Shown: piece by piece, positions 1-64,000 of the stretch
Layout: each line of letters begins with the position of its first letter
Numbering within the stretch: position 1 is the stretch's first letter
Assembly: GCF_035594765.1 (NCBI RefSeq)
Contig: NC_085846.1
Coordinates: forward strand, 20,509,190 to 20,573,189
Source: Anolis carolinensis
Lineage: Eukaryota
Reading direction: 5' to 3'
Length of the DNA stretch: 64,000 nt
Program-made: the position numbers and the translations under genes
Notes under the pieces: generated by a model
The model's input: the letters and a program-made list of their open reading frames with translations, nothing else
Database searches by the model: none
What the model was told of the DNA's origin: nothing

Positions 1-13
1 ACTATTTAAAACT

Positions 14-1567
14 ATGCATTTGATCCTAAGGGATTTTTGGTGGCCCAAGATCCGCAAGGATGTAGAAAAATATGTCAACACCTGCCCAGTATGCCAGCGC
101 TCCAAGATACGAAGGGAAAAGCCCTCAGGGCTTTTACACCCCCTTCCTACCCCATCTCGCCCATGGGAAATAATTTCCGCGGATTTCATCACTGACCTAC
201 CACCTTCCTGTGGATTCACCACGATCTTAGTGGTGGTGGACCTTTTCACCAAGTTAGCCCATTTCATTCCCTGCGAAGGCCTCCCCACGGCCAAAGAAAC
301 TGCGGATCTATTTCTTCAGCATGTTTTCAGACTACATGGATTGCCCAAGAGTTTAGTCACAGACCGTGGATCTCAATTCACCTCTCGTTTTTGGAAGGCA
401 CTACAAAAACTACTGGGCATAGACTCTCGCTTATCTTCAGCTCATCATCCCCAAACAGATGGGCAAACGGAGCGCACCAATGCCACTTTGGAGCAGTATC
501 TTCGCTGTTATGTAAACTACCAACAGGACAATTGGGCTTCTCTGTTACCACTGTCCGAGTTTGCCTACAATAATGGAGTTCAAGCTTCTACAAAAGAAAC
601 GCCGTTCTTTGCAAACTACGGCTTCCATCCACGTTTCTTTCCCCCTGTCATTGAAACTTCAGAAGTTCCCGCAGCAGAGGATTGGTTGCAGGAACTCACA
701 GCGGTGCAACAACTTTTGCTCCAGCAACTGGACCAAGCCAAAGAGGACTATAAACGCCACGCTGACAAACACCGCCAGCCGGGCCCTGAAATCAAGGTAG
801 GAGATCGGGTTTTTCTGTCCACTCGCTTTCTGCCCTCCCACCGCCCTTGCCGGAAGTTAGATGCCCGTTTCATCGGCCCCTATCCAGTGGTGGCGCAATT
901 AAACCCCGTGACTTTCAAACTCCAACTTCCGCGTTCAATGCGCATCCACCCAGTGTTTCACCGTTCCCTGCTCCTTCCGGCGGATGGTGTGCGTCCTGAT
1001 ACAGACCAACCGGCCCCCCCTCCTGTTTTGATGAATGGGGAGGAGGAGTTCGAGGTTGAGGACATTTTGGATTCTCGCTTTCATCGCCGCCGCCTACAAT
1101 ATCTCATTGACTGGGTGGGTTTTGGGCCTGAGGAACGCTCTTGGGAAGACGCCTCCACAGTCCATGCTCCTGATCTAACCCGTCGCTTTCATCTGACCTA
1201 TCCCACCAAACCGCGACCTCGCGCCTCGGGGAGAGGATCCCAGTTTGGGAGGGGCCCTGAGGAGGGGGATAGTGTGATGAACCATGGGCCTTGTAGTCCT
1301 GCTCAGGACATTGTAATTCCTGATGAAGATGAAAACTTGGGTTTTTTACCTTCCCAGTCTGAACTGGATTCCTCTCAGCCAGATCTTTCCCAGGCAGATC
1401 TGGGAACCTTGCACCTGCAAGAAAGTTGTGCCCCAGAAGTATGTCAAACAACCCCAGAGCCTACTTCTCCCGTGTTCTTGCGCCGGGAGTTTTGTAAACA
1501 ACAGAGAAGTTTGGATTCAGCTTCGCGCAGGAGTGCGAGGATAGCAGCTAAGAATGTTGCCAATTAA
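14..1567 (+). CDS. 3' part of Ty3/Gypsy (chromovirus, sushi-like) pol: integrase + GPY motif + chromodomain; truncated by the window edge
   Basis: C-x2-C of the HHCC finger (CPVC), DDE triad (SADF, VTDRGSQF, GQTER), GPY motif, chromodomain EEFEVEDILDSR..QYLIDWVGF..EERSWE; the ORF continues into the LTR. Confidence 0.95.
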   Translation: MHLILRDFWWPKIRKDVEKYVNTCPVCQRSKIRREKPSGLLHPLPTPSRPWEIISADFITDLPPSCGFTTILVVVDLFTKLAHFIPCEGLPTAKETADLFLQHVFRLHGLPKSLVTDRGSQFTSRFWKALQKLLGIDSRLSSAHHPQTDGQTERTNATLEQYLRCYVNYQQDNWASLLPLSEFAYNNGVQASTKETPFFANYGFHPRFFPPVIETSEVPAAEDWLQELTAVQQLLLQQLDQAKEDYKRHADKHRQPGPEIKVGDRVFLSTRFLPSHRPCRKLDARFIGPYPVVAQLNPVTFKLQLPRSMRIHPVFHRSLLLPADGVRPDTDQPAPPPVLMNGEEEFEVEDILDSRFHRRRLQYLIDWVGFGPEERSWEDASTVHAPDLTRRFHLTYPTKPRPRASGRGSQFGRGPEEGDSVMNHGPCSPAQDIVIPDEDENLGFLPSQSELDSSQPDLSQADLGTLHLQESCAPEVCQTTPEPTSPVFLRREFCKQQRSLDSASRRSARIAAKNVAN

Positions 1568-2244
1568 CACTGGTTCTCGTGAGAATCTTTAAGGAGTTTA
1601 ACATCTGGTCTCAGAGTTTAGCTTTCGTTTCTGATTCCCAGAGAACCGCTTTGGTGAGAAAGTTGGACTCTATATAGGTGTTTTGCCCGCGTAGCAACTT
1701 CGCGGAGTCAATTCGTCAGCCTACGGAGCGAGTCGTGTCTGGACAGCGCGTTCCGATTCAAGCCTCGCTCATGCTCAAGCCTTGCCTTGCTATCCAGCCT
1801 TCGCCTTGCTTCCCAGCCTTGTTTACCTGCGGACCTTGCCTTGATTCCCAGGACTAATCCTTGCCTTGTTTCACGGATTTTACCAAGTTATTCCACGGAC
1901 CTTGTTCTTGTTCTTAGTTACCTTGTTCCACGTTCAAGCCTTGTTACTAGTATCAAGTTATTTCCTAGCCACGCTCAAGTTTTATGGACTAAAGGACCTT
2001 GTCATCTCCCCTCACTTTGCTTGGCAAAGTGAGTGTTTCGGTTATTGGATTACAACTTTGGACCTTAATATTTCATATTGGACATTAATTCCTTGGACTA
2101 ATTTTGACCTTTCCTGAAAGGTCTGCTTCTGGACTATCTTTTACATTTGCTTTTACTAACTTTATATATTTCCTTAATAAAGATATTAGATAGATTCTGG
2201 CTTCTGCGTATGGTTATTGGTGCTCTGTAGCCTGGGTCTTGACA
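1273..2244 (+). mobile_element. 3' LTR of the Gypsy element at the window start
   Basis: Polypurine tract GAGGAGGGGGA directly upstream; termini TGTGATGA...TCTTGACA (imperfect inverted repeat); TATATA near 1671; AATAAA 2176-2181. Confidence 0.85.
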
Positions 2245-2288
2245 TAATGGTTTGAGTGTTGGACTATGCGGTCAAGATTCAATTTCCT

Positions 2289-2986
2289 TGTGACGGCGCG
2301 AGTGGCGCCATCTATATGTCAAACTATAAGTTTCAAGATTTGAATTGTTGTGTCATTCCTGATTTTGCCTTTACCCTGTAAATGCAGTTGGATTGGTTAT
2401 TTATATCTGTCAATCAATGTTGTGTGTACCTGTTATATTGCTCACTCAGCTAAACTGTTTGGCTCCACCTCTTCCTGGAGTAGGACTGTGTTTCCTCCTT
2501 TTCATTCCACCAGCAAGCTCTCTATCGGATGGACGTGAGAGAGAGACTTGGCACTAAAAGCCCTTGAAAAGTTACCTCTCAGCACCAATTCTGAGGTTCT
2601 TGCCCTTGGGACTCACACTTCATGTTCAGGGCCAACCTGAACAACGTTGAGGAGTCTCAAGCGCCTTCACATTAGTCCTTTGGCAACAGAGGAAGACTGT
2701 GTCTTCAGACATAGGTCATTGGACTGAGGCTGAGTTTGCTCCGGCATTCACAGCCAGAGAAAGAGGGATCAGGAAAAGCTCCATGGACTTAAACAATCAA
2801 AGACTGTAATGTATATTTTCTTTTACCCCCTTTGTGAACAATAAACCCAGTTTTTGAGTTATCTACAGTGTTTTGGTCCTTGGGAGTTCCAGTTTCCCTA
2901 AAGGAGGGCAAGAAGCAATCCCCTGGGGAAAGATGTCACGTCCATGCCTCTTTCACTAAGAGTACAGCCCCAGGCGCGACGGCACA
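2289..2986 (+). mobile_element. Solo LTR (698 bp), inserted into an old MIR-like SINE remnant
   Basis: TGTGACGGC...GACGGCACA termini; 5-bp TSD TTCCT (2284-2288 / 2987-2991); AATAAA near 2840; close inverted paralogue at 47044-47739. Confidence 0.9.
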
Positions 2987-3729
2987 TTCCTGCTCAACCA
3001 TAAGACTCCACTCGGTGACTTTGGATGAGCCAAACACTCTCAGACCCAGAAAAAATAACACATTTGACTTAAAGTCACCATAAGTTGGAAATGACTCGAA
3101 GGAACAAACAACCATCGAGCTGAAGACTAGTTATGTGAAACTGTGCATCCCCTTTCCAATACCAATCTCATATTATTGGATTCCACTTATGACAAGTAGA
3201 ATATCTGCTCTGAAAATGCTATTTATGTGTTTCCAGCAAGACACATAGGGGAGAAAGAATGGAAATTCATCACCATTTTAAGTAGCAGTCCTGAGATATT
3301 TTTCTTATCTTCTTAAAATCACCATGTCAAAGATAGTATGCATTTTGAATCATGGACAAATTGTGTATAATTGCATGCAGTTCTATAACATTCTTTATCT
3401 CTCATCCCCATCCCATTTTAATGCAGATGCACCTGTATTTCGAAGAGGGAGTTGTGCATGAATGTTTAATCCTTTGCTTTGTTTAGGCATTTTTTTCTGT
3501 CTCTGTGTCTTCCTGTTTAATCATTGCTTTTATTTTTTCTGCTTTTGTGTGTATGTTTATTTATTAAATTGTAGGACATAACATCAAGCAAAATAATCAA
3601 TATCTGCTCCCCCATTATTTCTTCCCTAGTAGTTTATTTTACAACAACAAAAAGTGAAAAAAGAATAGCATGAAAATAATTATTGTCCAGACTATCTTAC
3701 AAAATATAAAATTATAGCAATTTTTTAAA

Positions 3730-3980
3730 TCGTGTCAGAAGTGACTTGATAACATACTGCATTTCGCATCTGGTTTGAGAAAATTGGCTGTTTACAGAGA
3801 TATTGCCCAGGGGACGCCCGGATGTTTGATGTTTTACCATCCTTGTGAGATGCTTCTCTCATGTCCCCGCACAGGGAGCTGGAGGTGACAGAGGGAGCTC
3901 ATCCATGCTCTCCCTGAATTTGAACTGATAACCTTCAGGTCAGCAACCCAACCTTCAAGTCAGCAGTCCTGCTGGTACAA
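3730..3980 (-). mobile_element. tRNA-headed SINE with Ingi/Vingi-like 3' end (Anolis SINE2-like)
   Basis: Same sequence recurs at 30233-30465 and partially near 25518 and 18058; family assignment is from recall. Confidence 0.6.
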
Positions 3981-4876
3981 TTTCCGCTATTTCAGCTCCT
4001 TTTACTATCCATTCTTAGGCATTGCTATCCCCAGCATTTTATTTCTCGGTTTCACATCAACTGCCATGGCTATAGAATTCTGCAATGTATAATATTTTGA
4101 GATATTTACCCTTCCCTGTCAGAGAGCTGTGGTGCATCAAAAATGTGAAGAAATGTGCAGAAATTCTTTTGGGCTTGGAAAAAGCAAAGCCTCGCAACCT
4201 GACATGAAAGAAGATTAAGATGAAAATGATGGTGTGAGATTGCACCACTATGTAATCTAAATGTGGAGATCTTAATTTCTGTAGTTTCTCTATTCTCCTA
4301 AGTTTGTAAATAAATTATCAAAATGACAAAAGCGGGTATTGTTTCCAAAAACATATGAGTCCTGATGGATCAGGTTCAAAGTCCAGAAGACCTCTGGGAT
4401 GTCCAAGTGAGAGCCACAATCTTTGTTTTCCCCTCATTGTCTAAGAGGTTTAGTATTTTTGACATAAACATTGTGTGCAGCCATGATGACCAATAGTTGA
4501 TCATAGGCTTTTCCATCAAAGGTCCATTTTTTCCTGCCATCTAATATAAAATCAACCAGTTGGCCTTATGGGTTTTATTGAACTGCAGTTCTCATTGGTC
4601 CCAACCAACACGGCCAATGGTCCAGATTAAGAGATGCTGTATCAAGGTGGTCACATTTTCCCCTTTCCTAGTTTATTTCCTAGTTTATTTCCTGTACAAC
4701 CCACAGAGGTAACATATTGAGGCATTAAGGCATAGGACATTGTAGATCTTTATTGACCCATATCAGAAATGACATTTTGAACTCATGAATTCTTAGGATA
4801 ACAGTGGAGTTTTGGTAGATGATCACAAATTACTAATTTGTGAAACTGGCTCCAATTGTTTCTCTCTCTCTCTCTC

Positions 4877-6435
4877 TTTTTTTTTTAAAATTTTTTTTAT
4901 TGATTTTTCAAAGCAAACAATAAAAGCCACTTTAGTGGACAAAGGGGAAAGTAGGGAGGTATGATAGAGAAAGGAAGGGTAGGGGAATAGGGTGTGGAAA
5001 GGGTGTGAGGACAGGGTAGGTAGGGTTTGGGAAGGACGGATCAGAGAAAAGGGAATGGGAGAATTGGGGTTGTTGCTTGACTTCCATTCTTCTCTATAAT
5101 GGTGTCTTTACTATTTGTTTAGATCCATTGTTAGCATTATTTACTTCACACATCTTCTACAATATACTCATTACTTTCTGTTTGTGGGCATTATATCAAT
5201 ATTTTGATTTTTTTCTTTTTTCATCCAATTTTTTAATGGCGTCCAGTCCATCTTGCTTTTCAGTTTATTCTGTGTTATTGATAATATAAAGGTTAATTGG
5301 TCCATATTCATTATATCCCATACTTTCTTTATCCAATCTTCTTCTCTTGGTAGTATTTTCTGTTTCCATAGTCTAGCGAGTACTAATCTGGCATCTATTG
5401 TCAGATAAATAAATAATTTGTCTTCATTTTTCCCCCATTGTGTGTTGGTCATGCCTAATAGGAAGTATTCTGGCAGTAATGGTATTTTTGTTCTCAGAAG
5501 TTTTTGACAATTATCATGGATCTCTCTCCAATAGGGTTTTTATCTTCTTGCAGGTCCACCACATATGCATGTACGGTCCTTCTCATTTACCACATTTCCA
5601 ACATTTAATGTTATGACCTTTAGTAATTTTTGTTAATTTCTTTGGAGTCAGATGCCACTGATAAAACATTTTAAACCAATTTTCTTTCATATCATAAGCA
5701 TATGTGTAATTTAATTTCTTTTTCCAAATTAATTCCCATTCCTCTAGTAAAATTGTTCTACCTATATCCCTCGCCCAGTTTACCATACACTCTTTTATTT
5801 CTTCCTTCTCCGTGCTCCAATCAAGTAGAATCCTGTATGTCCTTGCAATTTTCTTTTTTCCTTTGAGTAGCATTTCGTCCCATGATGTCACCTTATCCTC
5901 AAAGCCTTGAATTTTATCCTTATTATAGCTTTCTTTTAATTGATAGTACTGAAGCCAGATCAGATTACTATATTTTAGTTTCAATTCTTCTTGGGATTTT
6001 AATTTTAGCTCCTTTCCTTCTTTTTTCAATATATCTCTGTATGTTGGCCACATGTTCCAGCCTAATTCTTTTCTTTGGCATGCCTCCATAGGGGAGACTC
6101 AGAGGGGAGTTTTACTATAGAGTTTCTGCTTGTATTTGTTTCAGATCTTCAACAGAGCTGAGTGGATGAAATGGTTCCCGAAGTTTTTCTCAATAAGTGA
6201 TTTATTGTACCAGAGGTATGCATGCCATCTGGCTCTCAAATCATGTCCCTCTAAGATCAATATTTTTTTGTTACTTAAATTAATTCAGTCCCTTACCCAG
6301 TCCAGAGCACAGGCCTCAAAATAGATGGCTAGGTTCGGTAGGCCTAGTCCCCTTTATTTCTATCATCTGTTAACTTTGTAAAGTTTATTCTTGCTTTCTT
6401 ATTGTTCCATACAAATTTAGATATGTCTTTGTTCT
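4877..6435 (-). mobile_element. 5'-truncated, decayed L1 LINE (ORF2 C-terminus + 3' UTR + poly-A)
   Basis: Minus-strand ORF fragments 5583-6089 and 5171-5452 with L1 ORF2 C-terminal features (KCWKCGK zinc knuckle, ARLVLARLWK); T-runs at 4877-4898. Confidence 0.8.
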
Positions 6436-6965
6436 ATTCTTTGAATAGTTTCTGATTCCCTGGAAAATGTCAGTAGTTAAGGAACTGGCATCGGTTCATG
6501 AATCATCATTTTGAATAGCACTGAACTAAGACTTGTATTCTAATTATGAATAAAAATTCTCAGTAGTCTATTTTATTTATTTAAGTACAAGCTGAGAAAC
6601 ATAATATTTGCTGTATATGGAATCCTGGGATTTGTAGTTTGATGAGATACCAGTAATCTTTGGCAGAGAAGGCTAAAGATAATAAAACCATAACCCCTGT
6701 GATTCTATACCATACAGCAGTTAAAGCAATATCAATAGATTATTCAACAGTGTAGATGCTTAAAAGAGAACTTAAAAGAAGCACAGTTCCCCCTAAGGGG
6801 ACAAAGCCACAATTATGATTGTCCTACCCAGGCATTTTAAAAATCTGGAAGCAGCAACATGGGAAAATTGAGAAGGTTAGTGCTTCTTTTTGGTTCCCCT
6901 GAGGCAGAGTAATTTCCTGCTTTTATCACTCATAGGCATCTTAGAACTTTATCACATTAGCATAT

Positions 6966-7197
6966 GGAATGAGCACCTGCTGTTAGACCCAGCTCCTGCC
7001 AACCTAGCAGTTCGAAAACATGCAAATGTGAGTAGATAAATAGGTACCGCTTCGGCGGGAAGGTAACAGCATGCCACATGACCTTGGAGGTGTCTATGGA
7101 CAATGCCGGCTCTTCGGCTTAGAAATAGAGATGAGTACCAACCCCCAGCATCAGTCACGACTGGACTTAACGTCAGGGGAAACCTTTACCTTTACCT
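6966..7197 (+). mobile_element. Sauria SINE (5'-truncated)
   Basis: CCAGCTCCTGCCAACCTAGCAGTTCGAAAACATGC body and ACCTTTACCTTT tail; matches copies at 45206 and 57982. Confidence 0.85.
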
Positions 7198-7492
7198 CTA
7201 TATTAGGCAAAGATTCTTTGTGAAGGTTAATTGGTGAAACTTCCATCTTTCAAGTCACCTTGGGCCCCATGTCAAGAGAAAAGTGGAATATGAATTAGTT
7301 ATATGGTGAATAAATTGCCCAAACAAGCTCTTACTTATGAATTATTTGAGACTCTTTTTATGTGGAAGGGGTCCTCTAGTTTTAACTTTTGCATGCCCCC
7401 CATGATTTTAATTGTATTGATATGTTTTACTTAATTTGTTTTTTTGTTTGTGAGCTGCCTGGGATCCTACACTAGGAGAAAGGCAGCATATA

Positions 7493-8454
7493 TGTTGTTA
7501 TGGAATCTTTGAGTAGTGATACTACTAGGAGTACTAGAAGGGGAAGAAATACTACTCGTGAGCAAGACTCTGAGGAGGAGCGACAAAGGAAGCAGATCCG
7601 GAAAATACTTACAGAGCCTACTGATGAGGACTCATTTGAGGGCTTTGAAGGGGATGATGGGGTTGAGAATTAGGAGGATGGGATGACAAGTTCAGAGAAT
7701 GACGTAATGGACTGGACTAAGGTGCGGGACATCTGTGAAGAGCCCATAAGTAGTGACACGTTTGAGAGTTGGCACAGTGGGGATCTGGCTGGGTCTTGGG
7801 GAGTTATGGGTTTGGATAAAAGATGGAAAGATTGGAGGGATCGACAAGGGGTTTCAGCTGAAAGGAGGTCTGGTTGGGCGTTGCCTGATTCCAGTTCTGA
7901 GGAGGAACTGAGGCAAGAGGCTTCAGCTGCTAGCAGGGTGTTGGCTGATTCCAGTTCTGAGGATGATTTGTGAATAAAAGTGGAATTGGGAAATGCGGCC
8001 CTTGCAGTAGGCAAGGTGTTGATGGGTATTCGTGTGACCTTAAGAGCTGTTTGGAAGACTACTGTGGACCTGCCATGCTGCGTTCTACATTTTGGCTCTG
8101 TGTACGACCTGGACTGGATTTTCATGTTTGCTGCCTTCTCCTACTTTGACCCGGATTGGATTCAACGACGACGACATCGTGCTTGACTGACTTTGCCAGA
8201 TGACTTCGGCCCCCTACTGTTAGTCTTTTCCTGCCTGCTGGAGTCCTGCTGTGAATTGGCATGCTTTTCCTGTTGTTTTGCAGGCTTGGAATTTGAACCA
8301 GATTATATTCTGGTTAAATCCGGGTTATTTTCCAGGGCTCGGGTTTTGCTTTGACTGTGCTTTGAGTTTGTTTTTGGGCTCTTTTGTTGTGAACTAATAA
8401 ACTCTACTTTTACTAAAGACTGGTCTGGCGCTTTAAGGGGTCTGTCTTGCAACA
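7493..8454 (+). mobile_element. Solo LTR (962 bp)
   Basis: TGTTG...CAACA termini; 5-bp TSD ATATA (7488-7492 / 8455-8459); AATAAA near 8396. Confidence 0.9.
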
Positions 8455-9989
8455 ATATAAATGCAATCAATCTTTTGCAACCAGGAGAATTGTGTAGTGA
8501 TGAACTATTCTACATTATTCTACTATATTGTCTTACAAACAGATAATTTGCCTTATATTTCATGCCATGTACTGGAAGAAGAGAAAGCATGATGATATTT
8601 GATCATATAAATTTGAACACCATTCCATTGGCCATGTGATCAGGTACTGTACTTTGCTTTTCTTAGAGGCATTTCAACCTACAAATACTAATAATGTCTC
8701 TGAGGATTTTTGTCACTGAAGTTTCCTGGGCTCTCTGGGCTGTTATCTTCAGTAATGCACCCAGAGCAGGCAAGCATAAAATGCCTTTTTTGAAAGAAGC
8801 ACATATACTATTAATCCATACTACTTTTACAGGCGAAGACATGAAGTAGAAGAATGTTCATCATACGACACATGCCTTTAGATGAAGCCTCAGCCAAGAT
8901 ATCATAGAATGATAAGAATGAGAATGCAACAGTGAGAGGTAAACCTCAATTTCATACCCTTCCTCAATTCCAGACCTCTTCTGTAATGTTAGTAAGAAAA
9001 TATCAGAATAGTCCAAAATGCTTTGAATGGTTTAATGTAGTTCTTACTGCTGTCACTGTTGTATGCCTTCAAGTTGTTTCTGAACTATGGCAATTCTAAG
9101 ATGAATCTATCACAGGATATCTTTGACAAGATTTGCTCAGAGATGGTCTGCCATTTCCTTCAATAATACAATATTTGTCAGCAATTATTGTTCTCGCTCT
9201 CTTCCCCCAATCTATCTGTAATATGGAGCAAATACTGGAATGGGGTAATGAAAGCAAAGTTTTCTGACTACATGAAATATGGTATAAAATGTAAACTGTT
9301 GTAACTAGTCAGATGAAATATTTGAACTAAAGATGCTATTAGTTAGTCTTTGACTATTTTTTTAAATTGGGCTGTCTCTATCTTCACTTGGGTAACTAAC
9401 ATTCATACAGAGTAAAATATTGTCATTGATGAGTATAGTAACTGGCTCAATGTATGCTTCTTTCTGTATAGTGTGGAGTCCAGTGAGTGAGACTAATTCT
9501 AGGTGTATTGTACTGAGTCCTGTTGAAATGGCCCAGTAATCAGTACACCTTGTTTAGGGCTATAAAAACATTCAGGATTGCACTGCAGCTGTGTGGATAA
9601 AGTCACTTGTGCACCAGCATTCCCACCTATTCTGCCTGTCTCCCCCTCTATCTGCCTTTCTCCTTCTTGTCTTTCTCACAAACCCTCATATAATATTTTA
9701 TAACTAATGCACATTGGCATGTTGTCTTTTTCTGAACCTCCCATTCCATAACTCAATAGTGTCTTCAGTTTGCACAAACCTATTATATAGCTCTACTGTG
9801 ATAGATATGTTAAGTACTTTAGATAGCATCTAATAATGTCAGAAGAACCAATTCTTTTGTTTGTTTATTTATTGCTAAGCAGTTATTAACTGGAGTGAGA
9901 GAGAATCATTGTTCTACTGCTTATGTAGGATGATCTTTGGAATTTGCCTTGAATGGCAAATTGTCACTATGCTTGCTGCAAGAGTTAGA

Positions 9990-10740
9990 GTGCCTATTTG
10001 CCACCCATTGGCAGAAACTGTAGTCTTTGCACATAACCAGGCATGGAAGACATTTCAAACCGTCCTTTTGTCTTTTAGAAATGTCTAATGTTTGGGAAGT
10101 TTTTCCTATCTGCATCCACCTGTTAAAGGAAGAGTGTAAACCAAAATGGTGCTGATGTGCTTTGGACATTTTTAAATAATCAAGAGAAGTCTAGTGTTGT
10201 TTCTGGTATTCGTAGGAATCTTCCAAAACCATATTGAGATCATTGTAGATTATAAATATCCACACTGGTGGACTGCAAATATATGATGTGGCAAGGGCAG
10301 ATCCTTATGAATCTTCTTCTGACAACAGGAATTTCATTTGGGGCTTGAATGTCTGGTGGGAGTTCAAACAATAATTCTCCTCTGTTACTAATATAAATCC
10401 GAGGTGAAGAGGAATTCAGAGGGCTTATAGTGCTTGCATCTTTTGGACAGGAATATAACATGGTTGGCTATGCCAGTAGACATAATGAGATTGCTATTTG
10501 AGAAAACATTTCAATGGCCATGGACAGGGAATAATCTGTTTTTAAATCATTATGATATCATAAGAGATGGGGTAGAGATAATGGTGAAGTGTTCCTGGAA
10601 AGTGCTCTGAAATGACTGCAACAACTTGCTTTGGCAATCTTTGAGAAAGGAAAATAAAAAGCTTTCACAAATGTTCTTGGCCGTGGAAAGAAAAGATGTC
10701 ACAAATTATCTCCATTTGTTATAAGAGTGTTTGCATTTTC
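9990..10740 (+). pseudogene. Ancient, heavily degraded Gypsy pol remnant (RNase H to start of integrase)
   Basis: Collinear decayed motifs: RPFV (~10062), EIIVDYK..WWTA (cf. EVxTDHKNL; ~10237), WP..RKDVTNY..EC (cf. WWPKIRKDVEKYV..C; ~10677-10730). Confidence 0.45.
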
Positions 10741-11192
10741 ATGGGACTATTATTATTACTTGCATTTCAGGAAAACATTGTGGAAAAAATTGGTAAGATC
10801 CTGCACCATCAGATTTAACTATGCATGCATTTGCAGTAAAAAAATTTTAATGAAGTTTGACACCACTTTAACTGTGATGGGTCAATGCAATAGAATCATG
10901 GGATTTGTAGTTTTACAAGGCCTTTTGGCTTCTCTGCCAAAGCATACTGGTGCCCTACCAAACTAAGAATTCCAGGATTACATAGCATTGTGCCATATCA
11001 TTTAAAGTAATGTCATACTGCATTAATTCTACATTAATGCATTCAATAATAATAATAAGAATACTTTTTATACCCAGCCCCATCTCCCAAAAAGGGATTC
11101 CGAGCCGCTTACAAGCCCATGACAATGGAGTTCCACTGACGCAGCTATACCTGACAATGCCACTCCCACCAAACTTACCTTTTCATCTAGAT

Positions 11193-11327
11193 CAGTGGTT
11201 CTCAAACTGTAGGTCCACAGATGTTTTGGCCTTCAGCTCCCAGAAATCGTAACAGCTGCTAAACTGACTGGCATTTCTGGGAGTTGTAGGCCAAAACACC
11301 TGGGGACCCACAGGTTAAGAACCACTA
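11193..11327. mobile_element. hAT (Charlie-like) MITE
   Basis: CAGTGGTTCTCAA / TTAAGAACCACT terminal inverted repeats; only a partly conserved 8-bp TSD. Confidence 0.65.
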
Positions 11328-11737
11328 ATCTTGAGAGTGTTTATACTGAAGGTTTTCTGAGACCCTGCAGATTGGGCCACTCCGAAATGATGTATCCTCC
11401 ACATGGGTCCTGCCACAACTGCTTGTCTCAATGTGCCTTTTCACATGATCTGAATAGTGCTGAATAGTCATTTTCCAGCACTCCAATTTGCAGTGTCTCA
11501 AACTCATGGCTGATGTGTTGCCTAAAGGTTTTGGGGGCCCATTCCATCACTAATGACTGTAAAACTGAACTCTTAAAATTATTAGATAAGTCTGATTATG
11601 ATCTCATAACTATTTAAAGGATGGCAACATAAAAATGGGATAAACAATGAACAATCTTTATTGTTTCAAAATAAATCTTACTCTAATTTTGCTTTTTTTC
11701 CCCTCTACAGAAGTGCAGTAAAGAACCATAGAAGGAA

Positions 11738-12736
11738 ATGACAAATGCAAGTTCCATTGCAACTTTTCTTCTTCTGGGTTTTTCTGACACTCACGAACAA
11801 AATATTATGTACTTCTTCCTTCTTTTATTGATTTATTTGGTAGTCTTGATGGCAAATTTTCTAATAATGTCAGCTGTTTTCCTGGAACAAAAGCTTCATA
11901 CTCCCATGTACTTTTTCTTGGTTAATTTATCTGTTGTGGACCTTGGTTCTATTTCTGTCACCATTCCCAAAGCAATGATTAATTCTTTCTTGCACACTAG
12001 AGATATTTCATATTCTGGCTGCGTTGTACAAGTATTTTCTTTGTTTTTTTTCTTGATATCTGATTTGTTCCTCCTCACAGGCATGGCATATGATAGATAT
12101 GTTGCCATCTGTGACCCACTGCACTACGAAACTGTGATGAACATAAAAGTTTGCATTCAACTGGCAGCCAGTGCATGGATAGCTGGTCTTCTTTATTCAG
12201 CTTTGCACACTAGTAGCACTTTTGCCATTACATTTTGTTCCAACATCATCAATCAGTTCTTTTGTGAAATCCCACAACTACTGAAAATTTCCTGCGATAA
12301 TATGTATCTCATTGAAGTTGGAGTCATTGTTTTTAGTATATTTATAGTTTTCCCTTGTTTTGGTTTTATAGTTGTTTCATATGTGCAGATTTTCAAGACT
12401 GTGCTACGAATCCCCACTACTCACGGACGAAGCAAGGCCTTCTCAACATGCCTGCCCCATCTTATTGTTGTTTCCTTGTTTATTGGTACTGGAAGCATTG
12501 CCTATCTGAAGCCTGTTTCAGGATCTTCTTCAGAGGTGGATGTGATTGTGACTGTATTATACTCTGTTGTGCCTCCTTTGATGAATCCAATTATTTACAC
12601 TATGAGGAACCGGGACATCAAAAAAGCACTTTGGAAAATGCTTGCATGTGGGATTTCTTCTGGGTATCAAGGAAGTTCTTTTATTTTTACTTTCATGTCT
12701 AGCCTTGTTAGGCCTATTTTTAAAATACATAGTTGA
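11738..12736 (+). CDS. Olfactory receptor (family 14/gamma-like), intact, 332 aa
   Basis: N-glycosylation sequon NAS, LHTPMYFFL, MAYDRYVAIC, FFCE, KAFSTC, PPLMNPIIY; splice acceptor TTTTTTTCCCCTCTACAG ending at 11710. Confidence 0.97.
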   Translation: MTNASSIATFLLLGFSDTHEQNIMYFFLLLLIYLVVLMANFLIMSAVFLEQKLHTPMYFFLVNLSVVDLGSISVTIPKAMINSFLHTRDISYSGCVVQVFSLFFFLISDLFLLTGMAYDRYVAICDPLHYETVMNIKVCIQLAASAWIAGLLYSALHTSSTFAITFCSNIINQFFCEIPQLLKISCDNMYLIEVGVIVFSIFIVFPCFGFIVVSYVQIFKTVLRIPTTHGRSKAFSTCLPHLIVVSLFIGTGSIAYLKPVSGSSSEVDVIVTVLYSVVPPLMNPIIYTMRNRDIKKALWKMLACGISSGYQGSSFIFTFMSSLVRPIFKIHS

Positions 12737-12957
12737 TTTTCAATACCTTATGTCATAGAACACACATACACACACAATACTGAAGAGAAGTTTGGACACC
12801 TTTTTAAAAATTTAAAGCAAACAAAAACAAATCTTACATGCTTTAAGTTCTAATTAAATATACTTGATATTGTATCAAATTGTGTTAAAATTGAATCCAG
12901 AATGTAATCTTTCTAAAGAAGGTCCCTTAAAGGATATGGAATTTCAAATCACAACTA

Positions 12958-13277
12958 CAGTAGAGTCTCACTTATCGAACACTCACTTATCCAACGTTCT
13001 GGATTATCCAATGCATTTTTGTAGTCAATGTTTTCAATACATCGTGATATTTTGGTGCTAAATTCGTAAAAACTCTAGTTACTACATATCATCACTGCGT
13101 ATTGAACAACCTTTTTTGTCAAATTTGTTGTATGACATGTTTTGGTGCTTAATTTGTAATATCGTAACCTAATTTGATGTTTAATAGGCTTTTCCTTAAT
13201 CCCTCCTTATTATCAAACATATTTGCTTATCCAACGTTCTGCCGGCCCGTTTATGTTGGATAAGTGAGACTCTACTG
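12958..13277. mobile_element. Tc1/mariner (Tigger-like) MITE
   Basis: TIR CAGTAGAGTCTCACTTATC, TA TSD on both sides; second copy at 60026-60331. Confidence 0.9.
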
Positions 13278-13310
13278 TAACTTCAATCCCATTTGTTTTA
13301 ATTTAACATA

Positions 13311-13470
13311 ATGGCACCAGATTTATCTGATTTTGGACACTAAGCAGGATCAACACTGGTTAGTACTTGAGTGAGAGACTGGCAAAGAATACCAGTGGCT
13401 GTCTGACATATTTCAGAGGAAGGACCTGGCAACACCACCTGAGTATTTATTTCCTATGAAAATCCTATGT
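13311..13470 (+). mobile_element. 5S rRNA-derived SINE (decayed 5S head plus non-5S tail)
   Basis: CTAAGCAGGATCAACACTGGTTAGTACTTGAGTGAGAGACTGGCAAAGAATACCAGTGGCTGT resembles the 5S A/IE/C box region; followed by a SINE-like tail rather than a Pol III terminator. Confidence 0.7.
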
Positions 13471-14049
13471 GTGGTTGCACACACTATCAGCAATATTAGC
13501 AATCTGAGGTTGGATCTACACCATTAATATTATCCAGTTTCAAGTGCAAATCACCTGCATTGAATTAGATTATATGTGTCTACACAGTTCAATGTATTTA
13601 ATCTGCATTCTGAAACTGGATTGTATGGCAGTGTAGATCTAGCCTTAATCCAGAAAGTAAGGGTTTGCTTCCACAAATATACTGAATCAAACTGTACCAA
13701 GGCGCTTTGAAGAGAGTAATATAATTGATCAATACTATTTTTCTGCACCAGAAATGAAGGCTTAGGGCTTCGATAGCTTCATATGACTGTTAGAAATCTA
13801 TAACCGTCCTTGTGACTATGACTGACCTAAAACATTGTATTGCTTATGATGAAAAATAAAATGGAAGTTTCTTCCCATTCCACATAGAACTGCCATCTGG
13901 ACTGGTTGTTGTATATTTCTTTAATACTGGTGATGGGGTAGTCTTTCCCACTGTTTTGCTAAGGCAGTAAGTTAGCTAGGTTGGAGTGAAGTTCAGACTG
14001 TATGGCATAAGTCACTCTTTGAACATTTTACTATTGCATTTCAGTTTAT

Positions 14050-14883
14050 GGGCTTGTTTACACTGACAGCAAAAAATGAAGAATCCTAGAAGCCACTACT
14101 TTTTTTCTTCTAGTGTTTTCCATGATGTCCAGGGACTTCTGATCCTTAACATGGGGTAAACCAGGTTGAACCAGTTTAGCCTCATGCTAAGTAAAACTGG
14201 GGAATGCTCCAGAATTTTGGAAAACCTCTGGAGCGGCCTCACACTTTGGTCAGAGTGTGCAGCAGACCAGCTCCAGTGTAATCAGGTCTACTGTCCATAT
14301 GGGCTGCCACTGCCCCTTTCCCTGTGTTCTTCAGGGAAAAAGGGTCTGGACTGAGAGCACTTCCAGATATGGTGAAAACCCAGGCCAAAGCAAGTTAAAA
14401 ATCCTGCTTTGGCCTGGGTTTTTGTCACCATGCTCACCCAAAAACCTGAAGTTTTCCCAGTTGGGTATCCCCATGCCATCCCAGTTAATGTCCAGGAGGA
14501 CATGGGGCCACCCAATCTCCTCTACAGAGGCCTCTTTTAATTTTAAGAGGTATTTGGGGGGGGGGGGGTTGGGGAAGAGGTGAGTACCTTCCTCATTTCT
14601 CCAGGCTCACAGGGCCTGAAGAACCGAGATGGGCTGTGGGGGGGGGGTGACCCCTGGGTAGCTGCAGGACTATCCAGTAGTCAGGTCCCACTGGGCCCAT
14701 ACCCCATTAGATCCGGGCCTTTGAGGAAGGCCCTGGTCTAATGGGGTATCTGATTAATTTGTGACAAAGCATGATTTTCCTGCTTTGTCCCTAATTAATC
14801 CTCTCTTGCTGGAGACTTTGTTTGGACACCTCTGGTAAACGTCTGACAGGGCTTGCATTTTAGCCCCTGTCTGGAGGGCCCTG
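14050..14883. mobile_element. Probable PIF/Harbinger-like non-autonomous element(s); boundaries approximate
   Basis: End CTGTCTGGAGGGCCCT is nearly complementary to AGGGCCCATCCAGACAG at ~46684; internal hairpin shared with 36662 and 46794. Confidence 0.45.
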
Positions 14884-14995
14884 TTTATGGACTGCTGCAG
14901 AGCTCAGTGAGAGCTCCTAGCTGATGTGAGTGCCTTATTGATATCAGCAAATGTGTCTACCCATTGGATCCTACTAGACTCCAAAAATTGACATA

Positions 14996-15314
14996 CCGTA
15001 TATACTCGAAGATAAGCCAAGTTTTTTAAATCTCTTTTTTGGGGCTGAAAAAGCCTCCCCCGGCATATAATCGGGTCAAGGTCAAGCCAGCAGCAGAGCC
15101 TGGAGGACACAGTATGTTTTCTTTTCCAAAACCTCCCTTCTCCGCTTTTCCTCCCAGGCGGAAGTTATCTTATTTTTTAAGAGAGAGAGGGACAAGGAGG
15201 GAATGTTTTTAAAAGTGAAAGGAGAGTGAGTGACAGAACCTCTTGCAAGCTAGGAAGAAGAAAAAGATTGCATGGTGGAAGGGGAAGAAAAAGAGACTCT
15301 TGCAAATTTACAGG

Positions 15315-15362
<48 letters not shown>

Positions 15363-15860
15363 TGCAAGAACGTTTGAGTCAAAAGGGAGGGAAAGGAGAG
15401 CAACAGAAGGTGTGTATTTCTTTTTAGTCCTAAGGAAACAAAAATGGAGTGGGTTTTTTTGGGAGAGGGAGGGAAGTTTTAAAAAGCCTTTTCTGGCTAT
15501 TTTTAGAGTTTGAAAAGGGAGAAATAAAAGAGGTGGGAAAGGGGAGGAGAAAAGAGGCCAAAGTTGTTTTTAGGAGGGCTTTGCTTGCATTTCTTCCTTG
15601 GGCAAATACATGCCCCAAAGCTTGTACATAATATATAGATTTCCCCCTACAAATACATTAATTTAATATAAGAATTTTCCCCTCACATGTTTGCAAGTCT
15701 CTGCAAGTCCTATAAAGATATAATTCTCTATATAGAGCAATGTCTAGATAGATAGATATTAATATAGATATAAGCCTTTTAAATATGCACACACAGATGT
15801 CTAGATTGATGTAAACATAGACAAATGGGACTTGCAAATATTGCAGGAGGGAAATGCTTT
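14996..15860 (-). mobile_element. Truncated copy of the pogo/Tc2-like non-autonomous transposon at 23755-25191
   Basis: TA + TIR CCGTATATACTCGAAGATAAGCC; collinear reverse complement of roughly 24250-25191. Confidence 0.85.
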
Positions 15861-18181
15861 GTTTGTCCTCATATCTGATTGGCTCCGGTCATGGTGGAAA
15901 ATTTAAACGGTCGGTGTATTTGAAGATTTATGTCTGTTTGTTTATTTGCCCGGGAGTGGAAAAGAATGCATTGAGGCAAGAAATAGTAGGTTGAAATGAG
16001 TCTTTATATCTATGCCTCAGTCAGTACAATGGTACCAGTCAGGTTGACAAAGAGATGGTCAGGGTGTTGGTGAATTCTATGGAGACCTCGGAGAGGGGGG
16101 TCTTATTCAGCAATTCATAAAGAATCCCTGTGGCTTTTCCTAAAGCCCATGATGTATTCTGCGTGTCTTCTCAGGGCCTTGTGAAGGGATTATACTAGCT
16201 GTTGTGTGGTCATACCCTGAGGTCCTGGGTGTGTGTGGTGTAAGCAATATTCTAGGGAAGTTCAATGAAGGGTGACTTGAAAAGGTCAACACAGGCTCCC
16301 TATTAGTCCCTATGGAACCATGGACTCCGGAATTCATCCTTGGGTTTGGTTTCTTATAACAACTGTATGCCCTTTAGGCATATTATGAAGACTGCACTGG
16401 AGACAGACATTAGGGATATGAGGAAAGAAAGCAGAACTTTCTTGCCTGGGACATTTGGGCAGTTGTCATTCAAAAAAATGAACATTTCCAAGTTCTGTAC
16501 ACACACTCCTTTATATGAATCTAGTTGTGTAAGTAACATAATGAATAATGCTTCAGACAACTCTATTTTGTATGATCTTCTCAGAACTTTATCTCAGTTC
16601 CTGACATTGGTGAATATTTACCATCTCCACATGTCTACCCAGAACATGTGTATTTTGCCTTACAATGATAACACACAAATATCAGTTAAAGGTGGAAACA
16701 GAAGTAGTTCATGAATGATTGTGGCAAAATGAAGGATGTTTGTATCTGTGTTACATGTTTAAAAAAATTTTCAAAAAATAAATCATAGATGTCATCATTA
16801 ATTTAAAGTTCAGCATTCTTTGCTGTACTAATACAAAGACGATTCTCAGAGGAACAATTAAGTTGAGTTTATACATGAATTCACAAAGGCCAGGAAACCT
16901 GTGTTGATAATTAAATCTCATTACATTGATTGGCAGGGATGATAGTCCCAGGAATATTAATCTATTTCTGTTTCTCTTCAGAGAAATAAAGTGTTGCATA
17001 GATAGAAATATCTCTTTTAAAATAAATGTAATGGTTAAAACTAATATTTGAGATCTGGAATCCTCTGTAGATAAAAAGTTCAATTTTGGGTCAAGTCTAC
17101 TCTACTGTGCTCATCTTATTCCAACCCTGAAAGTCTTCTCCAAGATTCATATTAGATGAAGTGGCAAAAGAATAATTTTACTGACTTTTTCCCTAGGGGA
17201 CCAATTAAAACTGCTTATTACCTACCATTAATTCACTGTGTTTTATTGTTCACACACTCTTTGAATTGTTGCTAAAGCCAATTTTTAAAATTTTAATTTT
17301 GTAAGGATAAACAAGAAGGAAAGAAACTATTTTCCCCCAAACACAAGAATAAGCCATAACCTTTCCATAAACTTAAACATGTTGATGATATCAGAAAGCA
17401 ATTCCTTCAACACTTAAAATTATGTCATACTGTTCATGATTTATATTTCTTTGGCATACATTGCAATCTGATCCATGTAGAAAAGGAGCAGAAGAATAAA
17501 CAATGGCAGCACCATAAAAACAAACATTAAGGCGAGGCCGCAAAGGGGCAAAGCACATTTCAGAATGGATAGGTTTTGACCTTCATGCTAAATTACTGAA
17601 AAAGAAGTAGCAGAATCACTATCAATGGCACATACATGTTTGCTGATCAACCCAATGAATAACAAAACAAGACACAAATAGGATAAAATAAGGACAATTT
17701 AATTGACATGGAACAACTTGGTGCAGGAATTGTTGGAGTGGTGGGTTTCATCTAGGTGTGGGCGTTCCCACTCTCTGTTGTCACCAACTGACTGCTGTGT
17801 ACATTCTGGTTTTAATTTTTTTAAATATGTATGCCAGAATATATATTTATATACAGTATATGAGGCCCCTAGAACCATAAGACATGCAAAAAGATCATAG
17901 TTAATAACTTAAATTGTCCCCCTTAAAAATCAAATCCCCCCCAAGTATGGCCTGTGCCCCACATTGGGAACCAGAGGCTTAGAGAAAGAACAGAAAACAT
18001 TCTGTTTTTTTTTAAAATGCAATTTTAATTGACCAAAAGCAGACCAACAAACCTTTTTTGTGTCAGGAGTGACTTGAGAAATTGCAACCAACAAACCTCT
18101 GCACAACTAAATGTATAAAACATTAGATAAATTACAGAGTCACAGAACTGTTCCCCCCCCCCCAAAAAAAAACCCACACAT

Positions 18182-18562
18182 ACAGTGGCACATGCTTTAG
18201 TTACATCCCACCTGGATTTCTGTAACACGCTTTACATGGGGCTGACTTTAAAGAGGGCTCGGAAACTTCAGCTGGTCCAAAGAGCTGCAGCTAGATTTCT
18301 AATTGGGGCTGGCTAGAGGGAGTGGGCAACCCCTGTTGCAGCAGCTCCGCTGGCTGCCAGGCTGTTTCCAGGATTATGACCTTTAAAGCCCTAGATGGTT
18401 CAGGTCCAGACTATTTGTCTGACAGTGTCTCCTTGTATGAACCTGCCCAGGCCTTGAGATCTTCAGGAAAGGCCCTTCTCTTGGTCCCACTTCTATCTCA
18501 TAAAACCATCGTCATACAATTTTAAATTTTGAATCCCGTTTGGGGAGATAAAGCAGGATATA
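18182..18562 (+). mobile_element. L2 LINE 3' fragment
   Basis: Translates to HALVTSHLDFCNTLYMGL..KLQLVQRAAARF, a typical L2 ORF2 C-terminus. Confidence 0.75.
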
Positions 18563-18608
<46 letters not shown>

Positions 18609-18837
18609 GGCACACTGGGTGCTGTGCCAAAAGATCTCAGCAGACATTTGAAATCAATAAACATTGACAAAATTGCGATCTGTCAACTGCAAAAGACCAC
18701 CTTACTGGAAACTGCACGCATCATTCGAAAATACATCACACAGTCCTAAACACTTGGGAAGTGTTCGACTTGTGATTTTGTGATATGAAATCCAGCATAT
18801 ATATCTCATTTGCTGTGTTGTACTATGTCTTTGTGTC
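18609..18837 (+). mobile_element. R4/Dong-clade non-LTR retrotransposon, 5'-truncated
   Basis: GTLGAVPKDLSRHL..ICQLQK..L end of a restriction-like endonuclease region; flanked by (TAA)n and (CAA)n. Confidence 0.75.
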
Positions 18838-19082
18838 AACAACAACAACAACAACAACAACACAACAGGTAGTTTAGCAAATGTCTCCCTAAATCTATTT
18901 AACAATAAAGTTATAAAATTTGGGTTGGGAAGATAATAATCAGCTTGAGCCCTTTGGCACTTAATAGTGTGGTGCCATGAATGAGATTTTCTCAAAGATG
19001 CTGTGATTGATATGCTTCCTCTTATGCTTAAACCACTTCATCCCCAATGAACTATCTGTTTAATTTATTATTATTATTTTAT

Positions 19083-19397
19083 TGTATGACACAGCAAACA
19101 AGATAGACATGCTGGATTTCGTATCACAAAATCACAAGTGTCTAGGACTGTGTGATGTATTTTCGGATGATGCGTGCAGATCACTGAAGGGTGGTCTTTT
19201 GCAGTTGGCAGATCGTAATTTTGTCAATGTCTATTGTTTCCAAATGCCGGCTGAGATCTTTTGGCACGGCACCCAGTGTGCCCATCACCACCAGGACCAC
19301 CTGCACTGGTTTCTGCCATAGTCTTTGAAGTTCAATCTTGAAGTCCTGATAGCGGCTGAGTTTTTCCTGTTGTTTTTTGTCAATGCGACTGTCACCT
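19083..19397 (-). mobile_element. R4/Dong-clade non-LTR retrotransposon, 5'-truncated
   Basis: ORF 19181-19558 contains EKLSRYQDFKIELQRLWQKPVQVVLVVMGTLGAVPK; flanked by (TTA)n on both sides. Confidence 0.75.
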
Positions 19398-19697
19398 TTA
19401 TTATTACTATTATTATAAGACCTATTATACTCACTCAATTTTGGAAGGGGAAAGGGTATTAGAAATGTGAGAGACAGCATTGATTTCAAGGACAAGATGG
19501 AACAAAAACAAGCAACAGTGAGCAAATTCATTATTGAAAAATCATTAAAATTAGACATTAATACAGCTATATAGCATTTGAAATAACAAAATGGAAAGGA
19601 TTAATTTTTTTAGGGATTCTTTCATTTTTTCTAAAACCTAAACACTGTTGGTCTTCCCTGAATTTAACAAAGTTATCAGTTCAGAAACTTATTTGAA

Positions 19698-19910
19698 TAC
19701 ACTTTGCTGAGTTATGATTGCCACCCCTGGGAGCAATGTTCCAGAAGCACAGAAGACAAATTAATACATCTCTTCAATTGAAGACATTTTTCAGAATAAA
19801 TCCAAGTGACATGGATGTCTTTACTGACACGCAGCTAGCTTGCTGTTAGAGAAGGAAAGTACTGTAGATCTGAAATCAAAAGCAATATGTGAAGAAAAGT
19901 TGTAAGTGAT
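19698..19910 (+). promoter_or_regulatory. Putative OR promoter/first non-coding exon (for the OR at 22247)
   Basis: O/E-like CCCCTGGGAG 19724-19733 followed by TCCAGAAGC; homologous to modules at 38.1k, 48.3k and 62.5k; candidate donor GTAAGT near 19902. Confidence 0.6.
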
Positions 19911-20149
19911 TTAGAAGTTTCCTGATGATTTTGGGATTTTCTCAAATGTTTTCACAGGCTTTCCTTCGCTTCCATATTTTCCTTTCTTCATATTTTCTCT
20001 TCTGTTCACTTTAAGTAAGAGTTGTCAGAGATAGAAAGTTGTGGTGTTCCTTTCTGCTACCCTAGAAGGTAAAACAGATCACTGATTCAAATTACAAGTC
20101 CGTGGACTTTGATTCAACATTCAAAGAAATGTTTTGATAGTAACAGCGG

Positions 20150-20322
20150 TTCAACAGTGGCACTAATTATGTAGAGAGGGGGTGAGGTCTACTTCTCTTG
20201 ACATCTTCACAAAGAGATTAGGTAGCTACCTGCTGGGGAAGTTCTAGCTGGATTCATTGCATTGAGTGGGGTTTGGAATTGAAAGTCTATTGGAGACCTT
20301 TTAAGTATGATTCTATGATTCT
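20150..20322 (+). mobile_element. CR1 3' end fragment
   Basis: Decayed ORF2 end and (ATTCTATG)n tail. Confidence 0.6.
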
Positions 20323-22246
20323 GTATTTTTGCCTTTACTTATGATTCCCTCTGCATCTATGAATCAATCTAGTTTAGTCACCATCTAGCTGGGGTGCTCA
20401 TATAGTTTTAAAGATTTCCTACATGCAAACAAATAATTCATAAAAATTCATATAAACTGTTGCCTAATTTCCAGACAGTAAGTTCTGAGACATGCATTAG
20501 ATGTGTAAGTTGGGCAAGTTTATTGCCTTACTTGAGTGGAAATTTGAAGTTAATGTAAAAATTACTTCTCTACTAGAAAGAGTTTAGGAAAGCAAGAATG
20601 AATTGACAGAAGACATTTCAGAGACTGGCATATAATTAGGGTTAAAGAAGCAAATGAAGAGCAGTTGAAATGGGAGTGTATGTCACATTTGGAGGTGTTT
20701 TAAACCCATTTTCTGCCAAGATGAGTGCAATATTTCCAGAATATGTAGTTCTGAGTTTCTAAATATTAGGTGTGTGATAATTGCAAATAGTAGTTTCACC
20801 ACTTTAAAAAAAACTTTTCTTTTTATTCTTCATGTTCTTTTAGTTCATATTGCCATTACATATGGTGTTTTCAAAAGGATCTCACCATCTAGCATAGATT
20901 TTCCTTTGCTTCTGTCCCTTCACATTTTTCTCTTACATTGATGCCATTTGTTTCAATAAGCTTACCAGAAGACTGAATAGTCTAAGTTTATTTCACCTCT
21001 GTTAGAATAGTACAATATTTGTTTGTTTAAAAATGGGAACCATAAGAAGAATTAAGATAATATCATATGTATGTATTCATTATAAAATTGTTTGAGTAAG
21101 ACCCACCTTGTTGGGTAAGACCAATTTATCTCAGTGGGGCATACTTCTAATAGGATATGTTTTAGGACAGTATTGTTCAAGTGAGAATTGAAGTTTCCAT
21201 GCTGGTTGCCTCTCTGCTATAACATCTGAAGAATATTAGAAAAGCAAACAAAAATGTATTGATGAGAGCATTTTTAGAGATGGCAGACCAAGAAAAAAAT
21301 GTGGAAATTTCAGATTAATATACAGTGAGTGTTAGACCACTTTTAGGGTATTATTTCTAACTCTGGACACATATTGCTCCCAATTAAGGATGATAAGTTT
21401 TATGATCAGTCACAAATTATTACCTCCAAGATAATTACATCTTATAATATAAAAAGAATGTAAAAGTAGGGATATTTAGGGAAAAGTAGGGAACTTCAAG
21501 AATGCTGGCTAATGTTAGTTTTTTTTCCACCGAAAAATGTCAATTACCGGTAAGGGAAGAATTTGAAATGGGAATTCATTCATTCCTTCGTTCATTCATT
21601 CATTTTTGACAGCAGGTTAATAAGTTAACCTTGAGCCAAAACTTGTGTTAAATACCAATTTCTGCTAAAAATTAATATGGCAACTTTTGCCTCTCCACTT
21701 CTTTTATGCTCATTTTAAAAGCTGCCACCTTGTGGGTGGGATTTGGTGGAAATTGTGTGTTTTAAAAAGCATTTTAATTGTATTTATTATATTTTAATTG
21801 CATTTTAACATAAACCATGCAGTACTATTTAATTGGGTTTTTTAAATTTTGCATTTGCTTTGTTTTAAATCGAGATCAAAGTGTGTGGTTGTTATTCGTC
21901 TTCAGTCTCCACGAGGAGAAAGGCAGGATATACATAAAGTAAATAAATAAAATAAAAATAGTTTTCTTTACATAGGCAGCAGAAGAACTGAGAAGAAAAC
22001 CAAACTCTCAATGTTTTGTTTTCTAGTATTCTCAGAGATTTGAGAACTATGACCTCTACACTTGTTTGTGCCCTTGTCTTTTACCCTACAATAGTTGCAA
22101 GAAACCTTCCTAACATTTGTACAGGACCTTGTTGTCCCACTCCAACATGTACACCCCTATGTACTTTTTTCCTGTATTGGATTTTGGATTTATCTCTGGA
22201 GGCATGCCTAACTATTGTCTTCCTTGTGTTTGAACAGGCAGCCACT

Positions 22247-23254
22247 ATGTCTCTTAAGGAGCAACAATTAATGAATCAATCTTCTCTGTCAGAATTTCTT
22301 CTCCTGGAATTCTCAAATGTTCGGGAGTTCCAGATACTACATTTCATTGCATTCTTCATTTTCTACCTGGTAGCAGCTGCAGGAAATCTTCTCATCATTG
22401 CTGCAGTAGCATCTGACCACCATCTGCATAACCCTATGTACCTCTTTCTGATGAATTTGGCCATACAAGATGTGGGGCAGATTTCAGTCATTATTCCCAT
22501 ATCCATGGCTAATTCCCTTATGAATGACCGGCACATTTCTTATTCTGGATGTGTTGCTCAAGTCCTTTTCTATATCTTATTTTTATCATCTGATTTCTTT
22601 CTTCTAACAATTATGGCATATGATCGATATGTTGCCATTTGCAATCCATTGCAATATGAGATGGTGATGAACAGGCATGCCTGCTTTCAGATGGTAACTG
22701 CTGTGTGGATTAGCAGTTTATGCTATGGGATTTTACACACTGGAGGCACTTTCACACCCCGCTTTTGCTCCAATGTTATCAATCAGTTTTTCTGTGAAAT
22801 CCCACAGTTACTTAAGCTGACCTGCTCTGATGTATACCTTTTTGAAATTGGAGTGGTTTTATTAGGAGTATTTGTTGGGGTAGGATGCTTTGTTTTTATT
22901 GTAGTGACCTATGTGCACATCTTCACTGCAGTGCTGAGAATCCCTGTTATCCAGAGAAGGAGAAAAGTTTTCTCAACTTGCATTCCCCATCTCCTTGTTT
23001 TTTCCATATTTATATTCACTGGTGGTTTCTCTTACGTTAGAGCCACCTCTGGTTCCTCATCATCTTTTGACTTGGTCCTGTCCATGATCTATTCTATGGT
23101 TCCACCATTAATGAATCCAGTAGTCTATGCAATGAGGAACAAAGATATTAAAAATGCTCTATCTAAGTTATTATCACTTAGGTACTTTACTAGAAAGTTC
23201 TTCTCCAATCTCATTCACCAGAGTAGTGTAGATAATTTAAATAACTGTAGTTGA
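22247..23254 (+). CDS. Olfactory receptor (family 14-like), intact; alternative start at 22271
   Basis: NQS sequon, LHNPMY, MAYDRYVAIC, KVFSTC, PPLMNPVVY; acceptor AG ends at 22237, so the longer ORF-track start is intronic. Confidence 0.96.
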   Translation: MSLKEQQLMNQSSLSEFLLLEFSNVREFQILHFIAFFIFYLVAAAGNLLIIAAVASDHHLHNPMYLFLMNLAIQDVGQISVIIPISMANSLMNDRHISYSGCVAQVLFYILFLSSDFFLLTIMAYDRYVAICNPLQYEMVMNRHACFQMVTAVWISSLCYGILHTGGTFTPRFCSNVINQFFCEIPQLLKLTCSDVYLFEIGVVLLGVFVGVGCFVFIVVTYVHIFTAVLRIPVIQRRRKVFSTCIPHLLVFSIFIFTGGFSYVRATSGSSSSFDLVLSMIYSMVPPLMNPVVYAMRNKDIKNALSKLLSLRYFTRKFFSNLIHQSSVDNLNNCS

Positions 23255-23754
23255 TGGTGCAATGGTGAGGAAGCTTTCTTTTGTAGACTAGATACTGTAA
23301 AAATTGTTTCCATTGCGTTATGTGTATGCATTCAGAAGCAACAAAGGAACACATTTTTGTTATTTTACAAGTTTAATACATATTTTGATATTGCAGCTCT
23401 TTCTTCCAGTGGGTTTTTCTTTCATCCAAATGTCTTTTCTTTCACCAAAAGTAAACCTGAGATTATTAAATGAATATTGTTGGACAATTTTTAGCAAAGC
23501 ATTAACGTCCCCTCGTTCCCAGTGCTAGAGATCATAAACACCCCTTCACACTTTCTACATTAGAGGTGGAATCATGTAATACTCCAAATGTTGCAGGATT
23601 TAGATTTCAGCATTCACCATCTTTGGCTATGTTGGCTAGGGCTGTTGAGTGTTACAGTTCTCCAGCTATTGGATGGCTCCTGGTTTCTTACCCTAACTCT
23701 TTTGGGCTTTCAGGGAAGAAGATGTTTCAAAGCATCTGTCGTAAAGTCAAGATA

Positions 23755-25191
23755 CCATATATACTCGAGTATAAGCCGAACCGAATATAAGCCGAGGCAC
23801 CTAATTTTACCACAAAAAACTGGGAAAACTTATTGACTCGAGTATAAGCTGAGGGTGGGAAATGCAGCAGCTACTGGTAAATTTCAAAAATAAAATTAGA
23901 TACCAATAGAATTACATTAATTGAGGCATCAGTGGGTTAAATGTTTTGAATATTTACTGTATTTCAAAGAAAAACAGTAAACTAACTCTATAAGTGGAAA
24001 AACAATCATAACTTTATCATCATCATCATCATCATCATCATCATCGTTATCATCATCATCATCATCAACAGCTTCATTTGTACCCTGCCCTATCTATCTC
24101 CCCCTGGGGACTCAGGCCAGCTTCCAACATAGTAACAGGCAAACATATAATGCCTACATAAACAATTCAGAGCTAGATATAGATCTGTCATTATATATAC
24201 TAATTTCACATGTGTATTTTCCCCTGAAACCTTTGCAAATCCTCTCTCTGTGTGCATTTTCCTCCTGCAATATTTGCAAGCCTTATTTATCAATGTTTAT
24301 ATCTATCTAGACATCTGTGTGTGTGTGTGTGTGTGTGCACACGCGCGCATTTTCCCTCTGCACTTGCAAACATGTAAGGGTAAAATTCATATAAAATTCA
24401 TATATAAAATTAATATATACATATAGGAACAGATATACAGGTACATGGAAATCTCTAGATATCTATATTTATATAGGATTTGCAAAGACCTGTAAACATA
24501 TGAGGGGAAATTCATATATTAATGTATTTGTAGGGGGAACATCTATATAAATATTTAGAAGCTTTGGGGCATGCATTTACCCAAGGAAGAAATGCAAGCA
24601 AAGTCCCCCTAAAAATAACTTTGTCCTCTTTTTTCCTGCCCTTTCCCACCTCTTTTCTTTTCCCCTTTTTTAAACTCTAAAAGTAGCCAGAAAAGGCTTT
24701 TTAAAACTTCCCTCCCTCTCCCAAAAAACCCCCCACTCGATTTGTTTCCTTAGGAATAAAAAGAAATACACATCTTCTGTTGCTCTCTTTTCCCTCCTTC
24801 CCTCCCTTTGGACTCAAATGTTCTTACAATAGTAGTAGTAGTAGTAGTAGTAGTAATAATAACAATAGCAATAGTAATGAATCGTGCAAATTTGCAAGAA
24901 TATCTTTTTTCTTTCCCTTCTGTCCATGCAATCTGGCTTGCAAGGGTTTCTCTCACACTCTCCTTTTGCGTTTGAAAACATTTGCTTCTTGTCTTTGTCT
25001 CTCTCTCTCAAAAAAAATAAGATAACCAGCCTGGGAGGAGAAGCAGAGGAGGGAGGTTTTGGAACAGAAAACATACTGTGGCCTCCAGGCTCCGCTGCTG
25101 GCTTGACCTTGACCCGAATATAAGCCGGGGGAGGCTTTTTCAGCTCACAAATAAGAGCTGAAAAACTTGGCTTATCTTCGAGTATATATGG
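23755..25191. mobile_element. pogo/Tc2-like non-autonomous DNA transposon (1437 bp)
   Basis: TIR CCATATATACTCGA...TCGAGTATATATGG, TA TSD; internal (CAT)n, (TG)n and (TAG)n microsatellites. Confidence 0.9.
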
Positions 25192-25853
25192 TACTTTCAC
25201 CAGTCATTTTTGGGATGGGCAGTTCTACCATAAGCAAAGTTTCTTGAACTTATCTCTGTAGAATGAAAAAACCACTTTCAGATAGTTGGGTAGGTGACTT
25301 TGAAATAGAGAGAAATTGAGAGAAAAAGAGAGGGAGATAGGGTCTCTAAGACAATTTTACTGTGTAATACTGAATTGATAGAGATCTAAATCTTAATGCA
25401 AATATAAAATACATATAGGTTGATATAGCTCTTATTCTAAATGTTTGGGACCAGAGGTGTGGGATTTAGGTTCCCCCCCACTAGCTTTGAAGTCCCTGTA
25501 ATCACGATTTTTTGTGTGAGTGTCAGGAGCAACTTTGGTCGCTTCTGGAGTGAGAGAATTGGCAGTCTGCAAGGACGTTGCCCAGGGGACGCAACGATGA
25601 GATGATATCTTGTAGATGGGAGCCAGGTCTAAACACAAAATTGATTTATATTTCATATGCACCTACTACATATAACCTGGAATTAATTTGACCCACAATA
25701 TTTTTAAATAATTTTGTGCATGCAATCGCTTATGATTTCAAAATGTATTATTATATAAAAATAATTGTTTTAAAATAGTATAACAAATGTTTTTAACTTA
25801 TTTTTTTGGAAGCTGCCTTGAGTTCCACTCTGGGGGAAAACTAGCATTAATGC

Positions 25854-25902
<49 letters not shown>

Positions 25903-25903
<1 letters not shown>

Positions 25904-26195
25904 AACAGGAAAAACTCAGCTGCTATCAGGACCTCAAGATTGAACTGGCAGAAACAAGTGCAGGTGGTCCCGGTGGTGATCTGCACATTGGGGGCCGTGC
26001 CAAAAGATCTCAGCCAGCATTTGGAAAAATAGACATTGACAAAATTACGATCTGCCAACTGCAAAAGGCCACCCTACTGGGATCTGCACGCATCATCCGA
26101 AAATACATCACACAGGCCTAAACGCTTGGGAAGTGTTCGACTTGTGATTTTGGGATATGAAATCCAGCATATCTATCTTGTTTGCTGTGTCATAC
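25903..26195 (+). mobile_element. R4/Dong-clade non-LTR retrotransposon, 5'-truncated
   Basis: Same 3' end as the copies at 18609 and 19083; immediately follows (TAA)n at 25855-25901. Confidence 0.75.
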
Positions 26196-26237
26196 AATAA
26201 CATAGTAACAATAACTTTATTTTTATACCCCGCCCCA

Positions 26238-26526
26238 CAGAGCCGGCTCTAGGTATTTTCAAGTGTAGGTGAACAGAATTTTGGCGCCCCCCCAAAAAAA
26301 ACCAATCAATGAAAAATAAAAGTGTTGGATAAGCAAAAATGTTGGATAATAAGGAGGGATTAAGGAAAAGCCTATTAAACATCACATGACATTAAGATTT
26401 TACAAATCAAGCACCAAAACATCATGTTTTACAAGAAATCAACAGAAAAAGCAGTCTTTACTGCGCCCCCGTATGTTTTGCGCCCAAAGCAACCACTTAA
26501 TTCACCTCATTGTTGGACCGGCCCTG
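26238..26526. mobile_element. hAT MITE carrying captured mariner-MITE sequence
   Basis: TIR CAGAGCCGG/CCGGCCCTG; exact 8-bp TSD CCGCCCCA (26230-26237 / 26527-26534). Confidence 0.9.
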
Positions 26527-28284
26527 CCGCCCCATCTCCCCGAAGGGACTTGGGGTGGCTAACATGGGGCCACGCCCAGTACTTTGGGGTAGGAAAGCTC
26601 TGTGTTCGAACCAACTTGTTCTCCATCATGGGACTAGCTGCGGAGAGTTATGAGACTGGAAGGTGGGGCGGGGGGACTGATGAAAAATGCGCAAGGTCAT
26701 GGCTGGATATCAGGTAGCCAATTGACCCACTGGGACAGATAATTTATCACTTTTTGTTTCTTTTCTGCAACTCATTTTGTCCCAGACCACACATTAACAA
26801 TCTCACTGGGAAACTGGGGAGAGAAAACAGTATCCTCCATGGTAGTCAAGCCACAAATATTGTGGATTTTGGAACTGGTTTGAGGCCACTTTCTATGGAT
26901 CCTGGCCTCGAATATGTTCCAGAAATGTCCATCTAGTTATCTAGACTGTGAAACTGGTTTCAGCCAAATTTGTTACAAACTGATCTGAATGGGTAGTGTA
27001 GATGAGACTTACAGACTTATTGGAAAAAAAGCACCCTAGGACGCTTCTACACCAGCTCACCCATGAAGCCTCTCGCTGGCCATCATATGACATAGGGTGA
27101 CTTTCAGTAGGGTTCTGTTGGTGAACTGGGGTGGCAGTGTGCTAGGAGGCTGCCACCACCAACATAGAAGCAGCCCTGTGTTCCATAAGGAACAATGGGG
27201 CTGCTCTGCACTTCAGCTGCATGGCGATGCTTTTCCATGTGGAATGGGGAAGTATCAGCTGCTGGCTGATGTGCTGCAATTGCCCCGCTGCCACCCCACT
27301 GCCACCCTAATTCGCCACGGAGGCTGGAGAATCACAATGCTGGTAAGTTTGCATGTGATGAGGTCCTAAAAACTTTTGCAGGGATAGTTTGGCATCAGGA
27401 TATTGTCATTTGAAGGTCAAATTGAGAAAGAAAATACAACACTTGCCAACCAAACCGCTTAGGACCCTTAATAGATAACTTAATAAAGTTCTCTTGTTCT
27501 GGAAACACTCATGCTGGTGGAGGTCCATAAGGGCTTAATGTGTCACTGAAGTTACCTGGAATTTGGCATTGAAATACATAGGAAATGGAAGTGAATTGGG
27601 AACAAGGGAAGAGATGCGTGCATCTAAGACATGTTGGTAGGGAGAGCAAGAGAAAGAGAAGTGAGGAGTCATTTAGCCAGGACCTGTGGGCAGAGGAGAG
27701 ACAACCAAGGAAGAGAAAAGAGGAGGAGAAGATATTTAACCAGATTTTGAGAGGAGAGGAAAAGATGAAGAGGACAACAAATGTGTGACCATGGCTTTCC
27801 TTACCTGCTGTGTTATTATGAGATATATTTTGCCTTGTGATATAATCATATCTTTTTTCAAAACTGCAGGCAATATGGTCTGTTGTGTAATTAATCCCAC
27901 TTCATTCTCCACTCTCACCCTCACTCTATACAATGTCAACTAGGCAAGTATTATCCCTTTACACATCTTCATAAGCCATTGACAGGGTTGCTTAACATCA
28001 ATTTTATTTAGATAAGTATACAGAAAGTTATATAAAAAATGATCCTGGTCATTATTTTTAGTTGCCTTCAGTCCTGTTATAGGGGGAAAGGTGAAATATA
28101 AATGAATGAATGAAGTTTTTAAAAATGGAGTTACCAGCTCAGGATAGTTCACTCTGTACCTCATATTCTTTGCCACCTCATGCAAAAATTATTTTTATGG
28201 TAATCTGTAGGTAAGAAGCTGTACAAAATGGTATTTATTTATCTAGGCCTTCTATGGGCAACACATACAAGTGACATGTAAAAG

Positions 28285-28500
28285 AGGGTTGTTGTGCGTT
28301 TTCCAGGCTTTATGGCCATGTTCCAGAAGTATTCTCTCCTGACGTTTCGCCCACATTTATGGCAGGCATCCTCAGAGGTTCTGAGCATGCCTGCCACAGA
28401 TGTGGGCAAAACTCAGGAGACAATACTTTTGGAACATGGCCATACAGCCTGGAAAACACACAACAACCCTGTGATCCCGGCCATGAAAGCCTTCGACAAC
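28285..28500. mobile_element. Penelope pseudo-LTR fold-back (two inverted copies)
   Basis: About 90-bp inverted arms centred near 28378; matches the pLTR at 62730-62860. Confidence 0.85.
28338..28378 (-). ncRNA. Minimal type-I hammerhead ribozyme (Penelope-associated)
   Basis: Minus strand reads CCT-CTGAGGA-T-GCCTGC-cataaat-GTGGGC-GAAAC-GTC-AGG: core CUGANGA, stem II, GAAA, GUC triplet, stem I CCU/AGG. Confidence 0.75.
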
Positions 28501-29021
28501 AACATGCAAAAGAATCCACAAATTCAGTAGAAGAATAACAATAACAACCTGGGCAACAGAAGAAACTAACTGATAAAGCCTGATGAATCCTGTTAAATGG
28601 AAATCAGATCTCAAGAAGAGGAAGATCGAATTAACAGAAAGGCAGATTACAAAATGCACCCAAAATTATGTTTCTTCTTGCTTTACCTTTTAGAGCAGTG
28701 CTTCTCATGTTAGATAATATGGGGAACTGGGATTTTTTGTCTTTTGATGTTTGGGGCACTCAATCTTTGCCTACTGAAAGCTCTACTTTGTTTCCTAGAA
28801 ACATGCCAGAAATCTGCAGCCATTGGCTAAATGATAGCATTGGCCCAGACTATAACTTAAAATAGATTGTTCACTAGTTTGGCAAAATAGAGGATTTGGA
28901 TTGTATGCATCTTGTCAGGGACCCAAGGCTGCCCCTAGAATGCTCAGTAATCCAATATTCCATATCTTCATCAGAAAAAAGACAGTAGTGTAAAACATGT
29001 CAATCATGCCATTGTGTCTAT

Positions 29022-29996
29022 TTACTGAAAACCTTTACAATTTTTGACAAAGGTATATGAGACAACTCTGTGAAATCGAAACAATTTACTTGACATCTTC
29101 CAGGCAGCCTGATGTATATCTTTATTTCTCAGGCTATAAATTATAGGATTCGTTACTGGTGGCAGAACAGTGTACAAGACTGTAGACAACAAATCTACAG
29201 AAGTTGAGGACAAGGCCTGTGGTCTAAAGTATGAGAATACAGCAGTTGAAAGAAATAATGAGACAACAGTCAAGTGTGGAGTGCAGGTGGAGAAGACTTT
29301 ACGCCTGCCCTGGGATGAATTAATCTTGAATACTGTCGAGAAGATGTACCCATAAGATATTAATATTAAAGAAAGACAACAAATACCAGCAGTTATTACA
29401 ACAGCAAGAACAAGGCATTCATTGAGCATTGTATCTGTGCATGAAATCCTCCATAATTGTGGAACATCACAGAAAAACTGTTGAACATGAGAACTGCAAA
29501 AATTTAACCTGAATGTTGACATTGTTTCCACTATTGCATAAACTATAGCACTGATCCAAGAGGCAGCTGCAAATTGGAGACAGGCATTCCAATTCATGAT
29601 CCTCATATAGTGTAAAGGGAGGCAGATTGCCACATAGCGGTCATATGCCATAACAGTAAGAAAGAACACCTCAGCACTTGCAAATGTGAAAACCAGGAGC
29701 ACTTGAGAAACACATCCTGAGAAGGAAATTCTTCTGTCATTTGTCAATGATATAGCCATAGATTTAGGAACAGTTACGGAGACATAGCAAGCATCGACCA
29801 ATGATAAATTGACTAGAAAGAAATACATGGGACTATGCAGATTATGATCATGGGCTATAGTTAGGATAATGAGAATGTTTCCCATGAATGCTACCAAATA
29901 AATGGACAGAAACAACAAAAAATGTAAAATCTGTAGCTCTCTGGTGTCAGAAAATGCCAACAGAATGAATTCATTCACTGTAGACTGGTTTTCCAT
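29022..29996 (-). CDS. Olfactory receptor (family 14-like), intact, 324 aa
   Basis: MENQS start, LHSPMYFFL, MAYDRYVAIC, KVFSTC, PPVTNPIIYSLRN; acceptor TCTTTGTCTTTGCAG ending at 30020. Confidence 0.97.
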   Translation of the reverse strand: MENQSTVNEFILLAFSDTRELQILHFLLFLSIYLVAFMGNILIILTIAHDHNLHSPMYFFLVNLSLVDACYVSVTVPKSMAISLTNDRRISFSGCVSQVLLVFTFASAEVFFLTVMAYDRYVAICLPLHYMRIMNWNACLQFAAASWISAIVYAIVETMSTFRLNFCSSHVQQFFCDVPQLWRISCTDTMLNECLVLAVVITAGICCLSLILISYGYIFSTVFKINSSQGRRKVFSTCTPHLTVVSLFLSTAVFSYFRPQALSSTSVDLLSTVLYTVLPPVTNPIIYSLRNKDIHQAAWKMSSKLFRFHRVVSYTFVKNCKGFQ

Positions 29997-30037
29997 TTTT
30001 TCCTTGGTGAAAATCTTCTCTGCAAAGACAAAGATAT

Positions 30038-30072
30038 ACATACACACATACACACACACACACACACACACG

Positions 30073-30104
<32 letters not shown>
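30038..30104. repeat. (CA)n/(TG)n microsatellite
   Basis: Directly visible. Confidence 0.95.
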
Positions 30105-30105
<1 letters not shown>

Positions 30106-30232
30106 CAAAAAGTTATTCCCAATTTTCGACCTACATCAGTAAAAAAAAAAAAAACCCCAACAAAAACAGAATGTGTTTTGATGTTTTCTGCTTTCTTTGA
30201 AGGACAGATCATGTGAGATTGTACTTTTTTTT

Positions 30233-30465
30233 TCATGTCAGGAGCGACTTGAGAAACTGCAAGTTGCTTCTGATGTGAGAAAATTGGTCATCTGCAAGGA
30301 TGTTGCTAAGGGGACGGCCAGATGTTTGATGTTTTACTATCCTTATGGGAGGCTTCTCTCATGTCTACGCATAGGGAAATGGAGCTGACAGAGGGAGCTT
30401 ATCCACATTTTCCCTGGATTCGTCAAGTCAGCAACCCAACCTTCATGTCAGCAGTCCTGCCAGTA
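30233..30465 (-). mobile_element. SINE, same family as 3730-3980
   Basis: Collinear similarity to 3730-3980. Confidence 0.65.
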
Positions 30466-32097
30466 CTGGACAGATTTTATTAATCAAGGAAAGAAACTCA
30501 TTGCAATTGTTTATCTCTTGTAAAGAATGCTAGTAGTAGGTCTTTGTGATTTAAGGTCTGATTGGATGCTAATCTAATTGTGTAAAATGTATCTTGTAGG
30601 AAAGAAAAGGTTGAAGGATTATATGAATAAAGTGCATCAAGATGATTTGGGCAATACTGTGATTTTTATGTGAAGAAATTAAATTTCTCCATGCCCTAGA
30701 AAATATGCTTCTTTTAGAATATTATGAATAAAGATATCACAAAATATTTTACCCTCTATGCAATTATATGGGCGGATGGGTATTATGACATCTGATGCAG
30801 TTGCTACAATATTCAGAATGAAAGCCATATTTTTCAAAATATCATGTACTTTCTCTTCGTAGATATTGGTTCTTAATTGTCGCATTTTTTTTGAAAAACC
30901 CCCCTGTATATTCCAATAATAAAAAAATATTTAAAAAAAGAATGTGTTTGTGTTTTATTCCAATGCAGTCTGACCCTACCACAGTCTAACCAATCCTCTG
31001 ATTAAAAAGTTTGAGGACCCCTGTTTTACATGGGCGTCAGAGTAATTGTACCTCTATGAATGGTAACAGAGTAGCATCAATTGCCTTCTATTACCACTTT
31101 CTATACGCGTACACTTCTAAGTATCTGAAAACATAATAATTTGGCGATAATGTTAAAGTTTAAAACTTTTCTAGCATTATTCTCATAGCTAACAGTTTTC
31201 TGATGATATGGCTTCATGTCAAGGGTTAGGAAGAATTTCTGCATCTTAATATAAAATGCATTGCCCACGCAACAATTCTTTGTTAAACTAATAATGTCTT
31301 TACAGCCAAAATCTGAGAAAAAAACCTAACATTTCAATAGTTACTAGTATATTACATTGCTTTTTAATTTAATTGTAGATGGAGGACTGACCTCTTCTAT
31401 CTCACAATCTTTTTAAACCTCTTCTCAGTACTGAAATATCAAACATACCACACTTAAAGAGCCATCTTGCGCAGTTATTAACATCTACCCTTTTTCTGAA
31501 GGAGCTCCAAACTTCTGTACTAATGAAGACCATACAGTCCAAAGTCATATGTATCTAGTTACTCACCCCTGCTCCTTTCTTCAGATAACAGCCTAGTCAA
31601 AAATGAAGATGAACAGGTAGAGAAAATTTTTATATATTTATGCTTCAAGATTACTAGAGGTTTGAAAAACCAAGGCACATTACAGAAGCAGAAATAAATT
31701 TCAAAAGGTCTTTTCATCATGCTCATTGTCCCCAAAGGTTTAATTTAAGTGAGAGAAAATGGAAGACGTAATGGTGCAATGTTCCATAGTTAGTTTGTAT
31801 TCCCTGGATGAGAAAACTGCATGTGCAGACTTTGAGATTGAGGCTAAAGTTTGTTGGGTAGATAATTTTGAATAAGGACTTTGATAGTCAAAGGTAAAAT
31901 AGTGACAAAAATCAAACCTAACATCTTTGAACATCCAATTCATTGTAGATTTCTTCTTTCAAGAAGAGTCATATTGGTAGAAGTTTCATATCATTACATT
32001 AAGCTTGATAGTCACGAAAGGTACCTGGAATTCAGCATGGAAACACAGGGTAAATGGAGGTGAATTGGAAAGAAAGGCTAAAGATGAGTGTAGATAA

Positions 32098-34484
32098 TCC
32101 AGTTCAACCCCCTGCAAGTAGCAGGAAATCGCATTCAAAGCACCCCCGACAGATGGCCATCCAGCCTCTGCTTAAAAGCCTCCAAAGAAGGAGCCTCCAC
32201 CACTGTCCGGGGGAGAGAGTTCCACTGCCGAACAGCCCTCACAGTGAGGAAGTTCTTCCTGATGTTCAGGTGGAATCTCCTTTCCTGTAGTTTGAAGCGA
32301 TTGTTCTGCGTCCTAGTCTGCAGGGCAGCAGAAAACAAGCTTGCTCCCTCCTCCCTATGACTTCCCCTCACATATTTGTACATGGCTATCATGTCTCCTC
32401 TCAGCCTTCTCTTCTGCAGGCTAAACATACCCAGTTCTTTAAGCTGCTTCTGATAGGGTTTGTTCTCCAGACCTTTGATCATTTTAGTTGTCCTCCTCTG
32501 GACGCTTTCCAGCTTGTAAACATCTCCCTTCAACTGTGGTGCCCAGAATTGGACACAGTGATTCCAGGTGTGGTCTGACCAAGGCAGAATAGAGGGGGAG
32601 CATGACTTCCCTGGATCTAGGCGCTATACCTCTATTTATGCAAGCCAAAATCCCATTGGCTTTTTTTGCCACCACATCACATTGTAGGCTCATGTTTAAC
32701 TTGTTGTCCACGAGGACTCCAAGGTCCTTTTCACACATTATGTTGTCAAGCCATGTATCGTCCCCCATTCTGTATCTTTGCATTTCATTTTTTCTGCTGA
32801 AGTGAAGTATCTTGCATTTGTCCCTGTTGAACTTCATTTTGTTAGTTTCGGCCCATCCCTCTAGTCTGTCAAGTTCATTTTGAATTCTACTCCTGTCTTC
32901 TGGAGTGTTAGCTATCCCTCCCAGTTTGGTGTTGTCTGCAAACTTGGTGATCTTGCCTTCTAACTCTTCATCTAAGTCGTTAATAAAGATGTTGAACAGA
33001 ACCGGGCCCAGGACGGAACCCTGCGGCACTCCACTCGTGACTTCTTTCCAAGATGAAGACGACGCATTGGTGAGCACACTTTGGGTTCGTTTGCTTAACC
33101 AATTACAGATCCACCTAACCGTGGTTTTGCCTAGCCCACATTTGACTAACTTGTTTGTCAGAAGGTCATGGGGGAGCTTGTCGAAGGCCTTACTGAAATC
33201 CAGATAGGCTACATCCATGGCATTCCCAACATCTATCCAGCTTGTAACTGTATCGAAAAAAGAGATCAGATTAGTCTGGCATGATTTGTTTTTGGTAAAT
33301 CCGTGTTGACTATTAGCAATTACCGCATTTTTTAGAAGTGTTTACAGACCACTTCTTTAATGATCTTTTCCAGAATCTTGCCTGGTATCAACGTGAGGCT
33401 GGTATCAACGTGAGGCCAGACGGTAATTGTTTGGGTCATCCTTTTTTCCCTTCTTGAAGATAGGGACCACATTTGCCCTCCTCCAATCTGCTGGGACTTG
33501 TCCTGTTCTCCAAGAACTCTAAAAAATGATTGCCAGTGGTTCTGAAATAACTTCTGCTATTTCCTTCAATACTCTTGGGTGTAGTTGATTCGGCCCTGGA
33601 GACTTAAATTCATTTAGAGCAGCCAGGTATTCCTGGATAACTTCTTTCCCTATTTGGGGTTGGATTTCCCCCAATCCTTCATCCACTCCATGTTGCTGAG
33701 GTTGAGGCTGGCTTTCTTTTTGTGAGAAGACTGAGGCAAAGAAGGCATTAAATAGTTCTGCCTTTTCCCTATCCCCTGTCAGAATTTCCCTATCTTCTCC
33801 TCGCAGAGGCCCTATTGCCTCCTTGTTCTTCCTTTTCCTACCGATGTAAGCAAAGAATCCCTTTTTATTGTTTTAATGTCTCTGGCAATCCTGAGCTCAT
33901 TTTGCGCTTTAGCCTTGCAAACTTTTCCCTACAGGAGTTGGCTATTGGTTTGAATTCTTTTTTGGTGATTTCTCTCTTTTTCCACTTCTTGTGCATGTCT
34001 TTTTTTTTTTAAAGTCTTAGACCAGTTAGAAGTTCTTTGGACATCCATTCTGGTTTCTTTGCACTTCTCTTGTTTTTATTCTTTGTTGACACTGTTTGTA
34101 TTTGCACCTTGAATATTTCACTTTTGAAAAATTCCCATCCATCCTTGACTCCCTTGTCTTTTACTATTGGCATCCATGGAATGCCGCTCAGTATTTCCTT
34201 CATTTTTTGGAAGTCAGTTCTCCTAAAGTCCAGAATGTGGGTTTGGCTTTTTTTTCATTTTGGCCTTCCTTTGTATCGCAAACTGCAGGAGCACATGGTC
34301 GCTTGCCTCTGAGGATCCGACCACTTCAACTGCATTGATCTGGTCCTCCGCATTTGTTAGGATGAGGTCAAGAGCAGCCAATCCTCTTGTTGCCTCTTCT
34401 ATCTTCTGGACTATAAAATTGTCTGCAAGGCAAGCAAGGAATTTGTTGGACTTTGTACTCTTGGCCGAGTTTGTTTTCCAGCAG
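32098..34484 (-). mobile_element. CR1 LINE ORF2 (end of endonuclease, RT, C-terminus), decayed
   Basis: YLDFSKAFD, SGVPQGSVLGPVLF, KFADNTKL (FADD decayed), EKDLGV, LEAFKQRLDGHL; multiple frameshifts and stops. Confidence 0.95.
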
Positions 34485-36764
34485 ATGTTTTACTTTCTGA
34501 TCCAACCATTATGATTTGAGAGAAAATAGTTTGCCAACTCAGGCTAAAATTCCCTGCTCTTTCTTAGGCAACTGGACTTTTTATAGTACTTGATGTAACA
34601 AATAAGATGTTTATTTTGTGCCATAGCCCTGAGCATCCATTTCTTTAAGAGATTGCTAGTTTCATGTGCCCTACCTTCTGCAAAGGTCCTTCCTGTTTAT
34701 AAATTATAGCCTTAGAAGAAATTTCTAAAGCACCCAGATCCCCACCTGAACCTTCTTTTATTTTTTTAAACTACATTGGTTTGTTTTTTGTTTATATGTT
34801 TTTCTCAGAAGAAGGAATATCTTATATTGCACCTCTGCTACGTACAACATATATGGTGCCTTTTGGAGGCAGTGAGGCAAAGTTTTAGGAAACATTTCCA
34901 CATAAGCATTTTCAAGTTTTTGTTGGTATTGTAGTACAGTGGGGTTTTTGTATTCTCACATTGAACCATCCACAGCATAAAACTACTGCTATGTTCATCG
35001 TTGAGTGCTGCATGCATGCAGAAAGATGTTGTTGCTATTCAGATGGAAATATATGCCTGAATGATGCAGATATGTTTGTACTTCTCTCTGTGTGTTTGCT
35101 CGGTTTGATACATTTTCCCCTTATTTTTATAATGACATTATACAAAAGAACAGTGATAGTACAGGAAATAAAAGGGGTGGAGAAAAAAGGTGTATCAAAT
35201 AGGGAAAGATTATTATCCTTATATAGGTAAGGATCCTATATAGAATTATCTTTGAGCCAGGATGTGAATCCAATTGTTTGGAGTAGAGACTTTTAACCAA
35301 TTTATCACTTCCACTTTATGGAGGCCCTAAGAAAAAGCTATTGCAAAGTTTATAGGGGCTGAGAGTTTGTGCCTTGCCTACAATGAAACATTGATTTAGT
35401 GTACGCCAGCAGATTTTTATAGAAGTAAAAAGTGTTTTCCCCTCTATTTACCAAGCTCTTCAACAGTAAAGGGCTAATATTAGGGTCTTATGGACAATTA
35501 CTGCTCATTTGTCCCAGGATGCTGCCTAGGGAGTGGCAATGCACATTGGTAGCCTCCAATGCACACTAGAGTACTCCTGTTACTCATATTTATGAGTCAC
35601 TAAGAGGGTGCCTAAGCCCAAATAAGTATGATTAAAGTTATGTAACCACCAATTCTTTTTATTATTCTTCATTGCCTCGAGTCCCACTATTGAGAAAGAG
35701 ATGAAATATGAATGAATGAATGAATGAATGAATGAATAAGACCATTAAAAAGTAAAATCACAAACCCAGTCCAGTTTGCTCTCTAAATACAGACTCCCTG
35801 ACTCCTCTTGTGAAAATTACATTTTTTCTGGTAACAATATAAGTAAAAATGTGTACAGAGAAGTATACATTTATTTAGGCCTTCCATGGACAACATACAC
35901 AACATGGAAAAAGAAAACATGGCTTTAATTCAGCAGGTAACCAGGGAACAAATTGGGGGGGGGGGGGGGAGACTACAGAGGTTAAAGCCTGGGTAATCAA
36001 GTTATATTTAAATAGAGATTCCATGAAAAGAAACATAGATGCAGCACACATGGAGAATGCAAAATGCACCTGGAGCCGGCATTCCTTCTTGCCATATCTT
36101 CTAGTGCAGTGGTTCTCAAGATAGATGATGGGAGACTAGGATTTTTTTTTTCATTGTGCAAGGCAGTAAAATTCAATTTTTCCCAATGGGAATAATTCTA
36201 CTTTGTTTTGTTGGGTGCTTCCAGACAGGACTGAAACCCACACTGAAGTGAGTTTAAAAACCTACTTTGGTGTGGGTTTAAATCCTAACTGCCCTTTCCT
36301 GGGGCGCGCGATTACTATCCCGAACCCCCCCCCCCAAATAACTCCTAAAAAGTAAATAAAACTTACCTAGCTACCATTATGGTCCTTCTTGCACCTTCCT
36401 GGTGAGAGGAAATGATGCGGCAGAAAACTGGGGTGGTGGTACATCATTTCCTCATGCCAGGAGGGCATGAGGAGGATTGTAATGGTGGCCAGGTAAGTTT
36501 TGTTTATTTTTCAGGGGAAAATGGGGGCTGGGGGAGAGGGATTGTGTGCCACCCCAGACCTTTGGGCTCCAGGAGTCCTAAAGGTTCAGGATGTCAAATG
36601 GAGATTCACCTCTGGGTAGTCCCAGGATTACCTGGAGGTGAGTCCCTACAGGCCCAATACTTCATTAGATCCGGGCCTTTCAGGAAGGCCCTGATCTAGA
36701 TACCAAGGTTCAAATACTGTTCACTCATGGAAATGTACTGGATCACCTTGGGCAGTCCCATTCT

Positions 36765-37056
36765 CTCAGGCTGAATCTACATTGTCATATAATCAAATGA
36801 TCAAAGTAGATAATCCACAATTTATTCTTTGAACTGGATTATATGAGTCTACACTACCATGTAATCCAGTTAAAATCAGATAATATAGATTTTATATGGC
36901 AGTGTAGCTAGGGCAACAGGCTGGATCTACACTGCCATATAATCCAGTTTCTGAATCTAGATTTTCTGGATTATATGACTCTACACTGCCATATAATCTA
37001 GTTCAAATCAGATAATCTGGATTCAGAAACAGGATTATATGGCAGTGTAGATGGGG
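36765..37056. repeat. Tandem palindromic MITEs (ATCTACACTGCCATATAATCC...GGATTATATGGCAGTGTAGAT); relatives near 13510, 41200, 45090 and 45540
   Basis: Inverted repeats visible; multiple dispersed copies. Confidence 0.7.
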
Positions 37057-38061
37057 CTGCAACCTCAAAGGAATGCAATGGCACTCCTTCTGAACCAAGC
37101 TTGGGAAGAAAATCTTGTCATACTGCATGAATCAGAAATTACTCAACGGCTTATTAAAAAAACAATAATACATGATGTCACAGCAACCTACATTATACGT
37201 ACATTATACTGTCTGGTAGGGCAGAGGAACTGTCTGGCATGGCTGAGTTTGGGCCATGCAAGAGGGCTTGGCTCTGTCCAAAACTGGAACAGCATCTATA
37301 AACTATGGGATATGCCCCTTTCTTCAATTTGGGGTTTGGAGAGGTAAAAGAATAGGTGTTTTAAAGGCTACATTCCCTCACTTTCTAAATGAGGAGCTCT
37401 TCTCTGATTAGAATTTGGCACAGAGTACTAGTGGGTTGTAGTGATATTCTAGAACATCTTAGCTAATTGTGATGCCCAGTAAGGTAGATGAGGCTGCTGA
37501 CATACAGTTCATGTTGGTAAATTTCCCCTGGGAGGAGTGAGAAACACTCAAAATGTTTTATGATGAAAAAAGTAGTACAAAACTGGTTTTACATCTTGAG
37601 GCTTGATAGTTTTTGAGGATTCTGGCTGCACTCAAAGTCATTTTTTGTTTCTATAAAAACCCTGTGCAAAACCTTTATATTGAGTTAATAAAACAATCCT
37701 AATTCCTGTCTCTTGCATTTTCTTAGGGGTTGGTATAGCACCTCACAAAATATGGCCAATTCCGAACAGTGACTGAATTTCATGAAAAGATTATTTCTGC
37801 TCATCATAAATAGAATTCAGAAACTGCTTCGTATTAATCTTTTGAATGAAATGATGATACAAATTAGATTTCACCAAGTTTCTGTCATTTTCATGCATTT
37901 AGGTCAGTGAAATGTGAGTCCAGAAACCTATTTTCTTTTATTTACAACTATATCAGTAAAGTCTAAAGTCAGAAATATAACTTATTGCCTGTATCCTCCT
38001 AGTGCTGAGCTGTGACGGTGACCTCTGAGAGTAAAACTCCAGAAATGTACTTTGTTTCTTC

Positions 38062-38268
38062 TATATCTTTACTGCCAAACTATGCTTGCCACTCTTGGGA
38101 ACAAATCTCCAGAAGCTGGGGAGAAGGGTGAATAAGTCTTCTAAGAACTCTTATAAGGAGTGCTTCCTCATAAATCAAAAGGGAAGACATATATAAAGTG
38201 GAATGAATGTTTAGTGAAGTAAACAGCCTTAATACATTATAGAAGAAAAAATGGACATGAAGGTAAGA
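38062..38268 (+). promoter_or_regulatory. Putative OR promoter/first non-coding exon (for the OR at 41537)
   Basis: CTCTTGGGAA..TCCAGAAGC block; donor AAG|GTAAGA at 38263. Confidence 0.6.
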
Positions 38269-40056
38269 AAAACCTGTGTTTTGAAATCTTTTAGTTTATT
38301 TCAGTAGTTCCTAAAATGCCCCGATGCTGAAAACTAAATCAGATTTTCCTTTCCTTGTCTGTTATCTTTTAGTCTATTCCATAATTTTACTCTTATTCTT
38401 GTTTATCTCTGTGCTAATGATTTTGATATAGAATTGAGTAATTCATGTTGCAATGCAGAAACATTTTTAGATGTTTGCCACTGAATTCTTATTTACCTGG
38501 GTGTCAAACCCAGTGAATATATTATGCCTTAGAGAACACTGCTCAAATGAAATATGAAGCTTATGTTGAGACTGTCAGCTACAAGATTTTCAGAGGTTTC
38601 AAGATAGTCAGACTCCTTTTCATAACACAATTTATAGAGAGAAGATTTATGCATCACTGGACTATTGGTCTCTGAAAAAAAATAAAAGGGCATACTGATA
38701 ATACACGTATCGGTGGTTTAGTGTCCATTTTCATTTCACACTAGTTGATCAATAAACAATTGTGGAGTTTGTTTCCAAAAGGTACCAAATCCATCAGAAC
38801 ATATTTTACAGGAACAGGAAAAAACATGCTGAGGATATGCATTCTTCTGTTGCTATAAAATGTAATTTTCCGAGCCCTGTACTGAAGTGACTTGATACTT
38901 TAGATAGATCTGTACAGAATATTTTACTCTTACAACCGCATCATATGGGCAAAATTGCCTGCTGTATGCCGGTTCCTCTTCACTTTTGCCACGGAACCTG
39001 CTGGCTCCCATCCCACAATGCACATCTACTTCCAGTGGGGCTCTGTGGCAAAAGTGAAGAGGAACCAGTGTATGATAGGCAATTTTATCCTTCATTTTAT
39101 CCTTCATTTCCCTCTCGATAGTTATCTGTAGCAACTCCTGAATTGTCATTTGGTAATCTTTATTTCTTCTTTTTCAAAACCCTTTGTCTTCTTGAATCTA
39201 GGAAATCGCCTTGCTATTCACAAATGCCTTCTATCATGTCTGATAATTGACCCAACTGGTTCAACAGCACCTATAATGACTTACAATACCGGCCCAGGCT
39301 TTCAAACAAAGATAATTTTTGTCCTACATGAAGACATTGGAAAACTAGACTGGAACTTTAACCACAAACCTTTTTTGATGCCTATGAGCTACACCCATTC
39401 CTGCCCTTTATACCTTACTTATTTGCTACTTGCTTATTTACTTCTAACTAATCTCTGCCACATGGTATACCTGATCAGAGATCAGGAAGGGAAAAGAAGT
39501 AAAATCCTGCTCATCACTGGGAGAATCAATGATGATTGACTTCCATGAATATACTGGTGAGTTAGCACTTGACAGTAATCATCTGGTAAATGGTAATCTT
39601 GATTCAGCAGCAGTATCACAAGATTCACTATTTAAGTCACAAAGTATAGGGTGTCAAGATATGAGGAACAATTTGCCTAGGGAAGATGGGAGGTCAGATT
39701 CTTTTGGGGTACATAATAGTTTTATCAGTTTTTTAAAGACTGGATAACCAAGTATTCCTTTCCAATTATGATCAGTAATTTCTAAAACATAAAAGTAGAA
39801 GTTTTTACTGTTTCAGCACCAACTCTCACAATTTTGAGTAGTGTGGCAAAGTTTCTGCAGGTGCTTGATTTCTTTTTCTGAAATGTTCTGTAACAGCAGG
39901 GAAAAGATAAATTCCTGTAATTTTTTTATTACATTTGAATTTTTATCTGTAAACTACACTTAATTTTAGTCTTGGGGAAAAGGTAGAGTATAGATAAATG
40001 GAACAAACTGTGTATTTCTTTGTTGTTTGATGAGTACAATCCTTTTACATACATAA

Positions 40057-40161
40057 CTAGCTTTGCCCGGCCACGCATTGCTGTGGCAAAGTATGGTGGC
40101 ATGGGAAATATAGTCTTGAGGAATTGGTGGTAGTTATTTCATTACCCTTATATATATATAA
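40057..40161 (-). mobile_element. Very short Helitron derivative
   Basis: Minus strand ends GCCACAGCAATGCGTGGCCGGGCAAAGCTAG|T, like the element ending at 46540. Confidence 0.65.
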
Positions 40162-41536
40162 ATTATCAAGATCCTTTCTGCTCCAAGTAATGTTTTCATT
40201 ATGAACTATGAAAGCCTTATTGTTAGTTTCTGGACATCATTTTCACATTGATTGGGTTATAAGAATGTGATTGAGGAGGAATGTAGGAATTACTGAATAA
40301 TAGCGATTATGCATTGTGTATGTGTGGGGGGGATTTGTGTTACCACATTTGAATAACAACAACAACAACAACAACAACAACAATAACAACACTTTATTTA
40401 TATACCGCTCTATCTCCCCGAAGGGACTCGGGGTGGTTTCCAAGGTGCAAAACATCATACAAAACCCAACACAATAATACAACAGTTAAAACACAACAAT
40501 TTCAGTTAAAACCAGAGCCACACTCAGAGTCTTCAATCAAAAGAGTTAGGGCAATGCTGGCATAATTCGTTTTTAGAGATAGGTAAAAACTTATACGCAT
40601 ACCTTAGGAACAAGAGATGGATAGTGTACCAAGGTCTGATTTAGATAATGAGACTAATCTTGGTCAAAAACCTGCCAAAAGAATTGCTGCAGTGAGAGAC
40701 TCTAATGATTATCTATACTGTAGAATTAATGTGATTCTACCCCATGTTAACTACCAAATATGGAGTATTGGGAGTTCGAGTTTGCCGAGCCATCAGCACT
40801 ATTTGGTAAAGAAATTACAGCTCCCACAATTCCATAACATTGAACCATGCAGATAAAGTGGGGTCAAATTGCATTATTTCTACAGTGTAGATCCACTTTC
40901 AGCCTGTAGCTACTGTTGTATAATTGTAGCAGTTGGATACCACTTGAGCTGCCATGTGCTCCTCCTATTGAAACCTGAAGTTTTTAATGAGCATGAGTGG
41001 TTAGGATTTTCTAAGGGTTTTTGCTAATGACAGTATTACATCTCTGTGACAGAGAATTCTCAAATACTCAAAGAAAACAAATATCAGATTGTATATGGAA
41101 GATTTCTGACAGATAAAATGGTATTTGTGATGAGTAAATGTGCAGTATAGGTTAGACCCACTTTAGGTTGATTGTGTTCAAATATCTGGGAATCAGATAG
41201 GCTGCATTCATACTGCTATATCATACAGTTTGAAATTACATTATGAGGTCAGTGTAGACTCATATAATGCAGTTCAATGAGGTTAAATATGGGTCTACAC
41301 CAATCATAAAATGTACTTTCAAACTACATGATATCGTAATGTAGATCTAGTCCCAGTGTCTTGATATCATCCACATAGGATGTGAGTACAATCATAAGAA
41401 TAGCAGTATCAACAAATTATCAGCTTACAATTCATATTGTACATACCATACCACAATTTATTTGATACTCATTACAAGAATTGTCATTGTGCTTCCTTCT
41501 TCCATAGGGGGCCTATATTCTGAAGAACAAACTCCA

Positions 41537-42478
41537 ATGAATAAATCCACTCTCTCTGGGTTTCTTCTCCTGGAATTCTCAGACGTTTGGGAGCTGCAAA
41601 TTCTACACTTTATTCTGTTTCTCATTTTTTACCTGACAGCAACAACTGCGAATCTTCTCATTGTATCTGCAATAACCTCTGACTATCACTTGCATATTCC
41701 CATGTACTTCCTTCTAATGAACTTGGCCATACAGGATGTGGGACAAATTTCAGTCATTTTCCCTGCTTCCATGGCTAATTCCCTTATGAATGATAGTCAC
41801 ATTTCTTATTCTGGATGTATTGCTCAAGTACTGTTCCATGTATTCTTTATATCATCTGATTACTTTCTTCTGACAGTCATGGCCTATGATCGGTATGTTG
41901 CCATTTGTACTCCATTACAGTATGAGATGGTGATGAATAGGCATACCTGCCTTCAGATGGTTATGGCTGTATGGATTATTAGTTTGTTTTATGCAGTGTT
42001 ACACACTGTAGGCACATTTTCGCCTGCCTTTTGCTCCAATGTTGTCAATCAATTTTTTTGTGAAATCCCACACTTACTTAGGCTTGTGTGCTCTAAGTTG
42101 TACCTGATTGAAATTGGAATTCTTTTGCTGAGTGCTGTGGTTGCAGCAGGCTGTTTTGTGTTCATTATTGTGACCTATGTGCACATCTTTACTGTTGTCA
42201 TGAGATTTCCTGCTGGTCAGGGAAGGAAAAGAACATTCTCAACTTGTCTCCCCCATCTCACTGTTTTTTCTGTATTTATATTTACTTCATATCTAGCATA
42301 CTACAAGCCTGCCTCTGATTCTTCATCACTCCTCGATTTGGCAGTGACCATGATATATTCTATGGTTCCACCCTTGATGAATCCACTCATCTATAGCATA
42401 AGAAACAAGGAGATAAAAAATGCTCTGAAAAAACTGATATTTACATATAACAGAAAGTTATTAATGTTAATGTCCTGA
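41537..42478 (+). CDS. Olfactory receptor (family 14-like), intact, 313 aa
   Basis: NKS sequon, LHIPMYF, MAYDRYVAIC, RTFSTC, PPLMNPLIYSIRN; acceptor CTTCCTTCTTCCATAG ending at 41507. Confidence 0.96.
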   Translation: MNKSTLSGFLLLEFSDVWELQILHFILFLIFYLTATTANLLIVSAITSDYHLHIPMYFLLMNLAIQDVGQISVIFPASMANSLMNDSHISYSGCIAQVLFHVFFISSDYFLLTVMAYDRYVAICTPLQYEMVMNRHTCLQMVMAVWIISLFYAVLHTVGTFSPAFCSNVVNQFFCEIPHLLRLVCSKLYLIEIGILLLSAVVAAGCFVFIIVTYVHIFTVVMRFPAGQGRKRTFSTCLPHLTVFSVFIFTSYLAYYKPASDSSSLLDLAVTMIYSMVPPLMNPLIYSIRNKEIKNALKKLIFTYNRKLLMLMS

Positions 42479-42983
42479 TTGTTGACCAACCTCCCAAATC
42501 ATGGAACAGCCCTTTTTTGTTATTTCAAAAATTTGTCAGAACTTGAACTTTTCCACATGGTCACAGTAAAGTCTGTCTCATTGTTCTGTTGTTGTAAACC
42601 ACAGTATCAGCAGGAGCAATATAACAATAATGCATATTAGGAGTGCATAGATAAAGCCATATTTATTTATGACATGTAAGAGCTGTTAGAGTTCAACCAC
42701 ATCATGTCCAAATCAATAGCCCCAATCAAGGAAATAAATAGGCAGGAAACAGGTTAGGCTAGGGAAACGTTTCCCTCATTCCTCTCTTTGAATGTCCATT
42801 TGTCTCTGTCTGTCTTTCTCATTCTCTATCCCCTCCTCACATCTATTAATTCCCAGGTTGCATGATCTTTGTTTCAAGTTCCCACAAATGACCTCATGCT
42901 TTCTCTTTTTCTCTTCAGGTTTTTGCGTTAGAGTTGATGTAGTCTGATGACCTCATCAGACGAGGCTTTTTTTTAAAGCATCC

Positions 42984-44113
42984 TATGACGCTTCCCTGCC
43001 AGTCCAGAGATGAATGGGCAGGCTATCTATTACATGACATTGCTGGACTTCCGGTGGAGGCCCTGCTCACAACTAGAGTGGGAGTGACCCTTCCTTTACA
43101 ACATGGGACCCTTCCAGTGTTGTGCTGTCTCCAAAGGAGCCAGCAAATTATCTGCACTGCTTTGGCGATGCTTCCCCCATGTGATGGGGGAAGTGTTGCT
43201 ATGATGAAGTGGCATGTGAGGCAACAGAGTCGTCCCCCATCCCCGTTGTTTCACCACAGAGGCTGGTGAAACAGCATTGGATAGAGGAGTCCCTGGTGTT
43301 CTGTCTCCCAGGGGTTTGATTTGCATTCTCCCATGGTTGCAGGGAATAGCACCCTTTTTTGCATTTCTTCCAGGACTGTTGCAGATTCTGCAGCACCCTG
43401 ATAGTTAACCATTAACAGAGTTTGTAGCCAGCTCAGCAAAGTCTTTGCTGCTGTAGGCTTGCAAAGTATCTTTTTGTTCTGGAGAACGCCCCTTTTCCTG
43501 GGGAAAAGGGCTCCATTTTGAGAAGCCTTTTGCCTTCTAGACAGAAGAGAAAAGAACTCAGATGTGCTTGTGAGGTCAAGCCAGGCCAGCTCAGACAAGC
43601 CATCATAAGTCCTAACCTCTGCCTTTAAAACTGGTGCTGAGTTTGGATAGGGAAAGACCTGGTCTTTCTAAAAATAGTAACTCAGCACTGGGACAGAGAA
43701 TATCCCAGGATTTCTTTGCCATTGGAAGAAGCTCCAACTACTTCGTCTCCAAGCTAGCTTTGAGCTTAGATAGTGAAAGACCCGCTCTTTTTGATATAGC
43801 AGCTCAGGGCTAGGGTAGAGAGGATCTCAGGATCTCTTCGCCTTTGGAAGAAGTTAACCCAGCAACTAAAAGGAAAAGTAAGAAAGGAACATCTGCAAGG
43901 TTTTATAAGTTGACTATTTGTATTTGTAACCTCAACAATTTGTGCCAAGTCTGCCAAGGACTTTGAGAAAATAAAATCTTGTTTGATTGTTCAACTTGAA
44001 GTGACTTTGGTTACTGGGATTTCTGAGCTTCAAAGTAAGGCCCCCGCAGTTCACCCGGGCAAAGAAAGAAGCACATCTTAAAGCTCTAAAAGGTGCCTGG
44101 GTGTGACGGCATA
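42984..44113 (+). mobile_element. Probable older solo LTR
   Basis: TATGACG...GTGACGGCATA termini resemble the 2289 family ends; AATAAA near 43970; no TSD found. Confidence 0.5.
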
Positions 44114-45205
44114 GATGGCCTTTATGTAATTGCCAGAAAACATATTCTTTTTAGAGCTTACAAGTAGACCTCATTGTAAGGGTTGTCCTTCTATTTTTAT
44201 TTAAGCTGAACCAGAGTCCAAAAAATTATGTATGCTGAGATATGAGCTCATAAAGATATAAATGTTCATTGTCATTTTTATTGTTAATATATGGTGGTAA
44301 AGCCATGTGCTGAAAAAAATATTCCACTAGACATGTGTTAGCTGGACAAGCAATGAGGAGTTAATTGTTCAGTGTGGAGGCTCAACTAAGAATGGCCATG
44401 CATGCAACATGTCCAGCTGTGTCATGGTGACAAGCCTAGAGGTAATTCCCTGGGCTGGACCCTAAGGAGGGGCCAATGGGTATTTAAGCTGGAAACTATG
44501 TGTATTCTGTCTCTTGCTCATCATTTCTCTTTGGTCTCTCTAACCTCTCATCATTAGTTATTTGTGCTGTAAGTATTGTTAAGTAACCAAGTAACAGAAT
44601 AAGAAATAAAACTTGCCATCAAAGCCTCTTGATTGAAGAAGTTTGTTCCAGAGTGTTTAATTAAAGCAGTAGCGAGATAGATAAACTTTTGCAACCCCAA
44701 TCAAATAAGGCACAGATGAAAGCAGGCTGGATAATTTTGTACACATTCCTCAGAAACATTCACTTTGGGTGCTGCAGATTAAACTGGGGATCGACTGAAG
44801 CCCACACACTTGGACCCCTGACACTGAATGCATACATGTTAATTTTACAGAGAAATACATAGCAAAGTGACAGCAATTCTTTGATTTGTTTACTGGATAT
44901 AAAACAAACTTCTTAATGGCAAATTCCTCTTGCCAACTCTGCAAGTCATTAATGTTGACATTCCCTTTTTGCCATTTTGAAGACTTATAAATTAGGAATT
45001 TTAATAAAATCAGCTGGATGGTACTGATTCACAACACGTTCAGAACGATGTGGCTGGATACAAAGATCAGCCAGCAGATCAGATATGGGCACCATCTCCA
45101 CTGCCATACAATGCAGTTTCAAACTGTTATGCGCTCAGTGTAGACTCCCATAATGTAGTTGCACTGAGCTGCATTTATATGGCAGTATAGACTGTTATAG
45201 ATTGG

Positions 45206-45530
45206 GGCCCCTGGTGGCACAGTGTGTTAAAGCGCTAAGCTGCTGAACTTGCGGACCAAAAGGTCCCAGGTTCAAATCTCAGGAGTGGAATGAGCGCCCG
45301 CTGTTGCTCCAGCTCCTGCCAACCTAGCAGTTCAAAAACATGCAAATGTGAGTAGATCAATAGGTACGGCTCCAGTGGGAAGGTAACGGTGCTCCATGCA
45401 GTCATGCCGGCCACATGACCTTGGAGGTGTCTACAGACAATGCCGGCTCTTCGGCTTAGAAATGGAGATGAGCACCAACCCCCAGAGTCAGTCACGACTG
45501 GACTTAATGTCAGGGGAAACCTTTACCTTT
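45206..45530 (+). mobile_element. Full-length Sauria SINE
   Basis: tRNA-like head (GGTGGCACAGTG A box, GGTTCAAATC B box), conserved body, ACCTTT tail. Confidence 0.9.
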
Positions 45531-45624
45531 ATCTATAGACTGTTATATGCTCAGTATAGACCCATGTAATGCAGTTTAACTGCACTGAACTGCATTATAT
45601 GAGTCTACACTGACCATATAATAA

Positions 45625-46540
45625 TCTCTCTATATAAATTTGTTCTGACCATTTCTACTTTAATCAAAACAGCGAAACTACACATCCCAGAACCATGAAA
45701 CTTGGCCACAAAAGACATGGTCCTCCCTGCTGTGTTTAGACAGCAAAAAAACCAAACCAAAACAAAACAAAACAAACAAACTGCAAGTCCTTCAAAAGCC
45801 CAAAAACAGAGAAACTCAATGAGTGCATGCAGCGAGCAGCTCCCATCCTTGCAAAACAGACTTGCATGCAAGGGACCTGCGCACAACCATCCCAACCGTC
45901 GGGAAAGCCGGACTGCATGATGCAAGGGACAAGGACAATCTTTTCAAGCTTTAAAAACATTTCCGTCAGGAACACAGCAAAAAACCCCAAAAAAACATAG
46001 GGAGGTAGGGCGGCCCTTCTCCTAACTCCTTCTCAGAAACACTGCAAGTTACAGTTCACCTATAACTTGGAACACAGACCCAACATGGCCAACTGTAAAT
46101 ATTGAGGGGGTGTTGAGGGGGATTGAACCAACATTTTTGGGGAATAGTAGTCCACCCATATCCTTCATATTATTAATGAATATCATTGCTATTGCTTACA
46201 GCACCTTGGCGGACGGGCCTTCTACTGAGCCCTGTCTTCTCCTGGTCCCTCTTCAACTCCCTGGCCAGGAAGAGAGGGGCTTCAATCAGGGCCAGATAAG
46301 ACCTCCAAACAAAGGATTCCCCAAGGGAGGAGGCAGCCAGTCTTAGAACGTGTGAGGCCATTACATGCTAATCAAAGTGACAATAACAGCATGCATACCT
46401 GCCACAACGAGACTATTCATTGTATTCTAGCTCACCAAACTAGGATTCTCTTAGGAAGAAAACACCCAGGCTATAAGGCTGCAAGGCTATTCACTGCTAT
46501 TCCACTTCAGCCACAGCAAAGCGTGGCCAGGCACAGCTAG
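45625..46540 (+). mobile_element. Non-autonomous Helitron containing Penelope-derived segments
   Basis: A|TC start, 3' hairpin GCCAC..GTGGC, CTAG|T end, no TSD. Confidence 0.75.
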
Positions 46541-47043
46541 TACAATATATAGTATGACCCTCTAATCCACAGAGAATACTTCCAAGGCACTTCATGGATA
46601 CCTGCAGCTATGGATAACAGTGAACCCTATATTTAGATCACACTTGGATTGGAAGCATGAGATAGGGTCACACTGGATGACCTAGGGCCCATCCAGACAG
46701 CCCACATCCTAGGAACCCTCACATTTTTTTACTGGAGGTATCCAAATCTGCTTTATACTGAAAATCCTGCTTTATACTGAATTAATTTGATAGCCCATTA
46801 GAACCATACCTTTATGAAAGGCCTGGGTCTAATGAGTTACGGCTCTGTGTGGACAGGCCTACAAAGAGTCCTGGGACTACCCATGGGGCTGTCCAGACAT
46901 CTATCTCACACCTTTTGGGCTCCTGGAGCCAAGAGATGTGAGATGGCTCCCACCCCCTCTCCAACCCGCCCCCCACAAAACCCTAAAAAATAAAAAGTAA
47001 TTTGCTGGGAGTCATTATATGGACAAGAAACAATCAGGGCCAG

Positions 47044-47739
47044 TGTGCCGTCGTGCCTGGGGCTATAGCTCTTCGTGAAAGAGGCATGGACGTGACATCT
47101 TTCCCCAGGGGATTGCCCTCCTTTAGGGAAACTGGAACTCCCAAGGACCAAAACACTGTAGATAACTCAAAAACTGGGTTTATTGTCCACAAAGGGGTAA
47201 AAGAAAATATACATTACAGTCTTTGGTTGTTTTAAGTTCAAGGAGTTCTGAAGCTGTGAAGCTTTTCCAGTTCCCTCTTTCTCTGGCTGTGAATGCCGGA
47301 GCAAACTCAGCCTCAGTCCAATGACCTATGTCTGAAGACACAGTCTTCCTCTGTTGCCAAAGGACTGATTTGAAGGCGCTTGAGACTCCTCAACGTCGTT
47401 CAGGTTGGCCCTGAACATGAAGCGTAGGTCTCAAGGGTAAGAACCTCAGAATTGGTGCTGAGAGGTAACTTTTCAAGGGCTTTCAGAGCCAAGTCTCTCT
47501 TCACGTCCATCTGGTAGAGAACTTGCTGGTGGAATGAAAGGAGGAAACACTGTCCTACTCCAGGAAGAGGTGGAGCCAAACAGTTGAGCTGAGTGAGCAA
47601 TATAACAGGTGCAAACAATATTGATTGACAGATATAAATAACCAATCCAACTACATTTACAGGGTAAGGGCAAAATCAGACAATTCAAATCTTGCAACTT
47701 ATAGTTTGACATATAGATGGCGCCACTCGCGCCGTCACA
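47044..47739 (-). mobile_element. Solo LTR (696 bp), same family as 2289-2986
   Basis: TGTG...CACA termini; 5-bp TSD GCCAG (47039-47043 / 47740-47744). Confidence 0.92.
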
Positions 47740-48030
47740 GCCAGCTAATGCTTCTCCACCAAGGATTCCCACAGGCAGAAAGCAGCCAGGCTTTGAATCT
47801 GCAAGGCTATTCAGTGTTAATCAAGCTGGCTAATTGCAACATTCACACTTGCCTTAAACAGTGAAGAGTTCTTTCTCTCACTCTGGACATTCCACAAACA
47901 TATAAACCCCACTTGCCTAGTTTCCAACAAACCTCACAACCGCTGAGAACGCCTGCCATAGATGTGGGTGAAACATCAGGAAAGAATGCCTCTGGAACAC
48001 AGCCATACAGCCTGGAAAACTCACCACAAT
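47740..48030 (+). mobile_element. Penelope pLTR fragment (interrupted by the solo LTR)
   Basis: Reverse complement of 62770-63030; degenerate hammerhead at ~47941-47980. Confidence 0.8.
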
Positions 48031-48230
48031 GAAGGAAATGTCCTTTTTCTTGCTAATTTGTAGAACAGTGCATGGACCACTTTGAAAGGACACTTGCCAT
48101 TGTACATTATTACTGTGTATGTGTGTGTGTGGCTGCTTCCCCTTTGAAACAATGATGGCTACATAAAGTGATTTTCATATGTTTAAACTAACAACTTAGT
48201 AATCAGTCCAGAAACACATATTTTTTCTAA

Positions 48231-48452
48231 TACACCTTTACTGCTGAATCATGATGATAATTACCCCTGGGAGCAAACCTCCAGAAGCTCAAGCGATAAA
48301 AACGAATAGATCTTCCCCATTAGAGAACAAATACTTCATAAAAGGTGTAGATCAAAGTGGAGAAGGATATTTACAAAGTGGCATGAGTGATGTCTAGACA
48401 GAGTTGCAGGTGTGTAACACTATTGGAGAAGAAGGTATCTCTGAAGGTAAGA
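48231..48452 (+). promoter_or_regulatory. Putative OR promoter/first non-coding exon (for the OR at 50210)
   Basis: TAATTA (48258-48263) abutting O/E-like CCCCTGGGAG (48264-48273); donor AAG|GTAAGA at 48447. Confidence 0.65.
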
Positions 48453-50209
48453 GAAAGTTGTGAAGAAAATAGTGGTTTATAACCTTTCTTAACATTCTAG
48501 GGGTTTCTCAATTGTTTTTGCCTTGAAAACTAATATTCCTGTCCCTTTCTTTCTGCCCTGTGGTATTTACTCTTCCGTATTTTTACTCTTTCTTTTGACC
48601 GCCTTAAAATTGTATACTTTAGCTTATAGGACTTACTCACTGAGATGATGGAAGAATTTTAGATGTTTGCTGCATTCAGGCATGTGGCTCATGATATGAA
48701 TGAAGGTAACACGTTTCCTGAATGCTTACACAGTCACTATTAAGCGTTGCTGTAGAAATGTCATTTGGGCTGCAATCTTACATTTGTTTATATGGAAGTA
48801 AGGCCCACTGAGTATAATAGGTTTTAATTTTTTATTGATGTGTAAACAATATTTGAGTTAATATGGAGATTTTTTTTTCTTGGGCACCTCACTTGGAGAA
48901 TTTTCAGGAATCACCAGTGTTTTTATTTTTCAAAAAATGTCAGAGAAGAGAGGAACTATGTATTGGTAGAAAATTGTTCCTTGAAGTAACAAAGTAAAAT
49001 TCTGGGTCTGGGATTTTATGAAGAATTAATTTTGTTTGCAGACTTTTTGATCCTGATATTCTTTAGTATATGCACATCTTTGTGATTTAGCCATGTTTGT
49101 GTAACAGATACAAGCATCGATTTTACCAGATTGAACGTTCTTCATTCTTCTTTCTGATTTTTTTTTCTGTTCCCCTTATTTTTTCATTTTTCATAACTTT
49201 TTCTTAGGTTTTATACATGTGACCACTGTGACATTTAAAGCTGTCTTAAGCCAAATGAGAGCATTGTTCTAGCAGGCGTAATAATACCTAAACTGACTGA
49301 CTAGATCTGCAATCAGATATCGTTTCCACCTTTACCTAAAAATCCAGGTAACTATTCTGAAACTTTTGTTTCAAATTCTATGATTTACTGTACTGTTGAG
49401 GTATTGTTCTTTCTTGCTTTATATATTGAAATAGTAAGTTACAATTTACGTTGTAACTCTTGATTTTCACTGCCAAATAATGATTTGATAATGACACTAG
49501 AATATTTTTCCACTGATGCTCTACAATACACCCATTGTCCATTCTATTATATGCATGTGTATGTCTTTTTTCTGAATAAGTCTGAAAGGGTATCTTATAA
49601 ACCTATGACATTAATTAGGGAAGCAAGTTGGTAGCATAAACTTCTGTAGACTTAAGTCTGCTTTATGAGTGCATTGAGTGAAGTTTCTGAGGACAAATCT
49701 TTATAGTCATTAAAGAGCATGTTAAATATGTAAAATTGCAATAAATGGTAAAACTTGTTGATATGGTGACAAATGCAGTATTGCTGCTGAAGGACAACAG
49801 CAGTAGAAACATATTGTCTAAAGCCAAGATGATACCAGCCATATGAAGTCTGTCTTCTTAATCAAGAAATATTATTTTTGAAGTCCTCAATCTGACTTCT
49901 TTTCCTTTTGGGTTCACTTTGGGTTAACCCAAATTCCCAAAACCTTGAACCTGCAAAGATCTCACAGAGAGTTAGAGCCTGGGAATGTTTTCTCCCAAAC
50001 AGTATACCCAGGCACTGTGCTTATTGCTATGCACATTGAACTATGCTTTTGGTCCTAAGTTTGAAATATTGCTTTAAATGAAGTAGAGGCAGGTTGTGTG
50101 TTGGTTATCATAACTATGAGAATAAAATGAAAAGCACTTTAAGTACTGCATTTCCATGTCTTTTATGGCTATTCTGACAACTGTTCATCTGCTTCCCTTC
50201 ACAGGCAAC

Positions 50210-51172
50210 ATGCATATTGAAGAGCAAAGGCCTATAAATAAATCCTCTCTGTCTGAGTTTATACTTCTGGAATTTTCAGAGGTTTGGGAGATCAGACTTT
50301 TGTACTTTGTGGCATTGCTTATTGTTTACCTGACAACAGCTGCAGGAAATATTCTCATCATCACTGGAATCATCTCTGACTATCGCTTGCATACCCCCAT
50401 GTACTTCTTTCTGATGAACTTGGCCATACAAGACGTGGGACAAGTTTCAGTCATTTTCCCAAAATCCATGGCCAATTCCCTCACGAACACTAGATCAATT
50501 TCTTATTGTGGATGTGTTGCTCAAGTTTTCTTTTATACATTCTTTGTAGCATCTGATTTTTCCCTTCTGACAGTCATGGCATATGATCGGTATGTTGCCA
50601 TTTGCAATCCACTGCAATATGAGATAGTGATGAATAGGCAAGCCTGCTTTCATATGGTTACTACTGTAGTGATTGTTAATTTGTTCTATGGAGTGTTGCA
50701 CACTGGAGGCACCTTTGCTCCCACCTTCTGCTCCAATGTTGTCAATCAGTTTTTCTGTGAACTCCCACACTTACTGAAACTTGTCTGTACTGACCTGTAT
50801 CTAGTTGAGGTTGGAGCTATTTTGCTCAGTGCTATGGTTCTATTTGGCTGCTTTGTTTTCATTATTGTGACTTATGTGCACATTTTCACTACAGTTATGA
50901 GAATGCCTTCTGTGCAAACAAGGCAAAAAGCTTTTTCAACTTGCCTTCCACACCTTATCGTTTGCTCTATATTTGTAGTTACTGGACTCTTGGCTTACCT
51001 GAAACCCACCTCTAATTCCCCAGCACATCCCGACCTTGCACTAGCAATGATTTATTCTATAGTTCCACCTTTGATAAATCCAGTAATTTATAGCATGAGA
51101 AATAAGGAAATAAAGTATGCTGTGAAAAAGCTACTGAATTTGAGGTTCAGAAGTCTAATTTTGCAAAGTTGA
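50210..51172 (+). CDS. Olfactory receptor (family 14-like), intact, 320 aa
   Basis: NKS sequon, LHTPMYFFL, MAYDRYVAIC, KAFSTC, PPLINPVIYSMRN; acceptor AG ends at 50204, first ATG at 50210. Confidence 0.95.
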   Translation: MHIEEQRPINKSSLSEFILLEFSEVWEIRLLYFVALLIVYLTTAAGNILIITGIISDYRLHTPMYFFLMNLAIQDVGQVSVIFPKSMANSLTNTRSISYCGCVAQVFFYTFFVASDFSLLTVMAYDRYVAICNPLQYEIVMNRQACFHMVTTVVIVNLFYGVLHTGGTFAPTFCSNVVNQFFCELPHLLKLVCTDLYLVEVGAILLSAMVLFGCFVFIIVTYVHIFTTVMRMPSVQTRQKAFSTCLPHLIVCSIFVVTGLLAYLKPTSNSPAHPDLALAMIYSIVPPLINPVIYSMRNKEIKYAVKKLLNLRFRSLILQS

Positions 51173-51614
51173 TTTCTCTCCATGACTGTACTTGTATACT
51201 ACCCTGTTTCCCCGAAAATAAGACAGGGTCTTATATTAATTTTTGCTCCCAAAGATGCACTAGGTCTTATTTTCAGGGGATGTCTTATTTTTCCATGAAG
51301 AAGAGCTCACATTTATTGTTGAACAACAAAATGAACATTTATTATATATTCTAAAGTAGTTGTCATCACAAACCAGCATAACCAGACAAACTATGAATCC
51401 TATCAAGAATTTCTTGTTACTACCATTATTTACATGTACAACAATGTCAGAACCCTGCTACTAGAGCCTGGATGTGGCTCTGAGTTTCAGGGTCACTGAC
51501 AGTGATAAGACACCTGCGTCCCAGGACTCGGAGGAGAAACGGCTGATGGACTTGGCGGGGAATTTGCGCGGGGTTTTACTGAGCGGGAAGAGACTGTTCA
51601 AATGAGGGGGAGGG

Positions 51615-51655
51615 TATATAAAGGAGGGTTGGCCGGAGCCTCCCATTCTTGGCTT
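51615..51655 (+). promoter_or_regulatory. LTR core promoter: TATA box and initiator
   Basis: TATATAAA at 51615; Inr-like CCATTCT with A at 51645, 30 nt downstream. Confidence 0.8.
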
Positions 51656-51749
51656 TTCTGATGTTCATGTTTCCTACAGTAAAAGTTCCTGGTGATACCA
51701 CAGAGAGTCTCGTGTGTTCATTCAGGAGCGGCTGTGGTGAGCTGACACT

Positions 51750-51760
51750 AAGCCAAGAAT
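51750..51760 (+). other. Self-priming primer-binding site
   Basis: AAGCCAAGAAT is the exact reverse complement of ATTCTTGGCTT (51645-51655), the predicted transcript 5' end. Confidence 0.85.
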
Positions 51761-51795
51761 ACGGACACCATCCCGCTGTAGCGGTGAGGTGTAAC

Positions 51796-54700
51796 ATGCA
51801 AGTGGAGGATGAAGAGCTCTTGGGCGCCGGAGGAGGAAGGTCGGAAAGGGCCACTCCCGAGACGGACGCTGAGTTCCACCAGCTGGCGGCCCTGGCGTCA
51901 TCCACCGCTTATGCCCAGCCAAATGGGGTAACCCAGAGGCGCGGAGTGGTGCGGGGAGATAGCACCGGAGGAGAGGAAGGTTCACCTTCCCCAGGCCCGC
52001 AAAAGATGGTGTTTCTGGAGGAGAGGATGTCGGCGATGGAGACCACCCTGGCAGTGATGTCGAGGGCGATGGAGCGCCTGGCGGTTTTGGCGGAGCCGGA
52101 GCGAGGAAGGGAACTCCGGGCTAGCTCAATGTGGGACGTGAGCATGGGAAGCAGCCAGGGCTTTGCAGACCTCCCAGCACCGAAGGGAAGGGAAATGCGA
52201 AAGGAGCCCGGTGCCCGGCCCAAGATCCAAACGAGCCTGACGCGGGTGGAGGAGAGTGACGACGAAGGGGAAAAGCCTCCGAGAATCCCGGCTACGCTCC
52301 CAACTGAGACCCTGGTGCCCCTGGCGAATGCCGGGCGTGGCACAGGACAAAGGGAAGCAGCAGCGGGGCCCACTGGCCCGCAAGGGGGCTTGCGACGGGC
52401 GGAGAATTGGGGATTGCCACCACAGGGACCCCTACCGAGACGAGAGGAACTAAGGATCGAGTTTGGGGGAGAGTCCTCTGAACTGGATTTTTTCCTGACC
52501 ACGGTGAGGGGCTATATGGAGGACAATGCCCACACTTTTAGAACGGAATCCAGCCGGGTACGGGCCATTGGTGCAGTGTTGAAGAGGGGAGCGGCCAGCT
52601 GGTACGTTCAACTACACGCGCGGCGCGACCCATGTCTGGGGTCACTCCGACGCTTTATGGGGGCCCTGGAGACCCGTTTCCGAGATCCACTGGAGCAGAT
52701 CCGGGCGAGGGAGGAGTTGAAGACCGTCTCCCAGGGGCAGAGGTCGGTATCTGAGTATGCGGAGGAGTTCCAATGCCTCGCTGAAAAGGTGCCGGAATGG
52801 TCTGCAGTGACAAAGATAGAACTCTTCAAAGAGGGGCTCAGGCGGGAGATCCTCTCCTGGGCGGTGCATCGTGATGAGCCTGACACACTGCGCGGATGGA
52901 TTCAGCTGGCGGGGCGCATCGAGACATCGCTGGCCCAGGCGAGGAGGCACCGAGGAGGGCTACAGCAGCGGCCGCAGATGAAAGAGGGGAGCCGGAAGGA
53001 GGGATCAACCCCAGCCGGGAGGAGAACGGAGCCGACAGGGAACGTGAGCACCAGCAGGAGGGGCTGCTTCGTGTGCGGCCGTTTGGGCCACAGGGCTGCC
53101 GAGTGCTGGCAGAGAAAAGGGGAAGGCGGAGGCCCGCCCAAACCAAGAGCCGTGGCAGGGAAACGCGCCGAGGAAGAACCACCGATGAGGCACCACTCGG
53201 GGGGGTTGGTAAGTCAGGACAAAGCCATGATAGTGGTCCCCATTCAGCTGGAAAGTGGCAGCAAACAAGCAACCTGCAAAGCATTTGTGGATTGTGGATG
53301 TTCCAGGAACATCATCTCCCCTGAATTAGCCGAGGGATTGGGGTGCGAAAGAACGAACCTAGAATCCCCAATAGCTTTTTCGCAGTTGGACGGATCCACA
53401 GCATCGGGATCATTAGCTAAGTACAGTGCCGAAGATGTAAAGTGTAAGATAGGGAGTTGGGAAGGAAAGGTGTCATTTGTGATATCACAAATAGCCAGCT
53501 ATAATGTTATACTAGGCATGCCATGGCTGGGGCAGGCCAACCCGCAAATCAACTGGGAGGATAAGAGCATGATCTTCAGGATGAAGTTGGAAGGAGGGAG
53601 CCAGGAAGTGGAAAGGGAGCCGGGGAAAAGGGGGGAGGAAGACTCTATCAGGATAGCAGAACTGGCAGATAAATTACCCCCAGAGTATCGGGATTTTGTG
53701 GACGTATTCGATGAGAAGGAAGCAGACAGTTTCCCACCGAAGCGGAGAGTTGAAGTGAAGATAGAGCTAGTCCCAGGAGCAGAGCTTCCTAAGGCAAAAA
53801 TATACCCAATGTCGGCTAGGGAAAAGGAGGAACTGAGAAAATACATTGATAAAAACCTAGCGAGGGGTTTCATAGAGCCTTCAAATTCCCCTCTAGGGGC
53901 GCCTGTGTTGTTCAGGCGCAAAAAGGACCAAACGCTGAGGCTCTGCATTGACTACAGGGGCCTGAATGCAATCAGTTCTGGAAATAAATACCCCCTACCT
54001 TTAGTGAAGGACTTGATCGCCCAGTTATCGGAGGGACAGATATTCACTAAATTGGACTTAATTGAAGCGTACCATAAATTGCAGATTAAACCAGAGGACA
54101 GGTGGAAGACGGCCTTCTCCTGTGCATTCGGATTATTCAATTATCGTGTGCTCCCTTTCGGTTTGTGCGGCGGAGGCGCCGCGTTCATGCAATTAATCAA
54201 CGAAGTGTTGCATCCATTGTTGTACAAGGGAGTCTTTGTTTTTTTAGATGACATATTGTTAGTATCTCGGACTAAGGAGCAACACATAGAACTAGTCAGG
54301 GAAGTCCTGCAAAAGTTGAGAGAAGCAAAACTGTATGCGAAGCTTGCCAAGTGCGAGTTCAATAAAGACCAGATAGACTTTCTGGGGTATAGGATTTCCT
54401 CCCAGGGAGTGGCGATGGACCCTGCGAAGGTAGAAGACGTGAGGGGGTGGGAAGCCCCCAAAACACGGAAGCAGCTGCAATCCTTCCTAGGGTTCGCAAA
54501 CTTCTATAGAACATTTATCAAGGACTTTGCGCGCCTCACTTTGCCATTAACGGATTTGTTAAAGACTAAAGGTAGGGGAGAAACAGCCAAAGTGAAGGCC
54601 CCAGGGGCCAAACTGACCTGGACAATAGAATGCCAGGAAGCTTTCGAAGCCCTAAAAAAGCGTTTTACTGAGGAGCCTGTCCTACAGCACCCTGATATGT

Positions 54701-56412
54701 CTAAAGCCTTTGTATTACATTGCGATGCGTCAGACCGGGCATATGGGGCAGTTCTGCTACAGAAAGACGAGGGGGGGAACCTGAAGCCATGTGGCTATCT
54801 GTCAAAAAAGTTTAGCGATACAGAAAAAAACTGGCCGATTTGGGAGAGAGAAGCCTTAGCGATTCTAAAAGCACTAGAGTGCTGGAGACACTTTCTGGAA
54901 GGAAGTGGAACACCGTTTGAGGTGTGGACTGACCATAGAAATTTACAGTATCTAAGATCCCCTCGTAAACTATCAGCGAAGCAAATTAGATGGGCCCAAT
55001 ATTTCAGCCGTTTTGATTTCAGACTCAGATTCTTCCAGGGGAAACATAATATACTCGCTGACGCTCTCTCTCGGATGCCTCAGCACGGGGGAGGAATTCA
55101 GGAATCTGAAGGGAGTATTTTTCTTGATAAGCAATGGGGCCTGGCAGTACTAACTCGAACACAAGCGGCCAAAGAAAACAAACGTACTGCCATTTCCACG
55201 GGGGGAGGAGAAATATGGGAGGAAGAGTTGAAGCGAGCGTATGGAATGGACAAATGGTTACAAACAAACAAAGAAAAGGGAGAATTGTGTGGGGATTTGG
55301 TGTTTGTAAATAAGAAATTGTATATTCCTGAATGTTTAAGACGAGAAATGTTAAGGAAGTACCATGATAACAAGGGTGCGGGTCATCTAGGCCCCACCAG
55401 GACTATTAAACTGTTGGCCAAACAATGCTGGTGGCCCGGAATGAGGAAAGACGCCAGGGGATACGTCACGCAGTGTGAATTATGTGCAGAGGGAAAAACA
55501 CCACCGGGGAAGCCCCAGGGGCTATTGCAGAAGGTGGTGGAGGCCATGAGGCCATGGGAATGCGTAGCCATGGATTTTGTAGGCGAACTACCCCCCAGCA
55601 GAGGCCACAGATACATTTGGACAATATTGGACCTATTCTCAAAACAGGCACACTTTGTGGCTCTGCCAAAACTTCCTTCAGCTGAAAAACTTGCTGATTT
55701 GTATGTGAAGCATGTATATCGCCTACATGGGTGTCCCGACAAGATAATTAGTGACCGGGGAGTCCAATTTACTGCAAAATTTTGGGGAAAATTCTTACAG
55801 CTGTTAGGAGCAGAAAGGAACCTGAGCTCGGCCTTTCATCCCGCGACCAACGGGGGGGTCGAACGTACCCAACAGACACTGTGCCAATTCTTAAGGATGT
55901 ACACCAATTATAGACAGGATGATTGGGCGGACCTTCTTCCGTTTGCTGAGATGGCTTTTAACGGGGCCGTACATTCGGCCACAGGTCGTGCCCCATTCGA
56001 AATAGTATACGGACAGGAGGTGGCACCTTTCCCCAGGCTACCCGAGTGGAAGGAAGGGGAGGGCCAGACCGACGAGGAATGGCCGGCCAAAATCAAGCAA
56101 GGGTGGCAAACCGTGGTAGAGGCATTGCGGGAAACACAAAAGAAGTACAAGCTCTTTGCGGATCGTAGGCGCCGAGAGGGGGACAAATTGGGCGAAGGAG
56201 ATCTGGTTTGGCTGAGCACAAAAAACCTGAAATTGGGGTTCCCATCCAAGAAATTGGCTCCACGCTATATAGGGCCATTCAGGGTAGCAAAAAGAATAAA
56301 CGAAGTGACCTATGAGCTGAGGCTACCAAAGGACCTAGGAAAGGTACACCCGGTATTCCATTGCAGCCTGTTAAAAAAGTATAAAGGAACTCTGGACAGC
56401 GGAGAACAATAG
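51796..56412 (+). CDS. Gag-Pol polyprotein (capsid, CCHC, protease, RT, RNase H, integrase; no chromodomain, no env)
   Basis: FGGESSELDFFL capsid-like start, CFVCGRLGHRAAEC, FVDCG, FLDD, CDAS/ERE/TDH/ADALSR, HHCC + MDF/SDRG/VER, GPF; start uncertain (in-frame ATGs also at 51661 and 51667). Confidence 0.95.
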   Translation: MQVEDEELLGAGGGRSERATPETDAEFHQLAALASSTAYAQPNGVTQRRGVVRGDSTGGEEGSPSPGPQKMVFLEERMSAMETTLAVMSRAMERLAVLAEPERGRELRASSMWDVSMGSSQGFADLPAPKGREMRKEPGARPKIQTSLTRVEESDDEGEKPPRIPATLPTETLVPLANAGRGTGQREAAAGPTGPQGGLRRAENWGLPPQGPLPRREELRIEFGGESSELDFFLTTVRGYMEDNAHTFRTESSRVRAIGAVLKRGAASWYVQLHARRDPCLGSLRRFMGALETRFRDPLEQIRAREELKTVSQGQRSVSEYAEEFQCLAEKVPEWSAVTKIELFKEGLRREILSWAVHRDEPDTLRGWIQLAGRIETSLAQARRHRGGLQQRPQMKEGSRKEGSTPAGRRTEPTGNVSTSRRGCFVCGRLGHRAAECWQRKGEGGGPPKPRAVAGKRAEEEPPMRHHSGGLVSQDKAMIVVPIQLESGSKQATCKAFVDCGCSRNIISPELAEGLGCERTNLESPIAFSQLDGSTASGSLAKYSAEDVKCKIGSWEGKVSFVISQIASYNVILGMPWLGQANPQINWEDKSMIFRMKLEGGSQEVEREPGKRGEEDSIRIAELADKLPPEYRDFVDVFDEKEADSFPPKRRVEVKIELVPGAELPKAKIYPMSAREKEELRKYIDKNLARGFIEPSNSPLGAPVLFRRKKDQTLRLCIDYRGLNAISSGNKYPLPLVKDLIAQLSEGQIFTKLDLIEAYHKLQIKPEDRWKTAFSCAFGLFNYRVLPFGLCGGGAAFMQLINEVLHPLLYKGVFVFLDDILLVSRTKEQHIELVREVLQKLREAKLYAKLAKCEFNKDQIDFLGYRISSQGVAMDPAKVEDVRGWEAPKTRKQLQSFLGFANFYRTFIKDFARLTLPLTDLLKTKGRGETAKVKAPGAKLTWTIECQEAFEALKKRFTEEPVLQHPDMSKAFVLHCDASDRAYGAVLLQKDEGGNLKPCGYLSKKFSDTEKNWPIWEREALAILKALECWRHFLEGSGTPFEVWTDHRNLQYLRSPRKLSAKQIRWAQYFSRFDFRLRFFQGKHNILADALSRMPQHGGGIQESEGSIFLDKQWGLAVLTRTQAAKENKRTAISTGGGEIWEEELKRAYGMDKWLQTNKEKGELCGDLVFVNKKLYIPECLRREMLRKYHDNKGAGHLGPTRTIKLLAKQCWWPGMRKDARGYVTQCELCAEGKTPPGKPQGLLQKVVEAMRPWECVAMDFVGELPPSRGHRYIWTILDLFSKQAHFVALPKLPSAEKLADLYVKHVYRLHGCPDKIISDRGVQFTAKFWGKFLQLLGAERNLSSAFHPATNGGVERTQQTLCQFLRMYTNYRQDDWADLLPFAEMAFNGAVHSATGRAPFEIVYGQEVAPFPRLPEWKEGEGQTDEEWPAKIKQGWQTVVEALRETQKKYKLFADRRRREGDKLGEGDLVWLSTKNLKLGFPSKKLAPRYIGPFRVAKRINEVTYELRLPKDLGKVHPVFHCSLLKKYKGTLDSGEQ

Positions 56413-56852
56413 TTGTGTTTAATCTTTTCCTTCCAGGACGAAGGGGAGGAGGACGCCATGTCAGAACCCTGCTACTAGAGCCTGGATGTGGCTCTGAGTT
56501 TCAGGGTCACTGACAGTGATAAGACACCTGCGTCCCAGGACTCGGAGGAGAAACGGCTGATGGACTTGGCGGGGAATTTGCGCGGGGTTTTACTGAGCGG
56601 GAAGAGACTGTTCAAATGAGGGGGAGGGTATATAAAGGAGGGTTGGCCGGAGCCTCCCATTCTTGGCTTTTCTGATGTTCATGTTTCCTACAGTAAAAGT
56701 TCCTGGTGATACCACAGAGAGTCTCGTGTGTTCATTCAGGAGCGGCTGTGGTGAGCTGACACAACAATCTATGGTACCTCTTGCAATTTAGGTTTCACAA
56801 GGTTTCCACACTGATTTCTCTCTATTCTAGTTTCAATGTAGTCATGAATGAT

Positions 56853-57422
56853 GAATAATATAATATACTATAATAATAATATGATAATATAATAATATAA
56901 TGATATACAATATATTAATGAGATAATATAATATAGGATATAATAATAACAGAAAATGATAATAATATGGTATTAATAGGATAATATAATAATGGGATAT
57001 AATAACAGAATAGCATAATAATATAATAATAATAGGATAATATAATAGAATAATAGAATGGAATAGAATGATATAAAATATATTAATAGGATAATATAAA
57101 ATGGAATATAATAATAACAGAATATGCTAATAATGATAATAATATGATAATATAATAGAATAATAGTATAAAATATAATGATATAAAATATATTAATAGG
57201 ATAATATAAAATGGAATAAAATAATAACAGAATAATAATATAATAATATGAAAATATAATAGAATAATAATAGAATAATAATATAATGATATAATAATAA
57301 TAGAAAAATATAATATAATGATATAAAATATATTAATAGGATAATATAATAATGGGATATAATAATAGTAACAGAATATGATGATAATAATATGGTAATA
57401 GAATAATAGTATAAAATAATAA
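56853..57422. repeat. AT-rich degenerate minisatellite (ATAAT/ATATAAT units) inside the MITE
   Basis: Directly visible; higher-order unit TATTAATAGGATAATATAA recurs four times. Confidence 0.9.
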
Positions 57423-57981
57423 GTTTCATGGCATAGGATAGGAATAAGGATGAGAGGAGAATCCCTATGTGTCCTGTACCTTTAAGAAGCAGAAAGAGCA
57501 GGATGAGTGGAAAGCCCTCTTCCTTCCCTCCCACCCTCCCTTGCCCTGGCTCAGGAGCCAATCAGAAGCCTTGGGGTGAAGGGAGCATGGCCAGGACGGA
57601 GCCTTGTCTCCAAAGGAAGAAACGGCAGCGCAGCAGCAGCCACGGAAGGTTTTTCAAGCCGCGTCTCTCCCTCCCTCCGGTGTGTATGAGTGCTGTTTTA
57701 GCCCTGCAGCCATGCTTCCCAATGGAACTCTGCTACAGCCTTAGTTGCTAGGTCTTACTTTCAGGGGAGGCCTTATATTTGGCAATCCCCCCAAACCCCT
57801 ACTAGGTCTTATTTTTGGGGAGGTCTTATTTTAGGGGAAACACGGTATTATTTATTTTGCTTATTTATCATATGAATTCTGGAAGGAATTGTAAATAATG
57901 AAACTTGTCAATATACTCTCAGAATAATTAACTTTCACCAGAAAAGAGAGAGAAAGAGAAAAAGCAGATGTGTGCAACATA

Positions 57982-58284
57982 AGGTAAAGGTAAAGGTTTT
58001 CCCCTGACATTAAGTCCAATTGTGTCCAACTCTGGAAGTTGGTGCTCATCTCCATTTCTAAGCCGAAGATCCGGTGTTGTCCATAGACACTTCCAAGGTC
58101 ATGTGGCCGGCATGACTGCATAGAGCGCCATTACCTTCCCGCCAGAGCAGTACCTATTGATTTGCATTTTTTGAATTGCTAGGTTGGCAGAAGCTCACTC
58201 CACTTCCCGGATTCGAACCAGCGAGCTTTCGGTCTGCAAGTTCAGCAGCTCAGTGCTTTAACACACTGCACCACCGGGAGCTCC
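57982..58284 (-). mobile_element. Sauria SINE
   Basis: Reverse complement of 45206-45530 with AAGGTAAAGGT tail; flanked by the direct repeat ATGTGTGCAACATA (TSD). Confidence 0.9.
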
Positions 58285-59597
58285 CTAATGTGTGCAACAT
58301 AGGAGACAAATTATTAATAACTTCAGCAAGACAAGGTGCTTGTCAAAACTGAGGTGAAAGATTCCTATTCCAATCCATTAAGCCTTTATTGGCATATATA
58401 ACAAGACAGTGTAAAATACCATGTACATTATACAATAGAAAACTTTGTGTTATACATTCAAAATGCCGCTACCAACGTTTCTGTTTGAGCTGAAAGATTA
58501 TTTGCTCTATGTCGATTATATCTTGACTGTTATGCCTTGAATTAATAGTAAATGTATTTTAAATACACAAAATGAATTATGATATAGTTCAACATAGTAG
58601 AAGTAAATTTACACATCTTGCAACCTGTTTCTCAATTTCAACAATAGATTATTATCATAGGTTTTGTAAATTTGAATAAAGGCCTGTTATGTTTCAAAGA
58701 TAGAACCAATCATAATATTGGTGTGGAAGAGAAAAATCATTTTGCGTCTCATTATCAGCATTTAAAATCTTATTCATTCATAGATTGAAATTGCATTTGA
58801 ATAAGGGTTTGATGTGTGTGTGGACCACTTTGGAAGCACACTTATCACTTTCATGTGCATGGCTGGTGTATGTGTGACATTTTTTTCCTTGAAACAGTAA
58901 TGGCTACACAAATTATATTTGGTGCTTCCAGACAGCGCTAAATCATGGGTTTTAGTCAGGGGCAAAAAAACCTGGGACCTGAGAAGAGGTCCACATGCAG
59001 ACCTGTTGGTCCCGGGATATCTACCTCTGTCGTCCACACCTGCTGCTTTGTCTTGGGATTTTGCAGCCCCAAAGATGGCCTCTGCGGAATGTCTGCCATA
59101 AATGTTGGCTTAAAAAAAAAAACTTAAGATGAAAATATGCGAATCATTGTATAAGTTCCATTCCTGGGTTATAAAGGCTGTGTGGATATCTGTGTACTTG
59201 TGCCTGGGAACTACACGGTGATGTTCCTGGGTTACACATGTCTGTTCCTCATTGCTGTTATTGTGAAAAGAGGTACAATGTTGACTAGAGGGCGACAACT
59301 TTGTCCGGTCAGGAGCAACTTTGCCATCCACACCTTCAATTAAGTTTGTGGCACACAAACAAAATTTGTGGAGTAGGACCACTATTTTCAAGGTCAGGAC
59401 TACACTAATACACAGGAACTGACACTTTCAAGCCAGGAACAGGACTTTGTCATTATTCTCATTCATAGACTGCATGGCCATCTATCCAGACAGGTTTGGT
59501 TGAGTACTTGCACCTGGGAACAATGGGATGATGCTCCTGGGTTATACATGTCTGTTCTTCATTGCTTTTATCATAAAAACACGGAGAAAGTTGATTA

Positions 59598-60511
59598 CTG
59601 TATATACTCAAGTATAAGCCTAGTTTTTCAGCCCTTTTTTAAAGACTGAAATAGCCCCTCTTGGCTTATACTCGGGTGAGGGTCCCGGTTGGCTTATATT
59701 TGGGTCAGCTTATACTTGAGAATATATGGAACATTTATTATTTTTCTCCATTATTATTGGTATTATTACATTTATTATTTTTCTCTATTATTGTTGCTAC
59801 TATTGCATTTATTTTACTCTATTATTATTATTATTATTATTACATTTATTTCACTGATATTATTATTGCATTTATTATTTTACTCTATTTATTATTACAT
59901 GTATTATTTTACTCTATTATAATTAAAAGGCTACATAAGCACATTTACATTGAAGAAGATGAGAATAATGATTTAATCAGAGTTGGACAGTCTTATCTTA
60001 AATTTGAACTTTATGTAAATACATACAGTAGACTCTCACTTATCCAACACTCACTTATCCAACACATTTTTGTAGTCAATGTTTTCAATGCATTGTGATA
60101 TTTTGGTGCTAAATTCGTAAATACAGTAATTACTACATAGCATTAATGTGTAATGAACTACTTTTTCTGTCAAATGTGTTGTATAACATGATGTTTTGGT
60201 GCTTAATTTGTAAAATCATAACCTATTTTGATGTTTAATAGGCTTTTTCTTAATCTCTCCTTATTATCCAACACATTCACTTATCCAACATTCTGCTGGC
60301 CCGTTTATGTTGGATAAGTGAGACTCTACTGTATTCAAAAACATTTAACCTACTGATGCCTCAATTAATGTAATTTTATTGGTATCTGTTTTTATTTCTG
60401 AAATTTACCACCATCGGCTTATACGGGAGTCAATGTTTTCCCAGGTTTTTTTGTGGTAAAATTAGGTGCCTCGGCTTATATTCGGGTCAGCTTATACTTG
60501 AGTATATACGG
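59598..60511. mobile_element. pogo/Tc2-like MITE with a nested Tigger-like MITE
   Basis: TIR CTGTATATACTCAAGTATAAGC / GCTTATACTTGAGTATATACGG, TA TSD. Confidence 0.88.
60026..60331. mobile_element. Tigger-like MITE (nested), same family as 12958-13277
   Basis: CAGTAGAC/GTCTCACTTATCC TIRs, TA TSD. Confidence 0.9.
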
Positions 60512-62506
60512 TACTTAGCAAACCTTTGTTTTTGTGTCACAAACTTCATTAAACATGTGGAGGATGAGGTTTCTCTTGCCAGGATAAATTTTTCACTCTA
60601 TAGTCAACTGTTGCCATGTTTTTAAGATACAACCAGTTAGGAACCAACATGTATAACCCAGGAACAAACCAACACAAAAATCCCATGTTTTCTGAGTGTA
60701 GTAACATACAGACACTCAAAGATGTGCAGTTTCGGGCTAGAACCGGGATATTCCCGCACCTGAAATTCTCGTGGTTTTTTAAATTTAAATTTAAATTTTT
60801 TGCTTTGTACTGATTTCTCCTGCAATTTCAGGGAATGGCTTTTGGCCTCCCTCCATTTTACAGCAGGAGCTCCTGGGATAAAGGTACTGTCTGGACGCAC
60901 CCTTACTTACAGCCAGTGGACTATATTGGAGGAAAACATGATGTATTGCCAAAATATATTCAATTTTCCCCATAGAAATACTTCTTTCTGCCAGCCAGTG
61001 TAATGTATTGGCACAGTACGTTTTGATGGCTCTTTTTAAATTTCTTCTTGCCATTGGAGATCACTGGCACTGGGTGCATGATAGAGCAGATGCCTACTTG
61101 CTGCAATGGCCAATAAACTGAAATAGAATAGAATGAGACCTGTGCAGATCGGTAGTTCTCTGATCTGGGATGCCCCCCCCCCCCCCTTCCAGGTCCTAGA
61201 GAGCACTTGCATATCTTGGGAATACTTCTAGATACCTACCATGGTTCAATGTGATGGAATCTTGGGATTCGTTGTTTGACAAAACACCAGCCCTCTGTGA
61301 CAGACTAAGCTAAAGGACTTGTAAAACTACAACTTCTATGATTTGATAGTATTGAGCCATGGTAATTAAAGTCATATCAAACTGCATTAATTCTACAGTG
61401 TAAAATCCTTGTTAGATGAAAAAGGCAAGAAAGGACTTAAGAAGCACAATATAGGTCAACATAGGTTGGAAAATGTAGGTTGGGGAAATGGTTGCTGAAT
61501 GACTTTTGCTGATATTTCAGATGTTGTCACAATGGACTTTCCCCTCTCTGCACAATTTTAAAGATATATTGACTATGAACATAAGCTTACACCAGGTACT
61601 TCACACAACATTTAACCCTGTACTCCTGTTATTATATTTGTCCTTCACATTCTACTCCATATTGGATCTACTGCATAGAGAATATAAGATGGGTAAGAGC
61701 ATGTGAGCTCGGTGATGCCGATTCTCACAATTTCCCTCAATGAGTAACTTGATTAAAGGCTAACACAACAGCAGTAAACACTATTGAATCAATGTTTTAT
61801 TAATAGCATCAAGCACAAATGTTGATTCATGACTTCTATCAATGTTGCAATTATACACAGCTCAAAAACTGTCTAGAACAACCTCCTGTTTCCTTTTTCT
61901 TGCCTTCTTTCACACACTTTAAGTTTTCAGTTCAATACTTCATCAAAGATTAAACTATATATGAGTTAAACTCTCATGTGTTCCACTTCTCAAACCAACT
62001 TTCCAAGAGCTTTGATTGAGTGTTCCATGTTGGGGATACCCTATTCTGTTCTGGTGTCCATCACACTGATGTTGCAATTTTATATGTATCAAAGATGCAC
62101 TTTCATGTGTAGTATACTTTTTCCAAAGCATATCTATGTGGCATTTTCATAAATATGCATTTATGCTGGTACTGTGGGATCCATACCCTCCATGGGAAGA
62201 GATAACTCATGGCCTTGCTTGCATGACCTCTCAAAAACATCCAGTGCTTCTCAAGGAAGGGAAAATGACTTTATTTAAGCTCAACAATTCCTCAGCCAAG
62301 TGAAAAGAGGAGTTTATAGACTACCTTGGAATGGCACTTGTGTCTTGCATGTGCATGACCACTTTCAAATAGTATACAATACACAAAGTATCTTATGTTG
62401 TGAGGAGTACACTTTCTTTACTTTTCTATGATGTTCAAGTGCCTATGTTTGGCTAGTGTTTCCTAACCATAGCAGTTAAATATCAAGGGAAAGCCCATTT
62501 TTGATC

Positions 62507-62709
62507 TACACACTTTTACTGATGAATCATAATGATCACTCCTGGGATCAAAGCTCCAGAAGCTTTGGGGACAGATAAATGCATCTCATGTACAAAAGAA
62601 CAAATGTTTCATAATAGATCAAAGTGGAGGGGAATATTTAAAGTTGCTTTACTTCTCTAGTCTTCTCAGTCTATCATTGTTGGAGCAGAATGTACATCTG
62701 AAGGTAAGA
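62507..62709 (+). promoter_or_regulatory. Putative OR promoter/first non-coding exon for a gene outside the window
   Basis: TAATGA 62530-62535, CTCCTGGGAT 62539-62548, TCCAGAAGC, donor AAG|GTAAGA at 62704; clear homology to 48231-48452. Confidence 0.6.
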
Positions 62710-62729
62710 GATAGCTGAGGAAAATAGTA

Positions 62730-64000
62730 TTGTCAAAGGTTTTCATGGTCGGAATCACTGGGTAGTTGTGCATTTTCCAAGAATGTATAGCCATGTTCCA
62801 GAAGCATTTTCTCCTGACGTTTTGCCTACATCTATGGCAGGCATCCTCTGAGGTTGTGAGATATATTGGAAAACTAAGAAAGGTAGGTTTATATATCTGT
62901 GGAAGGTCCAGGGTGGGAGAAAGAACTCTTGTCTGTTGGAAGCCAGTGTGAATGTTGTAATTAGTCACCTTGATTAGCATTAATGGCCTTGCCAACTTTG
63001 TAGCCTGGCTTCTTCCTGTTTGGAGGAATCCTTTATTCGGAGGTGTTAGTAAGTAAGTAAGTAAGTAAATAAGTAAGTAAAAGTTTATTTGTATACCTGT
63101 TAGCTGCCTCTGATTGATTCATGTCTGGAATTCCCCTGTTTTCTGAGTGTTGTTCTTTATTTACTGTTCTGATTTTAGAATTTTTAAAATACTGGTAGCT
63201 AGATCCTTTTTTCATCTTTATGGTTTCCTCCTTTCTGTTGAAATTGTCCACATGCTTGTGGATTTCAATGGCATCTCTGTGTAGTCTGACATGATAGTTG
63301 TTATAGTGGTCCAGCATTTTTGTGTTCTCAAATAATATATTGTATCCAGGTTGGTTCATCAAGTGCTGTGCCATGGCTGACTTCTCTGGTTGTGTTACTC
63401 TGCAGTGCATTTCATGTTCCATGATTCGTGTTTGGGCAATGCTGTGTTTGGTGGTCCCTATGTAGACTTGTCCACAGCTGCACGGTATACAGTAGAGTCT
63501 TGCAGAGGAGAGAGGATTCCTCTTGTCCTTCGCTGAACATAGCATTTGTTGGATTTTCTTAGTGGGTCTGTAGATAGTTTGTAGATTGTGTTTCTTCATC
63601 AGCTTTCCTATGCGGTCAGTGGTTCCTTTTCCTCTGGGTGGATCTTTGTTTTTACTCTCATGGCTTGTTCTTGGCCTTGCAACTCTTCTGATGCTCGTGG
63701 TGGAGTATCCATTGGCCTGTAGATCCCAGTTTAGGTGTTTTTGTTCACCTTGGAGGAGGTTGGATTCGCAGATTCTTTTTGCATGGACTGCCAGGGCTTT
63801 GATTGTGCATTTTTTAAAAAAAAATATTGGGTAATGGTTGGAGTTTTTATGAAGGTATCTATCCGTGTGTGTAGGTTTTCTGTAAACTGTGTGGCCCAGT
63901 TGTTGATTGGGTTTGCGGAAGACTAGAGCATCTAGAAATGGCAGTTTTCCTTTATTTTCTTTTTCCATGATGAATTGGATGTTTGGGTGGACGCTGTTGA
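62730..64000 (-). mobile_element. Penelope-like element (RT C-terminus + GIY-YIG endonuclease + pLTR), decayed, runs off the window
   Basis: ORF 63033-63968: LPFLD, VYRKPTHTDRYLH, LYCIPCSCGQVYIGTT..RIMEH. Confidence 0.92.

Follow-up and report, generated by a model that had tools for sequence, protein, structure and literature searches.

A lizard solo LTR with a conserved U3 frame and TIM-like repeats, a candidate LEDGF/HRP2-binding tail of a retrotransposon integrase

A solo LTR in the Anolis carolinensis genome

The window analysed in this work, a stretch of 64,000 nucleotides of Anolis carolinensis DNA, harbours at positions 7493-8454 of its forward strand a 962-bp LTR with TGTTG...CAACA ends, which is bordered by a direct ATATA repeat, the 5-bp target-site duplication, read in the sequence at 7488-7492 and again at 8455-8459. 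With TG...CA ends, a single target-site duplication and no internal region, this copy is a solo LTR. It belongs to subfamily A of a chromodomain-less Ty3/gypsy clade, whose related families are lettered A to G in what follows, and its closest other copy among the matches listed shows 86% identity over the full length. An olfactory-receptor gene (11732-12736) lies 3.3 kb downstream of the LTR, and three similar stretches are found near 22.2, 41.5 and 50.2 kb, so that the window is likely a receptor cluster; we take the neighbourhood of the LTR, which is a single site, to contain no obvious H3K36me3 domain. Two other segments of the window (51444-51743 and 56458-56757), identical over at least 300 nt and 5,014 nt apart, are possibly the LTRs of a young element.

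The initial annotation had read a frame from the second nucleotide of the LTR, and this frame stands as described: it starts at 7494 and spans 160 codons on the forward strand (7494-7973), interrupted once, by a stop at 7671-7673, and terminated at 7971-7973; a TATA-like ATAAAA (7974-7979) comes next. It is a homologue of the C-terminal integrase tail of sister families. From 5′ to 3′, the frame encodes a short basic patch (RRGR, 7536-7547), whose R-x-G-x-K-T-x-R positions are invariant among 10 aligned tails, and which is possibly a nuclear-localisation or DNA-contact stretch. A first TIM-like repeat (7596-7646) follows, made of a helix-type IRKIL (7596-7610), an acidic linker with a CK2-type site (7611-7634) and FEGF (7635-7646), with the premature stop of this copy lying 3′ of it. 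The second TIM-like repeat (7722-7772) is degenerate here and ends in FESW, the equivalent residues being F-x-G-W in other A/B copies and F-x-G-F in family F. The rest of the frame contains a conserved Trp-rich block, W..LD.RW..WR (7797-7841), and closes with two short Ser/acidic repeats (7876-7966) detected as a self-match. The ATAAAA lies 30 nt 5′ of the putative transcription start, where R would begin (8004-8014) at the positional and sequence homologue of the 11-nt stretch that, in families C and D, is complementary to the primer site. Finally, an AATAAA at 8396-8401, which is also present in the 3′ ends of other copies, is likely the polyadenylation signal.

Copies and families

In a genome search with the LTR, 40 of 1,835 candidates were scored, and a 21-mer of the commoner 5′ end gave 141 genome occurrences, with no close pair seen among the 100 places listed. 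Thirty loci were fetched, 22 of them with both LTR ends, and the 5-bp duplication was exact in 16 of these 22, one base off in five and two bases off in one; the fetched copies are solo LTRs. Many copies keep the U3 frame open from end to end, and F(E/Q/K)GF is preserved in 23 of the 26 other copies having the 5′ end, so that both the open frame and the FxGF motif singled out in the initial annotation are properties of the family. The stop at 7671, by comparison, occurs in just two of the 23 other readable copies and is not a family trait.

The same frame is kept in subfamily B, with about 70% protein identity to subfamily A. Family F, whose tails contain three TIM-like repeats, comprises at least 150 LTR copies, and one copy is covered by an automatic gene model (L110-L146; P0274, LOC107983448, Anolis carolinensis). 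A few other copies are annotated, also through automatic gene calling, within uncharacterized Anolis proteins, as could be expected if the solo LTR at 7493-8454 were itself expressed or had been co-opted by the host. Such a role is hardly credible for this copy, however, in view of its premature stop, its degenerate repeat 2, the position of the frame upstream of its own start site, and within-family dN/dS values of 0.48-0.69 (A, B and C), as expected after insertion. A protein search found no longer proteins carrying the A-type tail. Outside Anolis, the tail matched two of 150 listed representatives plus four proteins, every named one being from Anolis carolinensis, and the full pattern after GPY/F was present in none of the 125 protein matches, own or other, with a readable end, transposon proteins being poorly covered in both searches. 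The LTR families described here may already be catalogued in repeat databases.

TIM-like repeats in the U3-encoded tail

According to the available text of PMC9987994, a TIM joins a helix to an acidic linker 8-16 residues long, optionally with an FxGF, and FxGF is present in every partner known for the TNDs of LEDGF and HRP2. The first repeat of the window, IRKIL-TEPTDEDS-FEGF, combines a helix-type IxxI(L/F), an 8-residue acidic linker and FxGF, and therefore the LEDGF-like FxGF motif initially proposed sits within a full TIM layout, whose best PDB match is also a LEDGF-bound TIM. Either with a 27-row motif alignment or with a 38-mer of family D, the best of 177,635 PDB sequences was 6EMO (LEDGF IBD with JPO2 motif 1), matched over the stretch KEVADIFNAPSDDEEFVGFR along 20 gapless residues with E-values of 0.14 and 0.075, respectively, which are below significance; the likeness is carried by rank and layout, not by the E-value. 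The whole A-type tail gave no match in the PDB, nor did any Pfam family match the tail. Like the TIM/IBM of JPO2 (CDCA7L) in 6EMO, the lizard motif has a helix-type stretch, then an acidic linker that includes a CK2-type site, then FxGF, with the same spacing and the same proline. The TIMs of IWS1, KMT2A and POGZ have also been solved bound to the LEDGF TND (6EMR, 6EMQ and 6EMP), and only 6EMO was matched by the motif. Unlike JPO2, IWS1, KMT2A and POGZ, which are host proteins with measured binding, the carrier would here be the integrase of a mobile element, with a predicted binding.

The number of repeats per tail is two in A/B and G, one in C, D and E, and three in F. Helix anchors of the type I/L-x-x-I/L/V-(L/F/C) are kept in all families as a sequence pattern, the helix itself being predicted, and in A/B the helix ends in L, not F. 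Repeat 2, with its F-x-G-W end in A/B, is lost in C and D; it is S/T-rich, not acidic, and fails FxGF in the window copy. When repeats were anchored on helix and linker alone (165 loci, n=214), the F-x-G-(F/W) end was found in 192 of the 214 anchors and FxGF in 156, although these anchors come from related copies that were retrieved with queries bearing the motif and do not count as independent events. Position by position, F is present in 204 and G in 201, and x corresponds to E (141), V (30), L (20), M (11), K (6) or others. The consensus for CK2 phosphorylation calls for D/E three places after S/T, and D/E occupies that place past the linker S/T in 187 of the 214 anchors. From these features, it seems fairly likely that the tail binds a TND of the LEDGF/HRP2 type.

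Chance, selection and the U3 frame

A bare FxGF is by itself weak evidence, with 23 occurrences in the six frames of the window; among 20,000 residue shuffles of the U3 frame, 59 contain it. The pattern of helix, acidic linker and FxGF, which was built from PMC9987994 after the U3 sequence had been seen, occurs a single time in the window, in the U3 frame, and in 0 of the 20,000 shuffles. The dN/dS comparison across copies suggested with the initial annotation was carried out on 33 copies chosen for their open frame, and it gave a median of 0.24 both between A and B (30 pairs) and between C and D (38 pairs), and 0.24-0.44 in all between-family sets, dS being near saturation in distant pairs. 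Differences between families are concentrated on third codon positions. Moreover, between an A and a B copy there are no indels along the 486 nt of the frame, against 25 in the 450 nt that follow. Indels within the frame in the A-B2 and B-B2 comparisons measure 9 and 6 nt; indel counts for A-C, A-D, B-C and B-D were left unused because the DNA is unalignable at such distance. The most conserved block between A/B and C/D corresponds to codons 41-50 (0.74), that is, the linker and FEG. Altogether, purifying selection has conserved the U3 frame and its motif.

These data also bear on the idea that the motif is a by-product, with an acidic low-complexity tail kept for its charge or for promoter elements of U3, and FEGF arising by chance. 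The frequency of bare FxGF in the window, the DNA-level duties of U3 and the non-significant E-values against the PDB would fit with this idea, which is nevertheless very improbable when confronted with the third-position bias of the differences, the absence of the full pattern from the shuffles, the duplication of the motif unit up to three times with constant spacing, and the variation of x among paralogous repeats while F, G and F persist.

Integrase read-through into the 3′ LTR

Patterns derived from the window's own variant or from a guessed tRNA primer site found no parent element, and none was seen upstream of 13 copies with long open frames and seven subfamily B copies, one of which, L042, was later recognised as containing an inverted integrase piece. 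A BEL/Pao-type RNase H-integrase frame (L040, 8139-9999) close to an A-type solo LTR was also considered as a parent and rejected; the parents found are Ty3/gypsy elements, and the BEL-type frame is merely a neighbour, unrelated to that LTR. A polypurine-tract pattern led to L064, a two-LTR parent of the own lineage with decayed PR, RT and RH, then a GPY/F-bearing integrase, which a short linker joins to the LTR. Its integrase end, used as a query, gave 40 matches, 30 of which were examined: three were assigned to the own lineage from the way their LTRs begin, the A-type label of L068 being based on 10 bases of LTR, and 27 correspond to sister families C, D and E.

The frame from GPY/F to the LTR runs without a stop in 25 of the 30 loci (25 of the 27 from C, D and E), and in 22 of the 30 it reaches FxGF. 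In these sister families, the integrase passes GPY/F and then the polypurine tract, which lies directly 3′ of the integrase, into the LTR frame, the distance from GPY/F to the LTR being about 30 residues. A last pattern search gave 19 places, namely six new F/G-type parents with GPY/F, four of them with read-through, five already-seen loci, and eight corresponding to other families or lacking GPY/F. Elements C and D contain gag and then a pol of about 1,215 codons, the last 138-143 of which lie within the 3′ LTR. The two LTRs of these elements show 97-100% identity, which indicates that the clade has been active recently. The proposal that the integrase of the parent element extends into the 3′ LTR is thus borne out in the sister families, but not directly in the own lineage, whose three parents all have the frame broken on the way from GPY/F to that of the LTR. 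Two of them, of B type, have an integrase frame that stops just inside the LTR, and one of these stops overlaps the initial ATG of the U3 frame. The third has its linker in the phase of the U3 frame and its break further upstream; a family C copy is also broken, by G-run slippage. For subfamilies A and B, read-through is what we infer by analogy, and the U3 frame is very probably the coding tail of an integrase.

Another possibility already raised in the initial annotation is a separate small U3 protein acting in trans, produced by stop-restart at the LTR edge, from a sub-genomic RNA, or through cleavage from the integrase by the protease. The stops of the two B-type parents and an ATG close to where the LTR begins, retained by A, B, C and D, are in line with such a protein. 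In contrast, the stop-free read-through in the sister loci, the lack, in families E, F and G, of any Met preceding the first motif, the phase of the linker in the third own-lineage parent together with a slippage that affects family C too, and the position of the U3 frame upstream of the putative transcription start argue against it. A separate protein is therefore disfavoured and improbable as a general explanation, and possible for subfamily B.

The initial annotation had also drawn a same-phase comparison with position 1273. The element at 1-2.2 kb of the window, with 521 open codons (2-1564), does read in that phase from pol into its own 3′ LTR, but it belongs to a different family, which bears a chromodomain. 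Among the rearranged loci, L107 (1329-4350; G000:C3:67.47 Mb) contains an A-type LTR split by about 2 kb with an inverted integrase end, the tract and 10 LTR bases, and looks like a rearranged or auto-integrated copy. In L064 (6270-7116; G000:C2:34.35 Mb), the U3 of the 5′ LTR has received an in-frame solo LTR from a chromodomain family, resulting in a chimeric frame of 211 codons with both tail types.

Transcription start, self-priming and classification

In five C/D elements, the bases 3′ of the 5′ LTR are complementary to an LTR site located 30-37 nt past the frame end, over 11 nt in four of them and 10 nt in the fifth, and the sole base that differs between C and D in this pairing changes on both sides. 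No such primer site was found in any A/B parent. Self-priming has been described for the Tf1/Sushi group (PMC6317226, available text), and the C/D elements share it. By homology, transcription of the window copy would start at about 8004. The U3 frame would then lie wholly upstream of the start, and so it would be readable from the 3′ LTR of a full-length RNA, not from the transcript of the solo LTR itself; the solo copy at 7493-8454 is likely silent and would make no protein.

Pfam searches on two pol frames of sister families (1214 and 1219 aa) revealed PR, RT, RH, integrase and SH3_Tf2-1. Chromo (PF00385) is absent from the L101, L103 and L064 frames in Pfam, and the same search finds it in L039 and in window 2-1564; by domain, members of this clade are not chromoviruses. 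Their PR-RT-RH-IN order with GPY/F and no env, found in pieces in L064 of the own lineage and by Pfam in C/D, is that of Ty3/gypsy elements. They are not endogenous retroviruses either, as the gap between integrase and LTR leaves no room for env, and self-priming takes the place of a tRNA primer site. A quick tree, built with no outgroup and with crude chromodomain labels, groups eight integrase pieces from A-E, against 61 other rows, into a single clade (SH-aLRT 100) that sits on a long stem amid chromodomain-bearing matches.

Among known systems, the Tf1/Sushi group (V-clade) of chromoviruses, as described in the available text of PMC6317226, shares gag, PR-RT-RH-IN, GPY/F (SH3_Tf2-1), the lack of env, self-priming and a 5-bp duplication with the lizard clade, which differs in having no chromodomain and in its U3-encoded tail of 138-200 residues with one to three TIM-like repeats. 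In group A of the plant CRM elements, the closest analogue, the coding sequence continues into the 3′ LTR, where it specifies the CR motif (PMC3059260, available text), and the gain of this motif has been tied to the loss of the chromodomain (PMC6317226, same proviso). The sister-family coding regions likewise run into the 3′ LTR, so that an LTR-encoded integrase tail has a precedent in CRM elements. On the other hand, CRM group A is a centromere-associated plant clade that uses a tRNA-Met primer, whereas the lizard lineage primes itself and its motif resembles a known class of host ligands.

A possible tether to chromatin

The host possesses a PSIP1 gene with PWWP and IBD, one exon of which matches Anolis PSIP1 records at 100% identity, as well as an HRP2-type exon. 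An intron-less, stop-bearing copy of the PSIP1 C-terminal region (L096; G000:C2:143.72 Mb) is a likely processed pseudogene. The proposed pathway would start with an integrase made with a disordered, U3-encoded C-terminal tail, translated only from the 3′ LTR of the full-length RNA. CK2 would phosphorylate the acidic linker, and the helix-acidic-FxGF repeats would dock on the TND (the integrase-binding domain) of LEDGF/p75 or HRP2. Finally, the PWWP domain of the host factor would keep the integration complex on H3K36me2/3 chromatin, and the tail would stand in for the lost chromodomain. Phosphorylation, binding and tethering are all predicted from the motif alone. The complete reading, an integrase tail whose repeats bind the LEDGF/HRP2 TND and tether the complex to H3K36me2/3 chromatin, seems on balance modestly probable, and the chances that the tail is used for integration tethering at all look about even.

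Counting against these predicted steps, small chromosomes are gene-dense, and fixed copies show no excess on them (15/150, 10/150 and 2/40, versus 15.3% of the genome; p 0.07, 0.002 and 0.08), in a count that is coarse and confounded by post-insertion selection and by the candidate choice of the search; the setting of the window copy close to an olfactory-receptor gene, a single site, also counts against them. This lack of a gene-dense bias would be compatible with a true TND ligand serving another purpose, either binding TFIIS, ELOA, PPP1R10, MED26 or IWS1, or binding LEDGF for nuclear retention, stability or chromatin access without site bias. Several TNDs read TIM helices and acidic linkers (PMC9987994, available text), and the repeats vary in helix and final residue, as though adapted to more than one partner. 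Against this alternative, which is rather unlikely, FxGF is singled out for LEDGF and HRP2 in the same text, and the tail occupies the chromodomain position of relatives, as the CR motif does in CRM elements (PMC3059260, available text).

The tethering model also recalls lentiviruses, whose integrases are tethered by LEDGF/HRP2 in a case of viral mimicry (PMC9987994, available text). The lizard integrase would reach H3K36me2/3 chromatin through that same TND. Lentiviral integrase binds LEDGF through a folded catalytic-core dimer, not through a disordered FxGF motif; unlike lentiviruses, the element described here has no env and would rely on a predicted disordered FxGF motif. More tentatively, and with somewhat less than even chances, a vertebrate lineage may have swapped its histone-reading chromodomain for a multivalent, LTR-encoded motif that binds LEDGF/HRP2, thus reaching the tether of HIV by mimicry instead of a folded interface. 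Chromodomain-bearing neighbours with a different LTR tail would then make U3 a swappable cassette for targeting motifs. If true, a retrotransposon with a host-type TIM would represent a solution independent of lentiviral LEDGF tethering, the plant CR-motif pattern of chromodomain loss and gain of an LTR-encoded tail would gain a vertebrate parallel with a named candidate partner, and a single genome would allow related elements with a chromodomain to be compared with those with a TIM tail. Searches of the open-licence literature turned up no retrotransposon described as carrying a TIM or FxGF motif.

Other LTR-encoded tails

Families bearing a chromodomain also read into their 3′ LTRs, namely those of window 2-1564 (LTR from 1273), L039, L040, L063, L064, L082 and L085. 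Their tails share DE(D/E)EN(L/M/I)GF, which may be a partial FxGF-like site, and most end in RRS(A/L)RI(A/I)A(K/R), a sequence that presumably resembles the arginine-anchor motifs binding the nucleosome acidic patch. A further LTR family (L148, G000:C1:115.08 Mb; L163, C6:54.79 Mb) contains a U3 frame of about 100 codons with an arginine-rich end, RRSQRL(A/T)LKL.

What the first reader, a model, noticed from the sequence alone, without database searches (positions are those of the whole stretch)
51615..51760. tRNA-independent self-priming reverse transcription signature
Seen: there is no TGG-type tRNA PBS after the 5' LTR. Instead 51750-51760 (AAGCCAAGAAT) pairs perfectly over 11 nt with 51645-51655 (ATTCTTGGCTT), which begins exactly 30 nt after the TATA box at an Inr-like site. 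Established: S. pombe Tf1 primes with the first 11 nt of its own transcript, released by RNase H, and this has been proposed for the Tf1/sushi group. Inference: the transcription start is 51645 and the element self-primes.
Basis: partly seen in the sequence, partly recalled or inferred. Interest (0 to 1): 0.7.

Follow-up and report, generated by a model that had tools for sequence, protein, structure and literature searches.

The report
Lizard retrotransposon bears self-priming scars
A young jumping gene with hundreds of copies in a lizard genome has no tRNA landing site and likely starts copying itself with the first 11 letters of its own RNA, a mechanism known from fission yeast, and copying errors that pile up exactly where that predicted primer ends give rare genomic support for it in a vertebrate.

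Summary
Confirmed. 51645-51655 and 51750-51760 form exactly 11 Watson-Crick pairs, two bases after the 5' LTR of an intact Ty3/gypsy element with at least 743 junction copies; the host is Anolis carolinensis by UniRef names. Five other gypsy families in this genome show the same layout with different letters (10-12 pairs, usually a 2-nt spacer, TATA-like box 30-32 nt upstream): 11 distinct primer/PBS pairs, all perfect. No sampled tRNA fits. Two further traces support self-priming. First, 55 of 743 copies differ at the first base behind the PBS, against 4 of about 731 at a control base. Second, six copies break exactly there, and two clearly (two more weakly) continue with the reverse complement of their own U3, which a tRNA primer cannot supply. 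No RNA start site was measured. The mechanism is known (Tf1) and already proposed for vertebrate Tf1/sushi elements, so this is a new member of a known kind; I found no paper on these traces in lizards, though key papers were not held. The scan noted self-priming signatures before in other genomes (copia, BEL/Pao), not on this DNA.

The parts
51439..51444 (+). Left target-site duplication CAACAA (6 bp)
   Evidence: Sequence; repeated at 56762-56767; 6 bp is the usual length in this family
51445..51747 (+). 5' LTR, 303 bp, TG...CA
   Evidence: Identical to the 3' LTR; left boundary from 30 loci
51615..51621 (+). TATA box TATATAA, starting at -30
   Evidence: Sequence; TATA-like motif at -30 to -32 in five other families; function inferred
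51645..51655 (+). Predicted first 11 nt of the transcript = predicted self-primer; 51645 is the predicted start
   Evidence: Perfect complement of the PBS; unchanged in 64 of 64 loci; pyrimidine/purine at -1/+1 in all six families
51678..51683 (+). AGTAAA, likely poly(A) signal variant (acts in the 3' LTR copy)
   Evidence: the sister family has AATAAA at the aligned place; cleavage site not measured
51748..51749 (+). 2-nt spacer CT between LTR end and PBS
   Evidence: a 2-nt spacer in all six families
51750..51760 (+). Primer-binding site complementary to the element's own R start
   Evidence: exact in 743 genomic junctions (the pattern required it, so this is not a conservation rate)
51761..51761 (+). 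Mutation hot spot and break point immediately 3' of the PBS
   Evidence: 55 of 743 copies vary here; control 4; six copies break here
51765..51792 (+). Predicted leader hairpin behind the PBS
   Evidence: MFE and centroid fold; not tested by covariation
51796..56412 (+). Single gag-pol ORF, 1538 aa from the likely ATG (open from 51622): capsid, CCHC, protease, RT, RNase H, integrase, SH3; no chromodomain
56440..56453 (+). Polypurine tract
   Evidence: Sequence; function inferred
56459..56761 (+). 3' LTR, with a second copy of the 11-mer at 56659-56669
56762..56767 (+). Right target-site duplication CAACAA

Best explanation
This Ty3/gypsy retrotransposon has a primer site that pairs with its own repeat instead of a tRNA, and it likely primes reverse transcription as Tf1 does, with the first 11 nt of a transcript predicted to start at 51645. 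Shown: the duplex, its conservation by paired changes, and the copying errors at 51761. Inferred from Tf1: the RNA 5' end folds onto the PBS, RNase H cuts after nt 11, and the 11-mer primes minus-strand DNA through the CT spacer, U5 and the rest of R. Inferred from the copies: plus-strand strong-stop DNA copies the primer and stops at its 5' end (opposite 51645), where RT often adds extra bases; these become the changes at 51761 after the second strand transfer. Because the PBS is re-copied from the primer, changes in the R start would carry over to the PBS, which explains the paired changes between subfamilies.
For: Duplex exact and beyond chance. Same geometry with different letters in five more families: perfect in F2 20 of 23, F3 11 of 12, F4 24 of 25, F5 10 of 12 (10 bp), F6 27 of 30 (12 bp) junctions; 11 distinct perfect primer/PBS pairs, and all 11 positions vary among them. 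Hot spot: 55 of 743 at 51761 (32 indels) against 4 of about 731 (0 indels) at 51780, Fisher p 7.5e-13; background 0.33% substitutions and 0.07% indels per site; variants lie on several subfamily backgrounds, in 35 of 35 distinct flanks. Six of eight hits leave the element's sequence exactly behind the PBS; L329 (12 nt) and L330 (9 nt) continue with the reverse complement of their own subfamily's U3 end, L331 (7) and L332 (5) more weakly; five of the six have 6-bp target duplications. RNase H and RT acidic motifs are present. Tf1 mechanism and non-templated additions: passages of PMC7175516 and PMC11042837.
Against: No start site, cleavage or primer was observed. Most added bases at 51761 are T (39 of 55), which neither cap copying (C) nor U3 copying (G) predicts; the origin of the T is unexplained. 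No hot spot appears at the predicted minus-strand transfer point (0 of 64 loci vary at 51641-51657). The flanking helices of the Tf1 'pretzel' did not beat shuffles. Some copies are uncompensated (L051, L056, L057, L097, L129, L216, L240, L243). The 55 variants are not all independent events; some share a lineage. One control base only.
Confidence: 0.9

Rival explanations
1. Self-priming, but the primer is not always the capped 5' end of the same RNA: it is cut from a transcript that starts further upstream, from the R copy at the RNA's 3' end, or from the second packaged RNA.
For: L329 and L330 carry 12 and 9 nt copied from upstream of 51645, as a longer primer would give; two A>G changes at 51761 fit a 1-nt longer primer.
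Against: Such copies are rare (4 to 8 among about 750) and can also arise when the plus strand, ending at the PBS, folds back on the 11-mer in its own strand. TATA spacing and a pyrimidine/purine step sit at the first paired base in all six families. Acting in cis or in trans cannot be told from DNA.
Confidence: 0.06
2. A host tRNA or tRNA fragment primes; the duplex only shields or presents the site.
For: The 5' piece of tRNA-Thr(AGT) pairs over 8 nt with the LTR-proximal bases; the tRNA sample lacks Glu, Tyr and Val.
Against: No TGG, so no CCA end can pair (best 1 nt); one 8-nt hit is near chance for this many trials (my estimate about 0.2); the PBS changes with the LTR 11-mer, even within family F2, which a fixed tRNA would not allow; copied tails match U3, not tRNA.
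Confidence: 0.02
3. The inverted repeat is a DNA-level quasi-palindrome, and the hot spot and inverted tails arise from host replication slips after insertion.
For: Template switching at inverted repeats can extend them (general knowledge); the inner side of the repeat was not searched genome-wide.
Against: The changes fall only on the PBS side: 0 of 64 loci vary at 51641-51657 or 51744-51758. Copies otherwise identical over 850 bp differ there (L166/L136, L176/L144, L181/L145). It does not explain why six families keep the pairing, nor what primes instead.
Confidence: 0.02

Closest known systems
Tf1/Tf2 of Schizosaccharomyces pombe (self-priming shown by experiment; passages of PMC7175516, PMC4600332, PMC11042837)
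   Same: 11-nt perfect duplex between the predicted RNA start and the PBS; no tRNA site; single gag-pol ORF; RT adds non-templated bases to cDNA 3' ends in Tf1, matching the hot spot here
   Different: Here a 2-nt spacer separates LTR and PBS (in Tf1 the PBS seems to abut the LTR, inferred); Gag has a CCHC finger; no chromodomain; mostly 6-bp target duplications; flanking 'pretzel' helices not demonstrated
[quoted passage not shown] 2001 (not held; cited through PMC6317226 and bioRxiv 10.1101/2022.12.06.519325)
   Same: Vertebrate host; Pol nests among chromodomain-bearing lizard, snake, fish and amphibian elements; 5' end TGTCAGA fits the Sushi motif TGTYANR of PMC3601003
   Different: No chromodomain; single ORF rather than the -1 frameshift said to predominate outside fission yeasts; 3' end GCTGACA misses CNTNACA by one base; no named reference sequence was in my tree
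Amn-ichi of Anolis carolinensis (Piskurek et al., not held; title seen in the reference list of PMC2774666)
   Same: Same host species and group
   Different: Amn-ichi is described as chromodomain-containing; this family is not, so it is probably a different family. F2 or F5, which have chromodomains, may be Amn-ichi (not tested)

Membership tests
Ty3/gypsy LTR retrotransposon | LTRs TG...CA, gag, then PR-RT-RH-IN order, PPT, target duplication | tested here: met
   best PDB match Ty3 Gag-Pol, E 1.6e-131
Tf1/sushi group | PBS complementary to a segment of the element's own LTR, not to a tRNA | tested here: met
Tf1/sushi group | The complementary segment is the 5' end of the transcript | tested here: inconclusive
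   Indirect only: TATA spacing, initiator step, hot spot; no raw RNA reads
Tf1/sushi group | RNase H cleavage releases the primer | not testable with these tools
   RNase H domain and acidic motifs present
Tf1/sushi group | Three-duplex 'pretzel' leader structure | tested here: inconclusive
   Central duplex mean pair probability 0.95; flanking helices matched by 11% and 18% of shuffles; the original structure papers were not held
Tf1/sushi group | Pol falls in the fungi/vertebrate chromovirus clade | tested here: inconclusive
   Quick tree, 32 rows: SH-aLRT 100 for a squamate clade with chromodomain-bearing members, inside a vertebrate plus fungal group apart from plant and algal rows; midpoint root, no named Tf1 or sushi-ichi row
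Chromovirus (structural definition) | Chromodomain at the integrase C-terminus | tested here: not met
   None; ORF ends soon after the SH3 domain. Close relatives carry one, so it was probably lost; chromoviruses 'usually' have it
Amn-ichi | Chromodomain-containing element of Anolis | tested here: not met
   No chromodomain; the Amn-ichi sequence itself was not available
tRNA-primed LTR elements | PBS begins TGG and pairs with a tRNA 3' end | tested here: not met
   Best contiguous pairing 1 nt at offsets 0-8, 52 distinct tRNAs, 28 anticodons, 17 amino acids

The most novel reading that the evidence does not exclude
The lizard genome records self-primed reverse transcription in action: the hot spot behind the PBS and the inverted U3 tails are fossil plus-strand ends that map primer length and transcription start to the base, giving the first in vivo evidence for tRNA-free priming in a vertebrate and a general way to read primers from genomes. 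The C that follows the PBS in five of six families would be the copied cap. A single-ORF, chromodomain-less lineage with 6-bp target duplications would be a distinct squamate branch of the group.
Probability: 0.45. Interest if true: 0.6.

Novelty: new member of a known kind. Interest (0 to 1): 0.42.

Why it matters
Self-priming has been shown by experiment in fission yeast and, in the passages I read, only proposed or implicated for vertebrate elements. Here at least six recently expanded lizard families use the layout, and their genomic copies keep errors that mark where the primer ends. This turns a pattern match into a prediction that can be checked at single-base resolution with lizard RNA, and offers a sequence-only test for other elements whose primer is unknown. 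It does not reveal a new mechanism.

Tried and rejected
RNA evidence for the start: no RNA holder listed on record, and all runs were contigs, which cannot show starts. tRNA 3' end or fragment as primer: rejected. 'Pretzel' flanking helices: not above shuffles in F1, F1b, F2, F3, F4, F6; only the downstream helix of F5 reached 1.5% (one of 14 tests), and in F5 the central duplex was not in the predicted fold. Hot spot at the U3/R border or at primer base 11: none in 64 loci. A 4- or 5-bp target duplication with longer LTRs for this copy: rejected by the LTR boundary in other copies. The F1/F6 DNA alignment was cut short at the 3' end and was used only for the R start. The careful tree did not finish; the quick tree is reported. 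L329's 3' end was not in the stretch fetched. Seven papers were not held. No earlier scan note matched this DNA.

Full report
Observation. 51645-51655 (ATTCTTGGCTT) and 51750-51760 (AAGCCAAGAAT) form 11 Watson-Crick pairs with a mismatch on either side; TATATAA starts at 51615. The LTR runs 51445-51747 and is identical to 56459-56761; 30 of 30 loci from a genome search share sequence only from TGTCAG on. Two bases (CT) separate the LTR from the site. None of 652 random internal positions reaches 11 nt of complementarity to the LTR under the same test, and the leader folds with z = -4.21.

The element. One ORF encodes capsid, protease, RT, RNase H, integrase and an SH3 domain, with no chromodomain. 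A junction pattern has 743 exact matches in the genome, many copies being identical over 406 bp, so the family is young. UniRef proteins 99-100% identical over 60% of the query are labelled Anolis carolinensis. In a quick tree of 32 Pol sequences the family (F1) and its sister (F6, 72.5% identical) nest with SH-aLRT 100 among lizard and snake elements, some with chromodomains, within a vertebrate plus fungal group apart from plant and algal rows; no named reference was included and the root is a midpoint.

Covariation. I fetched copies of five other gypsy families found by Pfam and protein searches. Each has, two bases after its LTR, a site complementary to its own LTR: F2 ATTCAGTACAA, F3 GCGTTGGGCAA, F4 GCGTGTGGCAA, F5 GCGGAGTCAA (10 bp), F6 ATTCTCGACTTT (12 bp). 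Perfect pairing: F2 20 of 23, F3 11 of 12, F4 24 of 25, F5 10 of 12, F6 27 of 30. The script dropped junctions scoring under 9 of 11 (for example L055, whose PBS is deleted), and I set aside seven rows that were chance matches or lacked the R copy (L091, L158, L282, L230, L244, L012, L096). Within F2 five different 11-mers each have a matching PBS (L032, L045, L041, L119, L125), and F5 has two (L237, L241). In all, 11 distinct perfect pairs vary at every position. Although the distance to the PBS ranges from about 86 to 726 nt, the paired segment always begins on a purine after a pyrimidine, 30-32 nt behind a TATA-like motif. One F2 copy has a 1-nt spacer (L035). Uncompensated copies exist (L051, L056, L057, L097, L129, L216, L240, L243, L298, L299, L314); in L089, L129, L299 and L314 the change is at the PBS 3' end.

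tRNA. ARAGORN on 50 fetched loci gave 52 distinct tRNAs (28 anticodons, 17 amino acids; Glu, Tyr and Val missing). The best pairing of a CCA end is 1 nt; the best internal piece is 8 nt of tRNA-Thr(AGT). The set is incomplete, but the lack of TGG excludes any CCA end.

Trace 1, a hot spot. If plus-strand DNA copies an 11-nt primer and stops at its 5' end, errors should collect at 51761. Of 743 junctions, 55 differ there: 18 T insertions, 18 A>T, 9 deletions, 3 A>C, 2 A>G, 3 ATCG and 2 AACG. A matched search at the A of 51780 found 4 substitutions and no indel; the denominator, about 731, is estimated from 63 of 64 loci with intact anchors (Fisher p 7.5e-13). Nearest-neighbour comparison of 63 copies (one of 64 dropped as too divergent) gives backgrounds of 0.33% (non-CpG substitutions) and 0.07% (indels) per site. 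The 35 variant copies for which I had loci have 35 different flanks and lie on several subfamily backgrounds, some identical to non-variant copies elsewhere, so the changes recur, though some share a lineage. Tf1 RT adds non-templated bases to most cDNA 3' ends and copies the primer into single-stranded PBS DNA (PMC11042837, passages). Why T dominates is unexplained. In F2-F6 the base after the PBS is nearly always C, and in F2-F5 the next bases vary; cap copying is a possible cause and is untested. No hot spot appears at the U3/R border or at primer base 11 (0 of 64).

Trace 2, broken junctions. An earlier scan note on another genome (e1-7882470) suggested looking for dead-end products. A pattern excluding normal and 1-nt-shifted junctions gave 8 hits: two point mutants and six copies that leave the normal sequence exactly at 51761. 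L329 continues with 12 nt and L330 with 9 nt that are the reverse complement of their own subfamily's U3 end; L331 (7 nt) and L332 (5 nt) agree but overlap with microhomology; L327 and L328 (1-2 nt) carry no information. Each then jumps elsewhere in the element. Five of the six have normal ends and 6-bp target duplications; L329's 3' end was not found. The simplest reading is that they formed during reverse transcription, from a primer longer at its 5' end or from a plus strand that ended at the PBS and folded back. Both need an LTR-derived primer or a stop at that base; a tRNA gives neither. The pattern required an intact PBS and sees about three in four such copies.

Mechanism. Shown: duplex, paired changes, hot spot, inverted tails. 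Inferred: start at 51645, RNase H cut after nt 11 (Tf1, PMC7175516, passages), minus-strand priming, removal of the CT pair by integrase (general retroviral knowledge). The Tf1 'pretzel' described in bioRxiv 10.1101/2022.12.06.519325 (passages) was not demonstrated. Raw RNA reads were not available.

What is known. Self-primers are described for the Tf1/sushi group of yeast and vertebrates (PMC6317226, passages), 'implicated' from fungi to vertebrates (PMC4600332, passages). The V-clade includes Amn-ichi from this lizard (PMC2774666, passages). LTR end motifs are from PMC3601003 (passages). Butler 2001, Piskurek, Lin and Levin 1997 and 1998, Atwood-Moore 2005 and 2006, and Esnault and Levin 2015 were not held, so I saw nothing of them, and they may describe this layout in Anolis or similar errors. 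Nine searches (listings only, apart from the papers named) showed no title or abstract on self-priming in lizards or on such a hot spot in genomic copies. No supplements were read; those of PMC6317226 list PBS types and could bear on the families. Repeat libraries such as Repbase (recalled) were not checked and probably hold this family.

Verdict. Real, correctly interpreted and well supported; a new member of a known kind. The added value lies in the copying traces. Interest 0.42.

Noticed in passing
window 51439-51444 / 56762-56767; loci: F1 makes mostly 6-bp target duplications with a minority of 5 bp: 10 six, 3 five, 1 four, 3 none of 17 resolved rows (L089 mis-bounded), 7 six, 2 five, 2 ambiguous, 3 none, 1 not found of 15. 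F2 and F3 show 5 bp where one was found (8 of 12 rows).
   Followed up: partly
window 54241-54252: RT motif is FLDD instead of YLDD in F1 and its sister F6; 89 of 120 homologues have YLDDIL, 11 FLDDIL. It might bear on terminal additions; untested.
   Followed up: partly
L063, L076, L227, L240, L296: At least six recently expanded gypsy families coexist. Chromodomain present in F2 and F5, absent in F1, F3 and F4 and not listed for F6; single ORF in F1, F3, F6, two ORFs in F2, F4, F5. Both traits seem to have changed more than once.
   Followed up: partly
window 51661-51669: Two ATGs inside R are in frame with gag in this subfamily but out of frame in subfamilies lacking 51681; probably not the real start.
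   Followed up: no
L032:F2 LTR: In F2 the AATAAA signal overlaps the primer's last bases, leaving a short R after primer removal.
   Followed up: no
window 50126-51172 and repeats at 11732, 21992, 41351: The element lies 270 bp behind an olfactory receptor ORF (Pfam 7tm_4), one of four similar ORFs in the window.
   Followed up: no
L071; G000:C4:80497826-80524977; G000:C1:147249802-147254848: Matches spaced about 5 kb apart suggest tandem arrays that share an LTR, as Tf1 forms without integrase (PMC11042837); not examined.
   Followed up: no
window 56830-57420: AT-rich degenerate tandem repeat just behind the 3' LTR.
   Followed up: no

What the first reader, a model, noticed from the sequence alone, without database searches (positions are those of the whole stretch)
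53209..56436. Whole pol region of an intact Gypsy element looks like one spliceable intron (Gag made by splicing; spliced RNA keeps all cis elements)
Seen: gag and pol are one ORF with no stop or frameshift between them. A consensus donor TTG|GTAAGT lies at 53208/53209, after the CCHC knuckle and just before the protease, in phase 0. The short gap between the pol stop (56412) and the PPT is an acceptor: TTTAAT (branch-like), CTTTTCCTTC, CAG|G at 56436/56437. Joining the two gives ...HHSGGL-DEGEEDAMSEPCY* with the stop at 56476-56478 inside the 3' LTR, a Gag of about 484 aa from ATG 51796. Established: single-ORF elements need excess Gag; Drosophila copia obtains it by splicing, whereas Tf1 degrades Pol products and sushi/PEG10 use -1 frameshifting. 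Inference: this vertebrate Tf1/sushi-type lineage uses splicing. The spliced RNA would keep R-U5, PBS, PPT and U3, so it could be copied into ~2.09-kb gag-only LTR elements, a possible route to gag-only genes. I cannot confirm whether this has been described for this family.
Basis: partly seen in the sequence, partly recalled or inferred. Interest (0 to 1): 0.9.

Follow-up and report, generated by a model that had tools for sequence, protein, structure and literature searches.

The report
Lizard Gypsy element splices out pol
A young, intact Gypsy-type jumping gene of the green anole carries conserved splice signals that would remove all of its enzyme genes as one 3.2-kb intron, leaving an mRNA for the coat protein (Gag) alone, a trick so far described for copia-type elements of flies and plants.

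Summary
The window holds an intact 5,317-bp Ty3/gypsy element of Anolis carolinensis with identical LTRs, a target-site duplication and one 1,539-codon gag-pol ORF. It has one GTRAGT in its whole length, TTG|GTAAGT in phase 0 between the zinc knuckle and the protease. It also has its most pyrimidine-rich AG (CAG|G) 24 nt after the pol stop, right before the PPT.

All 7 loci I fetched are two-exon models with the 3,228-nt pol intron.

The same layout recurs in three more Anolis families and in a rattlesnake chromovirus (29% Gag identity). It consists of a phase-0 YTG|GTRAGT donor, an acceptor 19-36 nt after the pol stop, and a GC drop of 7-17 points from gag to pol.

Direct RNA proof is missing. 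Contigs of four public runs, whose RNA or DNA nature is unknown, show no such joint. No gag-only LTR copy was found.

The verdict is a copia-like "spliced Gag mRNA" strategy in a self-priming Tf1/sushi-type vertebrate lineage, likely real. I found no paper on it. This scan had already noted it on other copies of this genome.

The parts
51439..51444 (+). Target-site duplication, left copy (CAACAA; 5 or 6 bp)
   Evidence: Same hexamer at 56762-56767. Contigs of the uninterrupted flanking repeat run from 51445 straight into the sequence found after 56767 (loose ends at 51443-51445).
51445..51747 (+). 5' LTR (TGTCAG...CTGACA), 303 bp
   Evidence: 100% identical to 56459-56761.
51615..51622 (+). 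TATA box (TATATAAA) in the LTR
   Evidence: Read from the sequence. It lies 30 nt upstream of the self-primer. Its function is inferred.
51645..51655 (+). Predicted first 11 nt of the transcript (start of R), the self-primer ATTCTTGGCTT
   Evidence: Perfect complement of 51750-51760. The same geometry with different, covarying sequences occurs in five related elements.
51750..51760 (+). Primer-binding site of the Tf1 self-priming type (AAGCCAAGAAT), 2 nt after the LTR
51796..53208 (+). Exon 1 coding part: Gag (capsid plus CCHC knuckle at 53059-53106), 471 codons. An in-frame upstream ATG at 51661 gives the 529-aa RefSeq form.
   Evidence: Pfam hits Retrotrans_gag, Ty3_capsid and zf-CCHC. 99-100% identical to XP models P0001, P0002 and P0038.
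53206..53214 (+). 5' splice site TTG|GTAAGT, phase 0
   Evidence: Only GTRAGT in the element. Used by NCBI models at identical copies. Kept in 8 of 8 copies and as YTG|GTRAGT in 4 further families.
53209..56436 (+). Proposed 3,228-nt intron, covering the whole pol (PR 53269-53535, RT 53917-54396, RNase H 54619-55014, IN 55324-55842, SH3-like 56197-56385, stop 56410-56412) plus a 24-nt spacer
   Evidence: Pfam. Intron length equals that of the RefSeq two-exon models. GC is 47.9% against 63.1% in the gag exon.
56413..56436 (+). 3' splice region: branch-like TTTAAT (56418-56423), pyrimidine tract (56423-56434), AG (56435-56436)
   Evidence: Best pyrimidine score of 477 AG sites. An equivalent tract follows the pol stop in all relatives.
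56437..56478 (+). Exon 2 coding part: 13-residue acidic tail DEGEEDAMSEPCY plus stop, read across the PPT (56437-56458) into U3
   Evidence: Identical to the C-terminus of P0001, P0002 and P0038. The frame relative to the LTR start is kept in five Anolis elements.
56459..56761 (+). 3' LTR
56762..56767 (+). Target-site duplication, right copy

Best explanation
This is an active-looking Tf1/sushi-type Ty3/gypsy retrotransposon of Anolis carolinensis that expresses its genes from two RNAs. The unspliced, self-primed genomic RNA encodes a Gag-PR-RT-RH-IN fusion at a 1:1 ratio. A fraction of transcripts is spliced from TTG|GTAAGT (53208/53209) to CAG|G (56436/56437), which removes the whole pol. 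The resulting RNA of about 1.9 kb encodes Gag ending in a 13-residue acidic tail, with its stop in the last exon (in U3), so it should escape nonsense-mediated decay. Partial splicing would supply the excess of Gag over Pol that a single-ORF element needs, as in Drosophila copia. What is shown here: the sites, their uniqueness, their use in RefSeq models, and their conservation across diverged families. What is inferred: that the models rest on RNA-seq introns, that splicing is partial, and that its role is to set the Gag:Pol ratio.
For: (1) Anatomy. (2) Independent gene models. XP proteins of A. carolinensis (P0001 529 aa in a cluster of 89 sequences, P0002 414 aa in a cluster of 8, P0038 and P0044 484 aa) end in ...HHSGGL|DEGEEDAMSEPCY. 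At L001 and L006-L011 the CDS spans 4,818 or 4,683 nt, which is two exons with a 3,228-nt GT..AG intron in full-length copies 99.4-99.8% identical to the window. (3) Conservation. A second A. carolinensis family (L002, L005; Gag 64% identical), two A. sagrei families (L003, L004; 53-54%) and a Crotalus tigris chromovirus (L015; Gag 29%, Pol 48%) all have a single gag-pol ORF. Each has a phase-0 donor YTG|GTRAGT (ATG|GTGAGT in the snake) in the otherwise unconserved NC/PR linker, and a pyrimidine tract plus CAG|G 19-36 nt after the pol stop, before the PPT. The models of the Anolis families use both sites; the snake model uses the donor. (4) Nucleotide-level constraint. The Ser codon after the donor is AGT in 5 of 5 families although AGT makes up 11-23% of their Ser codons (product 6e-5). 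GTRAGT is unique or nearly so in each element. (5) The gag exon is 57-63% GC and the pol intron 42-50% in all six elements. (6) In all five Anolis elements the distance from the junction to the LTR start is 1 mod 3, so the PPT is always read in the acidic frame, while intron length mod 3 varies.
Against: I obtained no read that crosses the junction. Logan contigs of four runs (X1, X6, X10, X13) cover the whole element, and two of them run straight through the donor, but no 53208>56437 joint is listed. A rarer 1,032-nt deletion joint at roughly 15-25% of the local depth was listed. If those runs are RNA, the spliced form is a minority there. If they are DNA, they say nothing about RNA. Gnomon models are predictions and I could not see their evidence. 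One expressed copy, or protein-to-genome transfer between annotations, could have spread one model over many copies. Val-Ser after the junction could also be a protein constraint. A T-rich box before a purine-rich PPT is common in retroelements and mimics an acceptor by itself.
Confidence: 0.7

Rival explanations
1. Splicing happens but is not the element's own strategy. The host spliceosome recognises a strong donor and a PPT-adjacent acceptor by accident, and this wastes or disarms transcripts. The Gag:Pol ratio would then be set as in Tf1, by degradation of Pol products.
For: The element is Tf1-like in other respects, with a single ORF and self-priming. No abundant joined form appears in four runs. 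The snake model joins the same donor to an exon 6 kb beyond the element, which looks like opportunistic use.
Against: An accidental, harmful donor should be lost. Instead the hexamer, its phase and the AGT codon persist over 29-64% Gag identity, and the reading frame of the tail is kept in five Anolis elements.
Confidence: 0.15
2. There is no splicing. The motifs are conserved for other reasons (Leu-Val-Ser at a protease site or the PR N-terminus; a T-rich box that helps PPT priming), and the RefSeq models are prediction artefacts kept because Gag-only products escape the pipeline's transposon filter.
For: No junction contig. No Logan-derived protein with the joined tail (weak, because short ORFs of this region are not in that collection at all). 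Ensembl/UniProt models of the same family (P0003, P0055) do not use the intron.
Against: A predictor without intron evidence has no reason to skip 3.2 kb of open, coding-like frame to add 13 codons. The same junction logic appears in separate annotations of three species and four or five families. Codon-level conservation goes beyond the amino-acid level.
Confidence: 0.1
3. The spliced product is not bulk structural Gag but a modified Gag, whose acidic tail replaces the natural PR-cleaved end. It would act as a regulator, for example a copy-number control or dominant-negative factor like Ty1 p22, or a factor in RNA export or packaging choice.
For: The tail is short and acidic, and its frame is kept in five Anolis elements. 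Ty1 p22 and Cer1 CERV are precedents for extra element-encoded products from subgenomic or spliced RNAs (PMC4551931 abstract; PMC10309623).
Against: The snake relative would get only a 4-residue, non-acidic tail. The acidity follows automatically from reading a purine-rich PPT in one of three frames.
Confidence: 0.05

Closest known systems
Drosophila copia (Ty1/copia): 2-kb spliced gag mRNA
   Same: Single gag-pol ORF. A roughly 3-kb intron removes almost the whole pol. The spliced RNA encodes Gag only and keeps both ends of the transcript. The presumed purpose is an excess of Gag (Yoshioka et al. 1990, as cited in PMC5580714 and PMC3735527).
   Different: A different superfamily: here the order is PR-RT-RH-IN, with a Ty3/PEG10-type capsid and self-priming. 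The host is a vertebrate. The acceptor sits between the pol stop and the PPT, so the tail is read across the PPT into U3. Splicing is not yet shown experimentally here.
Plant Ty1/copia elements: BARE1 (barley) and EVD/shGAG (Arabidopsis)
   Same: Alternative splicing near the protease yields a Gag-only subgenomic RNA. Splice sites are conserved among families and the introns have host-intron-like composition (PMC3735527, PMC5580714).
   Different: BARE1 removes only 104 nt and creates a frameshift. EVD couples splicing to premature termination, so the short RNA lacks the 3' LTR. Here the spliced RNA keeps the PPT and U3-R. PMC5580714 saw no such conserved splicing in Arabidopsis Ty3/gypsy elements.
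Tf1 (S. pombe) and the vertebrate Tf1/sushi group
   Same: Ty3/gypsy domain order and a single gag-pol ORF. An 11-nt complement between the transcript start and a PBS 2 nt after the LTR (self-priming; PMC6317226 citing Butler 2001 and Lin & Levin 1997).
   Different: To my own knowledge, Tf1 gets its Gag excess by degradation of Pol products. No pol intron is described for it. The window element has no chromodomain hit.
sushi-ichi / PEG10-type -1 ribosomal frameshifting
   Same: Related Gag (Pfam PEG10_N-capsid/Retrotrans_gag; NCBI names some relatives 'PEG10'). It solves the same Gag:Pol problem. One relative found here (L012) has a gag stop, a U_UUA_AAC heptamer 21 nt before it, and PR in the -1 frame.
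   Different: The window element has no stop or frame change between gag and pol.
Other spliced Ty3/gypsy RNAs: gypsy/ZAM/Bagy2 env, Ogre and CRR introns, Cer1 cerv
   Same: Ty3/gypsy elements that use host splicing to make a second product (PMC3735527 discussion; PMC10309623).
   Different: Those splices create env, join ORFs or make a regulator. None removes pol to make Gag alone.

Membership tests
Ty3/gypsy (Metaviridae) LTR retrotransposon | Pol domain order PR-RT-RNase H-IN | tested here: met
   Pfam hits in that order on 53209-56409. Same order in L002, L004 and L015.
Ty3/gypsy (Metaviridae) LTR retrotransposon | Two LTRs (TG...CA), a target-site duplication, and a Gag with capsid and CCHC knuckle | tested here: met
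Tf1/sushi group | Self-priming: the PBS is complementary to the first ~11 nt of the transcript instead of to a tRNA | tested here: met
   51750-51760 pairs with 51645-51655, which lies 30 nt after the TATA box. There are 11-12-nt complements with covarying sequence in five relatives. Cleavage and priming themselves were not tested.
Tf1/sushi group | Chromodomain at the integrase C-terminus (chromovirus) | tested here: not met
   No Chromo hit in the window element, L002 or L004. It is present in the snake relative L015 (PF00385, E 6.5e-10). Some lineages may have lost it, so membership rests on self-priming and Gag/Pol similarity.
Tf1/sushi group | Placement inside the clade on an RT/IN tree | not tested
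   No tree with reference elements was built.
copia-type 'spliced subgenomic Gag mRNA' expression strategy (a mechanism, not a clade) | Single gag-pol ORF with a donor at the end of gag and an acceptor that leaves a Gag-only ORF | tested here: met
copia-type 'spliced subgenomic Gag mRNA' expression strategy (a mechanism, not a clade) | The spliced RNA is actually present in cells | tested here: inconclusive
   RefSeq models use the junction. No joint appears in contigs of four runs of unknown library type.
copia-type 'spliced subgenomic Gag mRNA' expression strategy (a mechanism, not a clade) | Gag protein in excess over Pol because of the spliced RNA | not testable with these tools
   This needs protein and RNA quantification.
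Ty1/copia superfamily | Integrase placed before RT | tested here: not met
   Integrase is last. The element works like copia but is not a member.
PEG10/sushi-ichi -1 frameshift type | A gag stop codon, a slippery heptamer and pol in the -1 frame | tested here: not met
   One uninterrupted frame. The feature is present in relative L012.

The most novel reading that the evidence does not exclude
Both the self-primer/PBS (exon 1) and the PPT-U3-R (exon 2) survive splicing. The Gag-only RNA could therefore be a fully competent template that is occasionally packaged and reverse-transcribed into 2.09-kb LTR-gag-LTR elements. That would be a ready-made route by which sushi-type gag genes (of the PEG10/RTL/PNMA-like kind) first became free of pol. 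It also implies that these elements must have an unknown way to keep spliced RNA out of particles.
Probability: 0.12. Interest if true: 0.8.

Novelty: new variant of a known kind. Interest (0 to 1): 0.6.

Why it matters
Single-ORF retroelements must make far more Gag than Pol, and only a few solutions are known: frameshifting, readthrough, Pol degradation, and splicing in Ty1/copia. A conserved pol intron in vertebrate Tf1/sushi-type Gypsy elements would be a convergent reinvention of the copia solution in the lineage that gave mammals PEG10 and the RTL genes. It would explain why roughly a hundred 'uncharacterized protein' genes in the anole RefSeq annotation are really one transposon isoform. 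It also poses a clear question: how does an element whose subgenomic RNA keeps every known cis signal for reverse transcription avoid copying it? The family is young (identical LTRs, copies over 99% alike), so it is experimentally tractable.

Tried and rejected
(1) Read laying on X1, X6, X10 and X13 found no 53208>56437 joint. The runs are only guessed to be RNA. The LTR:internal depth ratio of about 3-6 and the 0.81-0.83 word share, both uniform across four studies, fit low-coverage DNA at least as well. I therefore count the result neither as proof of silence nor as proof that retrocopies are absent.

(2) Contig ends near the donor (X6 records 26 and 27 at 53210/53181) and near the acceptor (X1 record 7 starting at 56435) looked like splice branches. 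Each is one base off from what the junction would give. I read them as copy polymorphisms and not as evidence.

(3) I searched for intron-blind (Logan) proteins with the joined tail, using the C-terminal region of P0002 and an 80-residue piece. One search returned only NCBI and UniProt entries and nothing. This is uninformative, because not even unspliced short ORFs of this region are in that collection.

(4) The gecko (Paroedura picta) Gag-only models P0071, P0075 and P0096 (L013, L014, L016) are not the same thing. They are contiguous gag ORFs ending in a real stop, the L014 intron is N-terminal, and L013 is an internally deleted element.

(5) Genome contigs holds only bacteria and archaea, so no genome-wide search for 2.09-kb copies was possible.

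(6) The resemblance between the LTR-encoded tail of L002 (..GLNFQAL..) and the Gag end of L012 (..PLNFQSL..) uses different codons. I treat it as chance.

The exons were handled by reference, and the junction was examined only through database proteins and read laying. I built no consensus of the copies.
Full report
**What is there.** The window comes from Anolis carolinensis. Its Gag is 99-100% identical to RefSeq proteins of that species, and the whole element is 99.4-99.8% identical to loci of assembly GCA_035594765.1.
- At 51445-56761 lies a 5,317-bp LTR retrotransposon with two 303-bp LTRs that are 100% identical, flanked by CAACAA on both sides.
- It inserted into a high-copy repeat about 270 nt downstream of an olfactory-receptor gene. 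Contigs of the uninterrupted repeat bridge the insertion site (loose ends at 51443-51445).
- One ORF runs from ATG 51796 to the stop at 56410-56412 (1,539 codons).
- Pfam finds a Ty3/PEG10-type capsid and a CCHC knuckle, then protease, RT, RNase H, integrase (H2C2, rve) and a Tf2-type SH3 domain, but no chromodomain.

**The observation.**
- TTG|GTAAGT at 53208/53209 is in phase 0, 34 codons after the knuckle and about 20 codons before the protease. It is the only GTRAGT in the element.
- The 24 nt between the pol stop and the PPT read TTGTGTTTAATCTTTTCCTTCCAG|G. By a simple pyrimidine count this is the best of 477 AG sites in the element, and the donor is among the 5 best of 244 GT sites.
- Exon 2 in phase 0 encodes DEGEEDAMSEPCY, with its stop 17 nt inside U3.

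**Independent support 1: gene models.** A search with the Gag part alone returned NCBI Gnomon proteins of A. carolinensis of 529, 484, 414 aa and shorter.
- The two 90%-identity clusters hold 89 and 8 distinct sequences.
- I fetched seven of the loci (L001, L006-L011). All are full-length 5,317-bp copies in which the CDS is two exons around a 3,228-nt GT..AG intron at the homologous positions.
- The 529-aa form starts at an in-frame ATG at 51661 inside R-U5.
- From my own knowledge of the NCBI pipeline, a model that skips 3.2 kb of open frame is unlikely without RNA-seq intron evidence. Gag-only products also pass the pipeline's transposon filter, whereas Gag-Pol products do not. I could not inspect that evidence.

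**Independent support 2: conservation.**

| Element | Host | Gag identity to window | Donor | Pol stop to acceptor AG end | Exon-2 tail |
|---|---|---|---|---|---|
| window | A. carolinensis | - | TTG\|GTAAGT | 24 nt | 13 aa, acidic |
| L002 | A. carolinensis | 64% | TTG\|GTGAGT | 23 nt | 35 aa, acidic |
| L005 | A. carolinensis | 63% | TTG\|GTGAGT | 19 nt | 27 aa, acidic |
| L003 | A. sagrei | 53% | TTG\|GTGAGT | not comparable (pol frame broken) | 23 aa, acidic |
| L004 | A. sagrei | 54% | CTG\|GTGAGT | 24 nt | 31 aa, acidic |
| L015 | Crotalus tigris | 29% (Pol 48%) | ATG\|GTGAGT | 36 nt | GALW |

- Gag-only models of the second A. carolinensis family and of the two A. sagrei families map the same way. 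Each has a phase-0 donor in the NC/PR linker, a pyrimidine tract plus CAG|G shortly after the pol stop, and an exon 2 read across the PPT into U3.
- These are young, mostly intact elements with read-through ORFs of 1,500-1,606 codons and LTRs 99.5-100% identical. L003 has a premature stop.
- L015 is a 6-kb chromovirus with a single 1,531-codon ORF. It carries a TGTCTCTGTTTCATTTCAG|G tract before its PPT. The NCBI model there uses the donor but joins it to a distant exon outside the element.
- The Gag residues upstream of the donor are not alignable between families, yet the nine nucleotides are kept.
- Even if Val-Ser were needed at the protein level, the Ser codon is AGT in all five families against an AGT share of 11-23% among Ser codons (product 6e-5).
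- The gag exon is 7-17 GC points richer than the pol intron in all six elements.
- In the five Anolis elements the junction lies 22, 25, 28, 52 and 52 nt before the LTR, always 1 mod 3, so the PPT is always read in its acidic frame. Intron length mod 3 varies over 0, 1 and 2.

**What is missing.**
- The runs offered for this stretch are all Logan contigs whose type is only guessed. In four of them the element is fully covered. A 4,924-nt contig (X1) and a 662-nt contig (X10) pass straight through the donor, and no 53208>56437 joint is listed. A 1,032-nt internal deletion at about 15-25% of the local depth is listed.
- Whatever these runs are, an abundant joined form, whether RNA or DNA, is not in them. 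Contigs drop rare variants, so a minority isoform is not excluded.
- I found no intronless copy (0 of 7 loci), and I had no means to search the whole genome.

**Family and mechanism.**
- Eleven nucleotides placed 2 nt after the 5' LTR (51750-51760) are the exact complement of 51645-51655, which lies 30 nt after the TATA box.
- All five relatives show the same geometry with different, compensating sequences. This is the self-priming arrangement described for Tf1 and the vertebrate Tf1/sushi group (PMC6317226).
- It fixes the probable transcript start at about 51645.
- A more distant relative from a Logan contig (L012) instead has a gag stop, a U_UUA_AAC heptamer and the protease in the -1 frame. 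The lineage therefore contains both solutions to the Gag:Pol problem.

**Comparison with what is known.**
- Splicing that yields a Gag-only RNA is established for Drosophila copia, barley BARE1 and Arabidopsis Ty1/copia elements. The Arabidopsis study found no such conserved pattern in Ty3/gypsy elements (PMC5580714, PMC3735527).
- Known Ty3/gypsy splices make env, join ORFs (Ogre, CRR) or make a regulator (Cer1 CERV; PMC10309623).
- Six full-text searches found no report of a pol-removing intron in a vertebrate Gypsy element. A survey of metaviral capsid genes that included the anole does not mention it (PMC11011659).
- The case is therefore a new variant of a known kind. It is implicit in RefSeq annotation but, as far as I can see, not recognised.
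- This scan had already flagged the same feature on at least seven other copies of this genome, and two follow-ups reached the same reading. I re-tested their claim of conservation in other lizards and a snake. It holds for A. sagrei and Crotalus tigris. It did not hold for the three gecko loci I examined.

**Verdict.**

| Item | Assessment |
|---|---|
| Observation | confirmed |
| Splicing to make Gag | likely (about 0.7 as the element's own strategy; about 0.85 that the junction is used at all) |
| Gag-only retrocopies | anatomically possible but unsupported |

Noticed in passing
window 51645-51655 and 51750-51760; L002, L003, L004, L005, L015: Tf1-type self-priming signature: an 11-12-nt perfect complement between the predicted transcript start (30 nt after the TATA box) and a site 2-3 nt after the 5' LTR. 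The sequence covaries across six elements of two lizards and a snake.
   Followed up: partly
window 53597-54630 (run X6): A contig joins 53597 to 54630 (GA..GA ends; skips 1,032 nt, which keeps the frame) at about 35 depth against 140-260 around it. It points to an internally deleted PR/RT-less derivative of the family in that sample.
   Followed up: no
window 51445-56761 against run contigs (tables 1 and 3): Where the window copy differs from the dominant contigs, window-A/contig-G sites (11-15 per run) far outnumber window-T/contig-C sites (2-7). This strand-asymmetric G-to-A pattern in this copy would fit cytidine deamination of the minus-strand cDNA.
   Followed up: no
window 51661-51795: An ATG inside R-U5 is in frame with gag and open through the PBS, which gives the 529-aa RefSeq form. 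Copies L010 and L011 are shifted by one base relative to the window and carry the 484-aa model instead; whether that shift is what removes the upstream start was not checked. Which start is used is unknown.
   Followed up: partly
L012 1380-1600 (Logan contig of SRR28863755): A relative with the classical arrangement: the gag stop is preceded by U_UUA_AAC and the protease is in the -1 frame. A GTG|GTGAGT motif still sits about 50 nt after the gag stop. The gecko element L013 likewise has TTG|GTGAGTC about 45 nt after its gag stop; L016 has none.
   Followed up: partly
L015 3731 and 13700-13756: The rattlesnake RefSeq model joins the element's gag-end donor to a 3-codon terminal exon about 6 kb beyond the 3' LTR. 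The transposon donor is thus read as part of a chimeric host transcript.
   Followed up: no
window 50156-51172 (+): An intact olfactory-receptor ORF (338 aa; Pfam 7tm_4, E 2e-40) ends about 270 nt before the element.
   Followed up: partly
window 56830-57425: An AT-rich minisatellite-like block directly downstream of the element, with about 97- and 110-nt units built of ATAATA-type short motifs (families D1 and D2).
   Followed up: no
window 56435-56487 (X1 record 7): K-mers spanning the PPT/3' LTR border have about 3.6 times the depth of the pol region in run X1. More molecules carry PPT plus LTR than carry pol. They could be truncated or deleted derivatives or a sister subfamily. It is not the splice, because the gag contig shows no matching branch.
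   Followed up: no
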